From Patescibacteria group bacterium (lineage in GTDB: Bacteria; Patescibacteriota; Patescibacteriia; WFTA01; S139-112): DNA of 64,000 nucleotides. Position numbers and translations under genes: made by a program. The notes under the pieces were generated by a model. The model had not been told where the DNA came from, did no database searches, and saw only the letters and a program-made list of their open reading frames with translations. The stretch lies in the NCBI GenBank assembly GCA_015485695.1, contig WFTB01000027.1, forward strand, positions 20,183-84,182. Direction: 5' to 3'. Position 1 is the first letter of the stretch. The number at the start of each line of letters is the position of its first letter. Below, piece by piece: positions 1 through 64,000 of the stretch.

Positions 1-464
1 ATTACGTTATTTTCTGGGATGCTGATGTTATCGGACGATTGGATATGCTCGAGACAATGCTTAATGAACTTAAAATCCGCCCTGAAGCGTCGTATGCGTA
101 TTCGAGTTACTGGTGGGGGCGTAAGAGATTTGAACAATGGGAATTTGACGAGGAAAAGCTCAAGCACATGAACTATATTCACACTACCTCGCTTATACGC
201 CGAGAGCATTTTCCCGGATTCGACCCGGCAATTAAGAGATTTCAAGATTGGGATTTGTGGCTTACCATGCTCAATCAAGGGCGGGTCGGCGCATTCATTC
301 CATTGTATTTGTTTCGCGTTCAAACCGGTGGCACCATGAGCTCGTGGTTACCAAAGCACGCTTATCGAAAACCGTTTAAATATGTACTGCCAAAGCGCAT
401 GCGAAATGCGGTTAAAAACTATGAACACGCAGTCGAGGTGATTAAGAAAAAGCATAATTTATAG
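1..464 (+). CDS. Glycosyltransferase family 2, C-terminal fragment (5' end lies outside the window)
   Basis: The open frame runs from position 3 with no start codon (..YVIFWDADVIGRLD..). A FWDAD (DXD-like) motif and a GT2-like C-terminal region are present. The ORF track shows only the internal Met at 39. Confidence 0.5.
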   Translation, partial: YVIFWDADVIGRLDMLETMLNELKIRPEASYAYSSYWWGRKRFEQWEFDEEKLKHMNYIHTTSLIRREHFPGFDPAIKRFQDWDLWLTMLNQGRVGAFIPLYLFRVQTGGTMSSWLPKHAYRKPFKYVLPKRMRNAVKNYEHAVEVIKKKHNL

Positions 465-527
465 AGAACAACTGTTAACTGTTTTTAAGATTCTTAACAC
501 GCGCTTGGGCTCTTAATATAAGCGTGT

Positions 528-558
528 CAATCTCTAATTCGCGCGAATAGGCGAATAG
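528..558. repeat. Conserved palindromic motif copy 1 (tcaatctctaattcgcgcgaataggcgaatag), 24 nt upstream of the ArsR-like gene
   Basis: Identical 31-mer to copy 2. Contains the 12-bp perfect palindrome ATTCGCGCGAAT. A TAATAT -10-like hexamer lies about 10 nt upstream. Confidence 0.8.
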
Positions 559-581
559 TATTATGCCTTATAAGGTTAAAT

Positions 582-860
582 ATGATCCCGTCTCATTGTG
601 AATCAATCTATAAAGCTCTAGCCAACAAGAGGCGCCTTTTTATTCTTATGTTCCTTTCGGATTCTGGTGTCGCCACCGTCCATGAAGTTGCCGACCGTAT
701 TGGGCTTTCTTTGAAGGTGACATCGAAGCATTTGCTTATATTAAAATCCAGAGGTATCGTAAGCAGTGTTCAGATTGGTCTTGAACAAAACTATTCTATC
801 AAGAGGCCGGTTCATAAAATCGTGAAACAGTTTTTATCAATCTCTAATTCGCGCGAATAG
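582..860 (+). CDS. ArsR/SmtB-family winged-HTH transcriptional regulator
   Basis: The segment KRRLFILMFLSDSGVATVHEVADRIGLSLKVTSKHLLILKSRGIV matches the ArsR HTH pattern. The gene is bracketed by motif copies 1 and 2. Confidence 0.6.
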   Translation: MIPSHCESIYKALANKRRLFILMFLSDSGVATVHEVADRIGLSLKVTSKHLLILKSRGIVSSVQIGLEQNYSIKRPVHKIVKQFLSISNSRE

Positions 861-868
861 GCGAATAG
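838..868. repeat. Conserved palindromic motif copy 2, overlapping the 3' end of the ArsR-like gene and about 20 nt upstream of the DUF4258-like gene
   Basis: Exact repeat of the copy-1 31-mer. Confidence 0.8.
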
Positions 869-886
869 TTGCGATTGCGTTTTTGT

Positions 887-1258
887 ATGCAGATTAGGAA
901 GCCGAAAAACAATGATAAGTATTGTTGGACAGAGCATGTATATGGTAAGATGATTCAATACGGAATATCAGAGCAGACGGTTAGGCGGATTGTACGAAAT
1001 CCTGAGCGAATCGAAGAGGGTATCGCGCCAAACACCATTGCGGTGATGCAAACACGTGGCAAAAAGCAAAAGTACGAGCTTTGGTGTATGTACCAGATTG
1101 TGCGGAAGACAAAAAAACATGAAAACACGGAAAACACGGGAAATAAATCAAATCAGATTAAAATAATAACCACCTGGCGGTATCCGGGAGTATCACCCAA
1201 GCGCGCGCACATTCCCATACCCGAAGAGATTGTTGAAGAGCTTGGTATTGTTTTATGA
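887..1258 (+). CDS. DUF4258-like protein (RelE/ParE-fold toxin-like), with a C-terminal extension
   Basis: The pattern WTEHVYGKMIQYGISEQTVRRIVRNPERIEEG...LWCMYQIV...IKIITTWRYPGV matches the DUF4258 consensus (WTEHA..R..RGIS..V..NPE.I...L.VV...I.VITVY). The ORF track start at 869 is TTG; the first ATG is at 887. Confidence 0.45.
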   Translation: MQIRKPKNNDKYCWTEHVYGKMIQYGISEQTVRRIVRNPERIEEGIAPNTIAVMQTRGKKQKYELWCMYQIVRKTKKHENTENTGNKSNQIKIITTWRYPGVSPKRAHIPIPEEIVEELGIVL

Positions 1259-1374
1259 ACAATATTTCAGAAAAAGTAATTAACGCTGAAAAAGAGTATT
1301 CAGATGGTAAGCAGATTGGTGGCGCTGATCTTAAAAATATTGAGGAAGAGGTCAAAAAGATAAAGCAACTGTAA
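1255..1374 (+). CDS. Small 39-aa ORF translationally coupled to the DUF4258-like gene (ATGA overlap)
   Basis: Translates as MNNISEKVINAEKEYSDGKQIGGADLKNIEEEVKKIKQL. Its start overlaps the upstream stop (ATGA at 1255-1258). It is below the ORF-track size cutoff. Confidence 0.25.
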   Translation: MNNISEKVINAEKEYSDGKQIGGADLKNIEEEVKKIKQL

Positions 1375-1492
1375 CCACTCAGATGGTCCGCAAAAGCGAA
1401 AATCTCAAGGCTCACGGTATGCGCCGTTCCCTTGGACGCCAGGTAACTGTTTCGTAAAATAACGATAAGGTCATGATAGTAATGGTGATTGT

Positions 1493-2521
1493 ATGGAAAC
1501 ACATCAAGATATGAACAACGACAAATCACCGATTCATGTTTGGGCAAAAGAAATCGCAACGCAACAAAATTTTTCTGACCCCAAATTAATCTATCAGGGA
1601 GGGCATTACGCAAAGGAAGACGTGCGTAATGTGATTTATGAGGGTCTGTATCAAGGCAAGTTAGCGGTACTTAAGGTGTACGATGATCCGCGCCCTTCCG
1701 ATGAGCCGATATCGCAGAAACGATACCTCGAAGACAACGCAAGCGTCATATTGACTGCGCCCGAAGTGTATGCGTATGAGATTGTTACGCCGAACAAAGG
1801 ATGGTTTATCATGGAAAAATTGCCCGAGAGCGGTTCGTTCTTTACGACGCCGTTGTCTGAAAACGACAGAAAAGAGTTCTTGAATATATTTGTCGAATAT
1901 CGTAAAAATTTCCCTCGAAAAGCCACTCGCGAAATATTGCTTGTTGAAAACTTGCCAGCTCATGAGTTTTGCGCGTTTCGCATCGGTCGTTGGTTGGAGT
2001 TTGTCACAAAGCAAGAATTGAAATCGATATTTAAGGACGAGCAACCCTTATTGGATAGAAACGTATTTATACCTCTCTACGCCAAGGCGATGGAAGTGTT
2101 GCGTTTGGAGTTTTCCAAACGTGAGATGATATGGTGTCACGGGCATTTTAAACCGCAAGAGATATATAAAGTTTCTGACGATAAATACTATGTCACCGAT
2201 TTTGCCCATACGAGATTGTATCCCGAAGGATATGAATTCGGATTCATTATTTGGGCGGATTATCTCATGTCGGCGGACTGGTCTGAGAGTTATGAATCGT
2301 GGAAACGAGGTGTACGAGTGTGGTTTGACGCGCTTCGTCCGGTGGCGGACGAACTTGGGATTGCGCGGTATGATGATTTGATTCGCGCTAGTATGATTGA
2401 GCGAGTTCTTGGTACTATTCTTGCGGATGTACACGCAAGTGATATACCGAATAAAAATAAAATTCACAGGATTGAATATTTACAAAAACTGCTAAGGGAA
2501 TTGATTAATCATGAGCAATAA
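1493..2521 (+). CDS. Protein kinase-like / aminoglycoside-phosphotransferase-fold protein
   Basis: An HGHFKPQE loop sits where APH/ChoK enzymes have HGDxxxxN, and a downstream VTDF (DFG-like) motif is present. The catalytic Asp appears to be replaced by His. Confidence 0.4.
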   Translation: METHQDMNNDKSPIHVWAKEIATQQNFSDPKLIYQGGHYAKEDVRNVIYEGLYQGKLAVLKVYDDPRPSDEPISQKRYLEDNASVILTAPEVYAYEIVTPNKGWFIMEKLPESGSFFTTPLSENDRKEFLNIFVEYRKNFPRKATREILLVENLPAHEFCAFRIGRWLEFVTKQELKSIFKDEQPLLDRNVFIPLYAKAMEVLRLEFSKREMIWCHGHFKPQEIYKVSDDKYYVTDFAHTRLYPEGYEFGFIIWADYLMSADWSESYESWKRGVRVWFDALRPVADELGIARYDDLIRASMIERVLGTILADVHASDIPNKNKIHRIEYLQKLLRELINHEQ

Positions 2522-3413
2522 ACCAAAACTATCTATCATCATAGTCTCTTGGAATGTGCGAGAACTTCTTGAGAAATGCCTTGTCTCTATTGAAAAATAT
2601 CGAAGGGGTTTGGATTTGGAAATTATTGTGATTGACAATAATTCTACAGACGGAAGTCAAGAGATGATTGCAAATTTCAAATCTCAGATTGCAAATTTAA
2701 AAACAATTTTTATAAATGAAAACTTGGGATTTGCGAAGGGAAATAACAAGGGATTGGAATGGGCGAAGGGGGAGTATGCGTTGTTTCTAAACCCAGATAC
2801 TGAAGTGGTGGGGGATGCGTTGGCGGAGATGGTGCGCTATATGGACACACGCCCGGAAGTTGGTGCGATTGGACCGAAACTTCTTAATTCGGACGAATCT
2901 TTGCAGCGTTCGGTACGTGCGTTTCCGACATTGGTTTCACAATTATTAATATTAACGAAGTTGCACAATTTTATTCCGCGAATAGCTCCGCTAAAAGTAT
3001 ATTTCCAACTTGACTTTGACTATGAGACAGAACGCGATGTGGACCAGGTGATGGGGGCGGCATTGCTTGTCCGCAAATCCATCCTCGACGAGGTGGGGAG
3101 CTTTGATGCGGGTTATAAGAGAATTTTTGAAGAGGTAGATTTATGTTTTAGGATAAAACATGCGGGACACACCATTCGCTATATTCCAATCGCGCGTATT
3201 ATTCACCATAAAGGCGCAAGCTTCACCCAGCAACGCATCTGCCAGAAACAGCTCGACTTCAACCAAGGCATGCTCCGCTTCTTCAAAAAACACAAATCCG
3301 TTTGGCAGTATGTCGTGCTCTATCTCTTCCAGCCGATAAGTTGGCTCGCGACGTTATTCGTCATGCTCGTCGGTATTCCATTTCGTAAGAAATTTAAAAA
3401 AACTGATTTGTGA
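2511..3413 (+). CDS. Glycosyltransferase family 2
   Basis: N-terminal LSIIIVSWNV....EIIVIDNNSTDGS and a DXD-region are typical of GT2 rhamnosyltransferase-like enzymes. Confidence 0.75.
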   Translation: MSNKPKLSIIIVSWNVRELLEKCLVSIEKYRRGLDLEIIVIDNNSTDGSQEMIANFKSQIANLKTIFINENLGFAKGNNKGLEWAKGEYALFLNPDTEVVGDALAEMVRYMDTRPEVGAIGPKLLNSDESLQRSVRAFPTLVSQLLILTKLHNFIPRIAPLKVYFQLDFDYETERDVDQVMGAALLVRKSILDEVGSFDAGYKRIFEEVDLCFRIKHAGHTIRYIPIARIIHHKGASFTQQRICQKQLDFNQGMLRFFKKHKSVWQYVVLYLFQPISWLATLFVMLVGIPFRKKFKKTDL

Positions 3414-3416
3414 AAT

Positions 3417-3927
3417 ATGATGTCTATAGAACAAAGTGAGACATTGCAAAGTGTTCCAAAAGATCAATTATGTCACTTACATCCCTGGGACCCCAACACA
3501 CACGTGGTTGCCAAAGAGATGCTCCAAAAAATTCGCCGGTTAGCCCCAAATTTGGATGTTACATTTACAGGCTCTGCCGCATTGAGGATTTTAGGAAAAA
3601 ACGATGTTGATTTGACTGCAACATGTAATACTTAAGACCTTAAAAAATTTAGACAAATGTTTCACAGGATATTTGAAAGTAGATATCATCTGGAAGATAT
3701 CATGTCAAAGTGACAAACGCACCATAGGGGCTTAAAAGTTGACCTCGTGATTCTCAACAAGGATAAATCAGAGATAGCTAATCAACCACTACAGATTTTC
3801 TTGACTTTAAAAAACAACCCTACTTTGCTAATGGAATATGAAAAAATGAAGGCTTCTTGTGAAGGTCGCCCATATGTTGAATTTTTAAGGAAAAAGATAG
3901 AATTTTATAATCGACACACGAAATAAT
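3417..3927 (+). pseudogene. GrpB-family (UPF0157) gene disrupted by a stop and at least one frameshift
   Basis: An N-terminal GrpB-like piece (VTFTGSAALRILGKNDVDL) ends at TAA 3633-3635. A C-terminal GrpB-like piece (HHRGLKVDLVIL...FLTLKNNPTLLMEYEKMKAS...YVEFLRKKIEFY) continues in another frame to TAA near 3925-3927. Confidence 0.5.
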
Positions 3928-4069
3928 CTCTATATATTTAAAATTTCTTGCATAAATTCATCCATTATGCTATAGTATTTGCGAATGAGCCGAGAGGCTT
4001 TTTAAATTTGATTTATTGGTTTTGCGGGACTTACAGCGATATGCTCCCTAAAAACTACTGTTAATAACT

Positions 4070-4249
4070 ATGGCTAGTCTTATACAATATATTAAAGACT
4101 CTCGAGCAGAGCTTAAAAAGGTCCAATGGCCGACGCGACAAGAAACAACGAGATACACAATACTTGTAATAGTTATTTCTATCGCGGTTGCGGCTTTTCT
4201 TGGGTTTTTTGATTATATCTTCAATCTTATCCTCGAATACCTGGTTTAA
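4070..4249 (+). CDS. secE: Preprotein translocase subunit SecE
   Basis: 59 aa: MASLIQYIKDSRAELKKVQWPTRQETTRYTILVIVISIAVAAFLGFFDYIFNLILEYLV. It has the conserved KKV.WP motif and one TM helix, and sits directly upstream of nusG. Not in the ORF track (<60 aa). A TTGCAT-17-TATAGT promoter-like site is at 3947-3975. Confidence 0.7.
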   Translation: MASLIQYIKDSRAELKKVQWPTRQETTRYTILVIVISIAVAAFLGFFDYIFNLILEYLV

Positions 4250-4300
4250 GTGTTTTAAGGATGCTTAATCCTTAACACCTAAAACCTAACCCTAACATTT

Positions 4301-4846
4301 ATGGCTCGACAGATACAACAACAAGGTAGGCGGTGGTACGCGATTCATACCTATTCCGGATATGAAGAAAACGTACAACGCAACCTAAAACAAAGAATAG
4401 AATCAATGGACATGCAAGACAGAATCTTCGATGTGCTTGTTCCGACTGAAACTCGTTTCAAAATCAAGGGCGGAAAACGCACCAAGGTTCGAGAGAAGAT
4501 TTTCCCCGGATATGTCCTTGTGGATATGATAGTGACGGATGAATCATGGTATGTGGTTCGCAACACTCCCAATGTAACCGGATTCATCGGTTCCGGCACC
4601 ACTCCGACCCCCCTGTCTGAAGAAGAAGTTTCGAATTTGCTTAAACGAATGGGAGTGGAAGAGCCAAAATACGTCATTGACGTTTCGATTGGAACGGCGG
4701 TCAGAATCACCGATGGGCCGTTCAAAGATCATGAGGGCAAGGTTTCGCAGATTGATGACGCGCGCGGTAAGGTAAAGGTTCTTGTATCGATGTTCGGACG
4801 CGAAACACCGGTCGAGCTCGACTTTTTGCAGATTAAGAAATTATAA
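4301..4846 (+). CDS. nusG: Transcription termination/antitermination factor NusG
   Basis: NGN domain plus a C-terminal KOW motif (GPFKDHEGKVSQID..KVKVLVSMFGRETPVEL). Canonical secE-nusG-rplK-rplA synteny. Confidence 0.9.
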   Translation: MARQIQQQGRRWYAIHTYSGYEENVQRNLKQRIESMDMQDRIFDVLVPTETRFKIKGGKRTKVREKIFPGYVLVDMIVTDESWYVVRNTPNVTGFIGSGTTPTPLSEEEVSNLLKRMGVEEPKYVIDVSIGTAVRITDGPFKDHEGKVSQIDDARGKVKVLVSMFGRETPVELDFLQIKKL

Positions 4847-4963
4847 TTATCAGACCAATCTTGGTCTCGAGTTCTCGGGACACGCTTCTCTGGATTGATA
4901 TAATGTTAGGGATCAGGTAATAGGTAATAGCACCTAATACTCTAAAACCTAAAACCTAGTAAT

Positions 4964-5386
4964 ATGGCAAAAGAAGTATTATCAAAAATCAAACTCCAAA
5001 TTCCGGGCGGAGCGGCGACTCCGGCTCCTCCTGTCGGTCCCGCCCTCGGTCAACATGGCGTGAATTCGCAAGAATTCATCACAAAGTTCAATGATGCGAC
5101 ACAGGACATGCGTGGCGATACGGTTCCGGTTGTTATTACCGTTTATGATGACCGTAGTTTTGATTTTATTATCAAAACTCCGCCGGCATCCGGTTTACTC
5201 ATGAAAGCCGCCGGAATCAAGAAAGGCTCCGGAAAGCCTCTGACCGAAAAGGTGGGCAAGGTAACCAAGGATCAAATTCGTGAGATAGCGGAACGCAAAC
5301 TTCCGGACCTTAATGCGCACGATATAGACGCGGCGATGAAAATCATCGAAGGAACAGCCCGTCAAATGGGCATAAAAGTTGAATAG
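4964..5386 (+). CDS. rplK: 50S ribosomal protein L11
   Basis: [30 protein letters not shown] is canonical L11. Confidence 0.95.
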
Positions 5387-5466
5387 TCGCCATTTTATTT
5401 ATTTGTTTTATTAATCAAGTTTGTGGGAGCTCGTCTGTGGCGAATACCACGAAATAAAATAGTTTT

Positions 5467-6117
5467 ATGTCAGACATTGATAAAGAAAAATCATATCCCG
5501 TAGAAGAAGCGTTGAAGTTGGTGAAAGAAAACGCCAAAGAAAAATTCGACGCGTCCGTTGAAGTTCATTTTAGATTGGGTATAGACCCCAAAAAAGGAGA
5601 CCAACAAGTTCGCGGCTCGGTGTCTTTGCCTCACGGCTCCGGCAAAACCGTCCGTGTAGCGGTTTTTGCAGAAGGAGTTGATGCCAAGGAAGCTCGTGAC
5701 GCCGGCGCTGATTTCGCCGGTGGCGAGGAACTTATAGAAGAGATTAAGAGCTCGGGAAAAACCGAATTTGACGTAGCGGTTGCCCAGCCACAAATAATGG
5801 CAAAATTGGCAAAAATAGCGAAGGTTTTAGGTCCAAGGGGGCTTATGCCGTCTCCCAAGGATGATACCGTTACCGCAAACGTGGTGAAAGCCGTTTCCGA
5901 TCTTAAAGCCGGTAAGGTTAGTTTTAAGAATGATGACACGGGAAACGTGCACACGATAATAGGGAAAGTGTCGTTTGATGTCGATAAGTTGGTCGATAAT
6001 TTCGAAGAACTTTTGGATACCGTCACAAAACTGAAGCCGTCCGGCGCAAAAGGAGTTTATATCCGCTCCGTAAGCGTTTCATCAAGCATGGGAAAAGGTG
6101 TAAAAGTTCAGATATAA
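5467..6117 (+). CDS. rplA: 50S ribosomal protein L1
   Basis: L1 family by similarity and by synteny after rplK. Confidence 0.95.
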   Translation: MSDIDKEKSYPVEEALKLVKENAKEKFDASVEVHFRLGIDPKKGDQQVRGSVSLPHGSGKTVRVAVFAEGVDAKEARDAGADFAGGEELIEEIKSSGKTEFDVAVAQPQIMAKLAKIAKVLGPRGLMPSPKDDTVTANVVKAVSDLKAGKVSFKNDDTGNVHTIIGKVSFDVDKLVDNFEELLDTVTKLKPSGAKGVYIRSVSVSSSMGKGVKVQI

Positions 6118-6143
6118 CCGGCTTCAAGTGGTGTATTTATCAA

Positions 6144-6190
6144 AACTCGCGCAACTTATCAAGGTGGCGCGAGTTTTCGGTTTTTATGTT
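6144..6190 (+). terminator. Rho-independent terminator after rplA
   Basis: Stem aactcgcgc (6144-6152) pairs with gcgcgagtt (6167-6175), followed by a T-run (ttcggtttttatgtttttt). Confidence 0.6.
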
Positions 6191-6227
6191 TTTTGATACA
6201 CTGTGATTATTCCATTAAGACACGATT

Positions 6228-6836
6228 ATGCCGGTGCCAAAAAAATTAATAAAATACCTGGACAGAGAAAAGGTTCCGTATGAAATTGTGGAGCACAAAA
6301 TCGCGCACACTTCATCGGATTTGGCTTTAACGTTGCGAATCAACCCTAAACAAGTCGTAAAAACCGTTGTGATCAAGATTAACGGCAAAGTTCCGATTTT
6401 GTCCCTGATTCCCGCGAATAAGCGCTTGAACGAGGATAAGCTTGGAAACGCGGTTTATAACGCGATACTGGATATGCGCGGAAAAATGGCGCGTTTGAAC
6501 AATGATCAACACGCGGTACCGACGGAGTGGAATTTCCCGATTCAAGATTTGAAAGGTAAGAAGTTCAGATCCGAGATTGCCGGAAAAAAATGGATAAATG
6601 AAAAGCTTTTGGGAAACCCCGGAGCCACGCCTCCTTTTGGTCGTCTGATGCGATTGCCCACATTTATGGACAAATCATTTTTTAAGGAAAATTTTTTAAT
6701 CTTGAATTCCGGTGACTATCGCGTATCGATAAAAATGAAAACCGAAGATTTCGTTAGGTTGGAGATGCCTTTGTCGGGGCGCATAAGTTCGATTGGGAAG
6801 ACGCAATTAAAACTCAATGAAACGGCTAAACGGTAA
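6228..6836 (+). CDS. YbaK/ProX-like aminoacyl-tRNA deacylase domain protein
   Basis: YEIVEH...TSSDLA...VVKTVVIKINGKVPILSLIPANKRL matches the YbaK/EbsC pattern. It has a C-terminal extension. Confidence 0.5.
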   Translation: MPVPKKLIKYLDREKVPYEIVEHKIAHTSSDLALTLRINPKQVVKTVVIKINGKVPILSLIPANKRLNEDKLGNAVYNAILDMRGKMARLNNDQHAVPTEWNFPIQDLKGKKFRSEIAGKKWINEKLLGNPGATPPFGRLMRLPTFMDKSFFKENFLILNSGDYRVSIKMKTEDFVRLEMPLSGRISSIGKTQLKLNETAKR

Positions 6837-6921
6837 ATCGCAATCCGGGTCGGCGTGTTTGCGTCTTGTCGGAATCTTGTTTTCATAGTCGACGTAAAAC
6901 AATCGTGGTTTACGGTTTTTA

Positions 6922-7701
6922 TTGTCACAAGAACGCATGGCTGATATACTAAGTCCGATAAAGAAGAAAAACATGAGTTCTGAGCAATTATTGGCACAAC
7001 CGATTAAGATAGAGCAGTTCGACGGTCCGTTTCACGTTCTCGTTGAGCTTTTGAATTCGAAAGAACTCGATATAACCGAAGTCAATTTGAGTGAAATAAC
7101 CGAACAGTACATAGAGGCTGTCAACAACCAGCGAGACACGGACCCTTATACATTGGCGGATTTTCTGGTTGTCGCGAGCAGGCTCATATATTTGAAGTCG
7201 AAGACCATACTGCCCATGTTGTTGCCGGAAGATGAGGACGAGGAATCTGTGGCGAATTTGGAAGACCAGCTCAAAATGTATAAACGATTTTACGAAGCCT
7301 CCAAAACAATAGGGGAGATGATCGATAATCGTAATATTATGCATGTTCGCGAAAAAATCGCGGTTGACGTTGGGGTTTTGTTTAACCCTCCGCATGCCGT
7401 AACCGGAGAAAAAATGAGAGACATATTTGCGAGTGTCGTGAACGGACTCGAACCTATTGTCAAGATTCCGGAAAAAGTTATAAAGAGAGTTGTGTCTCTC
7501 AGTGAAAAGATGAATCAGATACGAGAGCGAATCCTAAACAAAATGAATGCGAATTTCTCCGAACTGTTGAACGGAGCAGAAGGTAAGCCTGAATTGGTGG
7601 TAACTTTTTTGGCTGTTTTGGAGCTTGTCAAGCAAAAAGTCCTTATAGTAGACCAAGATGAACTGCATGGTGATATAACAATAACGAAAAAAACGGATTG
7701 A
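6922..7701 (+). CDS. scpA: Segregation and condensation protein A
   Basis: FDGPFHVLVELLNSKELDITEVNLSEITEQYIEAV matches the ScpA N-terminus. Its stop overlaps the scpB start (ATGA). Confidence 0.8.
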   Translation: MSQERMADILSPIKKKNMSSEQLLAQPIKIEQFDGPFHVLVELLNSKELDITEVNLSEITEQYIEAVNNQRDTDPYTLADFLVVASRLIYLKSKTILPMLLPEDEDEESVANLEDQLKMYKRFYEASKTIGEMIDNRNIMHVREKIAVDVGVLFNPPHAVTGEKMRDIFASVVNGLEPIVKIPEKVIKRVVSLSEKMNQIRERILNKMNANFSELLNGAEGKPELVVTFLAVLELVKQKVLIVDQDELHGDITITKKTD

Positions 7702-8324
7702 TTATGTCTGATATAGTATCAAAAATTGAATCTATTCTTTTTATATCGAACAAGCCTTTGTCTTACAAAAAACTGGCTAAAATAACCGGATCCGAATCCG
7801 TGGACGAGATTAAAGAAGCTTTGAAAGAAATTCAATCCAAATACCAAGCGGGAGGAATCAGATTGATGTTGCACGATAATATGGCACAGCTTGCCACCGC
7901 TCCGGAATCTCACGAAAGTGTCGAAGAATTCTTGAAATCCGAAACATCCGGAGATATTACGCGACCGCAATTGGAGACCCTTACAATCATAGCGTACAGA
8001 GGTCCGATTCTGAAAGAAGAGTTAGAGCACATTCGTGGCGTGAATTGCTCTCTGATATTGCGAAATCTTATGATTAGAGGGCTTGTTGAATCCGAAATCT
8101 CCAAGAAAGACAAATTGACTCGATTTAAGATAACCCTTGATTTTTTGCGTTTTTTGGGAGTTGAGAGAGCAGAACAATTGCCAGATTTTGATAAACTGTC
8201 AAAGCATGAAAATATAGAAGACTTATTGGAAGCTAAGAAAAAAGAAGACGGCAAGCTAAGCGAAAACGAAAATTCGGAACAAAAAACACGTCTCGATGAT
8301 GTTAACAATGCGCAAATCGTTTAA
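7698..8324 (+). CDS. scpB: Segregation and condensation protein B
   Basis: ESILFISNKPLSYKKLAKITG....GIRLM...AQLAT matches the ScpB pattern. Translationally coupled to scpA. Confidence 0.8.
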   Translation: MIMSDIVSKIESILFISNKPLSYKKLAKITGSESVDEIKEALKEIQSKYQAGGIRLMLHDNMAQLATAPESHESVEEFLKSETSGDITRPQLETLTIIAYRGPILKEELEHIRGVNCSLILRNLMIRGLVESEISKKDKLTRFKITLDFLRFLGVERAEQLPDFDKLSKHENIEDLLEAKKKEDGKLSENENSEQKTRLDDVNNAQIV

Positions 8325-8345
8325 TCGTTAAAATAAATCAAAGTT

Positions 8346-9239
8346 ATGTTTTTTACCATAATAGCTGGGGTAATGATTGCTCAGATATTAAACCCTTTTG
8401 TTGTCGGGTTTGAGTACATGGTTTCATTGGAATCCGCCCTTATTCGGCGCCCGGCCGTTTCAGAGCCTCCGGTTAGAGTAAACAAATCATCAATGGGTCC
8501 CGTGTTAACGGGAAGGGCGAGTATAGTTATTGACAGAGAATCAAGACGTGTTCTTTGGGCCGATGGACAGTATCTGAGTTTTCCGATAGCGAGCATAAGC
8601 AAGCTCATGACGGCATTGGTCTTCCTTGAGACCAAGCCGGATTTGTCCGAATACTATACCTTATCTTCTGAAGACATGACCAAAGGCGGAAACGTGTATA
8701 TAAAACAGGGTGATGCCGTTCGCGTCAGGGATATGTTGTATTCGGCTCTCATCGCGTCTGATAACAATTCCGCGCAAGGGCTGGTTAGTGCTTCCGGTCT
8801 TTCGAAGGAAGAATTCATAAATCGCATGAACGTTCGCGCGAGCGAGATAGGCATGTTGCATTCGTCGTTTCAAGAGGTGACCGGTTTGAGCTTTACGAAT
8901 GTTTCTTCGGTGCAGGATGTTGCGTTGCTTTTGGACGAAGCTCTCAGAAATCCGGTAATCAGTGACGCCGTATCCAGAAAAAGTTATGAATTCACCTCAC
9001 AATCAGGGAACAACTACAAATTGTACAATACGAATAAGTTGCTTGGTTCGTATTTGGACGTAATTGGCGGCAAAACCGGGTTTAACAACGAAGCCAGGTA
9101 TAATTTGGCGGTCGCGATCAGGGGAGAGGATGAACAAGAATTGTTGGTTGTCGTATTGGGAAGCAAGTCTATCGATTCGAGATTTCGGGACGCGAAAATT
9201 CTTGCAGATTGGGCGTTTAGAAATTATTCATGGAATTAA
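8346..9239 (+). CDS. D-alanyl-D-alanine carboxypeptidase (serine-type, PBP5/6-like)
   Basis: SxxK (SISKLMT), SxN (SDNNS) and KTG (GGKTGFN) active-site motifs. N-terminal hydrophobic segment. Confidence 0.75.
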   Translation: MFFTIIAGVMIAQILNPFVVGFEYMVSLESALIRRPAVSEPPVRVNKSSMGPVLTGRASIVIDRESRRVLWADGQYLSFPIASISKLMTALVFLETKPDLSEYYTLSSEDMTKGGNVYIKQGDAVRVRDMLYSALIASDNNSAQGLVSASGLSKEEFINRMNVRASEIGMLHSSFQEVTGLSFTNVSSVQDVALLLDEALRNPVISDAVSRKSYEFTSQSGNNYKLYNTNKLLGSYLDVIGGKTGFNNEARYNLAVAIRGEDEQELLVVVLGSKSIDSRFRDAKILADWAFRNYSWN

Positions 9240-9306
9240 TCCTCAAAATTCGTTTTTATTATCTCGAATTTTTGAGTCGAGTTTATTATATTTTTAATTT
9301 TAGAAC

Positions 9307-9771
9307 ATGATTACGAATTATTTAATCGTGCTTGGCACGTCCATGTTGCCACTTGCCGAGCTTCGCGGGGCGATACCCATTGGCATTATCGGCTTTGATC
9401 TGAATTGGCTGTGGGTGTATGTGATGGCGGTGGTTGGGAATATGTTGCCGGTTTTTGTGTTGCCGGTATTGTGGAGAAAAATCGAAAATAAATTTGTCAA
9501 TCGTTTTGCTTTAATCGGGAAAATAATCCACTGGCTGTTTGAGCGCACCAGAAACAGATTTTATTCAAAATATAGAAGGTTTGGCAATATCGCGCTTGTT
9601 TTATTCGTCGCCGTTCCGTTGCCGGTTACGGGAGCTTGGAGCGGGACAATAGCGGCGTGGTTGTTCGGTATTCCGTATAAGAAGACTATAGGTTTGATTT
9701 TTGTAGGAGTTTTGATATCCGGAATAATCGTCACCGCAATAACGAAAGGAATCGTGCGCTTTGCTTTGTAA
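9307..9771 (+). CDS. Small polytopic membrane protein, possibly PF06695 small multidrug export-like
   Basis: Four predicted TM helices. LAELRGAIPIGII motif. Confidence 0.4.
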   Translation: MITNYLIVLGTSMLPLAELRGAIPIGIIGFDLNWLWVYVMAVVGNMLPVFVLPVLWRKIENKFVNRFALIGKIIHWLFERTRNRFYSKYRRFGNIALVLFVAVPLPVTGAWSGTIAAWLFGIPYKKTIGLIFVGVLISGIIVTAITKGIVRFAL

Positions 9772-9791
9772 TTTCGGGTACGCCTTAAAGT

Positions 9792-10325
9792 ATGAGTATA
9801 TATCCCAATAAAAACGGCTTTACTTTGATGGAGCTTATTGTTGTGATGGCGATAATAGCTTTAATATCAACGTTTGCGATGGTCGCAATCAGCAACGCCA
9901 GAAAAGCGTCGAGAGACGCGGTCAGAAGAGCGGATCTTCGTCAGATTAGAAATGCGATAGAATTTTATTATGACGACAATAATTCGTATCCAACGGTTTC
10001 AAGTTATGGGGAGTCCGGAACGGGAGGGTGGGACAACTCATATCAAGATAGCGATTCTGATGGTAATTATTTTTTGGATTTTTTGGTAGATGGGGGATAT
10101 ATGGCGTCCGTTCCGGTTGACCCCACGAATGACAGCGCGCACACGTACCAGTATTTCGCTTACAATGGAACAGGAGAGGTTAACGGTTGTCTGCAACCGT
10201 ATTATGTGCTCATAGGATACGGATTTGAATCTCCAACGGCGACGGAGGACAGCGGTTGCTATGATCCGGGTGGCGGATATAAAGATAATGACAACATACT
10301 TATATTTGTCGGGCAAGCAAAGTGA
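9792..10325 (+). CDS. Type IV pilin / pseudopilin-like protein (prepilin N-terminal methylation domain)
   Basis: Class III signal G|FTLMELIVVMAIIALIS with the conserved Glu5. Confidence 0.7.
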   Translation: MSIYPNKNGFTLMELIVVMAIIALISTFAMVAISNARKASRDAVRRADLRQIRNAIEFYYDDNNSYPTVSSYGESGTGGWDNSYQDSDSDGNYFLDFLVDGGYMASVPVDPTNDSAHTYQYFAYNGTGEVNGCLQPYYVLIGYGFESPTATEDSGCYDPGGGYKDNDNILIFVGQAK

Positions 10326-10369
10326 TATCCGCAAAATCGTTATTTGATTCGCTATTTTAAGAATATTTT

Positions 10370-11134
10370 ATGAAACAGAAACATTACGTAATTGGAAACT
10401 GGAAGCTTTATCTTGACAGAGAAAAATCCATTGAACACGCCATCGCCATCGAGAAAAACAAATCAATCGTTTCTTCCGACGCGCTGGAGATCGTCGTATG
10501 TCCGTCTCATGTCAATCTGGACAAAATATCCGGAATTAACAAATCCGTATCACTGGGAGCCCAGGACTGCGGGTTCGAAAACTCAGGAGCGCATACCGGA
10601 CAAGTCTCGCCGGACGATTTGGTGTCCATCGGATGCGAATACGTTATAATAGGGCATTCCGAACGTCGTTATCAGCTAGGTGAAACCGATGACGTCATAA
10701 ACCGTAAGATTATCGCTGCGCTAAAATCCGGGCTTGTTCCGATAGTGTGCTTTGGAGAAACATTTGAAGCTAACGAAAAAGGAATAAGCGGGGAATTCGT
10801 CAAGAATCAAATAAAATCGGCTTTTGAAGGCGTCTCTCTCGAGGATAATCAGAGGGTCATAGTCGCGTATGAGCCGGTTTGGGCGATTTATCCGTCAAAA
10901 CATGTTGTTACAACTCAACATGTGCATGAAATGGTCGAAATAATACACAAAACATGTAGCCCGGTTTTGGGCGGAGCTTATTCGTACTGTGTGGTTTACG
11001 GTGGTTCCGTGACCGGAGAAAACGTGGCGAATTTTATCGATTTGCCCGGCATAAACGGTGTTCTTCCCGGGCATGCCTCGACAGACTCTTCGGAGTTTGC
11101 TAAAATCATCGCGATTGTAAATGATATGTTATAA
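10370..11134 (+). CDS. tpiA: Triosephosphate isomerase
   Basis: GNWK, GHSERR, YEPVWAI and YGGSV motifs are present. The loop-6 sequence is atypical (see findings). Confidence 0.85.
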   Translation: MKQKHYVIGNWKLYLDREKSIEHAIAIEKNKSIVSSDALEIVVCPSHVNLDKISGINKSVSLGAQDCGFENSGAHTGQVSPDDLVSIGCEYVIIGHSERRYQLGETDDVINRKIIAALKSGLVPIVCFGETFEANEKGISGEFVKNQIKSAFEGVSLEDNQRVIVAYEPVWAIYPSKHVVTTQHVHEMVEIIHKTCSPVLGGAYSYCVVYGGSVTGENVANFIDLPGINGVLPGHASTDSSEFAKIIAIVNDML

Positions 11135-11162
11135 GGTTTTTGGTTCTGTGGCAGTCTAATTT

Positions 11163-11960
11163 TTGAATATGTTGCTTGTTATTTCCTTGGTGCTTTTCCT
11201 TGCCAGCCTTTCCGGTATTTTGTATTTTTGGTTTCGTTATCGGGATTCCATAACGGAGCATATTCAGAGCAATGAAACCGATTATTTCGCAAACAAGGAA
11301 ACGAAAGAGGTCATTTTAAAAAATCGTCTAAAACGAAAGTTGGTTGATAGGTTCGCCTTTATCGTTGATTATGCCAAACCGATTTTTGGCGCCGTTTCGT
11401 CGTTTTCAAAATCCGTATATGATAAATTGAGAGAAAAAGAAAGAGAATACAGAGTTTCCGCTGAAAAATTGATTCACGAAAGAAAGAAAAACAAAGAAAA
11501 AAACGAAGTTATCAACGAGAAATTGGAAGAGGTGGGAGAAATTCCGAAAGACGATGACGAAACCAAGGAGCAAACTTATCTGGACATTATTTCACTGGAT
11601 CCAGGAAACATAGACGCGTATAAAGGCCTAGCTTCTTTGTACATGTCTCGTAGACAGTTCGAAGAAGCGGTTGAATTGTACAGACATATAGTATATCTTG
11701 GAGACAAGGGTGTTGAATGTTTCCTCGAAGAGGCAAAGGGGTTGTCCGCTCTCGGAAGGTATGACGAAGTTGTTACGGCGCTCGAGAACGCTCTTGATTT
11801 GGAGCCGAAAAATCCGAAGATTATTGACAGGATTATAGAAGTAGCTATACTTCTTGAAGACAAGTCGTACGCTCGGAAATTCTTAAAGCGTCTTATGGAC
11901 GTTAATCCCGAAAACAAAAAAATAGAAGATTATAAAATGCGCATAGACGAAATAAAATAG
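11163..11960 (+). CDS. Membrane-anchored TPR-repeat protein
   Basis: N-terminal TM helix. TPR-like repeats (AYKGLASLYMSRRQFEEAVELY...). Confidence 0.55.
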   Translation: MNMLLVISLVLFLASLSGILYFWFRYRDSITEHIQSNETDYFANKETKEVILKNRLKRKLVDRFAFIVDYAKPIFGAVSSFSKSVYDKLREKEREYRVSAEKLIHERKKNKEKNEVINEKLEEVGEIPKDDDETKEQTYLDIISLDPGNIDAYKGLASLYMSRRQFEEAVELYRHIVYLGDKGVECFLEEAKGLSALGRYDEVVTALENALDLEPKNPKIIDRIIEVAILLEDKSYARKFLKRLMDVNPENKKIEDYKMRIDEIK

Positions 11961-12001
11961 CGCCAATAATACGGCTTTGATCAGGTTTTGGCACTGCGAG
12001 C

Positions 12002-12074
12002 GCCATCTTAGCTCAGTTGGTAGAGCAACGGTTTTGTAAACCGTCGGTCGTCGGTTCGAGTCCGACAGATGGCT
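12002..12074 (+). tRNA. tRNA-Thr (anticodon TGT)
   Basis: Manual cloverleaf: acceptor GCCATCT/AGATGGC, D-arm GCTCAGTTGGTAGAGC, anticodon stem ACGGT/ACCGT with loop TTTGTAA, T-arm GTCGGTTCGAGTCCGAC. Confidence 0.85.
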
Positions 12075-12245
12075 CATTAAGCTACAAGAGCCTCTGCTAG
12101 CGGGCTCTTGCCTTGCTATTTGCGGGTATTTGTGTTACAGTTTCACGCGTGGTTCTTGGGCATTCTCGCGAATTTTGTTTTGGCTGTCATGGTTTATTCC
12201 GGTGTTGAGGTTTGATACAGAACCGGTACGCGCAATTTGCAATCG

Positions 12246-12318
12246 GCCGTTGTAGCTCAGCTGGTAGAGCAACTCCATGGTAAGGAGTAGGTCCGCGGTT
12301 CAAGTCCGCGCAACGGCT
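12246..12318 (+). tRNA. tRNA-Thr (anticodon GGT)
   Basis: Acceptor GCCGTTG/CAACGGC, anticodon stem ACTCC/GGAGT with loop ATGGTAA, T-loop TTCAAGT. Confidence 0.85.
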
Positions 12319-12460
12319 CATGGTTTGTTTGCATACATTGTGATACGCTTTGCGGCTTGCGAAGAACATTATATACTCGCATGTCGCTTGTCTAAAGCGC
12401 TATTGGGGTTTGTGCGAAAAATCTTTGTTTTTAGATTAGTTAAGTTTATAATTATCAAAT

Positions 12461-12616
12461 ATGTCACAGGATAACATGATAAAGTTCGAGTGTACCGAGT
12501 GTCATGCGATTAACTATCATTCTCGCAAAAACAAGAAGTTAATTAAAGACCGCCTCGAGCTTAAAAAACATTGCAACAAGTGCGCAAAGCACACTCTCCA
12601 CAAAGAAACAAAGTAA
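12461..12616 (+). CDS. rpmG: 50S ribosomal protein L33
   Basis: 51 aa: [51 protein letters not shown]. Has the L33 CxxC...CxxC zinc ribbon and the KHTLHKE C-terminus. Not in the ORF track. Confidence 0.8.
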
Positions 12617-12621
12617 GATTT

Positions 12622-13002
12622 ATGAAGTCTAATCGTGGCGCGACATCAGCATGGTCAATATTGTTGGTAATAATAATTATCGCCGGAGCTCTTCTATGGG
12701 GGCTTTGGCCGGAGGGTAAGAATTTCGAACAAGCGACCGGGTTGGATGGTATAGATGAGTGGAATCGCGCCAAGGATAAAATATACGGAATAAAAAATAG
12801 TGTTGATGAAAAATTGTCTTTAAAAGACGAAAAAGCCAGGATAGATCAATGGATAATAGACAAAGGTTTGAATCGATATGGAGACCCGATTGGCACTATG
12901 TACGCGGGAGGAACACCGTTATTTGATGAAAAAACGGGAGCAATGACAGATCGGTACGAATATATAATAAAGCGTTATCCGGATAAGCCATGGCTTGAAT
13001 AG
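12622..13002 (+). CDS. Hypothetical membrane-anchored protein
   Basis: N-terminal TM (WSILLVIIIIAGALLWGLW). No recognizable domain. The ORF-track start at 12571 overlaps rpmG; ATG 12622 is more likely. Confidence 0.35.
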   Translation: MKSNRGATSAWSILLVIIIIAGALLWGLWPEGKNFEQATGLDGIDEWNRAKDKIYGIKNSVDEKLSLKDEKARIDQWIIDKGLNRYGDPIGTMYAGGTPLFDEKTGAMTDRYEYIIKRYPDKPWLE

Positions 13003-13034
13003 ATTGGGCTAAAGCGATTTCGTATTTTTCATAA

Positions 13035-13109
13035 GGGGGTGTCGGTTAATGGCTAAACCACTGGCCTCCAAAGCCAGGACTGGGGGTTCGAATCCCTCCG
13101 CCCCTGCCA
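13035..13109 (+). tRNA. tRNA-Trp (anticodon CCA)
   Basis: Anticodon stem CTGGC/GCCAG with loop CTCCAAA. 3' end CGCCCCTGCCA matches E. coli tRNA-Trp. The CCA is encoded. Confidence 0.85.
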
Positions 13110-13370
13110 CTAAGGATTTTACCTTGTTGGGATTACGAGAAAGTTCGAACGCTGGCTAATTTCGGTGTTCGATTAAGTATATCTTGGTAAGTTGGAAAAT
13201 CTTCAAAGACAAGTCCGAATAGGGCTTGTTTTTGGTTGATATTTTCAGTATCTTCAATGATTTTAGCGGATGTGTTTTCTTTGCAAGATGTTTTTAGACG
13301 TTAAATTTAAAGCTCAACGCCAATCCATGCTCGCATTATGAGCAGTTAAAAATTTATGGTATAATTAGAA

Positions 13371-13397
13371 ATCTCCAATTCGCGCGAATAGGCGAAT
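13371..13397. repeat. Conserved palindromic motif copy 3 (atctccaattcgcgcgaataggcgaat), 16 nt upstream of the CYTH gene
   Basis: 26/27 identity to the copy-1/2 core. An extended -10 (TGgTATAAT, 13357-13365) lies immediately upstream. Confidence 0.8.
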
Positions 13398-13413
13398 TAT
13401 ACATCCATAACAT

Positions 13414-13983
13414 ATGGACGACGGTTATAAAGAAATTGAAACTCGGTTTTTAGATATTGACGTTGAAGACCTAGAAAGACGATTAGGTAAACTCGGTGCA
13501 ACTAACAAGGGTGAAGCTTTTTTGAAAGAGACGATATTTTTAGATCGTAATGGAAACTGGGAGAATGACTTTAAAGTAGTTAGGCTTCGTGTGTTTTCAG
13601 GTGGAAAAGTAAAACTTTCGTATAAACGTTTTGTGTCGCATGATATTGACGGTACTCGAGAGATAGAATTGAGTCTTGATGAGAATCCGAAAAAAATAAG
13701 CCAGTTTTTAGAAGCTATTGACTTAGTGGTCTATCGCTACCAAGAAAAGAAACGGCATACATATGAACTTGAAGGAGTCACTGTTGATATTGACACGTGG
13801 CCTTCCATCCCCACATACGTAGAACTGGAAGGCGAATCAGAAGAAGCTCTTAAGGGAGTTGCAGAAAAGCTTGGGCTTGATTGGTCAGAAGCAGTGTTCA
13901 AGGATGCGCAAGCAATCATTGAGATGTATATAAAAAAGTCTTTTAACGATATAAAATATTTCACATTTGACAGGATTGAATAG
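13414..13983 (+). CDS. CYTH-domain protein (triphosphate tunnel metalloenzyme / CyaB-like)
   Basis: N-terminal EIETRFL (ExExK signature), internal basic and acidic beta-strand residues, and a C-terminal VDIDTWPSIPTYVELEGES. Confidence 0.65.
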   Translation: MDDGYKEIETRFLDIDVEDLERRLGKLGATNKGEAFLKETIFLDRNGNWENDFKVVRLRVFSGGKVKLSYKRFVSHDIDGTREIELSLDENPKKISQFLEAIDLVVYRYQEKKRHTYELEGVTVDIDTWPSIPTYVELEGESEEALKGVAEKLGLDWSEAVFKDAQAIIEMYIKKSFNDIKYFTFDRIE

Positions 13984-13989
13984 TAACAA

Positions 13990-14016
13990 ATCTATAATTC
14001 GCGCGAATAGGCGAAT
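13990..14016. repeat. Conserved palindromic motif copy 4 (atctataattcgcgcgaataggcgaat), 11 nt upstream of the second CYTH gene
   Basis: 25/27 identity to the copy-1 core. Confidence 0.8.
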
Positions 14017-14027
14017 ACTAGAATCGT

Positions 14028-14570
14028 ATGAGAGAAATTGAAGTAAAGGCTAAGATATCTAATAAGGAGAAGGTTTATCAAAGTCTTCTTGCGCGTGGGT
14101 GAGAATTTGCTGATCCTGTTGAATAGAATGATATTATTTTCCTTCGAAAAGGTAAGAAACTTCTTGAAGTAGAGTCGGGTGATTCTGTGCTTCGTGTTCG
14201 CAAGGTGGGAGATACGGCTAAACTGACGTATAAAGAGTATGTTTCAAACCAACTTGACTGTATCGAAGAGGGGCTTGCCATCGCTGATGCGGACACTATG
14301 CGACGTATCATCGAGCGTCTTGGATTTATCGAAGTAATCCAGGTGCACAAGAAACGTATTACCATCAAATACAAGGATTATGAGATTTGCTTCGATATTG
14401 TCGATGACCTTGGTGCTTTTATAGAGGTGGAGAAAATAGTACCAGATGATGAGGGTGATGGGGTGCAAGACGAGCTGTACGAATTTCTTTCCGAACTTGG
14501 GTTTACCAAGGAAGATAGGGTGACAATCGGGTATGACGTGCTCATGTTTATATTGAAACATCAAAGTTAA
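14028..14570 (+). pseudogene. CYTH-domain paralog interrupted by two in-frame stop codons
   Basis: A single reading frame spells MREIEVKAKISNKEKVYQSLLARG-TGA(14100)-EFADPVE-TAG(14124)-NDIIFLRKG...VRKVGDTAKLTYKEY..., which aligns with CYTH/CyaB proteins across both stops. The ORF track only calls 14187..14570. Confidence 0.55.
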
Positions 14571-14580
14571 TAAAAGCGAT

Positions 14581-15228
14581 ATGCAAGATACAAAATATTT
14601 TTTACACGGAGGGGATATCGGCAATTTCCTTGAGCGTGGAATGGTGGCAGATTTTTTTCAAGAACCAGGGTGTCGGCATATACTATATATCGGATTCCAT
14701 CACCAAAGATATGACCTAGGGTTTATCAAAAACATCAGAAACAGTATTGCTCAAGGTGTCAAATTCACCGTATATGAAAAGGGAAGCGCAAAGAATAGCA
14801 TCAATCAATTAAGCACGATTGATGGCGTATATATAGGTGGCGGAAACGAACAAGAGCTGTTAACTGCCTTTGATGAGGACAATTTTCGAGAGCCGTTTGT
14901 TAAATGGCTAAAATCGGGCAACGCAAAGGCGTATGTGGGTTCAAGCGCGGGTGTGCAGGTCTTGGGCAAGAAATACTATAGTTGGGAAGAAGAAGTGAAA
15001 GATTGGGATACTGCCCAAGATAATGGGTTCGGTATTTTTGAAAACTCTTTATTTGAGGTTCATGTTACGCAAAGAAACAGAAGATTTTTGATTGACAAAG
15101 CAATCCGGGAAGAAAGTGACATAAAACATATTTACGGAATCGACGAGGGCTCGGCAATTGTGTTGCAAGTTGGAAAGGAAGATTGTCCCGAAATAATCGA
15201 AGGTGGTGCATATGTATATAAGAAATAA
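14581..15228 (+). CDS. Peptidase S51-like (dipeptidase E / cyanophycinase-like)
   Basis: GGGNE and GSSAG motifs are characteristic of the S51 class-I glutamine-amidotransferase-like fold. Confidence 0.45.
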   Translation: MQDTKYFLHGGDIGNFLERGMVADFFQEPGCRHILYIGFHHQRYDLGFIKNIRNSIAQGVKFTVYEKGSAKNSINQLSTIDGVYIGGGNEQELLTAFDEDNFREPFVKWLKSGNAKAYVGSSAGVQVLGKKYYSWEEEVKDWDTAQDNGFGIFENSLFEVHVTQRNRRFLIDKAIREESDIKHIYGIDEGSAIVLQVGKEDCPEIIEGGAYVYKK

Positions 15229-15229
15229 C

Positions 15230-16126
15230 ATGAAAATATCCATCATTGACATTGGAACGAACAGTATTAAGCATTCTGTTTTTTGTATACGGAACAAAAA
15301 GAAAACACTCATTTCGTATGAGCGGTTTTCCGAGGTGAATCTCGGATCAAACAGAGACCATATCGAGCCTGACACGGCAGATAAAATTTTTGCCACGTTG
15401 CGGGCGTACAAGGAGAGAAACGATGAGGTAGGTGTGGAGAAAACACGACTTGTCGGAACCGACATCCTTCGCACCGCGGATAACGCATTGAAGTTTACTG
15501 AACGCGTAGAGAAATTATTCGGTGTTCCGGTTGAGGTTATCTCTCATGAGCGTGAGGGGTATTATCTTTATCGGGGTTTACGTGATGTAGTGCCCGAAGG
15601 GACAATATTTGGCGCGATTAATTGTGGTGGAGGGAGTATTGAGATTGTAATCGGTGATACGAGTGAACTTATTGATAATATCCTAATCCCGTTTGGGGTG
15701 AACGCTCTGCGCAAACAGTTTGGAAGTAAAGATGACCCAAACACAGTCGACTGGAATGGTCTTGAAACATATCTTGAACAAGAAATGAACGTGGGGCGAA
15801 CGACACTTGATTATTTTTTCTTGAGCGGAGTGTATGATTTTCTCAATATCGCCGGCAGAGCCATAGGGTTTGAGTATGACTCTTGCGATATACGGGACCA
15901 TCCTATTAAGACAGATACGCCAACGTATAGCCAACATGCTGATGTGATCAAACGAACCGCCATCGAAACGCTCAGAGACGCCTATCCGAAAAATCCAAAA
16001 TACGCGGATAATTTTGCCATAGGTGAAATGGTATACTATACAGCAGTGAAAAAACTCGGCGTGGAAGAAGTGATTCCCAGTCCGTATGAGTATACCGACG
16101 GTCTCATCGCGGAGATGATTGAGTGA
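15230..16126 (+). CDS. Ppx/GppA-family phosphatase (ASKHA fold)
   Basis: MKISIIDIGTNSIKHSVF matches the Ppx/GppA N-terminal phosphate-1 motif. Length is about 300 aa. Confidence 0.6.
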   Translation: MKISIIDIGTNSIKHSVFCIRNKKKTLISYERFSEVNLGSNRDHIEPDTADKIFATLRAYKERNDEVGVEKTRLVGTDILRTADNALKFTERVEKLFGVPVEVISHEREGYYLYRGLRDVVPEGTIFGAINCGGGSIEIVIGDTSELIDNILIPFGVNALRKQFGSKDDPNTVDWNGLETYLEQEMNVGRTTLDYFFLSGVYDFLNIAGRAIGFEYDSCDIRDHPIKTDTPTYSQHADVIKRTAIETLRDAYPKNPKYADNFAIGEMVYYTAVKKLGVEEVIPSPYEYTDGLIAEMIE

Positions 16127-16152
16127 TAATAGGTGATTGAACACGTTAATGT

Positions 16153-16755
16153 ATGCGAAAAATAATTCTTTTTGATGCTGACGGAGTCATCATTGATAAA
16201 CCCAAACTGTTCAGTGAAGTTTTCTCCAAAGAGCATAATGTTTCTCTGGATAAGATACTGCCGTTTTTTGAATGTGAAATGGAGCGATGTTTGGTCGGTG
16301 ACATGGACGTAAAAGACGCTCTCGCGCGTTATGTTGACGCGTGGGGTTGGAGTGGAACAATAGATGAATTGCTTGAGTATTGGTTTGACAAAGAACATCA
16401 TGTAAATGAACAAGTGCGTGATTATATCTTAACACTTCGTGACAGGGGAGTGTTTTGTTGTCTTGCGACGAACAATGAAATGCGAAGGGTGCGGTACATG
16501 GCTGAAAACATGGGATTTGGAAAACTGTTTGACCAAGTGCTCTCTTCCGCTCATGTAAAAGCGAGAAAACCGGAACGCGCGTTTTGGGAGAATATTCATG
16601 TTGCAATTGGCGAACCGGATTATGACAATGTGTTGTTCTGGGATGATAAGCAAGAAAACGTAAATTCCGCGCGTGATTTTGGGTATCACGCCGAACGGTA
16701 TGAACAATTCGATGCTTTCAAACAAAAGACAGGGATGTGGCTAGAGCATGGATAG
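16153..16755 (+). CDS. HAD-superfamily hydrolase
   Basis: Motif I ILFDADGVII (DxDG). Later motifs are consistent with HAD phosphatases. Confidence 0.7.
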   Translation: MRKIILFDADGVIIDKPKLFSEVFSKEHNVSLDKILPFFECEMERCLVGDMDVKDALARYVDAWGWSGTIDELLEYWFDKEHHVNEQVRDYILTLRDRGVFCCLATNNEMRRVRYMAENMGFGKLFDQVLSSAHVKARKPERAFWENIHVAIGEPDYDNVLFWDDKQENVNSARDFGYHAERYEQFDAFKQKTGMWLEHG

Positions 16756-16782
16756 AATAAGTGTTCTTATTAGAATCACTTG

Positions 16783-16818
16783 CCGTGAGCAGTACAACTA
16801 CCGTGAGCAGTACAACTA
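16783..16818. repeat. Tandem direct repeat, 2 x 18 bp (ccgtgagcagtacaacta)
   Basis: Two exact adjacent copies followed by a partial third (ccg). Seen directly in the sequence. The ORF-track peptide REQYNYREQYNY reflects it. Confidence 0.8.
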
Positions 16819-16897
16819 CCGCGTAATTATGAATGTACCAATACATGTGTCGGTGATAAATAACCCAATCAAAATGTATTGTGCAAATCTTAAAATT

Positions 16898-16943
16898 TTA
16901 TGCCTCAAAATAACACGATCGACGTCAGATGAGGCACGGGAAA
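16898..16943 (+). repeat. REP/MITE-like palindromic element A (ATGCCTCA-aaataacacgatcgacgtcaga-TGAGGCACGGGAAA)
   Basis: Terminal inverted repeats flank a CGATCG-containing core. Member of a 6-copy family in this window. Confidence 0.7.
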
Positions 16944-16978
16944 ATTCATGATTGTTGTATTTTTTGCGAATCTTTAAA

Positions 16979-17026
16979 TCCCATGCCTCATATATACACG
17001 ATCGACGATATTTGAAGCACGGGAAA
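16979..17026 (+). repeat. REP/MITE-like palindromic element B (CCCATGCCTCA-tatatacacgatcgacgatattt-GAAGCACGGGAAA)
   Basis: Same family and same orientation as A. Slightly degenerate right arm. Confidence 0.65.
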
Positions 17027-17122
17027 CGCTAAAAATCGATAACGAATTTGTCTAATACATGCATTTGATTTTCAGGCGTGGAAGTGATACTGTGTAAGCG
17101 GTAGGGTGTATCGCTTTTTGAT

Positions 17123-17752
17123 ATGGACAAGCCCGTTGTCAAAAATAAATATTATGCTTTGCGACACGGGTTCTCGGAGAAGAACGAGCTTGGGTTGGTT
17201 GTAAGTTATCCGGAAAAGAGGCCTTATCACTTGACACAAAAGGGCATAGAACAAGTAAAAGAAGGTTCATTGTGGCTCAGATCCGAGCATATTGATTGCA
17301 TATATGCCTCAGACCTTACTCGTACTCGCGAGTCCGCGAAAATAGCGTCTGAAATCATCGACAACGGTGTGAGCGTGGTTTTCGATGAACGACTTCGCGA
17401 AATCGATTTTGGCGTGTTCAATGGCAAAACGCAAGATGAGTGGCGCGCGTTTTTTGATGATTATCAAAATGTGTCTGAACGATTCGTGAAACGTCCGGAT
17501 GGCGGAGAGAACTATGCTGATGTAGCGAAGCGTATGTCAGATTTTCTGTACGATGTGGAACAAAATAACGATAATCGGCATATTCTGCTAGTGTCTCACG
17601 GAATTCCGCTCTGGTTGTTGCAATGGGTGTCGTGGTGCGTGACGGGTGACGAGCTTAATAATGTGCCATATCCGGAAACCGGAAAAGCCGTAAAACTTGA
17701 TGTGCGATGTCCTCCTTATAAACAGAATAACATGATAACACGGGAGCATTAA
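17123..17752 (+). CDS. Histidine phosphatase family protein (phosphoglycerate mutase-like)
   Basis: RHG catalytic motif (YALRHGFSEKN) and a downstream conserved His region. Confidence 0.7.
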   Translation: MDKPVVKNKYYALRHGFSEKNELGLVVSYPEKRPYHLTQKGIEQVKEGSLWLRSEHIDCIYASDLTRTRESAKIASEIIDNGVSVVFDERLREIDFGVFNGKTQDEWRAFFDDYQNVSERFVKRPDGGENYADVAKRMSDFLYDVEQNNDNRHILLVSHGIPLWLLQWVSWCVTGDELNNVPYPETGKAVKLDVRCPPYKQNNMITREH

Positions 17753-17903
17753 AACAATCGGTGTGAGGATATCTGGTTTTACTTCTACTTCACTTACCGA
17801 GGGTAATCATGCCCGTGTGTCATCCCGGAATTTTGTAATCAACATGCTTGTGTGCGGAGTGCCTTGGTTTTTTGTTTTCATGCTTTAATGTTTTAATATT
17901 GTT

Positions 17904-20834
17904 ATGTTCAATCTGTCAAAAATCGAAGAAGATGTGTTAAAGTTTTGGGACGAAGACGATACGTTTCAAAAAACGGTTGATAAAGACGCTCCAAACGGCG
18001 CGTATACGTTTTATGACGGACCTCCGTTCGCGACGGGATTGCCTCATTACGGACACTTGGTTGGGAGCCTCATGAAAGACGTTGTTCCAAGATACTGGAC
18101 AATGAAAGGGCATAGAGTCGAACGCAAATGGGGATGGGATTGTCACGGACTACCCATTGAAAATATAGTCGAAAAGGAATTGGATTTGAATTCGCGCAAG
18201 GATGTTGTTGCGTATGGTGTCGATTCGTTCAATAAGACATGTCACGGCAAAGTGATGATGTATCGCGAGGAATGGAAAAAGACCGTACGCAGGTTTGGCA
18301 GATGGGCGGACATGGACAATGATTATAAAACCATGGACATTGAGTACATGGAAAGTATTTGGTGGGTTTTCAAAGAGCTATATGACAAAGGATTAATCTA
18401 TGAAGACTACAAATCAATGCATGTTTGCCCGCGTTGCGAAACCACTCTTTCGCAGTCTGAAGTCGCGGAAGGATATAAGGAGATAAAAGATCTCTCTGTT
18501 GTTGTTAAATTCCAAATCACAAATAACAAACCGCAAACAAATTCTAATGACCAAAATTCAAATATCAAAACGTATATATTGAGTTGGACGACAACTCCTT
18601 GGACGCTACCCGGGAATGTTGCATTGGCTGTGGGGGAAGATATTGTCTATGTTGTCATTGAAAAGAAAGACGAAGAAGAGGGTGAGCGCGTTCGGTTTAT
18701 ACTCGCGAAAGACCGCCTCAAAGATGTGTTAGGTGAAGATGAGTATGAAATAGTATATGAATTGAAAGGCTCTGACCTTGTCGGAATGTCGTATGATCCG
18801 GTTTTTCCGTACTACGCAAACTCTGACATAGAAAACAAAGAAAACGGCTGGAAGATTTACGCCGGTGATTTTGTAACCACTGAAGAAGGGACGGGAGTTG
18901 TTCATATCGCGCCGGCGTTCGGGCAAGACGATATGGATATGGGCAAACGGCACCATTTGCCGTTTATTCAGCATCTTGGCATGGACGGACATTTCAAGCC
19001 GGAGGTTTCTGATTTTGCGGGACTTTCGGTTAAGCCGATTGACGACCACATGTCGACAGATATTGAAATCGTAAAATACTTGGCGCGAAACGACAAACTG
19101 TTTAACAAGGAAAAGTACACCCACACATATCCGCATTGCTGGCGGTGCGATACACCTCTTTTGAATTACGCTACATCGTCTTTGTTTGTTAATGTTACTC
19201 GCATAAAGGACAATCTGCTCGAAAACGCGAAGAAGGTTTCTTGGGTTCCGAGCCATATGAAAGAAGGTCGCTTCGGGAATTGGCTGGAAGGAGCGCGCGA
19301 TTGGTCTATCTCTCGCCAGCGTTTCTGGGGTTCTGTGATTCCACTATGGAAATGTGAATCCGAATCCTGCGACAAGGAGCGTGTGTTCGGGTCAATCGAG
19401 GAGCTTGAACGAGCGTCGGGAGAATCCGTCTCGGATTTGCACAAACACATAGTCGATAATGTACATGTTCCGTGTGAATGCGGAAAAGTGATGAAGCGTA
19501 TTCCGGACGTGCTTGATTGTTGGTTTGAGTCCGGGTCTATGCCGTACGCGCAGTTGCATTATCCGTTTGAGAATAAAGAAAAATTCGAACAAAGTTTTCC
19601 GGCTCAGTTTATCGCCGAAGGAGCCGATCAAACTCGCGCTTGGTTTTATTATCTCCATATAATGGGAACCGCCTTATTTGATTCTAACGCTTTCGAGAAT
19701 GTGATTGTCAACGGTATTGTCCAGGCGGAAGACGGCAAGAAAATGTCCAAAAAACTCAAAAATTATCCCGAACCGGAAGTTTTGTTCGATAAGTATGGCG
19801 CGGACGCCGTTCGCTACTATCTTGCGACGTCGCCCGTGGTGCATGCGGATGACTTGAACTTTTCGGAAAAAGGCGTCGCTGAAAAGGCGAGAATGTTCAG
19901 GACACTTCACAATGTTGCGAGTTTTTATGAAATGTTTTCCGAGGGTGTTGATATCTCTGACTTGAGAGAAGAGGATTTAACACATTCATTGGATGTTTGG
20001 ATTAATGCTCGATTAAATCAAACCATTACACGAATTACCGAGCAGATGGATGCGTACGATATTCAAGCCGCGGCTCGACCAATTTCGGAGTTTATAGACG
20101 ACTTATCAACCTGGTATGTGCGCAGGTCGAGAGATCGTTTTAAATCGGAAGACGAAAGTATAAAACTTCCCGCTTTGAGAACATTGCGACATGTTTTGCG
20201 CAGACTTGCTCGTATCATGGCGCCGTTTACGCCGTTTTTCGCTGAACACATATACAAATATCGCATGGGCGGTGGTGTGTCTGTGCATATGACGGAATGG
20301 CCGACCGAGTATCTGGCAAATGAGAATAGAGATACGGGAGTTTTAGACAGGATGCGATTGGTTCGAAATATAGTTGAAACCGGACTCGCAAAGAGAACGG
20401 AGTTAAAACTCCCGGTCAGACAACCGCTTCGGGAACTTAAGGTCTTAAATTGCGAGGTTCAAATCGAAGAGGAGTATGCGCAACTGATTAAGGACGAACT
20501 TAATATAAAGGAAGTGACACTTGTTCAAGGAGATGGCGGGTTAGTCGTTGAGCTTGACTCGGAGATTACTCCGGAGCTGAAAATCGAAGGAATCAAGCGT
20601 GAACTTGTCCGTCAAATAAACAATATTCGCAAAAATCAAGGTCTTACGATAAAGGACAGAGTGAAAATTGCCGTAGAATCGGATAATAAAGACATCGCAA
20701 AAGCGATATCAGGCCACGGTCCGCAAATTCTCGAAGATACTCTCGCGATTGAGTTTGTTGATTCGCTTGATGGAGAAAAGCACGAAGTGAAAGTCGCGGG
20801 AGCGGTTGTATTTGTGTCGCTCAAGAAGGTGTAG
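17904..20834 (+). CDS. ileS: Isoleucine--tRNA ligase (type 2, archaeal/eukaryote-like)
   Basis: HIGH region GPPFATGLPHYGH and a KMSKS motif (KMSKKL). 976 aa. Editing-domain-sized insertion. Confidence 0.9.
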   Translation: MFNLSKIEEDVLKFWDEDDTFQKTVDKDAPNGAYTFYDGPPFATGLPHYGHLVGSLMKDVVPRYWTMKGHRVERKWGWDCHGLPIENIVEKELDLNSRKDVVAYGVDSFNKTCHGKVMMYREEWKKTVRRFGRWADMDNDYKTMDIEYMESIWWVFKELYDKGLIYEDYKSMHVCPRCETTLSQSEVAEGYKEIKDLSVVVKFQITNNKPQTNSNDQNSNIKTYILSWTTTPWTLPGNVALAVGEDIVYVVIEKKDEEEGERVRFILAKDRLKDVLGEDEYEIVYELKGSDLVGMSYDPVFPYYANSDIENKENGWKIYAGDFVTTEEGTGVVHIAPAFGQDDMDMGKRHHLPFIQHLGMDGHFKPEVSDFAGLSVKPIDDHMSTDIEIVKYLARNDKLFNKEKYTHTYPHCWRCDTPLLNYATSSLFVNVTRIKDNLLENAKKVSWVPSHMKEGRFGNWLEGARDWSISRQRFWGSVIPLWKCESESCDKERVFGSIEELERASGESVSDLHKHIVDNVHVPCECGKVMKRIPDVLDCWFESGSMPYAQLHYPFENKEKFEQSFPAQFIAEGADQTRAWFYYLHIMGTALFDSNAFENVIVNGIVQAEDGKKMSKKLKNYPEPEVLFDKYGADAVRYYLATSPVVHADDLNFSEKGVAEKARMFRTLHNVASFYEMFSEGVDISDLREEDLTHSLDVWINARLNQTITRITEQMDAYDIQAAARPISEFIDDLSTWYVRRSRDRFKSEDESIKLPALRTLRHVLRRLARIMAPFTPFFAEHIYKYRMGGGVSVHMTEWPTEYLANENRDTGVLDRMRLVRNIVETGLAKRTELKLPVRQPLRELKVLNCEVQIEEEYAQLIKDELNIKEVTLVQGDGGLVVELDSEITPELKIEGIKRELVRQINNIRKNQGLTIKDRVKIAVESDNKDIAKAISGHGPQILEDTLAIEFVDSLDGEKHEVKVAGAVVFVSLKKV

Positions 20835-21242
20835 GAAATCTCAAAACTCTTTCGAGGATGTTATTATCACCCTGATTCTCTCTGTAAAATAGCGATTTCT
20901 TGTTTTTAGATATATATATCAACGTTTTCGCCCAATCCATCTTGGCTTGTAGGTTTACTGTCTTTATTTTTATTCTTCTTCTTTGAATCTGATTCTGGTT
21001 TTCTACGGTTTTTTTCGGGGAATTCGCTAGTGGTTTCGTGTATTCTGCTTATCGGCGTTACACCGCCTTTGTTTTCAATTTCCATTTGAATTTTAGTTAT
21101 TCGATTTTATTAAGTCGCGCCTTTTATTACAGTGTACTGATTTTTCGTCGTATTGCCAAGTCAAAATTGTTTTTGGGATATTTGTTTTAATGAAGTTTTA
21201 CTTGTTGTGGGATATTGTATTGAATTGTGCTAAGATTTATAC

Positions 21243-21881
21243 ATGTATATACAGACACCAGGATACATATTGCGGTCCATGAATTGGCGAGAAGGGGATC
21301 GGCTTTATATTATTTTCACTCGGGAACTTGGCAAAGTGGAAGCGCAAGCTCGCGGAGCTCGCAAAATACAATCCAAGCTCGCCGGACATTTGCAACCTTT
21401 CAGGTCAGTGAATCTTCACCTTGCTCGCGGTAAGGTTTTCTGTCATGTGATAGGCGCTCAATCCGGGAACTCCGGTTATCTCGCGCAAAACGGTCGAGTG
21501 TTCGGCTATGCTCAGTATTTTCTGGAGCTTGTCGATCGCATGACCAAAGTCGGACAAAAAAGTGACGATATATTCCGTCTTTTGGAAGATGTGTTTGATA
21601 TTCTGGAAAATACGAAAGACTTTGAACGTCTCAAGAGACTGCGTATAGTGTTTTTGCTCAAACTTCTAAAGGCTACGGGGTTTAATCCGGAACGAAGAGT
21701 CGCTCGAGACAACAAAACTCGAAAAGAGCTTTTCGTATATCTAAACTGTCCTTTGAAAGAAGTGGATTTTACCGAAAATAACGGAACCTTGAAGACACTT
21801 TTTGGCATTTCTCAATATGGATTGAATGAAGTCATAGAGAGACCTCTCAACAGCGCCAAATATTTACAATCATTCGGTTGA
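21243..21881 (+). CDS. recO: DNA repair protein RecO
   Basis: N-terminal OB-fold pattern GYILRS..REGDRLYIIFTRELGKVEAQARGARK. Confidence 0.7.
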   Translation: MYIQTPGYILRSMNWREGDRLYIIFTRELGKVEAQARGARKIQSKLAGHLQPFRSVNLHLARGKVFCHVIGAQSGNSGYLAQNGRVFGYAQYFLELVDRMTKVGQKSDDIFRLLEDVFDILENTKDFERLKRLRIVFLLKLLKATGFNPERRVARDNKTRKELFVYLNCPLKEVDFTENNGTLKTLFGISQYGLNEVIERPLNSAKYLQSFG

Positions 21882-21897
21882 GCCGTATAATTACCGC

Positions 21898-22116
21898 ATG
21901 AATAACAAACATAAGGTTAAAAATTCGGAAGAAGAGGAAATAAACGATATCGAACTTGACAGCGAAGACATGGATGATTTTGTCGAGGACTCATACGATG
22001 GGTATTCGGATTATGATGAAGAGCGACGCCTTGGTCCGGTTGTGTTTTATACGATTTTGGTTTTGTTTCTCATAACCGCGTCATTGCTCGCGGGCTTTGT
22101 CGTTTTTTTGAAATGA
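21898..22116 (+). CDS. Hypothetical small acidic protein with a C-terminal TM helix
   Basis: Acidic N-terminal half, hydrophobic C-terminal segment. No recognizable domain. Confidence 0.3.
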   Translation: MNNKHKVKNSEEEEINDIELDSEDMDDFVEDSYDGYSDYDEERRLGPVVFYTILVLFLITASLLAGFVVFLK

Positions 22117-22221
22117 TATAAGAACTTTTTGACTCGCGATTCGTGGATTCGTTATCGCGTTTTTTGTTTGCGGTGTTGATTGTGGTATAATAATACCGTG
22201 TTTTGTTTTTAATGTTTTTTC

Positions 22222-23511
22222 ATGTCTTTTCTGAATTTTAATTTATCCGGATTTGGTTTGGATATTTCGGATTTTTCGATAAAAATTGCCCAGGTCGTGG
22301 AAGGAAAGGGAGAGCGACTTTTGTCCGCGTGGGGCAAGACCAAAATCAAACCCGGAGTCATTGACAAGGGCGTAATAACCGACAAAGAACAGTTGGTATC
22401 GGAATTGAAAAAACTGAAAGAATCGGTAAGTGGCAATCTCACGTCTAATTTTGCCGTAGCTTGTTTGCCGGAGACAAAAACTTTTATCAAGGTTTTCGAT
22501 TTGTCGAAGCCGAAAAAAACCGACAAAAAAGAAAGCTCTCAGCCTTTAATCGACGCCATAGAAAAAGAATTGCCAAAAGAAATTCCGCTTCCGGTAGAAA
22601 ACATAACTTATGATTTTCAGATAGTGCGTGAGGACGATTCGTCTTGGAGCGTCTTGGTGGGCGCGGCTCCGAGAGACATTATCATGGACTACAATGAAGT
22701 TATAAAATCCGCTGGATTCAGTGTTTTGGCGCTTGAGATTGAAGCGCAAGCGATAGTGCGAGCTTTGATGAGTGATAAGTATAAAACCTCCGTAAAAGAA
22801 AGGAAAATAAAAATACCGAAAATTCATATTCCAAAGATTTCTTTTGGTTCCAAAGAGGGCGAAGATTCGAGCGTTGCGGTCGAAAAAAATTCGAACTTAA
22901 ATGGCAAGGCCGAAAACGGTGAATCGATAATCGACAAAATAAGAAACGGATTCGGAGAAGAAAAGAAAACGGCGCAATACGTCAGGGAGCGTCCGACTTC
23001 CGAAAAGCCGACTATGATAGTTGATTTGGGCGCGGCTCGTTCGGGCATGATTGTCTATCATGGCGATTCGATACGTTTGACTCGCTCAATTCCAATTTCA
23101 GGATCCCAAATAACCAAAAAGATAATGGATGAGATGAAACTTACGCCTGCAAAGGCTGAACAAGCCAAAATCGTATGCGGTCTGGACGAGAGAAAGTGCA
23201 AGGGGAAATTGAAGCCGATAATAGACGGTTGGGTGAATGAGCTCGCGGAAGAAATATCCACAACCATGACGTATTATCACAACTCTTCCGCCGATTCGAA
23301 TGAAGGTTTCAAGGAATTGTTGCTTTGTGGGGGAGGGGCCGCCCTTAACGGCTTGTCAGAGCGACTTTCCGATGAGTTGTCCGTCCCCGCCAGCGCCATA
23401 GGCGACATATCCGATTATCGAGTTTCTTTTCACAAAGAAGTACCACCGATACCCAAAAGGTCTGTATCCGGATTTGCGACCGCAATCGGTCTTGCTCTGC
23501 GCTCCGTTTGA
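22222..23511 (+). CDS. pilM: Type IV pilus assembly protein PilM (actin-like ATPase fold), with an internal insertion
   Basis: GLDISDFSIKIAQV at the N-terminus and ASKHA-like motifs. Followed by pilN/pilO-like genes. Confidence 0.7.
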   Translation: MSFLNFNLSGFGLDISDFSIKIAQVVEGKGERLLSAWGKTKIKPGVIDKGVITDKEQLVSELKKLKESVSGNLTSNFAVACLPETKTFIKVFDLSKPKKTDKKESSQPLIDAIEKELPKEIPLPVENITYDFQIVREDDSSWSVLVGAAPRDIIMDYNEVIKSAGFSVLALEIEAQAIVRALMSDKYKTSVKERKIKIPKIHIPKISFGSKEGEDSSVAVEKNSNLNGKAENGESIIDKIRNGFGEEKKTAQYVRERPTSEKPTMIVDLGAARSGMIVYHGDSIRLTRSIPISGSQITKKIMDEMKLTPAKAEQAKIVCGLDERKCKGKLKPIIDGWVNELAEEISTTMTYYHNSSADSNEGFKELLLCGGGAALNGLSERLSDELSVPASAIGDISDYRVSFHKEVPPIPKRSVSGFATAIGLALRSV

Positions 23512-23530
23512 GTTTAGTTAAACACTTTGT

Positions 23531-24085
23531 ATGATTGATTTGAATTTTGTACCGGATCACGATCAAAAAGCGATAGCCAGATACGCCATGAGCATAGTTG
23601 CCAGACATTTGGCAATATGGTTTGTTTTTGCGATTGTTGTGGTCGCGCTTTTACTGGCTTGGGGAAAGTTTTTTTTGGAGCGAAACTTGGCAATATGGGA
23701 AGAGCAATCCATCTTGGTCGCTCAGCGTCGCGCTTCCGTCTCGGAGAGGATACGATTGTTAAACCAAACGGCAATCGCTGTTTCCAAAGTGCAAGAAGAA
23801 TACAGGCCGTGGTCCGAGCTGTTGATGGAATTCGCATCGATTGTACCGCCTGGAAATAGAGTGGATTCTCTTTTGATTGATAACAGAACAGGAATGGTCG
23901 AAATTCGCGGTTTCAGCACCACTAGAGAAAACGTGCTCGCATTTGAAAAGGCGCTCAATGATAATCCTTTTTTTACCGAAGTTAAATCGCCGTTAACCAA
24001 TTTGCTTAACCCCAAAAACATAGATTTCAGTTTTACCGCGAAACTTTCTTTCGGAGACTATGAATCCAGGGACGAGAACCTATGA
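23531..24085 (+). CDS. pilN: Type IV pilus assembly protein PilN
   Basis: Single N-terminal TM helix, then a coiled-coil and a PilN-like periplasmic domain. Located after pilM. Confidence 0.6.
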   Translation: MIDLNFVPDHDQKAIARYAMSIVARHLAIWFVFAIVVVALLLAWGKFFLERNLAIWEEQSILVAQRRASVSERIRLLNQTAIAVSKVQEEYRPWSELLMEFASIVPPGNRVDSLLIDNRTGMVEIRGFSTTRENVLAFEKALNDNPFFTEVKSPLTNLLNPKNIDFSFTAKLSFGDYESRDENL

Positions 24086-24108
24086 TATTCGTATGAATTC
24101 TGAAGAGC

Positions 24109-24714
24109 TTGGGTTTTTATAAAGGCGACATGAAAAAATATTTTCACCAATTTCAGATTATAGGGTTTGTGCTACTGTTTGCGGTGGTTACATGGTTTGT
24201 GGTGCTTCCGGTCAGTAATGACATTGTCGATTTGAGAAAAAATATTTTCCAACAACGAGAAGAGCTTGAGAAAATCTATCTTAGAGGTCAACTTCTCAAA
24301 AAAATGCAAGTCCAGCTAAAAGACATAGAAGAAGATATACCATCGGTAGAATCGGCAATATTACCGGTTGGAAAGCGTTTGTATTTGATTACCGCTCTCG
24401 AGAATATAGCTTCGGACAACAAATTGAAACAAGAGATTTCAATGGATGATTTCCCTGAAAACATATCCAAAATCACCGCATTGCCGATAAACGTAAAACT
24501 GAACGGAACTTTCAATGATCTTCTTAGGTATATTATCGATGTTGAGAGGATGGATTTTTATATAAATTGGCAAACCATATCCATAGGGTCGGGAATTGGC
24601 ACCAAACGAACGATTAGAAGGGGGCCGAATCTCGCTCCGTCCGCTCCGGAGAGCATTACCGAGAACAAATCAATACAAATAACCCTATCGGGGCAAGTAT
24701 ACTGGAGGCCGTAG
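24109..24714 (+). CDS. pilO: Type IV pilus assembly protein PilO-like
   Basis: N-terminal TM helix and coiled-coil (LRKNIFQQREELEKIYLRGQ). Position in the pilMNO cluster. Confidence 0.5.
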   Translation: MGFYKGDMKKYFHQFQIIGFVLLFAVVTWFVVLPVSNDIVDLRKNIFQQREELEKIYLRGQLLKKMQVQLKDIEEDIPSVESAILPVGKRLYLITALENIASDNKLKQEISMDDFPENISKITALPINVKLNGTFNDLLRYIIDVERMDFYINWQTISIGSGIGTKRTIRRGPNLAPSAPESITENKSIQITLSGQVYWRP

Positions 24715-24717
24715 AGT

Positions 24718-24981
24718 ATGAATATATTTTATCAAATTGTAAAAAGACTCAATATTATCATAATGATTGTCGTAATCGTTTCGATTGGTGCGACTTTGCG
24801 GTTTTTGTATTCGAACATGTACAAAACCATAATTCAAGCCGAGAGAATCGTATTGTTGAAGGGGCAAATAATAGACGCAACGTTCAATGAAAAACTATGG
24901 AGAGATATAACCGAAAACCTTGAAACAAAAAAAAGCGCGAAAAACATTTCCGAAAACGTAAAAGATCCGTTTAATTTTTAG
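24718..24981 (+). CDS. Hypothetical small membrane protein (possible PilP-position protein)
   Basis: One TM helix. Directly downstream of the pilO-like gene. Confidence 0.3.
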   Translation: MNIFYQIVKRLNIIIMIVVIVSIGATLRFLYSNMYKTIIQAERIVLLKGQIIDATFNEKLWRDITENLETKKSAKNISENVKDPFNF

Positions 24982-25109
24982 GTTGCATTCAATGTGTTCT
25001 CGGAAATCTTAGTTTCGTATCGAAATTATGAAATCATTGGAAGAATGGTTGGTTTTTGCGCTGAGTCTGGGCTCTCTATCGGCATTGCGAATCGATTTGA
25101 TTTGAATTA

Positions 25110-26366
25110 TCAGGTTTTTTCGTAAGAGCTCTTGAGTTTTTCGTATTCTTCGAAGATGTTTCTTGAAGCCTCGTGAATTTCTTCTTTTGTGGTGTATTTT
25201 CCGAGCGATATTCGAATACTGTTTGTTATTCTTTCATCGTCATACCCCAACGCTTTTAAGGCGTTGGACTTTTTTTGCGCTCCCGACGAACAGGCGGGTC
25301 CGTAAGATACGGATACACCTCTCATATCAAGCGCGGTCATTAGAGTAATGCCGTCCACTCTCGGAAAGTAAATGCTTGCATGAGAAGGGGATACATTGTC
25401 GCCGTATGGGTCATCAGGTCCGTTTATCTTGATGTCCGGAATTGTGTTTTTTAGATTGGTTATGAGTGTTTTTTTAAGGTTTGATATTTCTGTTTTATTT
25501 TCAATCGATATCAGCTCAACCGCTTTTCCGATTCCGACTATAAGCGGTGTCGGCATCGTGCCAGGTCGCAACGCTTTTTGTTGAGCGCCACCGTAGACCA
25601 GAGGGCTTATTTCGGTTCCTTCTCGTACATACAATATGCCTATACCTTTAGGTCCGTATATTTTGTTTCCTGACAATGACATCAAGTCGACTTTTGTGTG
25701 ATTTACATGGCAATTGAAACAGTTGAGGGCTTGCGCGGAATCTGCGTGAAAAGTGATTTTGTTTTCTCGAGTTTTGTTTTCACGAATCAGCATTTTACCG
25801 ATTTCTTTTATCGGCTGAACCAGTCCGAATTCGCTTTGAACATGCGTAATTGAAACAAGAACCGTTTCGTCTCGTATATGCTTTTTGATGCTTGATGCTT
25901 TTATGGTTCCGTCTTTGTCCGGTCTTATATATGTCACGTCCGCGCCGGCCGTTTTTTCCAGGTATTCACAAGTCGCATGAACTGAATCGTGCTCTATCGC
26001 CGTTGTGATGATATGTGGAAGTGTTTTGGCGTCGGCATTGTTTGATATGTATTTTTTTATAACACCTTGAATCGCCAAATTGTTTGATTCGGTGGCTCCA
26101 GAAGTGAAAATGATTTCTCCGGGGTCGCATCCCAGCTTGTCGGCTATTTGCAACTTCGCGTTGTCGACCGCTATTTGCGCTTTTTGTCCTTGTCGGTGCG
26201 CGGAGCTTGGATTGCCGTAATGTTCCGACCAATACGGATTCATGGCGGAAACGACATTCGGGTCTGTAGGAGTGGATGCCGCATAGTCGAGGTATATATT
26301 GTTTTTTTGTGATATGTGTTTCATATTGCCAAGATTCATTCTATCTGAATTCTCGAATATGTTCAA
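25110..26366 (-). CDS. Cysteine desulfurase (class V aminotransferase, NifS/IscS family)
   Basis: PLP-lysine region SLSGNKIYGPKGIGILYV and C-terminal Cys loop GPACSSGAQKKS. The true start may be the internal Met (MKHISQKNNIYLDYAASTP). Confidence 0.85.
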   Translation of the reverse strand: MNIFENSDRMNLGNMKHISQKNNIYLDYAASTPTDPNVVSAMNPYWSEHYGNPSSAHRQGQKAQIAVDNAKLQIADKLGCDPGEIIFTSGATESNNLAIQGVIKKYISNNADAKTLPHIITTAIEHDSVHATCEYLEKTAGADVTYIRPDKDGTIKASSIKKHIRDETVLVSITHVQSEFGLVQPIKEIGKMLIRENKTRENKITFHADSAQALNCFNCHVNHTKVDLMSLSGNKIYGPKGIGILYVREGTEISPLVYGGAQQKALRPGTMPTPLIVGIGKAVELISIENKTEISNLKKTLITNLKNTIPDIKINGPDDPYGDNVSPSHASIYFPRVDGITLMTALDMRGVSVSYGPACSSGAQKKSNALKALGYDDERITNSIRISLGKYTTKEEIHEASRNIFEEYEKLKSSYEKT

Positions 26367-26529
26367 TTTTTCTCCTTCTCATATCTTGAATTCGCTGAAT
26401 TTGCGATTCAAGTGTAAATAAAGAGAGCGTGTCAATAAATATTGCCATATGGCGCGAAAACATCCAATAGATTATCGCTATTTGCATTTTGCGTGTTGGA
26501 TAACCCGTAAACAACAAAATGAGTTTGCG

Positions 26530-26574
26530 TTTCCCGTGCCTCATCTGACGTCGATCGTGTTATTTTGAGGCGCG
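26530..26574 (-). repeat. REP/MITE-like palindromic element C (reverse orientation relative to A/B)
   Basis: tttCCCGTGCCTCAtctgacgtcgatcgtgttatttTGAGGCGCG. Its core is the exact reverse complement of the element A core. Confidence 0.7.
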
Positions 26575-26617
26575 AAAAATAGAGTTAACACATCGCTTAG
26601 AAGACATGGTTCCGTGT

Positions 26618-26663
26618 TTCCATGCCTCATTTGACGTCGATCGTGTTATTTTGAGGCATGGGA
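26618..26663 (-). repeat. REP/MITE-like palindromic element D
   Basis: tttCCATGCCTCAtttgacgtcgatcgtgttatttTGAGGCATGGGa. Confidence 0.7.
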
Positions 26664-26987
26664 CTATGGGTGTTTTTTTGTTTGTTTGTCGAGTGAGTTG
26701 AAACGTCCGTGCTTGATGGTGTGTTGATGGTGTTGATGCCGTTGGTGTATGATTGCACAATAGACGATAAATAGTGATGAGACTTCCCATGCCGGATAGA
26801 CGGTAATTCGGTGATATTATTGCTCGAGTTGGATTTTATGGAGCATGAGGTAACGCATACGGTTGACGTGTAGTTAATTATCGGCTATACTTTTGCACAG
26901 CGCTTCATGATTCGGTTACGCATTTTTCTGGCTCAGGGTAGCCTTTACTGCCGTTGAGCTTTTGTATAAGTTTAGTTAATAAAGCAT

Positions 26988-27272
26988 ATGGCGCATAGGA
27001 AAGCGGGCGGTTCCGCTAAAAGTTTGCGCGATTCTAACGCGCAACGTCTCGGTGTCAAGAAATACGGCGGTGAAAAAATCAAAGCCGGGCAAATCATACT
27101 TCGTCAACGCGGTACGAAATGGCATCCGGGTTCGGGTGTGCGAAGAGGAAGTGACGATACTTTGTTCGCCATGATTGACGGTGTGGTTAAATTCTACAAA
27201 CGAAAGACGCGCAAGTTTACGGGAAACATGAAACTAACCAAATACGTTTCCGTTGTTCCGGATTCGAAATAA
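26988..27272 (+). CDS. rpmA: 50S ribosomal protein L27
   Basis: [28 protein letters not shown] is canonical L27. No rplU is found upstream. Confidence 0.95.
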
Positions 27273-27298
27273 TCACCTGAAATTGACTGATATCAGCC

Positions 27299-27326
27299 AA
27301 AAAACCATCCCTGTGGATGGTTTTTG
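27299..27326 (+). terminator. Rho-independent terminator after rpmA
   Basis: Hairpin aaccatcc-ctgt-ggatggtt followed by tttttgg. Confidence 0.6.
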
Positions 27327-27336
27327 GTATTTTCCC

Positions 27337-27365
27337 TTGACAAATTATCACTGGTGGCGTAATGT
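27337..27365 (+). promoter_or_regulatory. Sigma-70-like promoter: TTGACA, 17-nt spacer, TAATGT
   Basis: TTGACA at 27337-27342, 17-nt spacer, TAATGT at 27360-27365. No protein gene follows on the + strand before the terminator at 27396-27459. Confidence 0.35.
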
Positions 27366-27371
27366 TGTGTT

Positions 27372-27459
27372 AGCCCTAAGCACGGTGCTAAAGAACCCCC
27401 CCCCCACACGACGCACACCACGTTTTTTTTCATCTTTCGTGGGGGGGGTTATTTTTTTT
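27372..27459 (+). ncRNA. Candidate small RNA (about 88 nt) ending in a C9/G8 homopolymer hairpin terminator
   Basis: It lies between the promoter above and a hairpin whose stem is CCCCCCCCCAC (27396-27406) paired with GTGGGGGGGG (27438-27447), followed by TTATTTTTTTT. The hairpin can also terminate rplI on the minus strand. Structure-based inference only. Confidence 0.3.
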
Positions 27460-27483
27460 CTTCCCGCATTTCGTTGCGGTTTT

Positions 27484-27933
27484 TTATTTTTTCCGTTTGA
27501 TTATCACATTGCATGACCCGCTCAATGATTCGCCGAGTTTGAACGGTACGGAATGAGCGCCTACAGTCTTAAGGTGTTCGTCCAACAGGATATTGTGGGG
27601 ATTAATCGTGACATTGTGCGTGTCTGAAAGTTTTTTGGCTATTTTTTTCTCATCTATTCCGGCAAACAGCGTTCCAGTCGTACTTGCTTTTTCGAGAAAC
27701 GTTATTTGAGCGGAATTGAGTTTTTTGTACGTTTCTTTCGCTTCTTTGGCGTCGAGATTCTCGCGCTTTTTTTGTTTTGCAAGTGTTTTGGCGTGGGTTG
27801 CCACGTTTTCTTTCGTTGCCGGCTTTGCTTGTTTGTTTTTTATCAGAACGTTTCTCGCATAAGCGACAGATACGTCGACAATATCGCCGGCATTTCCGAG
27901 TTTTGGAATTGATTTTAAGAGAATTACTTTCAT
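27484..27933 (-). CDS. rplI: 50S ribosomal protein L9
   Basis: MKVILLKSIPKLGNAGDIVDVSVAYARNVLI is canonical L9. The ORF-track start at 27954 is probably upstream of the true Met. Confidence 0.85.
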   Translation of the reverse strand: MKVILLKSIPKLGNAGDIVDVSVAYARNVLIKNKQAKPATKENVATHAKTLAKQKKRENLDAKEAKETYKKLNSAQITFLEKASTTGTLFAGIDEKKIAKKLSDTHNVTINPHNILLDEHLKTVGAHSVPFKLGESLSGSCNVIIKRKK

Positions 27934-28040
27934 AAAATATACGTTAATTCGCATCTTTTATATTTTGAACTATTTGCTTTATTGTTTTATTTTCTAAGTA
28001 TTCGTCTGTGGAGCGTCTGAAATTATTCGAGCTTCGGTTT

Positions 28041-29372
28041 TTAAAGATTATCTGTTGACTGTTCCTCGTCGATAATCAAATCGTTGTCCAATAATTTCAG
28101 TGCGGCGTCGAGTTGCGGGTCTTCTCCGGATTCGAATTGTTCTATGGTGCGTTCAACAAATAGGTCCGGTTCTATTCCCTCTCCGTCAATCTGATGTCCG
28201 AGAGGGGTGAGCCATCTCGCTATTGTGAGTTTGAGGGAAGAGCCGTCGGGGAAATTTGTCAAACTTTGTACGGACCCTTTGCCGAACGATTGTTCGCCGA
28301 CGAGTTTCGCGAGTCCGTAGTCTTGCAAAGCTCCGGCGAATATTTCGGAAGCCGAAGCCGACCCTCCGTTGATAAGAACCACGGTTGGAAAATCCTTAAG
28401 CTTACCCGAACCGCTTGAGAGATCGGGTTCTATTCGGTTTTCGGAGAATTTTTCTTGAACTATCACTTTGCCGGATTCGACCCAGAATCCGGTTATGTCG
28501 TTTGCTATATTTAGAAAACCGCCGGGATTGCTTCGAACATCCACTATAAAGGATTCCGCTCCGTTTGATAGAAGTTCGTTTATCGCGCTTGCGACTCGAG
28601 TGCCTGTATCCGCGTTGAAATTGGTCATCTTTATGTAACCGACTTTTTCGCCGTTTGGCGTTTGCTTGATTTCGCTTGTTACGGATACTATTTTGATAGT
28701 GTCTCGAACTATACCTATGTCAATAAAGTCCGGCTCTCCCTCTCGATACACTGTCAGTATAACTTCGGTGCCTTTTTTTCCGCGAATCCTGTTCACCGCA
28801 TCGTCTATGTTTATGTCTCTAGTGTCGAATCCGTCTATTTTCAATACTTTGTCTTGCGCTTTGAGACCGGCTTTTTCGGCGGGGGATTCGGGAAGCGGTG
28901 ATATTATGGTCAATACATTGTCTCTGATTCCTATTTCGGCTCCTATTCCTTCGAATTCGCCCGATAGTGTTTCGGTGAAGTTTTCGGCTATTACGGGTTT
29001 TAGAAACGCAGAAAACGGGTCGCCGATTGCCGTTACCATGCCTTGAACGGCTCCGTAGAAAAGTTCCGTTTCCGCAACCGGTCTGTCAACGTATTCGCTT
29101 TGTACCGTTTTCCACACATCCCAGAATATTTGGAATTGGACATCTTCGGAGTACCATGATGGGGGAGAAGCGTTTTTGCCGTTTACGATTCCGGATTCTC
29201 CGGAGTATTTGTATCCTCCGACTACGGTGTTCGGTATTTTGGAAGTTCGCCCGAAATCATATCCCAATAAAAAAACGACAATCATCGCGACTATCGATGC
29301 GTATACGTTAAAAGCTCGTTTGATTCGAGGTTTTTTCGGTTGTTGACGGTTTTGTTCTGTAAATCGTTCCAT
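28041..29372 (-). CDS. Carboxyl-terminal processing protease (S41, CtpA-like) with a PDZ domain
   Basis: PDZ segment (GLKAQDKVLKIDG). S41 catalytic region SNPGGFL...LINGGSASASEIFAGALQD..GKGSVQ. N-terminal TM helix. Confidence 0.85.
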   Translation of the reverse strand: MERFTEQNRQQPKKPRIKRAFNVYASIVAMIVVFLLGYDFGRTSKIPNTVVGGYKYSGESGIVNGKNASPPSWYSEDVQFQIFWDVWKTVQSEYVDRPVAETELFYGAVQGMVTAIGDPFSAFLKPVIAENFTETLSGEFEGIGAEIGIRDNVLTIISPLPESPAEKAGLKAQDKVLKIDGFDTRDINIDDAVNRIRGKKGTEVILTVYREGEPDFIDIGIVRDTIKIVSVTSEIKQTPNGEKVGYIKMTNFNADTGTRVASAINELLSNGAESFIVDVRSNPGGFLNIANDITGFWVESGKVIVQEKFSENRIEPDLSSGSGKLKDFPTVVLINGGSASASEIFAGALQDYGLAKLVGEQSFGKGSVQSLTNFPDGSSLKLTIARWLTPLGHQIDGEGIEPDLFVERTIEQFESGEDPQLDAALKLLDNDLIIDEEQSTDNL

Positions 29373-29458
29373 AACACGTTCATTCTATATCAATTGAGTA
29401 TTATCAGCAAATCGGATAGAATGAATCTGTGCCGATTCGCTTATTTGTCTCAATATTT

Positions 29459-30688
29459 ATGAAAATTTGTCTTATTAACAGTCTATATCCTCCGTATTCG
29501 CGCGGTGGGGCCGAAAACGTTACGCATGTGACCGCATTGTCGCTTCGTGATATGGGTTACGAAGTCTTGGTGATTACCACCGATGCGGAATCGTACATAT
29601 GGGATTTCAAACCATACAAACTTGAAATCAGAGAAGGGATAAAGGTGTGCAGGGTTCGGTCTTTTAACATGACAAGTTTCCATGATTATACGCGCAAGCC
29701 TCTTTGGTTCAGACTGATTTGGTTAGGGATTGATATGGTGAATCCTTTTCCCGCGCTTTCGGTAAGGAAAATTTTAAAAAAAGAAAGACCGGATATTGTA
29801 CATATGCACAATACCAGAGGTTTGTCGTATCTGATACCGCGCATCGTTAAAAAAATAGGTTTGAAAAGCGTGATGACTTTGCACGATATTCAATATGTTT
29901 ATCCGTCTGGTCTTTTAATCCGAGGGGAAGAAAAAGACTTAGTTAACACTTTCTTTTTGAGGAGATGGTATGAGGGTTTTTGCAAAATTTTGTTAAAATC
30001 TCCGGATGTTATCATTTTTCCGTCCAAGTGGTTGTCGGATTTTTACGCAGGTCGAGGATTTTTCAACGAGTCCGTAAAGGAATCGATGAGAAATCCGGTT
30101 AGTAAAAAACCGCGAAACGGTTATGCGAAACCTTTGAAAGATAAAAAATTAAACATATTGTATGTCGGTCAAGCGGAAAAGCACAAAGGAATTTTGTTCG
30201 CCGTTCGAAAGATGCAAAACATCTCCACCATGGAATTTCGACTTTCAATAGTGGGTGACGGATCTTTGATCGACGACATGCGTAGGGAATTCAAGGGAGA
30301 CGACAGATTCGTTTTTTACGGTCGCGTATCCCACAATGAGGTTGAAAGATTTTACAATATGGCTGACGCGCTCATTATGCCCACTTTGACGTATGAAAAC
30401 TCTCCGACCGTTATCGTCGAGGCGTTTTCTTCTTCCGTTCCGGTTATAGCGTCGAATATCGGCGGAATTCCGGAATTGGTCGCAGAAGGCGAGACGGGCT
30501 GGCTTTTTGAAGCGGGAGACGGTGATTCGCTTGTTACGACGCTGAAAAGGGCGAAATCGGACATTGGCGATGTCGAAGTTTTGAATCACATGAAAAAACG
30601 ATGTTTGGAGGAATCTTTGAAATCGGATTCCAAAAAATACGCGAACCGTCTTGTGAATATTTATTCCGATTTGAACGTTAGTCGGTGA
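29459..30688 (+). CDS. Glycosyltransferase family 4 (GT-B fold)
   Basis: C-terminal nucleotide-sugar binding motif E..SSVPVIASNIGGIPELV. N-terminal MKICLINSLYPPYSRGGAE. Confidence 0.7.
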   Translation: MKICLINSLYPPYSRGGAENVTHVTALSLRDMGYEVLVITTDAESYIWDFKPYKLEIREGIKVCRVRSFNMTSFHDYTRKPLWFRLIWLGIDMVNPFPALSVRKILKKERPDIVHMHNTRGLSYLIPRIVKKIGLKSVMTLHDIQYVYPSGLLIRGEEKDLVNTFFLRRWYEGFCKILLKSPDVIIFPSKWLSDFYAGRGFFNESVKESMRNPVSKKPRNGYAKPLKDKKLNILYVGQAEKHKGILFAVRKMQNISTMEFRLSIVGDGSLIDDMRREFKGDDRFVFYGRVSHNEVERFYNMADALIMPTLTYENSPTVIVEAFSSSVPVIASNIGGIPELVAEGETGWLFEAGDGDSLVTTLKRAKSDIGDVEVLNHMKKRCLEESLKSDSKKYANRLVNIYSDLNVSR

Positions 30689-30746
30689 TGACGTTTTCTC
30701 CGGTTTTTTTGATGAATGTTTCGTGTTTTTAATCTTCAATCGAATG

Positions 30747-30770
30747 ACTTTTGCAATCGATTGCAAAAGT
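30747..30770. promoter_or_regulatory. 24-bp perfect palindrome acttttgcaatc|gattgcaaaagt, abutting the -35 of the hrcA promoter
   Basis: Reverse complement of the first 12 nt equals the last 12 nt exactly. Candidate operator; it is not a canonical terminator, since no U-tract follows. Confidence 0.4.
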
Positions 30771-30771
30771 C

Positions 30772-30801
30772 TTGACAACGGTCTTTGTAGTGTTGTATAG
30801 T
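30772..30801 (+). promoter_or_regulatory. hrcA-operon promoter: TTGACA, 18-nt spacer, TATAGT
   Basis: TTGACA at 30772-30777 and TATAGT at 30796-30801, about 5 nt before CIRCE. Confidence 0.5.
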
Positions 30802-30805
30802 GATT

Positions 30806-30832
30806 TTAGCAGTCTGATAGAGGGAGTGCTAA
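30806..30832 (+). promoter_or_regulatory. CIRCE operator (HrcA binding site) TTAGCAGTC-N9-GAGTGCTAA
   Basis: Matches the CIRCE consensus TTAGCACTC-N9-GAGTGCTAA with one mismatch. Located between the promoter and hrcA. Confidence 0.8.
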
Positions 30833-30951
30833 AATGTCTGATTTGATTATCGGCTGTGAAAGTTTGAACGGTTTCAATATAATTGTTTGTCAATGGTAAA
30901 TGCGCGTTTGAGCTGGATTGTTAAGGGGAGCGTCATGTTCGTTTTTGATTT

Positions 30952-31647
30952 ATGGATGAGAGAAAAAAACAATTGTTGATGTACATAGTTGAAGATTACA
31001 TAGCCTCGGCGGAACCCGTGTCATCCGGTCAATTGGTCGAGAAATATGAAATAGGCGTATCATCCGCGACAGTGCGCAATGACATGGCGTCTCTCGAACA
31101 AGACGGGTATCTGATAAGTCCGCACACTTCGTCCGGTCGCATACCGACCGAGCTTGGGTATAAGGCGTATTTTGAGTTCAAGAGTGATTCGGGTAAAATA
31201 CTAAACGCATCGGAGCAAAAGAGAATAGAAAAGGCGTATACTCTGGCGTGTGATGAGCGAAATCAGTTGAAGTCCGCGGCGCGCGCCCTTGCCGATGTGG
31301 CTGACGGAGCGGTAATTGTCGGTTTTGACAGAAACGATGTATACTATACCGGCATTTCTCACTTGTTCTCTCAGCCCGAGTTTTGCCAGCCTCACATAAT
31401 ATACGGCATAGGCGCCGTGGTCGACAGGCTTGAGGAGCGTATTTCGGAGATGTTCTCAAGCGTTCGGGAGAATGTGACCGTCCGAATCGGCTCTGATAAT
31501 CCGTTTTCCGATGAGTGCAGTTTCATAGGATTTACTTTTGTCAAGGACAGGTGTGAACATCTCTTCGGTCTTATGGGTCCCATGAGAATGAATTATCTAA
31601 AAAACGTCGCACGTTTGAGTTATGTTAGAAAACTATTTACGAATTAA
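30952..31647 (+). CDS. hrcA: Heat-inducible transcription repressor HrcA (short form)
   Basis: N-terminal wHTH PVSSGQLVEKYEIGVSSATVRNDMASLEQDGYL. Followed by grpE. Confidence 0.8.
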   Translation: MDERKKQLLMYIVEDYIASAEPVSSGQLVEKYEIGVSSATVRNDMASLEQDGYLISPHTSSGRIPTELGYKAYFEFKSDSGKILNASEQKRIEKAYTLACDERNQLKSAARALADVADGAVIVGFDRNDVYYTGISHLFSQPEFCQPHIIYGIGAVVDRLEERISEMFSSVRENVTVRIGSDNPFSDECSFIGFTFVKDRCEHLFGLMGPMRMNYLKNVARLSYVRKLFTN

Positions 31648-31653
31648 TTTGGT

Positions 31654-32184
31654 ATGGCAAACAAAAAAAAGGATTCGAAAAAAACAACAAACTCCGAAGA
31701 TACCGAGAAAAACGCTTCGGAAATCGACAACTTGAAAAAACAAATAGAAGAGTTAAAACTTGAATCCGAAAAAAATTTAAACGGGTGGAAGCGGGCTCAG
31801 GCCGATTATCAGAATTATCTGAAAAACGCCGGTCGCGACAGAGAGCGATTCGAAAAAATAACAACGATTTCCATTTTGACTCGATTTTTCCCATTGCACA
31901 GGAATTTGTCATTGGCTCTTGAGCACACCCCGGAAGAATACAAAGAAAATGAATGGGTTCGCGGAATAGAACAAATATTCAAGCAGTCTGAAGCGCTTCT
32001 TAACGAATTCGGCGTTGAACAAATAAAGACTGAAGGAGAAAAGTTTGACCCCGAGTTTCATGAAGCAATATCCAAGGAAAAACACGACTCAAAACAAACG
32101 GGAGATATAATAAGAGAAGTTTCCCCCGGATACATGTTAAATGGAGAGACGATAGTACCTTCACAGGTGGTGGTCGCCGAATAA
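31654..32184 (+). CDS. grpE: Nucleotide exchange factor GrpE
   Basis: Coiled-coil N-terminus. KRAQADYQNY...GETIVPSQVVVAE is a GrpE signature. Confidence 0.85.
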   Translation: MANKKKDSKKTTNSEDTEKNASEIDNLKKQIEELKLESEKNLNGWKRAQADYQNYLKNAGRDRERFEKITTISILTRFFPLHRNLSLALEHTPEEYKENEWVRGIEQIFKQSEALLNEFGVEQIKTEGEKFDPEFHEAISKEKHDSKQTGDIIREVSPGYMLNGETIVPSQVVVAE

Positions 32185-32321
32185 CATGATAGCAAATCAC
32201 AGGTTTAGAATCCCGGATTGCATTTTAGAATTAAAAATCAAATTTGAAATGCTAGATATTAGTAAAATTAGATAAGTCGCACTTAGTTTTAACTTAAGAT
32301 AATCAGTTAATCAAAACACAT

Positions 32322-32741
32322 ATGGCTATTATAAAATGGACACCCATGATTGATTCTTTACAAGATGTTGATAATTTGCTCGGAGAGTTTAGGGGTTTGA
32401 ATTCTTCCGGTTTGGTGCCGGCAATAGACATATACGAAGATCAAGACTCCATAATCGCCGAAGCACCTCTCCCGGGTATTGACATAAAAGACGTTAAAGT
32501 TTCGGTTGAGAACGATACTCTGACCATAGAAGGCTCAAGCAAAAAGAGCACGGAGATAGATGAGAAGAATTATTATAGAAAAGAGATTCGCTCCGGTTCG
32601 TTTCACAGAGTTGTTCAGTTGCCCGTCGCGGTTGACGGATCGAAAACTCGCGGAACATATGAAGATGGTGTCTTGAAGGTTGTGATGCCGAAACGAGATG
32701 AATTAAAATCAAAGACGATAGATATAGAAATTAAAAAATAA
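32322..32741 (+). CDS. Hsp20/alpha-crystallin family small heat-shock protein
   Basis: Alpha-crystallin domain (PAIDIYEDQDSIIAEAPLPGI...GVLKVVMPK). Confidence 0.85.
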   Translation: MAIIKWTPMIDSLQDVDNLLGEFRGLNSSGLVPAIDIYEDQDSIIAEAPLPGIDIKDVKVSVENDTLTIEGSSKKSTEIDEKNYYRKEIRSGSFHRVVQLPVAVDGSKTRGTYEDGVLKVVMPKRDELKSKTIDIEIKK

Positions 32742-32770
32742 TAGCGCGGTATTTACCGATTTTAAACCGT

Positions 32771-33094
32771 ATGCACCAAAATTCAATGTTAAGACAATCG
32801 CAACAACTTAATCCTGAATGTCCAATCTGCAATCATAAATACGATATACAGAGAATTCAAATTTTGGACGAAAACGAACAAGGCGTTTTGACGCACTTTT
32901 CGTGCAAGAATTGTTTTGCTTCGTTTCTTGCGACAATAGTCGAAACTCCGTTCGGACACATGGCCTCCGGGCTTTTAACGGACCTTTGCGCCGATGAAGT
33001 TCTGAAATTCGCGGAGCAAGACACGATAAACAATGACGATGTTCTTGAGATTCACGAGATGCTGGAAAAAAATCAATTCAATTTTAATGAGTAA
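32771..33094 (+). CDS. Hypothetical zinc-ribbon-like protein inside the heat-shock operon
   Basis: CPICNHKY...SCKNCFASF (CxxC-N-CxxC). No known family recognized. Confidence 0.35.
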   Translation: MHQNSMLRQSQQLNPECPICNHKYDIQRIQILDENEQGVLTHFSCKNCFASFLATIVETPFGHMASGLLTDLCADEVLKFAEQDTINNDDVLEIHEMLEKNQFNFNE

Positions 33095-33148
33095 CGCGCT
33101 TTTCATGCGTAAAACAGACTTATTTGTAATAGATTAATTTGAAACAAT

Positions 33149-35065
33149 ATGAGCAAAATACTTGGAATAGACTTGGGTACGACGAATTCCGCCGTAGCGA
33201 TAATGGAAGGCGGAAAACCCAAAATTTTGGAAAACAAAGAAGGAAACAGAACCACTCCTTCAATGGTTGCCATTAACAAAAACGGAGAAAGACTGGTGGG
33301 GCAACTCGCCAAGCGTCAATCCGTGACGAACCCGGAAAACACTCTTTTTTCGGTAAAGCGTTTAATCGGTCGCAGGTTTGATGATGAAGAGGTGCAACAT
33401 GCGATGAAGGTTTTGCCTTACAAAATAGTAAAGTCCGGAGATGGGGTGAAAGTCGTAATGAACGGAAAGGAATATACTCCACAGGAAATCTCCGCGATGA
33501 TTTTGCAAAAACTGAAAACCGACGCCGAAGAAAAGCTTGGGGAGAAAATAACTGAGGCGGTAATAACGGTTCCCGCGTATTTTGACGACGCTCAGAGAAA
33601 AGCGACCAAAGAAGCCGGAGAAATAGCCGGATTGAAAGTTGATCGCTTGGTCAATGAGCCCACTGCGGCGGCTCTGGCATATGGATTCGAAAAAAAATCC
33701 GGACAGCAAATAATAGTTTATGATCTGGGAGGGGGAACTTTTGATGTTTCGGTTCTTGATATTTCAGATGATACTGTTGAGGTTAAATCAACCGCCGGAG
33801 ACACATTTCTCGGTGGAAACGATTTTGACAGGGTTATCATAGACTGGATTGTCGATGAGTTTAAGAAAGACCAAGGCATAGACCTGTCCGGCGACCCTCT
33901 CGCTATGCAACGCGTGAACGAGTCCGCCGAAAAAGCCAAAATAGAACTTTCGTCCGCGCAAGAAACGGAAATCAATCAACCGTTTATAACGACGGACGAG
34001 GCGGGACCAAAGCACCTTCAAATCACTTTGAAGCGTTCGAAACTCGAGGAGCTTGTCTCAGACCTTGTTGACAAGACTTTTGATTCTGTGAAACAAGCAT
34101 TAAAAGACGCCGATTTGGAAGCAAAAGACATAGAAGAGGTCATATTGGTCGGAGGAATGACTCGAATGCCTCTTGTTCAGAAGAAAGTTGAAGAGTTTTT
34201 CGGCAAAAAACCGAACATTTCGGTAAACCCCGACGAAGTGGTGGCATCCGGCGCCGCGGTTCAGGCCGGTGTCTTGCAGGGTGACGTTAAAGACGTATTG
34301 CTTTTGGACGTGACACCGCTTACTCTCGGTCTTGAAACCATGGGAGGGGTATCGACACCTCTTATAGAACGCAATACGACCATACCGACTTCGAAGTCGC
34401 AAATATTTTCAACCGCCGCGGACAACCAACCTTCTGTGGAGATTCATGTATTGCAAGGAGAAAGACCCATGGCGGCGGACAATAAAACCTTAGGTAGATT
34501 CATATTGGACGGCATTCCACCCGCTCCGAGAGGTACTCCTCAGATTGAAGTTACGTTTGATATTGACGCTAACGGAATTTTGACCGTAAAAGCCAAGGAT
34601 AAAGCCACCGGAAAAGAACAGCATATAACCATTACCGGATCAACGGGTCTTTCGGAAGAAGAAATAAACAAAATGAAAGAAGACGCGAAGGTTCACGAAG
34701 AAGAGGATAAAAAGAAAAAAGAGCTTATAGAAGCCAGGAACTTGGCGGATTCTCTTGTGTTCCAAACCGAGAAAGCTATTGAAGAAGCCGGGGATAAAGT
34801 TGGCGACGATGTTAAGAAGCCGATTGAAGAAAAACTGGAGGAACTCAAGAAAGTAAAGGATGGAGACGATATCGAAGCCATAAAAAACGCTACGAATGAA
34901 TTGACCGGTGTGGCGCAAAAGCTCGGAGAAGCCATGTATGCTAAATCTCAAACCGCGGAAGGTTCTGAATCAACCGATGAAGAATCAAAAGACGATCAAG
35001 GAAAAGAAAAAGACGCCGTAGAGGCGGATTTCGAAGAGGTTAAAGATGACGATAACAATAAATAA
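33149..35065 (+). CDS. dnaK: Molecular chaperone DnaK (Hsp70)
   Basis: [18 protein letters not shown] and the full Hsp70 architecture. 638 aa. Confidence 0.97.
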
Positions 35066-35124
35066 TAAATTATGATTTTGACGGATTCATATTTGAATAT
35101 CAAAATCTGTTACTTGAAAATATT

Positions 35125-35421
35125 ATGTCCAACGAACAAAATCAGGTCAAAATGCAAATAAAGATGTCCGATGACGTGCTTAAGGGAACGTATGCTAACG
35201 CCATGCAAATAGGGCACACGCAAGAAGAATTCGTTGTGGATTTCATGAATCTGTCTCCAAGACAAGGCATAGGTATTGTAAGCTCTCGCGTCATAATATC
35301 CCCGGGTCACCTTAAAAGAATAATATCCGCCATGCAAGACAATCTTAAGCGATACGAAAACCAGTTCGGAGAAATTAAAGAAGCCTCTCAACCCGATGGA
35401 ATAGGTTTTAAGGCCGAATAG
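35125..35421 (+). CDS. Conserved small hypothetical protein between dnaK and dnaJ (possibly DUF3467-like)
   Basis: 98 aa with no motif I can name. The family assignment is a guess. Confidence 0.35.
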   Translation: MSNEQNQVKMQIKMSDDVLKGTYANAMQIGHTQEEFVVDFMNLSPRQGIGIVSSRVIISPGHLKRIISAMQDNLKRYENQFGEIKEASQPDGIGFKAE

Positions 35422-35521
35422 ATTAATTGTAATTAAATTTTGCGTGAGTGGGTAATCGCGCGGTTTGGGACTAGCGTTTCACGCGTCGCATTCATCGAAT
35501 CCTTTGTGTATTGATTATTTT

Positions 35522-36616
35522 ATGTCTGATTATTATAGCGTGCTGGGCGTCAGTAAAAACGCCGATAAAGACGAAATTAAAAAAGCGTTCCGTAAGCTTG
35601 CTCACAAATATCACCCCGATAAGGACGGTGGCGACGAAGCCAAATTCAAAGAAGTCAACGAAGCCTATCAAGTTCTCTCGGATGATAAAAAGAGACAACA
35701 GTATGATCGGTTTGGTCAGACTTTTGATGGCGCTGGACAGCAATACGCGAACATGAATTGGGACGATTTCGCATCTCAGTTCGGAGACATGTTCGGGGGC
35801 GGTGGCGGAGTTGGCGGGTTTGATTTCGGCGACATATTCGCCCAAGCTTTCGGCGGACAAAGAGCCGGCTCTCGTCGTCAATCTTCAGTTCGCGGGCAAG
35901 ATGTTGAGATGAGTATGAATATAGATTTTCGCACGGCGGTTTTCGGAGACGAAAAGACGGTCTCTGCTAACATGTTGCAAACATGCGATGTTTGCGACGG
36001 TGACGGCGCCGAGCCGGGATCGAAGATAATAACCTGTCCGGAGTGTAAAGGTTCCGGGCATGTTATTCACGACCAGCGCAGTATTCTCGGAATGATTAGG
36101 CAACAAGTAACATGCCGAACATGCAAAGGACAGGGGAATAAGCCGGAACGATTTTGCAAATCTTGTCACGGTCAAGGAAGGAGAGTCGCAGATAAGAAAA
36201 TAAAAGTAAAAATCCCCGCCGGAATAGACGACGGGCAAGCTATAAAGCTTTCCGGGCAAGGAGAGGCGGGAATGAACGGAGCTTCTCCCGGTGATTTGTT
36301 TATAAGATTTAACGTTTCAAAGGACAAGGAATTCGAAAGACAAGGATATGATATATATAAATCTTTGCACATAAGTTTTACGGATGCGGCTCTCGGGGAA
36401 ACTATTCGAGTAAATACTCTCGACGGTCCGGTTGATTTGAAAATTCCACCCGGAACTCAATCCGGACAAATCCTCAAACTGAAAGGAAAAGGCGTTCCGC
36501 ATCTTGGAGCGCCGAACAGAAGGGGAGACCAGCTGGTGATGATTCATGTGGATGTTCCGAAAAGACTTAGCAGAAAACAGAAGAAATTATTGGAAGAGTT
36601 TAAGAAAATCAGCTAA
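35522..36616 (+). CDS. dnaJ: Molecular chaperone DnaJ
   Basis: J-domain (YYSVLGV...KYHPD), a G/F-rich region, and a 4x CxxCxGxG zinc finger. The ORF-track start at 35465 is upstream of the true ATG. Confidence 0.9.
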
Positions 36617-36632
36617 TCGCTGATTTTTTTAA
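36607..36632 (+). terminator. Rho-independent terminator of the dnaJ operon
   Basis: Stem aatcagc/gctgatt, 5-nt loop, followed by ttttt. The dnaJ stop codon lies in the loop. Confidence 0.6.
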
Positions 36633-36758
36633 TCGGCGATAAAAATAACGTATCTGTTTTGTGAATATAAAATTTGGAATAAACATGAATTGTTGATTAA
36701 AATCTCTTAAAATTGTAATATTACAAAAGAGTAATAAAAAGTATATTTAGGTATCGGT

Positions 36759-37838
36759 ATGAAAAAATATTTATTTGTTTTGTTTTTGGCGCTCGCTTTG
36801 CTTTCGGGGAATTTCGCTTATGCGGCGGGAGATAACGATTTGGACTTGTCGGGGGTCGTTCCGACTTTGTTGAGAGTTGAAGATTCCGGCAAATCGGATT
36901 CTTCGCGAATAATCGATTCCGTGCGCGGGCGAATCGTTCTTCAGGTGGAAGATTTGGGTGAAGCGTGGTATGTTGACCCCGTATCAGGTGAAAGATATTA
37001 TTTAAGAGACGGCAAAGCCGTCATGATCATATTGAGAACTCTAGGTCTCGGTATTTCAGAAAACGATTTTTCCAGATTAAAATCCGGAGATTCGGGTTTG
37101 ATTGAAAAACTGAAAGGGCGAATACTTATTCGCGCGGAAAAAGACGGCGAAGCGTATTACCTTAACCCAAAGGATAACGGGTTAAATTACCTTTATGACG
37201 GCGATTCGGCTTATAAGATTATGACGGATTTCGGTATCGGCATATCGACCGCGGATTTATCTCAAATACCGATATCCACCAAAAGCGCCTATGGAGCATC
37301 GGCTGTATTCGACGAAGAATATCGCGATGGAGCGGTTTCGAGATTTGATTCGGGAATCAACCCGAAGAACGTGACAAGAAGCGTGTTGGCTCATTATTGG
37401 GCGGAAAAAATCAATCGTCTTCGGCGAGAACGCGGTGAGCCTCAGTTGAAGATGAGCAGACCGTTGGTTGACACCGCTACAGAATGGGCGATAGAGATTG
37501 GAAAGTCCGGAGATCCTTCATTGGAAAGACCTAATGATCAAGTTGTTCATGATTGGATTGGGACTCGTTTGCTTGCTGATGAGTTTTACGAGTTAAATGA
37601 TAGATTCTTTTTGGAGCAAATAGGCTGGACTACCATGGAAGACTCGATTAGAGGGGGTTACGAAGCTCTTGACGCTATATTTGAAAACTTTATGGAAAAA
37701 ACGACAAGTCCAAGCGGATATAATCCGGTTCTGTCTTCCGCATGGGACAATATCGGCGTTGGGTTTTATTTCAAAAACACGCACGACAACAACATCATGA
37801 TGTACATGGTCGCGCACTTGGCGAATTTTGAAGATTAA
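36759..37838 (+). CDS. Secreted protein with two about 55-aa internal repeats and a CAP/SCP-like C-terminal domain
   Basis: Signal peptide MKKYLFVLFLALALLSGNFAYA. Repeats RGRIVLQVEDLGEAWYVDPVSGERYYL... and KGRILIRAEKDGEAYYLNPKDNGLNYLY.... The CAP-like assignment is tentative. Confidence 0.4.
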   Translation: MKKYLFVLFLALALLSGNFAYAAGDNDLDLSGVVPTLLRVEDSGKSDSSRIIDSVRGRIVLQVEDLGEAWYVDPVSGERYYLRDGKAVMIILRTLGLGISENDFSRLKSGDSGLIEKLKGRILIRAEKDGEAYYLNPKDNGLNYLYDGDSAYKIMTDFGIGISTADLSQIPISTKSAYGASAVFDEEYRDGAVSRFDSGINPKNVTRSVLAHYWAEKINRLRRERGEPQLKMSRPLVDTATEWAIEIGKSGDPSLERPNDQVVHDWIGTRLLADEFYELNDRFFLEQIGWTTMEDSIRGGYEALDAIFENFMEKTTSPSGYNPVLSSAWDNIGVGFYFKNTHDNNIMMYMVAHLANFED

Positions 37839-37886
37839 ATCTTTGTATGGCATATAGCGCCCTCCTTTATTTCCATATCGCATTTC

Positions 37887-38534
37887 ATGGTTTCCAAAAG
37901 AAAACAGGCAATTGAAGCACTTTCGCGTTTACGAAAAACGTACCCCGTTACCGGACCTTTCGTTGAGTGGTCGAATCCTCTAGAACTTGTCATTGCGACC
38001 GTTCTATCCGCGCAATGTACGGATAAACAAGTGAACAAAGTGACTCGGTCTTTGTTCCTAAAATACAAAACGGCGTCAGACTACGCTCAAGCGAATTTAA
38101 AAACGCTTGAGAAAGAAATTTACAGCACCGGTTTTTATAGAAGCAAGGCGAAATATCTGAAGCGTATAGGTGAAATACTTGTAGAAAAACACGATGGCAA
38201 AGTCCCCGACGACCTTGCCGACCTTCTCAAGCTTCCAGGAGTCTCGAATAAGACGGCGTATCTTGTTCTGGCGAAAGGATTCGGTAAACAAGTCGGCGTA
38301 TCGGTGGATACACATGTAAAGCGAATAGCGCCAAGACTTGGACTTGTCAAAGAAAACATCGGCGCGGATGCCATAAGCGACGAATTGGGTAAAATTTTCG
38401 ACCCGGAAGATTACCTTGACGTTAATGAGTATTTTATAACGCACGGCAGGGCGGTGTGCGTTCGCGTTCCGAAATGCGATAAATGCAATCTTAGAGATAT
38501 TTGCGAATACGGACGCTTGAAAAAGATTCGCTAA
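37887..38534 (+). CDS. nth: Endonuclease III (HhH-GPD DNA glycosylase with a 4Fe-4S cluster)
   Basis: HhH motif (LLKLPGVSNKTAYLVL), catalytic region, and C-terminal CxxxxxxCxxCxxxxxC. Confidence 0.85.
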   Translation: MVSKRKQAIEALSRLRKTYPVTGPFVEWSNPLELVIATVLSAQCTDKQVNKVTRSLFLKYKTASDYAQANLKTLEKEIYSTGFYRSKAKYLKRIGEILVEKHDGKVPDDLADLLKLPGVSNKTAYLVLAKGFGKQVGVSVDTHVKRIAPRLGLVKENIGADAISDELGKIFDPEDYLDVNEYFITHGRAVCVRVPKCDKCNLRDICEYGRLKKIR

Positions 38535-38663
38535 GAATAATTTTTTCTTTTTTGCGATTTATTTGTTATAATTTAAGCGCAACAGTTGACCGAATGAGGA
38601 TTGGCTGTATTTTATTGTTTTTATCAATCAAATCCTTCGAATGGAAGGTTAATCGTAAAACAC

Positions 38664-39017
38664 ATGAAAAAACTACAAGAAGTTTTCAATCGTATCGCAA
38701 AGTCGAAAAAAAGCAAAAAAGACATTATGGATCAATATCGCGACGCTCTGGATAACAATGCCGAGTACAATAAAATAAAAGAAAAGATAAAACGATTAAG
38801 AGATGAGAAAAAATCAATAGAAATGATGGTTCAGGCGCAAATGGGGAATGCTTGGACGGCGCTTGAGAATTTAAAGGAAGACATTCAGTCGGACACGGAG
38901 CTTTTGTCGGACATTGCGGTAACCCAGCTTATGGAAGGCGAATCATTGGAAGTTAAAGATGACAATGAAAACGAGTATGAACCGCAATTTACGGTTCGAT
39001 TCAAAAAAATACGATAA
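38664..39017 (+). CDS. Hypothetical protein
   Basis: Charged, coiled-coil-like. No domain recognized. Confidence 0.3.
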   Translation: MKKLQEVFNRIAKSKKSKKDIMDQYRDALDNNAEYNKIKEKIKRLRDEKKSIEMMVQAQMGNAWTALENLKEDIQSDTELLSDIAVTQLMEGESLEVKDDNENEYEPQFTVRFKKIR

Positions 39018-39150
39018 TAGTCGGGTGTTTTCACCAATGGTTTGTTTCGGTTGAATTTCGCACGCTTTACCCGATGGTCGTATTCCATAAGATTGCTTTT
39101 TCCCGAGTATTTAGTAGTATGTTTATATGTTGAACTATTTTTCTTAAATT

Positions 39151-39468
39151 ATGTCGGGTAAATGGATAAACAAACGAAGCAATAAGAATGCCAATTCTTT
39201 TCGTGGCAGAAGACCGAAGAAACAATCTCAAAAAAACAAGAAAAACTCCAAAAAACGCCCATCAGTAAGCTCTTTCAGACCCTATGTGGAAGACCCGGAG
39301 GAGGTTGCCGAATATACAAATCGAAACATAAATCTTGATCCGGATCCGGATAATCAGGAGGCTCGGATTGCGAAGTTGACAAAAGAAATGGAAATCTTGG
39401 AAAAAGATTTGGCGCCACTGACCGATCAAGAAAAAAGAGGAATTCGTGAAATTCTAAAAGAAGACTAA
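39151..39468 (+). CDS. Hypothetical protein with a highly basic N-terminus
   Basis: A K/R-rich first 40 aa and an acidic remainder. No domain recognized. Confidence 0.3.
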   Translation: MSGKWINKRSNKNANSFRGRRPKKQSQKNKKNSKKRPSVSSFRPYVEDPEEVAEYTNRNINLDPDPDNQEARIAKLTKEMEILEKDLAPLTDQEKRGIREILKED

Positions 39469-39480
39469 CGCCCGGCATCG

Positions 39481-40611
39481 ATGGCGAGAATAACACGCAA
39501 AAAAACATCGGTAAATGACACGGACCGACTTGTCCCGTTTTACACGGGTATATTGTTCGTCGTGGGGTCCGTGTTGCTCTTGTGGTCGTCTTATATCATA
39601 AGAGGTAATGTTGGCGATATCGTTCCAACGAATGTTTCAGGTGTTTATGAGTTTGCAAAAAAAGATGAGGGTTCGGAAAAATTACCGGATGTGATGAGGA
39701 TCAACGGAACCGCGATTCACGACGGCAGTTCTCTTGAATATCCGTTCGCGGTTGTTGTTGACAACAATTCTCAGGTTGATAAGCAATATGGATTGAGTGA
39801 CGCCGTTATAGTCTATGAAATGCTTGTCGAGGGAGGGTTTACACGTTATTTGGCAATATACCAAAACAGCGTTGTGGGGAAAATAGGGCCGGTTCGGTCC
39901 GCTCGTGATTACATGTTGCCATGGGTTCTTGAATATGACGCGGATTTTGTTCATTCCGGCGGGTCTCCCAAGGCCTTGTCTGAAATCCGATCCATGAATA
40001 TTAAAAACATAGAAGAAATAAGTTTTCTTGGGACACGTTTTTTTTGGAGAGACGAAGGTTTGAAAAGTCCGCACAATTTGTTTACCAGCGCTGAGTTTAT
40101 GACTCAAGCGAGGGATTACAGGGAATACCCGTCTTCGCCGGATACCGATATATTGTTTGGGAAATTTTCGGCGCAGATACGCGATATACGACTTGAAAAC
40201 ACGATAAGCGGAAGCGCCGATAGAATAAGCATAGATTGGGGTTATGTTACGAGTCCCGATGTTTCTTATGTTTACAATCCCGAGTATTCCACCTATGACA
40301 GGTATGTGAATGAAGAGAAGGATTTTGACTATGGCACAAATACGAGTATATCTCCGATGACGGTTGTCGTATTGCGCGTTCCGGAAGAGGTTGTGGTGGA
40401 TGACGAAGGTCGCATAAGAATCGATGTAACCGGAAAAGGTGAACTGTCTGTGTTCGCAAGAGGCATGCGTATAGACGGTTCTTGGGAAAAGCCCAAGCGA
40501 GATAGTCGAACTAAATATTTTGACAGCACTGGAAACGAAATAGTGTTTTATCCAGGTCAAATATGGGTTGAAGTCGTTCCCAGTGGAAAAGAGGTTGTTT
40601 CGGGCGTGTGA
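39481..40611 (+). CDS. DUF3048 (YerB-like) membrane-anchored protein
   Basis: AVVVDNNSQVDKQYGLSDAVIVYEMLVEGGFTRYLAIYQNS..GPVRSARDYM matches the DUF3048 N-domain pattern. N-terminal TM helix. Confidence 0.55.
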   Translation: MARITRKKTSVNDTDRLVPFYTGILFVVGSVLLLWSSYIIRGNVGDIVPTNVSGVYEFAKKDEGSEKLPDVMRINGTAIHDGSSLEYPFAVVVDNNSQVDKQYGLSDAVIVYEMLVEGGFTRYLAIYQNSVVGKIGPVRSARDYMLPWVLEYDADFVHSGGSPKALSEIRSMNIKNIEEISFLGTRFFWRDEGLKSPHNLFTSAEFMTQARDYREYPSSPDTDILFGKFSAQIRDIRLENTISGSADRISIDWGYVTSPDVSYVYNPEYSTYDRYVNEEKDFDYGTNTSISPMTVVVLRVPEEVVVDDEGRIRIDVTGKGELSVFARGMRIDGSWEKPKRDSRTKYFDSTGNEIVFYPGQIWVEVVPSGKEVVSGV

Positions 40612-40861
40612 TTTATCGGATTTTTATGGTTTTTTTCGATGTTTTGATAGGTTTTTGCTTAAAATCCGGTAATCGTCGAGAATCTGTTATTGACGGTTTT
40701 TGCGCAATTTACTACACTACACGGTGTAGTTGCGCGGTTTACGCAACACAATGAAATGATTGTATGTGGTTCGCTTATTGATGTGTTGGTTTGGTTTTCT
40801 ATCTAAAACGTAAACATGATTTTTAATTCGACTTTATCAGTAAGTTAATTAAGCAGTATTA

Positions 40862-42196
40862 ATGTGGTGGCGCAAGCTTTATGCTTCGCACTGCTATTTT
40901 TTTATGTCACCGGAACCCAATAACGACGAAAACGATAATAATAAAAACATAACACATTCCAAAAACGGCAAACTTATTTCAAGGTTTACTTTTGCTTTTT
41001 CTATGATTGTTATAATAACCGTGGCGGGATTCACCTTTGATTGGATGGATGTGGTTAAAGGAGAAAAAGATATATCCGAAAAAAACCTTGAACAAACGGA
41101 AATAGAGTCAAAAAAGAATACAAGTCCGGACATGACGGAATACACGATTGAACCCGGGGATACGTTTGACAGCATAATGGAGAAATTTGGCGTCAATCAA
41201 GCCGACAGGCTTTTGGTGTTTGAGGTCGCAAAAGAAATACACGATTTTAGCGAGTTGAGGTCCGGACAAGTCATTAGGCTGAATGTTCAAGATGGCATAG
41301 GGTTGACGAGACTTGAGTACGAATATGGAGATGAAGATATTCTTGTAATCGAAAGAGGCGATGAAGGATTTACCGCAATAAACGTACCAATTGAATATGA
41401 GGTTAAAATCGCAACCGCAAACGGAGAAATCAAATCCTCTCTGTTCGGAGCGGCCGCCGAACAAAATGTTCCAGACGGAGTTATTATGGAGATAACGGAC
41501 ATATTGGCTTGGCAAGTGGATTTTGTTTCGGATGTTCGCGTCGGGGATTCTTTCAAGATTGTATACGAAAAACGATATAGAGACGGAGAATATGTTGATT
41601 ATGGGCGCGTTTTGGGTGTCGTGTTTACCAATCAAAACGAAGATTCATGGGCCATATTTTATGAAAACGAAGATGGCGAGAAAGGATATTATGATTTGGA
41701 AGGAAACTCCGTTAAAAAGGCGTTCTTAAAGTCACCGCTTCAATACAAATATATAAGTTCGGGTTATACTAACAGTAGACTTCATCCGGTACTGAAAAAA
41801 TATTTACCACACAGGGCGATTGATTATGCTGCTAGAGCCGGTACGCCAATAGCGGCGGTCGGGAACGGGAGAGTCACATATGCGGGCAGAAAAGGCGGAG
41901 ATGGAATATTTATAGAGATAAAACATAATAACACCTATATAACAAGGTATTCGCACATGCAGAGCATTGCGAAGGGAATAAAAGTCGGAACAAAAGTGAA
42001 ACAAAATGACATAATAGGTTATGTGGGGTCAACCGGATATTCAACGGGACCGCATTTGCAATACGCAATGCTTAAAAACAATACACCCGTGAATCCGTTG
42101 GAGATTGATTTGCCGTCGGGAGACCCGATACCGGAGATTTACATGAATGATTTTTTGTCAGTCGTTGAGAAAATAAAGCGACAATTGAACGAATAG
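40862..42196 (+). CDS. M23-family peptidoglycan endopeptidase with an N-terminal LysM/OapA-like segment
   Basis: HxxxD (HRAIDYAA) and HxH (GPHLQYAM) M23 motifs. TIEPGDTFDSIMEKFGV is LysM-like. Confidence 0.75.
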   Translation: MWWRKLYASHCYFFMSPEPNNDENDNNKNITHSKNGKLISRFTFAFSMIVIITVAGFTFDWMDVVKGEKDISEKNLEQTEIESKKNTSPDMTEYTIEPGDTFDSIMEKFGVNQADRLLVFEVAKEIHDFSELRSGQVIRLNVQDGIGLTRLEYEYGDEDILVIERGDEGFTAINVPIEYEVKIATANGEIKSSLFGAAAEQNVPDGVIMEITDILAWQVDFVSDVRVGDSFKIVYEKRYRDGEYVDYGRVLGVVFTNQNEDSWAIFYENEDGEKGYYDLEGNSVKKAFLKSPLQYKYISSGYTNSRLHPVLKKYLPHRAIDYAARAGTPIAAVGNGRVTYAGRKGGDGIFIEIKHNNTYITRYSHMQSIAKGIKVGTKVKQNDIIGYVGSTGYSTGPHLQYAMLKNNTPVNPLEIDLPSGDPIPEIYMNDFLSVVEKIKRQLNE

Positions 42197-42224
42197 CGTT
42201 CGTGACGAAGAATTTGAATTTCCC

Positions 42225-43469
42225 ATGCAACCAATTAAAACACAAGCGACGTTTTTTTATCGCTCATGCGCGTTTTTGTTCGCGACTATTGTAATTTTTA
42301 TTCCAGCTTTTTCATTTGCAATTGGCGATGATTTTGGAATCAGTGAAATGCGTCAGAGCGTTGAATCCAAAAAAGAAAGAATAGAAAAATTGCAAGATAG
42401 AATAAGAGAACTTAAAAAGGGTATAACCAAAAAACAAACAGAGGCTGTCACATTATCCAATCAGTTGTCAATATTGTCCGATAGAATTAAGCAAGTCGAG
42501 GCTGAGATAGAACTTTCAAATGATAAGATAGACGAAACAAAAACCGAGATAGAATTGACAAAAATCGAGATAACAAAATTGGAAAAGAACATATCCGACA
42601 ACAAAGACCGGCTAAAAAGGTTTTTACGAAAACATTACAAAATGGAACAAAGAAGACCGTTTGATGTGTTTATAACGTCCAAGTCTTTGTCAGAATACTT
42701 CAACCAATTGATTGCAGTATCTGACATTGAAATGGAAATAAAAAAGTCCATCGATGCTTTGACTTTGAAAAGGAAGGACGTAAAAGTCAGACAAAAGATA
42801 CTTCTTGACAAACAAGCTTCTATATCGGAATTGAAAGAAAAACAAGAGGAGGATAAAATAAGATTGGAACAGCAAAGATCTGCGCGCGCTGTCGTTCTCG
42901 GAGAAGCAAGAAGCTCGGAAGAAAGATTCAAGCATCTGTTACAACAGGCGAAAGCGGAACAAAATAAAGTCAATACAGAAATACGAAACATAGAACAAAC
43001 CATACGAAAAAGATTGGAGAGTTTAGGTAGCGCAGGGTTGCAAAGACTGGGTCCGGTAACGAGTATGATTGACCCGGTAACGCCAAGGCGCATTACGACG
43101 TATTTTTATGATCCGCATTATCCGTTTAGGTATTTGTTTGAACATCCGGGTTTGGATTTGGCTGTTCCGCAAGGTTCTCCGGTAAGGGCTGCGGCGCCGG
43201 GGTTTGTCGCCAAAGTAAAAGATGGAGGATTGAAGAGTTATTCGTATGTTGTTCTGGTGCATTCGGGAGGAATATCGACCGTGTACATGCATGTATCGAA
43301 AATACTGGCGAAGGAAGGGCAATTTGTAAACCAAGGAGACATAATCGCTCTGTCCGGAGGAACGCCGGGAACACCCGGAGCCGGACGTTTGAGCACCGGA
43401 GCTCATATTCAATTTGAAGTTCGAGTAAACGGAAACCCTGTTGATCCGTTAAAATATTTAAGCAAATAA
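42225..43469 (+). CDS. M23-family peptidase with a long N-terminal coiled coil (EnvC-like)
   Basis: Extended coiled-coil, then HPGLDLAVPQGSPVRAAAPG...GAHIQFEV M23 motifs. Confidence 0.75.
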   Translation: MQPIKTQATFFYRSCAFLFATIVIFIPAFSFAIGDDFGISEMRQSVESKKERIEKLQDRIRELKKGITKKQTEAVTLSNQLSILSDRIKQVEAEIELSNDKIDETKTEIELTKIEITKLEKNISDNKDRLKRFLRKHYKMEQRRPFDVFITSKSLSEYFNQLIAVSDIEMEIKKSIDALTLKRKDVKVRQKILLDKQASISELKEKQEEDKIRLEQQRSARAVVLGEARSSEERFKHLLQQAKAEQNKVNTEIRNIEQTIRKRLESLGSAGLQRLGPVTSMIDPVTPRRITTYFYDPHYPFRYLFEHPGLDLAVPQGSPVRAAAPGFVAKVKDGGLKSYSYVVLVHSGGISTVYMHVSKILAKEGQFVNQGDIIALSGGTPGTPGAGRLSTGAHIQFEVRVNGNPVDPLKYLSK

Positions 43470-43490
43470 TACTTCGGATTTTTCCTGATT

Positions 43491-43799
43491 ATGAAAACAC
43501 GCAAGTCAAAAATTTCATTTTTTATACTTATTGTCATGTTAAGCTTGATGACATTCGGTACTGCATGGGAAAACACGGGAATTATTAACTCTCATGAAAA
43601 ATCAACGGAAATAGGTTGCATGGGCGCTCCTTGCGGTCCTGTTGAACATATGGTTTTGCATGCTTGCATAGTACCAGACAGCGAGTCTGCCGGAATCGGG
43701 ATTGAGCCTTGTTTCGACGGCGATTTGAGATTTTACTTGAACCTTCACGAAACATTTTTGCCCACCAAGTCTCCACCTCCGAAACTCTCTTATAATTGA
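43491..43799 (+). CDS. Hypothetical secreted Cys/His-containing small protein
   Basis: Signal-peptide-like N-terminus. CMGAPCGPVEHMVLHAC. First gene of the metal cluster. Confidence 0.3.
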   Translation: MKTRKSKISFFILIVMLSLMTFGTAWENTGIINSHEKSTEIGCMGAPCGPVEHMVLHACIVPDSESAGIGIEPCFDGDLRFYLNLHETFLPTKSPPPKLSYN

Positions 43800-43834
43800 T
43801 TGATTAGATTATTATTAAATTTAAGAGAGTTTCT

Positions 43835-44335
43835 ATGAATAAACAAATTATTCTCGTTATTGTTTTCGCCGTGATTATTATAGGTGGCGGTGTGGTTTTA
43901 TCGCAAAAAAAGATAGACACTCCCGAAGAAAATGCGAGTTACGGTGAAGAATCTCAAATAACTCCCAAAAAAGAAAAAGTGGTGATGTACAAATCTCCGA
44001 ATTGCGGATGTTGTGTCGGATACGCAAAGTTTTTACGCGATAAAGGCTTTGATGTCGAGGTCGTAATCTCCGATGATATGTCCGGTCTTAAAGACAAATA
44101 CGGAATATCCGGAAACATGAGAAGCTGTCACACGATTGCCATGGGGGATTATTTTGTCGAAGGGCACGTTCCGATGGAAGCGGTAAAAAAGATGCTTGAT
44201 GAAAAACCCGATATTGACGGAATAACTTTGCCCGGGATGCCTTCAGGGACTCCCGGAATGCCGGGTTCAAAGCGTGAGCCGTATATTATCTATCAAATAC
44301 TTAACGGCGAATCAAGTGAATATATGACAATATAA
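43835..44335 (+). CDS. DUF411-family metal-binding protein
   Basis: VMYKSPNCGCCVGYAKFLRDKGFDVEV...CHT matches the DUF411 pattern found in copper-resistance loci. Confidence 0.55.
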   Translation: MNKQIILVIVFAVIIIGGGVVLSQKKIDTPEENASYGEESQITPKKEKVVMYKSPNCGCCVGYAKFLRDKGFDVEVVISDDMSGLKDKYGISGNMRSCHTIAMGDYFVEGHVPMEAVKKMLDEKPDIDGITLPGMPSGTPGMPGSKREPYIIYQILNGESSEYMTI

Positions 44336-44346
44336 CAATAACAGAT

Positions 44347-44826
44347 ATGAACACTTTAGATAATAAGTACAAGAGACTAAAAGTTTTTTCGTTCGGTGTT
44401 ATAGTTTTATTGGTTGGTTTATTGTTGTTTGAGTCGATGAATTCGAACAACCTTAAAGTTCAAAATCCACAAAAAGAATTAAAACACGAAAACAATATAG
44501 CGATTATAGATGAACAAAAATCTTCCATTTCAACTCTTTTGGAGGACGGAAGATACAGGTGTTGCATGAAAGAGCCGTGTTCAAGATGTTTCGCTAAAAA
44601 GGAAAACCATGCCAAAGAAGGAGTATGTGATTGTTTGGATGACATCATGGAAGGCAAGCACCCGTGCGGAGAATGTTTGGGTGAAATCTTGGAAGGAGAG
44701 GGAAACCCTCTAATCGCAAAATATTTCGCGACTTCAATAGCCGAAAAACTTGGAGAGGAGCATTTGGGATCGATACGTCAAATCATATCCGAGCAATACG
44801 GAATATCCGAGTCGGAGCAATTATAA
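44347..44826 (+). CDS. Hypothetical Cys-rich protein (candidate metal-binding)
   Basis: Membrane-anchored. CCMKEPCSRC...CDC...CGEC cysteine cluster. Confidence 0.35.
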   Translation: MNTLDNKYKRLKVFSFGVIVLLVGLLLFESMNSNNLKVQNPQKELKHENNIAIIDEQKSSISTLLEDGRYRCCMKEPCSRCFAKKENHAKEGVCDCLDDIMEGKHPCGECLGEILEGEGNPLIAKYFATSIAEKLGEEHLGSIRQIISEQYGISESEQL

Positions 44827-44907
44827 GAACGAGCTTTCCTTGACATACTTTTTCATATTGATTGCTTTCATTTCAAAATACTTGTTTTAATTTAATATAA
44901 TATTCAT

Positions 44908-46851
44908 ATGTCAGACCACATTCAAGGGGGTTGTCAGAGTTGTTCGCACGAACCCGAAAGAAACGCCAAAAAAGAAAACTCAAAATACGATTGGAAAAAA
45001 ATCTTAACAGCCGTTTCGGGAGTGAGTTTTTTGATTGCGCTTTCGTTTTCTTGGTGGTTTGACATAGAACAAGGGGCTAGGATTTTATATTTGTTGTCAA
45101 TAGCTTCTGGAGGGTATTATGTTTTGTTGGGCGCCATAAGAGGGATTACGAAGCAAAAGTTTTTGAATATAGATTTTTTGGTTGTTATAGCCTCCATCGG
45201 CGCGATTTATATCGATCAGCTTGCTGAAGCTTCCGCTGTCGTATTCTTTTTTTCTTTGGCGGAAGCGTTTGAGCGTTTCGGAATAGAGAGATCGAGGCGA
45301 GCTTTGGAATCATTGGTGAAAAACTCTCCGCAAACGGCAATATTGGAAAATGGCGAAGAGGTGCATGTGGAATCCGTAAAAATCGGCGATATTGTGATAG
45401 TAAGACCTGGAGACCTTATACCTCTTGATGGAATCGTTATTAAGGGCTCGTCATCCGTTGATGAGGCAAACATAACGGGCGAATCCATACCGAAAGACAA
45501 ATACGAAAAAGACACCGTATTCGCGGGAACAATAAATCAGAACGGCTATCTGGAAATCAAGGTCACAAAAGAAAGCGGGGATTCGACATTCGCGAAAATA
45601 ATCGACTTGGTTGAGAAAGCTCAGTCGTCTCAAGCTCCGGCCCAGGAATTCATAGACAGATTCGCAAAGTATTACACTCCTTTGATAGTTATAACCTCGA
45701 TATTGATAACGGTTGTGCCTACGGTGTTTTTCGGAGAATCGTTTGAAGTGTGGTTGTACAGGGCTTTGGTTTTGCTGGTGATAGCTTGTCCTTGCGCTCT
45801 TGTCATATCGACACCGGTTTCAATAGCGTCCGCTGTCGGAGGAGCGTCAAAAAGAGGGGTGTTGGTTAAGGGTGGCATGTTCCTTGAAGCGCTCGGCAAG
45901 ATAAGGGCCGTCGCGTTTGACAAAACAAAAACTCTAACTGTCGGAGAACCTTATGTATCTGACATTATTACGTTTAACGGATATTCTGAAGAGGATGTTC
46001 TGGCGGACGCTGCGGGAATAGAAAAGTTTTCTTCGCACCCTTTGGCGAAGAGTATTTTGGATTTCGCTCAAAAAAGAGGAGTAACACCTCATGTAATGGA
46101 AAAATACCAAAACGTTGCGGGAAAAGGAGGAAAAGCGACGTGCCTTGTTTGCGAAGATGTTGAACATTGCGTGGGCAACATGAAACTAATAGAATCAAAA
46201 GGCGTTTCCACAAAAGAGGTTATCGAAAAAACCGAAGAACTGGAAAAACAAGGAAAAACGGTGGTCTTGGTGAGCGGTGACAGTAAAATAATGGGCGCGT
46301 TGGCAATATCCGACAGGATTCGTCCGGAGGCGCGAAAAACCATAGAAAAGATAGAGAGTATGGGTGTTGTAACCGCGATGCTTACCGGCGATAATCAACA
46401 TACTGCGAATTTTGTCGCTAAAGAATTAAATGTTGACAAGGTGTATGCGTCCCTTTTGCCTGATGAAAAAGTTGAAAAAATAGAAGAATTGAAAAAAGAA
46501 TTCAAAGAAGTCGCCATGGTTGGAGACGGAGTTAACGACGCCCCTTCTCTCGTTACATCCACCGTAGGAATAGCTATGGGGGCCGGAGGTTCGGACGTTG
46601 CCGTTGAGACGGCTGATGTTGCCCTTATGAACAATAATTTGGAAAACATTCCGTCTTTGATGTCTTTGGGTAGAAAAACAATACTCACGATAAGATGGAA
46701 TATAGTAGCCGCGCTTGGCGTGAAAGCCGTATTTTTGATATCTGCTTTGTTCGGAGTCACGCACCTTGAATTTGCCATAGGGGCTGATTCGGGAATGGCG
46801 ATTCTTGTTATATTGAACAGTTTGAGATTGTTCCGTTTTGACACGGCATAA
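44908..46851 (+). CDS. Heavy-metal translocating P1B-type ATPase
   Basis: TGES, CPC (IACPCALVIS), HP (SSHPLA) and GDGVNDAP motifs. The phosphorylation motif reads DKTKT instead of DKTGT. N-terminal CQSCSH metal-binding-like segment. Confidence 0.85.
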   Translation: MSDHIQGGCQSCSHEPERNAKKENSKYDWKKILTAVSGVSFLIALSFSWWFDIEQGARILYLLSIASGGYYVLLGAIRGITKQKFLNIDFLVVIASIGAIYIDQLAEASAVVFFFSLAEAFERFGIERSRRALESLVKNSPQTAILENGEEVHVESVKIGDIVIVRPGDLIPLDGIVIKGSSSVDEANITGESIPKDKYEKDTVFAGTINQNGYLEIKVTKESGDSTFAKIIDLVEKAQSSQAPAQEFIDRFAKYYTPLIVITSILITVVPTVFFGESFEVWLYRALVLLVIACPCALVISTPVSIASAVGGASKRGVLVKGGMFLEALGKIRAVAFDKTKTLTVGEPYVSDIITFNGYSEEDVLADAAGIEKFSSHPLAKSILDFAQKRGVTPHVMEKYQNVAGKGGKATCLVCEDVEHCVGNMKLIESKGVSTKEVIEKTEELEKQGKTVVLVSGDSKIMGALAISDRIRPEARKTIEKIESMGVVTAMLTGDNQHTANFVAKELNVDKVYASLLPDEKVEKIEELKKEFKEVAMVGDGVNDAPSLVTSTVGIAMGAGGSDVAVETADVALMNNNLENIPSLMSLGRKTILTIRWNIVAALGVKAVFLISALFGVTHLEFAIGADSGMAILVILNSLRLFRFDTA

Positions 46852-46880
46852 AATAGCGACTTTGAAAATTCAGGCTAACG

Positions 46881-46917
46881 CAAAACCCTCTCAAAATAGG
46901 AATTTGAGAGGGTTTTG
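46881..46917. terminator. Bidirectional terminator hairpin between the convergent ATPase and DsbA-like genes
   Basis: 15-bp stem caaaaccctctcaaa/tttgagagggttttg with a 7-nt loop. Confidence 0.7.
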
Positions 46918-46936
46918 ACGTTGTTCGGGAGCGTTT

Positions 46937-47710
46937 TTACAACAGAGGTTCTATTCTTGATTTTAATTGTTCAAATGACATCGCTCCGGAGGCTGGTATT
47001 ATTTTGTCTCCCGATATTATGACTGAATATGGCGTTCCTTTTGCTCCCGCGAATTGCGCGTTTTTCGCGTGAGAAGAAACTTTTTGAGCGTATTTTCCGG
47101 AAGATAAGCATTTTTCAAATTCTTTTTCATTTAACCCCAAATCCGATGCGACTTTTGTTAATTCACCGACTTCAACTTCGTTTTTGAACAAATAATCAAG
47201 GTATGTCCAAAACCCTTCATTGCCTTTTTGTTCACCGGCGCATTCCGTCGCCTCCGCTTTCTTTGGCGCATCAGGGTGCAATGAGATAAGAGGGAAATGT
47301 CTGTAAACCCAATTCACTTGACCGTCGTAGTAATCGACTATTTGTTTCATGGTCGGGTGAAATCTGGCGCAGAACGGACAATCTATGTCAGAGTATTCGA
47401 TAATTGAAACTTTGGCGTCCTTGTCTCCTCTTATCCAGTCCGATTTTAATACGGTTACCGATTCTTTTGCGTTTCCGTAGTTTATGTTGTCATCCGGCTT
47501 CGATTTTGACGGTTTTGTGACTTCGTATCTTGAATCCGAGTTTTTCGCAAGTTCGGAACCGTCATCCTTATTTAGCAGTATTCCCAACATGACGAAAAAA
47601 CCTATTGCGAACAATAAACCTAGCGCGCTACCGAACCCTATAAAAAACGTTGCCTTCTGAGAGAGTTTTGATGTTGTGCTTTCGTTTTTTTGCGAGTCGT
47701 TTTTTTTCAT
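46937..47710 (-). CDS. DsbA-like thioredoxin-fold thiol:disulfide oxidoreductase, membrane-anchored
   Basis: CxxC active site (DCPFCARFHP). N-terminal TM helix. Confidence 0.7.
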   Translation of the reverse strand: MKKNDSQKNESTTSKLSQKATFFIGFGSALGLLFAIGFFVMLGILLNKDDGSELAKNSDSRYEVTKPSKSKPDDNINYGNAKESVTVLKSDWIRGDKDAKVSIIEYSDIDCPFCARFHPTMKQIVDYYDGQVNWVYRHFPLISLHPDAPKKAEATECAGEQKGNEGFWTYLDYLFKNEVEVGELTKVASDLGLNEKEFEKCLSSGKYAQKVSSHAKNAQFAGAKGTPYSVIISGDKIIPASGAMSFEQLKSRIEPLL

Positions 47711-48079
47711 AAATTTTCGATTTTAAATTATTAAAATTTTTATACGAGTAAAGTATATCACGGAAAAACAAAATTTCAATACAAAATTTAAGTTTTTTGT
47801 CATATGAACAAGCGAAATTAATCATTGGGTTATGTATGCAAAGAAAATGAGCGTCACGAATTTGAATTTTGGTTCCGATTTTGAGATTATCGTAATTCCG
47901 TTATTTGCAATAATCTCTTTACGTCGATATAATTCGTGATAGATTATCAACATATTCGCTTTTGCGCTTCTTACGCATATTGATTCGGTAATCTGAATTT
48001 TCTCTCAAAACATGTTTAAGATTGAATTCGGTCTTTGACATGGTTTGAGTTTTGGTAATTTCGTTTAAAGATTATATAA

Positions 48080-49780
48080 ATGGAAGTCTTCGTAGAAATA
48101 AGCGTTATCATAGCCATAGCCGTTGTTGTATCCGGAATATTGCATTTTTTAAAACAGCCGTTGATTATAGGTTATATATTTACGGGCATTATCGTCGGAC
48201 CGTCTTTTTTGAATTTGGTAAGCTCTTCCGACGCATTGGGGATTTTTGCGCACATAGGAATAGCGATGTTATTGTTCGCTGTCGGTTTAAGCCTTGATCC
48301 GGGAATTATAAGGCATGTCGGTAAAGTATCGTTCATAACCGGTATCGGACAGGTTGTAATGACATCGGGCGTGGGTTTTTTTATCGCATTGACTCTCGGA
48401 TTTTCAGTCATATCTTCCGTGTATATAGCGGTTGCATTGACATTCAGCAGTACCATCATAATAATGAAACTTCTTTCGGATAAGGGTGACATGGAATCCT
48501 TGTACGGAAAGATAGCGATGGGATTCCTTTTGGTTCAAGACGTAATCGTTATTTTGGTTCTTATGACCGTAAGCTCCCTTTCCGAAGGGTTTGTCTTGTC
48601 TTCGTTCGCTTTTAACTTGATAGTGAAAGGAATCGGCGTTCTGGGGCTTACTTTTGTTATCGGCTCGTATTTGATATCCAGAGTGACTTCGATAATAGCG
48701 AAATCTCAAGAATTTTTATTATTATTTTCGATAAGTTGGTGTTTGGCGTTGGCGTCTTTCACTTATTATCTCGGCTTTTCCATAGAGATAGGGGCGTTGC
48801 TCGCCGGTATCACATTGGCAGTGTCTCCGTTCAAGCATGAAATAAGCGCCAAGATGAGACCTTTGAGAGATTTTTTCATTGTCTTGTTTTTCATTCTCTT
48901 GGGGTCTCAAATGGTATTTGCCGACATAGGTCAGTATATCGTTCCTATATTGATTTTTTCCGCCTTTATACTGTTCGGAAATCCGTTGATTGTCATGGTT
49001 ATCATGGGGCTTATGGGGTATACGAAGCGAAACGGTTTTCTTGCGGGGTTAACCGTCGCTCAAATAAGCGAATTTTCTTTGATTTTTGTCGCGCTCGGGG
49101 TTACGGTCGGGCATTTGGATAGAGGAATTTTATCTCTGGTCACGGTCGTTGGACTGATAACAATCGCGGGTTCGACTTATTTGATATTGTACGCCGATAA
49201 CGTATATGCGAAATTCTCAAAATATCTGAGTGTTTTTGAGAAAAAGGGAAATAAAACAGATGACAGAAAGTATCATAAGAAAAAAACCTATAGTTGTATT
49301 TTGTTCGGGTATAACAGAGTTGGGTTTGATGTTTTAAAATCTTTCGAAAAAATAAAAAAGAAATTTTTGGTAATAGATTATGACCCGGAAGTGATATCAA
49401 ATCTTGCAAAACAAGGCGTCAGTTGCAGGTATGGTGACGCCGACGATTCGGAATTATTGGACGAAATTGATTTTTCCTCCATTAAGATGGTGGTGTCAAC
49501 AATACCTTCCTTGGAAACCAATCTTTTATTGGTTGATAAAATCAAAAAAACGAATAAGAAAATAATTTTCGTCGCCACTTCCACTCAGATAGATGACGCT
49601 TTGGCATTATATGAAGCCGGGGCTTCGTATGTTTTATTGCCTCATTTTTTGGGTGGTCACTATGTGTCGGAACTTATTAAAAAACACGGTCTTCGAGTTG
49701 GTGAATTTTCCAAAACCAGGGACAAACACATTAAATATTTACTAAAGAGAAAGGGCCCCGGTCTCAACGGAATCGAGTAA
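48080..49780 (+). CDS. CPA2-family cation:proton antiporter (Kef-type) with a C-terminal RCK/TrkA-N domain
   Basis: About 12 TM helices, then a Rossmann-like ILFGYNRVGFDVLKSF segment. Confidence 0.8.
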   Translation: MEVFVEISVIIAIAVVVSGILHFLKQPLIIGYIFTGIIVGPSFLNLVSSSDALGIFAHIGIAMLLFAVGLSLDPGIIRHVGKVSFITGIGQVVMTSGVGFFIALTLGFSVISSVYIAVALTFSSTIIIMKLLSDKGDMESLYGKIAMGFLLVQDVIVILVLMTVSSLSEGFVLSSFAFNLIVKGIGVLGLTFVIGSYLISRVTSIIAKSQEFLLLFSISWCLALASFTYYLGFSIEIGALLAGITLAVSPFKHEISAKMRPLRDFFIVLFFILLGSQMVFADIGQYIVPILIFSAFILFGNPLIVMVIMGLMGYTKRNGFLAGLTVAQISEFSLIFVALGVTVGHLDRGILSLVTVVGLITIAGSTYLILYADNVYAKFSKYLSVFEKKGNKTDDRKYHKKKTYSCILFGYNRVGFDVLKSFEKIKKKFLVIDYDPEVISNLAKQGVSCRYGDADDSELLDEIDFSSIKMVVSTIPSLETNLLLVDKIKKTNKKIIFVATSTQIDDALALYEAGASYVLLPHFLGGHYVSELIKKHGLRVGEFSKTRDKHIKYLLKRKGPGLNGIE

Positions 49781-49873
49781 ATTTGATTTTGTTAAGTTTT
49801 TTCGTATGTGTTTTTTGAGAATCGATTTTAAACAGGACGTTTAAGGCGCGCTTGCGGGGCGATAGATTGAAGT

Positions 49874-51049
49874 ATGGACAAAAACTCAACAATTCCTCTC
49901 TCGGAGAGAATGCGTCCATTGACTATCGATGATTTTTTCGGTCAGGAACGATTGATTGGCAAGGGGACGATCCTTAGAAAAGCGATAGAGAATGACACTA
50001 TTTCTTCGATGGTTCTGTGGGGACCTCCCGGGACCGGCAAGACAACTCTCGCTCACATAATAAAAGAAAGCACGGGAGCCGAATTTGCGACTTTATCCGC
50101 CACTCATGGCGGAGTTAAGGATTTTCTGTCCATTGTTGAACGCGCTGAATCGGGACTGCGCCTCGGCAAGAAAACGATTTTATTCATTGACGAGATACAC
50201 AGGTGGAACAAATCGCAACAAGACAAACTGTTGCCGTATGTTGAGCGCGGTACGATAATCCTAATCGGAGCTACGACCGAGAATCCGAGTTTTGAATTAA
50301 ACTCTGCTTTACTGTCTCGTTTGAATGTGTTTGTGTTGGAGCGGTTGGACAAAGACTCGCTCGTTAAAATTTTCAAAAGAGCTCTCCGTGCCATTGACGC
50401 GAAATTGACGGATGATGTGGTGCTGATTATAGCCGAGCAATCGAACGGAGACGCTCGATTCGGACTTAATGTTATCGACTCGCTTATAAAAAGCGGTGAC
50501 AAAATCACGACAGACAAGGTGAAATCGATATTGCAAAAACGACACTTGCCGTATGATAAAACAGGTGACGAACATTATAACCTTGTTTCGGCTTTGCATA
50601 AATCGATGCGTGGCGGAGATTCGCGAGCGTCCGTGTACTGGTTGGTTAGAATGTTGGAAGGAGGGGAGAGTCCGACTTACATAGCGAGAAGACTGATTCG
50701 ATTCGCCTCAGAAGACATCGGTATGGCGAACAATTCCGCGTTATTGCTTGCTAATTCCGTTTTTGACGCGTGTCATAAATTGGGCATGCCAGAATGCGGA
50801 GTTCACTTGGCTCATGCGGTGATGTATTTGGCAAAGAGCGATAAAAGCATATCGGCTTACAAAGCCTATGAGAGAGCTCAAAAGGAAGTGAAAGAGCACG
50901 GCGCTTTGCCGGTGCCAAAACACCTCAGAAACGCCCCGACGAAAATGATGAAGGACTTGGGATACGGAGTCGGATATAAATACACTCCCTTGGAAAATTC
51001 CGAAGAACAGCGATATATGCCCGATGAGTTACGCGAAAGCGAAGATTGA
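49874..51049 (+). CDS. rarA: Replication-associated recombination protein A (AAA+ ATPase)
   Basis: Walker A GPPGTGKTTLA, Walker B ILFIDEIHR, and a MgsA C-terminal domain. Confidence 0.85.
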   Translation: MDKNSTIPLSERMRPLTIDDFFGQERLIGKGTILRKAIENDTISSMVLWGPPGTGKTTLAHIIKESTGAEFATLSATHGGVKDFLSIVERAESGLRLGKKTILFIDEIHRWNKSQQDKLLPYVERGTIILIGATTENPSFELNSALLSRLNVFVLERLDKDSLVKIFKRALRAIDAKLTDDVVLIIAEQSNGDARFGLNVIDSLIKSGDKITTDKVKSILQKRHLPYDKTGDEHYNLVSALHKSMRGGDSRASVYWLVRMLEGGESPTYIARRLIRFASEDIGMANNSALLLANSVFDACHKLGMPECGVHLAHAVMYLAKSDKSISAYKAYERAQKEVKEHGALPVPKHLRNAPTKMMKDLGYGVGYKYTPLENSEEQRYMPDELRESED

Positions 51050-51181
51050 TAAAATTGCGACCGCGCGAATGTTTTTTTAAATTCACGATAGGCTTTTGTT
51101 TCGGTTTTTGTGTTTTGTGGTTTTTTAATTCATTGAACTGTTGTATAATGACAGAGATAAGATTTCCTTTAAATTTCACAC

Positions 51182-52312
51182 ATGGTTCAAAAACAAAAAA
51201 CCAAAACAAATAAAAAAACTCCGGAACTTAAACCTTTGGGCGGTAAGACGCAAAAAACTTCAGGTCAAACAATTTCAAAAATCAACTTTAAAACGTCCAA
51301 TCGTCCGATTTCGAGCTCAACGGAATCCAAACCAACATTGTCCGCCGGTGTTGTTTTGAGGTGCCATGGAATGGACAGGTTGGTGCTCGGCGTTTTCGTG
51401 TTTGTTTTATCTTTGGCGTTTGTAGGACAGTATACGGATTGGTATGATTTTGATTTGACCATTTTATGGCAATTTTGGCCATTGTGGCTCTTGTTTTTAT
51501 TGCTATCGGCGTACATGCATTCCAGAGCGTCCGTTGTGACGAATACAATTATGAGCCTCGCTTTTCTTGGGTCCGTCGGAATAATATGGGCGGGCAACGT
51601 GACTCCCGCTGATTTTAACATAGCAATCGCAAGAACGGTGAGCGGAAAAGGGGAACTTGTTGTCGAGAACAGGAAGTTGTCGGGATTTGATTCGATTGAA
51701 TTTAACGGAAAGGGTTTTGTGGTCATAAATCAAGGGTTGCGCGAGGAAGTTATTGTTCAGGCGGAGGATACCGTTATTAAAAACATAATAACGGCTATAA
51801 CCGATGATTCCGTTTTGACAATAGATTTCAAAAAAGAGTCTTTGTGGGAGAGAGTGGTGCCAAAACAAATTCCGAAATTTTACATTACGGTAAAAGAGTT
51901 GAGAAACATAGAGCTTTCAGGCTCGGGAGTCATAGAAAGCGGCTCTATTAATTTGCAGGATTTGACGTTGCGTTTAAGGGGTTCCGGAGAATTTGACATG
52001 AATATGAATGTTGATACCTTGGTGGTCGACGCTCTCGGGTCCGGCAGGTTGGCGCTTTCCGGAATCGCGAACAGTCAGATTGTAAATATAAACGGTTCGG
52101 TGGCTTATGACGGGCAAAGACTTGTCGGCAAAGACGGTTATATATCGATTTCCGGATCCGGCGCGGCGGTGGTTAACATATTGTCTTCTCTGAACGCCGA
52201 AATAAACGGATCCGGAGTGATAACGTATTTTGGAGAACCTGACGTTACCGAGAATATAAACGGTTCCGGAGAAGTGGTTCAGTATGATTTGGATTTATCG
52301 GTTGAATTATAA
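51182..52312 (+). CDS. DUF2807 / head-GIN-domain (putative adhesin-like beta-helix) membrane protein
   Basis: Repeated GSG-containing beta-helix repeats (GSGVIESGSINLQ..GSGEFDMNMNV..GSGRLALSG..). N-terminal basic region plus TM helices. Confidence 0.5.
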   Translation: MVQKQKTKTNKKTPELKPLGGKTQKTSGQTISKINFKTSNRPISSSTESKPTLSAGVVLRCHGMDRLVLGVFVFVLSLAFVGQYTDWYDFDLTILWQFWPLWLLFLLLSAYMHSRASVVTNTIMSLAFLGSVGIIWAGNVTPADFNIAIARTVSGKGELVVENRKLSGFDSIEFNGKGFVVINQGLREEVIVQAEDTVIKNIITAITDDSVLTIDFKKESLWERVVPKQIPKFYITVKELRNIELSGSGVIESGSINLQDLTLRLRGSGEFDMNMNVDTLVVDALGSGRLALSGIANSQIVNINGSVAYDGQRLVGKDGYISISGSGAAVVNILSSLNAEINGSGVITYFGEPDVTENINGSGEVVQYDLDLSVEL

Positions 52313-52434
52313 AAACGTCAAGAGAATACGGAATAACGAAAAAACCCGAAATGGATGATGTTTTGACGGTGAATCTTGAAAAGAGTTCGGATATTTACCA
52401 TCACCTCTTGAGTACATGATTTTATGGGAGTTAC

Positions 52435-53721
52435 ATGAACAAGAAAAAAACGGTTACGGCAACTTTTGACAGTCTTTCTTATTCCGGATACGGATCCGGA
52501 GTTACTTCCGATGGGAAGAAGGTTTACGCGTGGAACGCTTATCCCGGGGAAGTCGCGAAGGTTGATTTATTCGGATACAAAAAAGAACCGCTTAAAGGAA
52601 CCGCGGTTGAAATAATAAAACCCTCAAAATACCGAATACCTCCTCGCGAAAAACATTTTCTTATTACAAGCCCTTGGCAAACAGTATCATACGAACGAGA
52701 AATAATTTGGAAAACCATTATAGTTCGTCGCGTATGGAAAGAAGTTTCGGGTATTGATTTGGGGGACGGTTTAAAATGCGTATATGACAATTATCAATTT
52801 AACTATAGAAACAGCATTGAATTCAACACCATAGATACGGAAGAAGGGATTCGAACCGCCCTGATGAAACGCGGACGCAAAGAAGTATCAATCGTGGAAA
52901 AGTCCGCTCTAGCTTATGAGTGTGTGAATGATACCGCCGAGGATATTGTAAATCAGTTGACGTCGTTTAATGTGGAGTCGTCTGACATAAAGCGCATAAT
53001 TATACGAGCCAATAGAACTCGAGAAGTCATAGCCGGTATTTATGTTACGGACCCTGGATTCGGCTCACAATGCCAATTTACTCTCAACAAAGGACTTAAA
53101 GGGTTGCAGGTTTATTATTCCGATTCCGGAGTCTCACAGCCGGTACCGACGCAGCTTTTACAATCATACGGAGATCCTAAAATCGGCGAACTGGTAGGGA
53201 GCAAGATATTGCGTTATGGGGTTTCGGATTTTTTTCAACCCAATATTCCATTGTTCGAACGGGCTGTATCGAAAATGCGACCTTATGTTAAAGGTGAAGA
53301 TATTGTGGATTTTTACAGCGGTGTTGGAAGCATAGGGGTATCTCTATCGGATTATGTAAAAAGCGGAGTTCTGGTCGAAGAGAGCTCAAAGGCAACCGAA
53401 TGGGCGAAACGAAACATAAAAGAAAACAAAATAACTAACATGGAGGCGATTACATCATCGACTCAAGACGCCCTTGAGCATATTACGTCGGAAAAAGTTA
53501 TAGTGCTCGACCCCCCAAGAGAAGGTTTGCATGAGAGGGTCGTGCGTAAACTATCAGATGAAAAACCAAAGCGAATCATATATTTGTCTTGCAAGCCATA
53601 TACTCAAGCGAGAGATATTCGTTACTTGTTGGAATTTTATTCTTTGATATTCATTGAGCTGTATAATTTTTTCCCTCGCACTCCGCACATAGAATCTCTA
53701 TGCGTCCTGGAAAGGAAATAA
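52435..53721 (+). CDS. SAM-dependent RNA (uracil-5-)-methyltransferase (TrmA/RlmD family) with a TRAM domain
   Basis: N-terminal TRAM-like domain. DPPREG motif (VLDPPREGLHE). Confidence 0.65.
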   Translation: MNKKKTVTATFDSLSYSGYGSGVTSDGKKVYAWNAYPGEVAKVDLFGYKKEPLKGTAVEIIKPSKYRIPPREKHFLITSPWQTVSYEREIIWKTIIVRRVWKEVSGIDLGDGLKCVYDNYQFNYRNSIEFNTIDTEEGIRTALMKRGRKEVSIVEKSALAYECVNDTAEDIVNQLTSFNVESSDIKRIIIRANRTREVIAGIYVTDPGFGSQCQFTLNKGLKGLQVYYSDSGVSQPVPTQLLQSYGDPKIGELVGSKILRYGVSDFFQPNIPLFERAVSKMRPYVKGEDIVDFYSGVGSIGVSLSDYVKSGVLVEESSKATEWAKRNIKENKITNMEAITSSTQDALEHITSEKVIVLDPPREGLHERVVRKLSDEKPKRIIYLSCKPYTQARDIRYLLEFYSLIFIELYNFFPRTPHIESLCVLERK

Positions 53722-53818
53722 AGCATCATGCGGAATCCGTAAAATCTTCAGTTTTGGTATTGTTTGTATATTTTGATATACTTCACACCCGTATTTATCA
53801 GTTTTAAAACTATTTGAA

Positions 53819-55933
53819 ATGTTATTTCCAAGCTCTTCTCGAAAACTAATCGGATTGTTTGCGATTCTTGTTTTGGTTTCTTTAAGCGGTTTTTTTCTTA
53901 CAACTTCCGATATAAGATTTTTCAAAAAAATAAACACCCCTTTGATTCCCGAAAACGACAGGACATTGATTGATACGTTCAAAGACAAGAATGATTTTTT
54001 GGCGTATATCGCGAATGTCGGATATTCACGGTATGAAAATCTCGGAATTGGAGCAATTGCCATGCGCTCCGGCATGACAGTTGATGATATGACCGCGATT
54101 CGCGAGGTCGCGCCCGCTCCTACATCTCTTGAGAGCGGAGCCGTTGTCGATGGATTCGGTCCCGAGCAAATCCCATCTCGATTTTCCGAAACGAACGTTC
54201 GCGTATCCGGTATAGATGAACCCGATATCGTAAAGACGAATGGCTCCGAATTGTTCGTATCGACGCCGTATTACGGAAGAATACGACCGATGTTTTTCGA
54301 TGAGCCTGAAGTTGAGCCTTTTCTCGAAGAATCGGATTCGCAAATAAGAACAAAGGCAAATGCGGTTATGCTCGATGAGGGAATATCTCCAGTGTTAAAT
54401 CAAGGTGGCATTAAGGCGGTAAAAGCGTTTCCGCCAGGAGACCTCGCGATTGAGGGGGAAATAGATTTGTCAGGTGATTTGTTGTTGTACGAGGATACTC
54501 TGATTGTGTTTTCAAGTGACGGTGTAAGAGGATACGATATATCCGACGCTCGAAATCCGAAAGAAATTTGGGAAAATAAACTTGATTCTAAAAGCCGAAT
54601 AGTCACTTCTCGCTTATATAACGGCAAAATATACATGATAACTTCAACTTGGATTCAATACAGGCAACCATGTCCCGTAATTCCCCTTGAAGTGAACGGC
54701 GAAGATTTGGTGATTCCGTGCAATCGAATATATTATCCGACGAAAGTTGTGGCAACCGACAGTACATATACGGCAATGGTTGTAGACCCCGATACCGGTA
54801 ATGTTATAGATTCGATTTCATTTACCGGCTCGCAAGGGCAATCTGTCGTTTATATGTCAAAAAACAATATTTACATAGCCGGACAACAACAAGTGGATAT
54901 GTTGCCGTTTATGACCGGATTCTTGTCCGAAAATCCGGATATAATACCATCTTGGGTTACCGATAAGCTGAAAAAACTCATGAGCTATGATATCGGGAGA
55001 AATGCGAAGATGGCGGAATTTTCGGACATTATGGCGCAATTCCAATCTTCCCTTGATGAAGATGAAATGCTCAAACTTGAAAACGAGTTCGAAAACAGAA
55101 TGAACTCGTATTATGAGCGATTCAAGCGCGATTTGACGAAGACGATTATCGCGAAAGTGTCGATTAACGAAAAAGACGACAAGATATTTAATATGTCCGA
55201 ATACGGCACCGTGCCGGGAAGGCTTTTGAATTCATTTTCGATAGACGAATATGACGGATATTTGCGCGTCGCTACGACAATAGACGGTCAACGGATTGGA
55301 CTTGGAAGATTCGGAAGGACCGGGGAGAGCGTAAATGATTTGTATGTGCTGGACGAGAATATGAATGTTGCGGGTTCCGTTTTGGACATGGGTCGCGACG
55401 AGAGAATTTTCTCGGCTCGTTTTATCGGCGATCTTGCGTATTTGGTTACCTTTAAGCAAATCGATCCTTTTTTCGTTCTTGATTTGTCAAACCCGCGCAA
55501 ACCGAAAATAGCGGGCGAGTTAAAAATTCCGGGATTTTCTTCGTATCTGCACCCACTGAAAGAAAATACAATTCTTGGTGTCGGAAGGGAAAACTCAAAG
55601 GTAAAACTTTCGATATTTGATGTAAGCAATCCGTCAAATCCCGTTGAATCGTCCAAGTATTTGATGTCCGCCTTTTGGTCAGATGTTCAAAATACGCATC
55701 GCGCGTTTTTGCAAGATTCGAAAAACGAATTGTTTTTCATACCTGCCGGACGTTCCGGATATATATTTTCATATTCTGACGATACCATAAAACTTGAAAA
55801 AGCGATAAGTGACATAAACGCAAAACGCGCGGTGTTTATTGACGAGTACTTCTACATAATCGGAACCGACAAGATAGTTGTTGTAAGTTTGAAGGACTAT
55901 GAGAGAGTGAATGAGCTTTCTCTTAGACAATAA
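53819..55933 (+). CDS. Beta-propeller domain protein (PF09826-like), membrane-anchored
   Basis: N-terminal TM helix. IVKTNGSELFVS resembles the VKTDG..IY signature of the beta_propel family. 704 aa. Confidence 0.45.
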   Translation: MLFPSSSRKLIGLFAILVLVSLSGFFLTTSDIRFFKKINTPLIPENDRTLIDTFKDKNDFLAYIANVGYSRYENLGIGAIAMRSGMTVDDMTAIREVAPAPTSLESGAVVDGFGPEQIPSRFSETNVRVSGIDEPDIVKTNGSELFVSTPYYGRIRPMFFDEPEVEPFLEESDSQIRTKANAVMLDEGISPVLNQGGIKAVKAFPPGDLAIEGEIDLSGDLLLYEDTLIVFSSDGVRGYDISDARNPKEIWENKLDSKSRIVTSRLYNGKIYMITSTWIQYRQPCPVIPLEVNGEDLVIPCNRIYYPTKVVATDSTYTAMVVDPDTGNVIDSISFTGSQGQSVVYMSKNNIYIAGQQQVDMLPFMTGFLSENPDIIPSWVTDKLKKLMSYDIGRNAKMAEFSDIMAQFQSSLDEDEMLKLENEFENRMNSYYERFKRDLTKTIIAKVSINEKDDKIFNMSEYGTVPGRLLNSFSIDEYDGYLRVATTIDGQRIGLGRFGRTGESVNDLYVLDENMNVAGSVLDMGRDERIFSARFIGDLAYLVTFKQIDPFFVLDLSNPRKPKIAGELKIPGFSSYLHPLKENTILGVGRENSKVKLSIFDVSNPSNPVESSKYLMSAFWSDVQNTHRAFLQDSKNELFFIPAGRSGYIFSYSDDTIKLEKAISDINAKRAVFIDEYFYIIGTDKIVVVSLKDYERVNELSLRQ

Positions 55934-56061
55934 TGAGCGATGCGCTAGAATTAAAATGTTAAATATGCTATAGTCATCTTGTCTTTATATAACAAGTAAA
56001 CAGAAGAACATTCGAGTTTGTCGTGAATGAATCGCATAATCGGTGTTTTTAAAAGAAATTT

Positions 56062-57042
56062 ATGAATGCAAAATATTCTCAAGAGGGGTTTGGCAAGGTT
56101 GGCGTTTTACTCGTCGTTCTTGCGGTTATAATAGTCGGTTCAGTATGGTTTTTTCAAAACAAAAAATCCGCTTCCACTTTACCAGGTGAAGAAAAAAGCG
56201 CAACGGTTGACGGCAAAGGGGCGACGGTCGTTACGGATATAATCGAAGGAAAAGGAGATGTCGTAGAGGTCGGGAATCCGGTCATGGTTCATTATGTTGG
56301 GACTTTAGCCGATGGAACGGTATTTGATTCTTCTTACAATCGCGGAGCTCCTTTTATATTCGTCGCGGGAAGCGGGCAGGTCATAAAAGGTTGGGACGAA
56401 GGCATAATCGGTATGAGAGTCGGCGGTAAGCGTCGTCTGGAGGTTCCGTCGAGTTTGGCGTATGGGGAAGCCGGAGCGGGCGACGTGATACCCCCGAATT
56501 CAGATTTGATTTTTGAAATCGAGCTCCTTGGAATTGAGGGTAAATTGGGGCTTCCGACTGATGAGTCCGTCAAGGCGATAATGTCGGACAGCGACATGAA
56601 CACAGATTCCAAAAAGACGGATATTGCGGATGAAACCAAAGCCGAAATAGCATCTCTCGGACAAGACTCTTTTGAATATCGAGGCACCGTTATGGACGTT
56701 ACCGGACTTGAGCCGGTAAGAGGGGTGAATACCTTTGGGGCGTCTTCCGGTATAGTGTACGCCGGGTTTTCGGAAGGTAAGTACAGGCTAAATGCCATTT
56801 TCAGTTTTTTGCCAAAACCGGAAGGCGATGATTATTACGAAGGGTGGATAGTTCGAATGAATCCGCCAAGCGTTATCAGCACCGGACGCCTGGAGGAAAT
56901 CGGCTCCGGCGCGTTTTCCAACATGTATTTGTCCGAGCAAGATTTTTCGGACCACGATTTTTACGTATTAACATTGGAACCAAACGATGGAGACGCGAGT
57001 CCCGGCGGGCATGTTCTTGAAGGAAAACTTTTGAAACTTTAA
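56062..57042 (+). CDS. FKBP-type peptidyl-prolyl isomerase fused to an RskA-like C-terminal domain
   Basis: FKBP core VMVHYVGTLADGTVFDSSYNRGAPFIFVAGSGQVIKGWDEG. The C-terminus YEGWIVRMNPPSVISTGRL...YVLTLEPNDGDASPGGHVLEG resembles the anti-sigma-K RskA C-domain. Confidence 0.7.
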   Translation: MNAKYSQEGFGKVGVLLVVLAVIIVGSVWFFQNKKSASTLPGEEKSATVDGKGATVVTDIIEGKGDVVEVGNPVMVHYVGTLADGTVFDSSYNRGAPFIFVAGSGQVIKGWDEGIIGMRVGGKRRLEVPSSLAYGEAGAGDVIPPNSDLIFEIELLGIEGKLGLPTDESVKAIMSDSDMNTDSKKTDIADETKAEIASLGQDSFEYRGTVMDVTGLEPVRGVNTFGASSGIVYAGFSEGKYRLNAIFSFLPKPEGDDYYEGWIVRMNPPSVISTGRLEEIGSGAFSNMYLSEQDFSDHDFYVLTLEPNDGDASPGGHVLEGKLLKL

Positions 57043-57050
57043 CTATCGAT

Positions 57051-57851
57051 GTGTCACGTATGCACGCGTTGCGAACTCGATTCAAAAAAGACATAGTTTC
57101 GGAATTCAAAATTCCGTCGATCGCGGTCAGGCGCATGAAAAAAGACTCAAGCGGAATGCTACATGACGATAGAGCTAAGGTCATAATCTACGCGGGAGGA
57201 ATGCCGGGATTTCCAGGGTTCGGAGAGGCGCATGATTTTTTCGTCAAGAAAGGGTACTGGGTTTTCGTGCCAAGATATCGTGGAACGTGGGAGAGTGGTG
57301 GTCGATTTTTGCAAATGTCTCCGCATAAAGATTTGTTGGATGTTGTTGACGGTATCTCTCGAGGATTCAAGGATGAGTGGAGCGGTATCGAATATAAACT
57401 TACTCCAAAAAAACTTTATTTGTTCGGTTCGAGTTTTGGCGGTGCCGCCGTCCTTCTTGCCGGATCAGATAAAAGAGTGACAAAAGTGGTTGCAAGATCA
57501 CCCGTTGTAGACTGGCTTAAGATGAATGAAGGCATAGAACCGCATGATTGGTTATACGGATTTGTAAAACGCGCGTTTGGCAATGCATACAGGCTCGTGA
57601 AACGAGATTGGAACAAGTTGCAAAATGGCGTGTTTTATAATCCGATTGCCCACACGAGAAACATCGACGGCAAAAAGGTTCTAATAATACACGCTAAGGA
57701 CGATGATGTAGTCACATATAAACCGAGTGTTGTTTTCGCGCGCAAGACAGGCTCGAGTTTGTGGCTGTTGAAATCCGGAGGACATCTTTCGAGTTCGATT
57801 TTTATGAGCGTTAGGGGGTACAAAAAAATCTCAGAATTTCTGAAAAAATAA
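57051..57851 (+). CDS. Alpha/beta hydrolase (prolyl oligopeptidase/dienelactone hydrolase-like)
   Basis: GxSxG nucleophile elbow (LFGSSFGGAAV) and a downstream His region. Confidence 0.6.
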   Translation: MSRMHALRTRFKKDIVSEFKIPSIAVRRMKKDSSGMLHDDRAKVIIYAGGMPGFPGFGEAHDFFVKKGYWVFVPRYRGTWESGGRFLQMSPHKDLLDVVDGISRGFKDEWSGIEYKLTPKKLYLFGSSFGGAAVLLAGSDKRVTKVVARSPVVDWLKMNEGIEPHDWLYGFVKRAFGNAYRLVKRDWNKLQNGVFYNPIAHTRNIDGKKVLIIHAKDDDVVTYKPSVVFARKTGSSLWLLKSGGHLSSSIFMSVRGYKKISEFLKK

Positions 57852-57853
57852 AT

Positions 57854-58657
57854 ATGGCAAAATTTTCTCTGACTACATGGAATATTATGGGAAAACGACC
57901 CGGAAATTCCAGGCTACTGAAAAAAGTTTCCAATTATTTGGATAAAAATTTATCGGATGTAATATGCCTTCAAGAAAATCCGCATGCGAAAGAAATGTTC
58001 GCAAATCATTCGCCTTATCTTTCGTATAAGATTGTGCAGAGTAAAAAAAAGAACATGTTTTTTTCGAATGCGAATACGATTTTGAGCAGATTCGCCATAG
58101 TTGGAAGCGGGGAGATAAGTTTCAGGAAACGCAACAAGAACAAATTCAGGCGAATGGCGAGCGCGCTTGACAGGCACGAATGCGTGTGGGCGGATATTAA
58201 ATTTCCCGGAGTCGTGTTGAGGGTGTATAATTGCCACCTTAAACTTATGGCGACAACCGCCAAGGACCGATTGAGAGCGATTGAGAAAGTGTATAAACAC
58301 GCCAAGACGGCATCCGGACCCGTTGTGGTTTGCGGAGACATGAACACTGTCCTGTCTCACAGGAAAGGTATTGCCAGAAAGGTGATTCATTGGTTTAATG
58401 AGATAGAAGACGTATATACGCATGGAAAGTTTCAAGTGATTGATGAGAGGTACGGGTTTCGAAGATTGGCCGAAAAGTACAATATGCAAGACGTTTTAAA
58501 AATCGACAAACCAACATTTGCCATTCCTCATACGTCAATAGAGCTTTTTAAATTAAAATTGGATTGGATTCTGATTAAAAAAATGCGCTTCATTTCATCT
58601 GATTACGGTCCGTACATATCTGACCACAGGCCGATACGCGCTCTCTTTGAATTATAG
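57854..58657 (+). CDS. Endonuclease/exonuclease/phosphatase (EEP) family protein
   Basis: N-terminal DVICLQEN and C-terminal SDHRPIRALFEL EEP motifs. Confidence 0.65.
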   Translation: MAKFSLTTWNIMGKRPGNSRLLKKVSNYLDKNLSDVICLQENPHAKEMFANHSPYLSYKIVQSKKKNMFFSNANTILSRFAIVGSGEISFRKRNKNKFRRMASALDRHECVWADIKFPGVVLRVYNCHLKLMATTAKDRLRAIEKVYKHAKTASGPVVVCGDMNTVLSHRKGIARKVIHWFNEIEDVYTHGKFQVIDERYGFRRLAEKYNMQDVLKIDKPTFAIPHTSIELFKLKLDWILIKKMRFISSDYGPYISDHRPIRALFEL

Positions 58658-58724
58658 TTTTAAGGTTTTGCGAGTTTGTGTTTAAAGGTTCGTTATTTGG
58701 TTTTATAATCTATAATTTTTTGAT

Positions 58725-59744
58725 ATGTTTTCATCTCTTAACGTTTTTGTGCAGTCGATTTCGATATTGATTTTGTTTTTGGCGCTTGGCAAATTCGCAA
58801 CATGGTTTGCTCAAAACACGCTTCTTAGGTGGACTAAAAAAACAGATACGAATTTGGATGATTTGATAGTGGAGAAAATCAAACCGCCGTTTTCTTATGT
58901 TATTTGGTTTTTGGGAATTCGTCTCGCCATTGCCCCCATAGGTTTGGAAATAGAATGGGTTGACAAGGTTTTAAACACCGTGATTTTGAGCATAGCGTTT
59001 TATTCGGTTGCGGTCGTATCGGACATAATAATTAAGGGCTTGCTCGGCAAAATCACGTCCAAAACATCGACAACTCTCGATGACACATTAATGCCACTCG
59101 TAAACAGAACCATAAATATCGTCATAGTGATACTTGGTATTATGTGGATTTTGGCCATTTGGGACATAGATTTAACTCCTTTGGTCGCAAGTCTGGGTGT
59201 AGCGGGTCTAGCTTTGAGTTTTGCCATGAAGGATTCGTTGGCGAATATTTTCGGCGGAATCTCTCTTATATTGGACCAGACGATTTCGGTGGGGGATAAA
59301 GTCAAGATAGAGAGCGGGGACATAGGGCATATTCACGAAATAGGTCTCAGGTCGACGAAACTTCGTACGGCGGACAATGAAATGATAATAATTCCGAACG
59401 GACAACTTGCGAATTCCAGAATTCAAAATTTTGCCAAGCCTTCATTGGCGCAACGAGTAGTCGTCAACTTCGGTGTTTCGTATGATTCGGAGGTTGACAA
59501 AGTTCGAAAGGTTGTCCGTGACGCGATTTTGAGCATAGATGACATAGATGAAGAACAGAAACCCCCGGAGGTTTTATTTATAGGCATGGGCGAGTCGTCT
59601 TTGGATTTTTCAGCTCGTTTTTGGATTTCAAATTACGCTAATGCCTGGGAGAAAAAACTTGAAGCGACGGATAAAATTTTTGCCACACTTTCTTCGAATA
59701 AAATCGACATACCGTATCCGACAAGAACCATAATAAGAAAGTAA
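58725..59744 (+). CDS. mscS: Small-conductance mechanosensitive channel (MscS family)
   Basis: Three TM helices, then the MscS beta-domain (GDKVKIESGDIGHIHEIGLRSTKLRTADNEMIIIPNGQL). Confidence 0.8.
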   Translation: MFSSLNVFVQSISILILFLALGKFATWFAQNTLLRWTKKTDTNLDDLIVEKIKPPFSYVIWFLGIRLAIAPIGLEIEWVDKVLNTVILSIAFYSVAVVSDIIIKGLLGKITSKTSTTLDDTLMPLVNRTINIVIVILGIMWILAIWDIDLTPLVASLGVAGLALSFAMKDSLANIFGGISLILDQTISVGDKVKIESGDIGHIHEIGLRSTKLRTADNEMIIIPNGQLANSRIQNFAKPSLAQRVVVNFGVSYDSEVDKVRKVVRDAILSIDDIDEEQKPPEVLFIGMGESSLDFSARFWISNYANAWEKKLEATDKIFATLSSNKIDIPYPTRTIIRK

Positions 59745-59864
59745 AATTCAATCCCAAAATTTGCCACACCACGCTGTTTTGGCATTTTTGGGATTTTTTG
59801 AGCGCTTGTTGTTTGGCGCCGGATTTTTATTTGTAATAAGATGGTCTTTCGGTATAATAATCAT

Positions 59865-61202
59865 ATGGAATTAAAATCCGTAAAAGAAATACCAAAACTA
59901 AAAAACAAGCGCGTTCTTTTGCGACTGGACCTTGATGTTTCCGTCGGGAGCGATGGTTTTATAGATGATTGTGAAGACGCGCGAATTAAGTCCGCTTTGC
60001 CTTCGATTGAGTTTCTTATTAAAAAAAACGCCCGAATCACAATCGTTGGACACATGGGGAGACCTGGCGGGCGAGTTAACGGCTCCTTGGTTTTGTTGCC
60101 GGTTGTCAAGCGCATGGCAACGCTATTGGGTGAATCGATGAATTCCAAAACAAGTATAGAAAAAACGAGATTGAATGATTTCGATGCGTATTCACTGATT
60201 ATCGAATCGAGTCGGATGAAAATCGATGTTTTGGAAAATATCCGTTTTTTTCCGGGAGAAACTCGCAATCACGCAAATCTCGCTTCCAAACTGGCGACGT
60301 TGGCGGATGTTTATGTAAACGACGCTTTCGCCGTATCGCACAGAGCGCACGCTTCGATAAACGCAATAACGAAAAAACTCCCTCCCTATGCCGGTATTCA
60401 ACTTATAAAAGAGGTCAAGAATCTTGGCAAAGTTCTAAAACGTCCTCCAAGACCTTTAACGCTTATAATGGGCGGGGTGAAAGCCGAAACAAAACTCAAA
60501 TTGATTGAAAAATTTTTGCCTCGTTCTGATTATGTTTTGCTCGGATCGGCTCTTGCGAATAATTTTTATTCCGAACTCGGTTTTGAAATAGGGAACTCTC
60601 GTTTGAGTTTAGGGGTCGGGTCTATCGTCAAAAGACTGATATCAAATCCGGCGTATACGATATTGGGCGATGTCGGGAAAAATATTCTGATAAATCCCGA
60701 CGAAGTCGCAAATCCAGACATAAAGACCATAAAATCTTTGCGTAAGCGAATAATTTTACCTCCTGACGTTGTATTGGGAGAAATGCACGACAATAAAAGA
60801 CTTGAAAACAATATCAGATTACCGCGTAGAACAGTTCTTGTGCGCGCGGATAATCCTGAAATATCTCCTCATCCTTACTCTATTTTGGATATAGGAAGTG
60901 TTACTGTTTCTTTGTACAAAGAAATCATAAAACACTCTAAGACAATTATATGGAACGGTCCCATGGGCATGTTTGAGAATGAGCAGTACGATTATGGTAC
61001 TTATCAGATAGCAAAATCCGTGGCAGAATCAAAAGGCAGAGCGATAATAGGAGGCGGAGACACCGTCACCGCGGTAGAGAGCGATCGCATTGATTTTTCC
61101 AGGAATACGTTCATATCGACCGGTGGAGGAGCGATGTTGGAATTTTTAATAAATCCAAATTTACCAGGAATATCGCCACTGATTAAAAAAACGACTGCAT
61201 GA
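59865..61202 (+). CDS. pgk: Phosphoglycerate kinase (with an internal insertion)
   Basis: RITIVGHMGRPGG, WNGPMGMFE and IGGGDT PGK motifs. ATG 59865 gives the canonical N-terminus; the track start 59841 adds 8 aa. Confidence 0.85.
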   Translation: MELKSVKEIPKLKNKRVLLRLDLDVSVGSDGFIDDCEDARIKSALPSIEFLIKKNARITIVGHMGRPGGRVNGSLVLLPVVKRMATLLGESMNSKTSIEKTRLNDFDAYSLIIESSRMKIDVLENIRFFPGETRNHANLASKLATLADVYVNDAFAVSHRAHASINAITKKLPPYAGIQLIKEVKNLGKVLKRPPRPLTLIMGGVKAETKLKLIEKFLPRSDYVLLGSALANNFYSELGFEIGNSRLSLGVGSIVKRLISNPAYTILGDVGKNILINPDEVANPDIKTIKSLRKRIILPPDVVLGEMHDNKRLENNIRLPRRTVLVRADNPEISPHPYSILDIGSVTVSLYKEIIKHSKTIIWNGPMGMFENEQYDYGTYQIAKSVAESKGRAIIGGGDTVTAVESDRIDFSRNTFISTGGGAMLEFLINPNLPGISPLIKKTTA

Positions 61203-62368
61203 ATATAGGATTTGATTTAAGGTCTATCATCGGTAAGCCGATATTCGGCTCGGATTCGCCCGCGGGAGTCGCGAAATACGCTTCCAATATATTGCGAAAA
61301 ATGGTATCACTTAATCCGGAGCATGATTTTTTTTGTTTTTTCAATTCGTTTAAACGGCCGAATACATCGTTGATTGATGATGTTTTGTCAAAGAGAAACG
61401 TTCATTTGATAACAACCGGAGTTCCCAACAAGCTGTTCGACCCGATGGCAAAGGTTGTCAATCAACCCAAAATAGACAAGATTATAAAGAAAATAAAAGG
61501 CGATGATATCGATGTTTATTTCTCTCCGCATCTTAACATATCCCCGCTTACCGAAAAAGTTCGACATGTCATGACGGTGCATGACTTGTCCTTCGAACTT
61601 TACCCCGAGTTTTACGGTATGCGAAAATTATATTGGCATTGGGTTCAAAATGTGCGTTCTCAGTGTTTGGATGCGGACGCGATTATCGCGGTGTCGGAAA
61701 ACACAAAATATGATTTAATCGATTTGTACGGCATAGACGAAAATAAAATCCATGTAGTGCATTCCGGAATGCCGATAAGAGCAAAAGAAGACGAAGACGG
61801 CAAAAAAGACATGCTTGAAAAGGTGCGGGTAAAATATGGTATTCCAAGTGATTACTTTTTATACATAGGAACTCTAGAGCCCAGAAAAAACATCGAGAGT
61901 ATAATAGAAGCGTATTCCAACTCTCGCATATCCGAGACATCACTGGTTATAGCGGGAGGCAAAGGATGGAAGTATTGCCAAATATACAAAACCGCAAATA
62001 AATCAAAACGCAAAAACAACATATACTTCACCGGTTATGTAGATGAAATTGACAAATCCGCATTAATCGAAAACGCAAGAGCTTGTATTTATCCGAGCTT
62101 TTATGAAGGTTTCGGATTTCCGCCACTGGAGGCTATTTCCAGAAACACGACCGTCATAACATCGCATGTGTCATCTATACCGGAAATTGTCGGAACGAGA
62201 GCGGTTTACGTGGATCCTTACAATATAAATGACATAACTTGCGCCATGAATACGGTTTTGAGCGAAAAAGAAAATCGGTCAAATTCACCCAATTACAATA
62301 TCGAATATTCCTGGGACGTTGCCGTTGAAAAAACCATTGATATTATAATGGCGCGACATATCTCTTAA
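61199..62368 (+). CDS. Glycosyltransferase family 4
   Basis: EGFGFPPLEAI motif. Start overlaps the pgk stop. Confidence 0.7.
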   Translation: MNIGFDLRSIIGKPIFGSDSPAGVAKYASNILRKMVSLNPEHDFFCFFNSFKRPNTSLIDDVLSKRNVHLITTGVPNKLFDPMAKVVNQPKIDKIIKKIKGDDIDVYFSPHLNISPLTEKVRHVMTVHDLSFELYPEFYGMRKLYWHWVQNVRSQCLDADAIIAVSENTKYDLIDLYGIDENKIHVVHSGMPIRAKEDEDGKKDMLEKVRVKYGIPSDYFLYIGTLEPRKNIESIIEAYSNSRISETSLVIAGGKGWKYCQIYKTANKSKRKNNIYFTGYVDEIDKSALIENARACIYPSFYEGFGFPPLEAISRNTTVITSHVSSIPEIVGTRAVYVDPYNINDITCAMNTVLSEKENRSNSPNYNIEYSWDVAVEKTIDIIMARHIS

Positions 62369-62443
62369 CGGTTCCAATCGATATTTTCATGATATTGGCT
62401 TTGATTATTGATTATTTGCGCTTTTGATTCGAGCAAGAAGCAT

Positions 62444-62477
62444 AACAAAACCGCGTCGTAATGTGCGCGGTTTTGTT
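62444..62477 (+). terminator. Terminator-like hairpin (12-bp stem) downstream of the GT4 gene
   Basis: aacaaaaccgcg-tcgtaatgtg-cgcggttttgtt. The U-tract is weak. Confidence 0.45.
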
Positions 62478-62487
62478 ATATCAACCT

Positions 62488-62540
62488 AAAATCCCATGCC
62501 TCAAAATACGTCGATCGTGTTATTTTGAGGCATGGGATTT
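62488..62540 (-). repeat. REP/MITE-like palindromic element E (most symmetric copy)
   Basis: aaATCCCATGCCTCAAAATAcgtcgatcgtgtTATTTTGAGGCATGGGATtt has 16-bp perfect arms. Confidence 0.75.
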
Positions 62541-62577
62541 AGATGTTGGTACCGGATACTGTAAGTTTGAAATCTTT

Positions 62578-62615
62578 TTCATGCCTCATCTGATTTCAAT
62601 CGTGTGTGGTTGAGG
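62578..62615 (-). repeat. REP/MITE-like element F (degenerate), overlapping the 3' end of the P-loop kinase gene
   Basis: tcATGCCTCAtctgatttcaatcgtgtgtggtTGAGGttg. Confidence 0.45.
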
Positions 62616-63098
62616 TTGTTTTGATTTTTGGCAAAATGAGACTATTGCTTCCGCAGTTTCTTCCGGTGTTTGATTTGTATTGTCAATAATTTTACCAAAA
62701 GCAGGATTTGGGATTCCAATATCATAATGATGTTGTATACGATTGCGTTCCCATTGTGTTAATTTCCTATCTTTAGTATCACTAAGGGTCTTTTTAATGT
62801 CTGGCGATAAAGTAAAAAAATATAGCTCATTATTACAAAGCTCCTTTTTTAGATACTCATAATTTTTTTGAGATAGTGGATATGGCACTGCAACATTATA
62901 TCCACGTTTAGCAAAATTATTGATAATTAGTACAGCATTTTCTAGGTTAATCGGAACTGCTTTGTCTATTTCCAGCCAATGGATAAATTCGTGAAAACTA
63001 TCAATTTCCATATTTGCTGTGTTAGGTATTTTGGTGGCAAGTATTTTGGCTATAGTAGATTTTCCAGCATTTATCGAGCCATTAATAAATATAATCAT
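62586..63098 (-). CDS. P-loop NTPase / small-molecule kinase-like protein (AAA_33/zeta-toxin-like fold)
   Basis: Walker A at the N-terminus (INGSINAGKSTIAKIL). 170 aa. Confidence 0.45.
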   Translation of the reverse strand: MIIFINGSINAGKSTIAKILATKIPNTANMEIDSFHEFIHWLEIDKAVPINLENAVLIINNFAKRGYNVAVPYPLSQKNYEYLKKELCNNELYFFTLSPDIKKTLSDTKDRKLTQWERNRIQHHYDIGIPNPAFGKIIDNTNQTPEETAEAIVSFCQKSKQPQPHTIEIR

Positions 63099-63342
63099 TT
63101 AAAAAGATATTAAATTATTTTACCTAATGCGCAATGCTCGGCAACTATACGAAGTTTATTTCAGACAAGAGTCAAAATATCGACAAAGAACGAACAATCA
63201 ATGGTTTTATACCGAACAGACAAATTCAAAATTACTCATTTTCGTCTAAATTCAGAGAATATGAAAGATATTATTTTGCAAAGTGAAAATTTGTTGAACT
63301 TGGCCTAATCAAAAGACAAGTTTGACGTTTAATTGATGTTTT

Positions 63343-64000
63343 TTATTTCTGTGTCTTCTTCGCGACTTTGTTGCGGTCGCTTTCGTTTAGGATTTGTTTT
63401 CTGAGGCGCACGTGATGGGGAGTTATCTCGAGGTATTCATCGTCGTGCATGATTTCAAGACCGCGTTCGATTGTAAGTTCAAGCGGAGGAGTGAGGTTAA
63501 TCGCGTCATCTGAGCCTGAAGCGCGCATATTGGTAAGTTGTTTTCCCTTTGTGGGGTTTACCGTCATGTCTTGTCCTTTTGAAACATTTCCGATTACCAT
63601 TCCTTCGTACACTTCGGTGTTCGGTCCTATATAAAGTTGACCTCGGTCTTGCAGATTATACAAAGCGAATCCGAGCGCTTTTCCCGTGACCATGGAAACC
63701 ATGGAACCCGTTTCTCGTTTTTTAATCTCTCCAACGTGCGGTCTGAATCCGATTACTTGCGTCGAAAGTATGCCTTCTCCGCGCGTATCTACGACAAACT
63801 CGCCACGATATCCGAGAAGCCCGCGTGTCGGAATTTCAAAGATGATGCGTGTTTGACCGCTGTTTTGTCGCATGTCGGTCATATTGCCTTTGCGTTTTGA
63901 CAGCTTTTCTATAACCGTTCCAGAGAATTCTTCCGGAACATCGACAGTCACTTCTTCGAAAGGTTCGCTCATCACGTTGTCAATTTCTTTTGTGATAACG
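63343..64000 (-). CDS. typA: Translational GTPase TypA/BipA, C-terminal portion (N-terminus beyond the window end)
   Basis: The reading frame stays open to the window edge. The C-terminal region aligns to the BipA domain (EPFEEVTVDVPEE..G.VIEKLSKRKG). Confidence 0.8.
   Translation of the reverse strand, partial: VITKEIDNVMSEPFEEVTVDVPEEFSGTVIEKLSKRKGNMTDMRQNSGQTRIIFEIPTRGLLGYRGEFVVDTRGEGILSTQVIGFRPHVGEIKKRETGSMVSMVTGKALGFALYNLQDRGQLYIGPNTEVYEGMVIGNVSKGQDMTVNPTKGKQLTNMRASGSDDAINLTPPLELTIERGLEIMHDDEYLEITPHHVRLRKQILNESDRNKVAKKTQK

Follow-up and report, generated by a model that had tools for sequence, protein, structure and literature searches.

A LacI-type palindrome as a candidate second operator at the HrcA/CIRCE promoter of a Patescibacteria-like chaperone operon

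Just upstream of the hrcA-dnaK operon of a Patescibacteria-like bacterium, a perfect palindrome of 26 bp abuts the -35 hexamer of the promoter, and a CIRCE element follows the -10 hexamer. Judging from its sequence, we tentatively propose that the palindrome serves as the operator of a LacI-type dimer, which would give the HrcA/CIRCE promoter a second input. We favor this reading, without being confident of it, because the palindrome lies beyond what shuffled sequences produce, is unique in the window (the whole 64-kb stretch of DNA that we analyzed), and adjoins the best-matching promoter of the region. The features of the region are listed below, with coordinates in the window; features with no orientation are marked as unstranded.

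29429-30688, + strand: upstream GT4 glycosyltransferase gene, syntenic in relatives
30682-30710, + strand: weak 6-pair hairpin with U7 after it, overlapping the stop of the glycosyltransferase gene; seen in a fold of 30680-30800
30737-30746, unstranded: partial copy CAATCGAATG of the palindrome's center (CAATCGATTG), with its CG 17 bp upstream of the main CG
30746-30771, unstranded: perfect palindrome, GACTTTTGCAATC followed without a spacer by GATTGCAAAAGTC, 26 bp; candidate operator
30751-30766, unstranded: 16-bp core TTGCAATCGATTGCAA of the palindrome, with a central CpG, of the LacI/GalR (cre or PurR-box) operator type
30772-30777, + strand: -35 hexamer TTGACA, abutting the palindrome; invariant in five aligned loci
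30796-30801, + strand: -10 hexamer TATAGT, after an 18-nt spacer; TTGTATA is conserved in relatives
30806-30832, + strand: CIRCE, TTAGCAGTC-N9-GAGTGCTAA; HrcA operator, overlapping the probable transcription start
30952-31647, + strand: hrcA, short form of 231 aa (PF01628), longest ORF
31654-32184, + strand: grpE
32322-32741, + strand: hsp20
32771-33094, + strand: ORF of 107 aa with CxxC motifs and no Pfam match
33149-35065, + strand: dnaK
35125-35421, + strand: DUF3467 gene between dnaK and dnaJ, as also in the relative L013
35465-36616, + strand: dnaJ
36600-36632: canonical terminator at the end of dnaJ

The best promoter-like site between 29000 and 33500 is TTGACA-N18-TATAGT (11/12 matches), which has the TTGACA hexamer, the 16-18-nt spacer, and the TATAAT-like hexamer of a sigma-70-type promoter. 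CIRCE begins 4 nt after the -10 hexamer and has one mismatch to the consensus TTAGCACTC-N9-GAGTGCTAA. It is the sole match in the window, where 0.03 matches would be expected by chance, and the G variant of its left arm is also found in three of the relatives (L013, L016, and L018). An earlier note on this DNA had described the promoter and CIRCE, and we find both where it placed them. Relatives whose HrcA proteins are 46-70% identical keep the promoter, and they keep CIRCE together with its 4-nt gap to the -10 hexamer. Class I heat-shock control by HrcA places CIRCE on the transcription start of an hrcA-containing chaperone operon or immediately downstream of it, and this is the arrangement that we see. 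We infer that transcription starts near 30808, about 7 nt after the -10 hexamer. Relative to that position, the palindrome would span about -62 to -37 (center at -49.5), its 16-bp core -57 to -42, the -35 hexamer -36 to -31, and CIRCE -2 to +25.

The start of hrcA is ambiguous: the longest ORF encodes 231 aa (from 30952), while public gene calls have 222 aa from 30979 (MYIVEDYI). Short HrcA proteins of about 221-260 aa are the rule among the listed Patescibacteria homologs, and homologs of the short form are overwhelmingly from metagenome bins of Patescibacteria/CPR. The leader between CIRCE and the hrcA ATG (30833-30951) is unusually long, at about 120 nt, as compared to about 60 nt in L013 and about 13 nt in L016 and L018. 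It contains a 21-codon ORF at 30834-30899 (MSDLIIGCESLNGFNIIVCQW). At 30856-30883, it also has another promoter-like site (GTGAAA-16-TATAAT), and transcription from there would bypass CIRCE. A search of 30500-33300 against Rfam gave no match, and the 5' leader does not fold better than shuffled sequences. Further downstream, the 107-aa ORF between hsp20 and dnaK has two CxxC pairs (CPIC...CKNC), and L013 has a 108-aa ORF at the same position in the operon (6781-7107). The 107-aa ORF may be an uncharacterized zinc-ribbon member of the CPR heat-shock operon.

The earlier note had reported a palindrome of 24 bp at 30747-30770. The palindrome is real, but it is 26 bp long and extends from 30746 to 30771. 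To obtain a null expectation, we used 300 shuffles of the 64-kb window that preserve dinucleotides. The longest perfect even palindrome in any shuffle was 24 bp, which occurred in 2 of the 300, and 14-18 bp was typical. As the observed length is above the maximum of all 300 shuffles, the palindrome is more than chance. The second-longest palindrome in the actual window is 18 bp. We found no second copy of the 20-mer in the window, even with up to 3 mismatches (0.02 copies expected by chance). In single-stranded DNA, the palindrome forms a stem of 11 bp closed by a TCGA loop (-9.8 kcal/mol). These four nucleotides are themselves self-complementary, that is, the symmetry continues through the center. 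This fits a dimer that reads duplex DNA; an RNA hairpin needs no such symmetry. The partial copy at 30737-30746 agrees with the 14-mer at 10/14 positions, which is too weak for the scan with 3 mismatches to find. It could be a second, degenerate site or a remnant of the palindrome's origin.

Two other assemblies of the same species (L014 and L015) have intergenic sequences identical to the window's, so an artefact of one assembly is unlikely. GCA_027002035.1 and ENA assemblies of the REYS20-1 series represent the same species, also with an identical intergenic sequence. This invariance within the species carries no weight, because the three assemblies are about 99.9% identical. GCA_027002035.1 has 6 differences from the window over 3.9 kb, of which 4 lie within 140 bp (32717-32854), where hsp20 ends and the 107-aa ORF begins. 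This assembly seems to be broken, with an overlap of about 350 bp, exactly over the region of the palindrome, promoter, and CIRCE: contig JALTLK010000032.1 begins at 30717 of the window, which is 29 nt before the palindrome, and by coordinate arithmetic, JALTLK010000024.1 should end near 31066.

The core of the palindrome has the form of a LacI/GalR operator, which is an inverted repeat of even length (about 14-20 bp) centered on a CpG step. The halves of the candidate operator are TTGCAATC and GATTGCAA, and the central CG is at 30758-30759. On both strands, the core TTGCAATCGATTGCAA is an exact match to the cre consensus WTGNAANCGNWNNCW (and also to TGnAAnCGnTTnCA). The former consensus string reportedly comes from Miwa et al. 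in 2000. The window has 3 matches to the cre consensus (1.85 expected), and two of the three are the palindrome site. We take the core's half-site, GCAAnC/G, to be that of PurR-type boxes.

A hallmark of the sites bound by LacI-family proteins is a conserved CG at the center, which the hinge-helix residue AA-54 contacts (Camas et al. 2010, PMC2978694). The central CG of the core fits this contact, which supports the LacI-type reading. Local autoregulation is pervasive in this family (PMC2978694), and the binding-site file in the supplement of Camas et al. has the exact 14-mer TGCAATCGATTGCA five times as a local LacI-family site. The regulators in those entries have the recognition sequences PSTVSR, VSTVSR, and RSTVSR, and one entry in the file has the full 16-mer.

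A scan of metagenomes for the exact 16-mer found at least 120 loci, which are a sample rather than a census. The window's own species was not among the loci that the scan listed. A LacI-family gene whose N-terminus could be placed was present at 19 of the 120 listed loci, and at 13 of the 120 (11 independent sequences), the center of the site was 30-162 bp upstream of the start of such a gene. With random placement of the sites in those loci, about 0.6 would be expected (binomial P about 4e-13). The contigs with this linkage range from 35 to 65% G+C. All 13 linked regulators have a recognition stretch that ends in SRAL, and 10 of the 13 have S before TVSR; the variants include STASR (L073, L097), TATISR (L103), PGTVSR (L114), and SSVSR (L133). 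One contig (L044, 7270-7317) has two exact 16-mers 32 bp, or three helical turns, apart, directly in front of both a LacI-family gene and a divergent gene, which is a textbook case of paired autoregulatory operators in tandem.

The linkage in metagenomes, together with the list of Camas et al., indicates that the core is a documented and recurring natural operator sequence of the LacI family. The bases next to the core differ: here, T precedes and A follows, while the LacI-linked sites mostly have A before and T after. The earlier note had suggested that a second, unknown dimeric regulator might bind. Given the exact cores upstream of LacI-family genes and in the list of Camas et al., a dimeric type of operator seems right, and the candidate regulator would belong to a known family, LacI. 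The note had also suggested a link between the upstream glycosyltransferase and heat shock, for which we found no support.

The exact 16-mer TTGCAATCGATTGCAA also occurs two or three times per contig on L028 (619, 2220, and 4002), L101 (4404 and 7976), and the viral contigs L178 and L190. The left flanks of these repeated copies are unrelated to each other, and the right flank is often AAAACC. These contigs are G+C-rich, come from mobile elements or phages, and carry integrase, resolvase, and DnaB-like helicase genes; on none of the four is a LacI gene visible. The repetition of the 16-mer without a LacI gene shows that the core is not exclusive to LacI proteins. The repeated copies look like the operator set of a mobile-element regulator.

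If the palindrome is a LacI-type operator, then a homodimeric helix-turn-helix regulator would bind it as duplex DNA, with hinge helices inserted at the central CpG, as in the LacI/GalR family. The bound dimer would occupy the zone of the alpha-CTD and the UP element and would touch the region bound by sigma region 4. This second regulator, which would have to be present in the genome, would modulate the promoter independently of HrcA, which would act on CIRCE over the transcription start. Repression is the most likely direction because most members of the family are repressors, and activation is possible. Upstream cre sites can also activate. The operon would then receive two inputs: protein-folding stress via HrcA, and a small-molecule or metabolic signal via the second regulator.

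To see if the palindrome is conserved, we read the regions upstream of hrcA in relatives (L013, L016/L017, L018, L019, and L001-L003) and scanned them for inverted repeats. None of these regions has a comparable palindrome. In the closest available relative, L013, HrcA is 70% identical and the genes are in the same order. The promoter (TTGACA-N18-TATGCT) and CIRCE are both kept there, with the 4-nt gap between them, and the palindrome is absent. L016, L018, and L019 (with HrcA proteins that are 53, 51, and 46% identical) likewise keep the promoter and CIRCE and have no inverted repeat upstream, and the more distant L001-L003 show the same pattern. As the palindrome is missing from relatives in which the promoter and CIRCE are conserved, it appears to be a recent, lineage-specific addition to a promoter-CIRCE module. 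L013 does have a CRP-like sequence, TGTGT-N6-TCACA, at a similar position, but only 6/8 pairs are symmetric and the inverted-repeat scan missed it, so we consider it to be a probable chance match.

We looked for a cognate regulator and for additional sites. The 64-kb window has no LacI-family gene that tblastn and phmmer with LacI, PurR, and CcpA or Pfam calls could find, and neither do the flanks taken from GCA_027002035.1 (8.5 kb on the left and 8.8 kb on the right, or 17.3 kb). The Pfam calls cover 49 ORFs of the window singly, plus a summary for 64 ORFs in which the 25 most-matched families are listed. Among the Pfam-scanned ORFs of the window, the sole DNA-binding regulators are HrcA and an ArsR-type protein of 92 aa at 582-860. 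Directly after the gene for this winged-helix protein, on the same (+) strand, comes one for a DUF4258 protein (582-1258 in all), and the pair resembles a toxin-antitoxin module.

The earlier note had proposed a search for the palindrome elsewhere in the genome. In the window and flanks (about 81 kb), there is no further site with up to 2 mismatches, so nothing in that DNA points to a regulon. We scanned the window and both flanks (L231 and L233) with the 20-mer, the 18-mer, the 14-mer, and pairs of half-sites, which gave nothing above chance. We also searched the literature on LacI-family regulators in Patescibacteria, Saccharibacteria, or CPR and found nothing useful. The 107-aa CxxC protein is unlikely to be the binder, as L013 has the gene but not the palindrome. 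On sequence, we rejected HAIR (CTTGAGT-N7-ACTCAAG), CtsR, parS, dif, and the Fur, Rex, FNR/CRP, and NrdR boxes. We also rejected the C-protein box (GACT-N3-AGTC twice), of which just the outer GACT...AGTC fits.

The alternative in the earlier note was that the palindrome is an unusual, loop-poor hairpin terminator, and its anatomy led us to reject this. The window has four clear terminators (6142-6177, 36600-36632, 46881-46917, and 62489-62540), each laid out as an A-tract, a G+C-rich stem, a non-palindromic loop of 5-12 nt, and a T-tract. Our reference for terminators in this genome was the hairpins at 46881-46917 and 62489-62540, which are long and perfect (arms of 15 nt and 20 nt) and lie between convergent genes; with A- and T-tracts on their two sides, they look like bidirectional terminators. 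The palindrome has the reverse layout, with TTTT on its 5' arm and AAAA on its 3' arm. An intrinsic terminator is a G+C-rich stem-loop followed by a U-tract, but just 3 of the 11 pairs in the palindrome's stem are G-C, neither strand has a U-tract after the stem (it is followed by UUGACAAC on the + strand and by AUUCGAUU on the - strand), and a scan for consensus terminators made no call. Also, the glycosyltransferase gene already has a candidate terminator at its stop codon, namely the separate hairpin with U7 at 30682-30710; a stricter terminator scan did not flag this hairpin. The palindrome could still act as an RNA hairpin that ends the glycosyltransferase transcript, either as a terminator that lacks a U-tract or as a stabilizer against 3' exonucleases. 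Its RNA form would have an 11-bp stem and a UCGA loop (-13.9 to -14.2 kcal/mol; z about -3.3), which is similar in energy to the hairpin of the dnaJ terminator (-15.1 kcal/mol), and it would lie on the coding strand, 58 nt downstream of the stop codon. The palindrome thus shares with rho-independent terminators a possible stable stem-loop 3' of a gene, but it differs from them in the absence of a U-tract, in the reversed A/T tracts, and in a minimal loop that is self-complementary. Furthermore, L013 does without the hairpin: just 32 nt separate its glycosyltransferase stop from the -35 hexamer. Because of the missing U-tract, the reversed tracts, and the hairpin with U7 at 30682-30710, we rank the terminator reading low, and we consider a role as an RNA hairpin to be very unlikely.

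Another explanation is that a dimeric regulator from a different family (Xre/Cro-like or another HTH type, possibly from a mobile element) uses the palindrome as its operator, and that the resemblance of the palindrome to LacI sites is due to convergence on a common palindrome. The exact cores that recur between unrelated flanks on L028 and L101, which have no LacI gene, and on the phage contigs L178 and L190 are consistent with this, and the AAAAC(C) flank that is frequent there is like the AAAAG flank here. Also, a symmetric site of 26 bp suits larger footprints, such as the 12-2-12 sites of ArsR/SmtB proteins, and the window does encode an ArsR-type protein (at 582-860). However, nothing similar to the palindrome is found upstream of the ArsR-type gene, no regulator gene adjoins the palindrome (its neighbors are just the glycosyltransferase gene and hrcA), and LacI is the sole family that our analysis links directly, by genomic context, to the exact core. 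We consider another family to be unlikely. The palindrome might instead be young and functionless, having arisen by template switching, correction of a quasi-palindrome, or a small insertion, and not yet decayed. Its absence from all of the relatives that we examined, where the promoter and CIRCE are conserved and the palindrome aligns as extra sequence, is what this explanation would predict, as are its single occurrence in about 81 kb and the failure to find a cognate regulator in that DNA; and the partial direct copy of the center, 17 bp upstream, hints at local duplication. On the other hand, chance alone does not yield 26 bp in this window, and it would be an unlikely coincidence for a functionless sequence both to abut the -35 hexamer exactly and to have a core identical to a widely used operator, as a 16-mer is 1 of about 4e9 sequences. 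We consider the absence of any function to be fairly unlikely. Finally, it is highly improbable that the palindrome is a structural switch in the DNA rather than a protein site, with a cruciform that extrudes when negative supercoiling changes. Its 11-bp arms (-9.8 kcal/mol per strand) would then distort or free the abutting -35 hexamer. If so, temperature or supercoiling would act directly on the chaperone promoter of a bacterium that has very few regulators.

The LacI-type operator that we favor has difficulties of its own. The perfect symmetry of 26 bp is longer than a LacI-type footprint requires, and the center at -49.5 is not a classical position for an activator. Neither a LacI gene nor a second site is found in about 81 kb, and the four nearest relatives available to us lack the palindrome. 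Also, the T/A flanks of the core differ from those of the LacI-linked sites, and the core recurs where no LacI gene is seen.

Patescibacteria/CPR have tiny genomes with few regulators, and to our knowledge, hardly anything is known of their transcriptional control. Each kind of element described here (a sigma-70-type promoter, CIRCE, and a LacI-type palindromic operator) is known already. What would be new is the combination in a Patescibacteria-like genome and the apparent recent gain of the second operator. If the palindrome is functional, then the main chaperone operon of this uncultured, Patescibacteria-like host is under dual control, by HrcA/CIRCE and by a LacI-type metabolite sensor, which has so far been suggested only in a Lactobacillus. 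The second input would also have been gained recently, as sister species lack the palindrome. If the palindrome is not functional, then an operator sequence that is perfect by consensus lies beside a promoter without a regulon, which would be a caution for predicting regulons from motifs.

Control of heat-shock operons by two repressors is also reported for HspR/HAIR with HrcA/CIRCE in Campylobacter and Helicobacter (PMC7464140), and the chaperone promoter here would likewise have two distinct palindromic operators. The HAIR sequence is unrelated to the palindrome, and we saw no HspR/MerR-type gene in the window. The operators of LacI/GalR proteins of the TVSR group (PurR-box-like, GCAAnCGnTTGC; PMC2978694) share with the palindrome an even symmetry, a central CpG, and the specificity nucleotides CA (NT-5 and NT-4). 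These sites are typically beside the gene for their own regulator or a sugar operon, whereas the palindrome precedes a chaperone operon and has no LacI gene close by. Also, they are often between the -35 and -10 hexamers (as in L033, L039, and L119), while the palindrome is upstream of the -35 hexamer, with a symmetry that reaches 26 bp.

The known system that offers a precedent for a palindrome combined with CIRCE is Lactobacillus plantarum, where, in both the dnaK and the groESL operon, CIRCE comes immediately after the transcription start and putative cre sites lie upstream, and where full heat induction of both requires CcpA (PMC1676014). L. plantarum is a Firmicute in which CcpA is present and required, while we found no LacI gene in about 81 kb of a Patescibacteria-like lineage. 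Its putative cre sites are far upstream (-117.5 and -147.5), imperfect, and have an extra base, while the site here is perfect, is centered at -49.5, and abuts the -35 hexamer. Nevertheless, both have a LacI-type palindrome upstream of a sigma-A-type promoter, CIRCE over the start, and an hrcA-grpE-dnaK-dnaJ operon, and in both, a metabolic regulator is layered on HrcA, or, in our case, is proposed to be.
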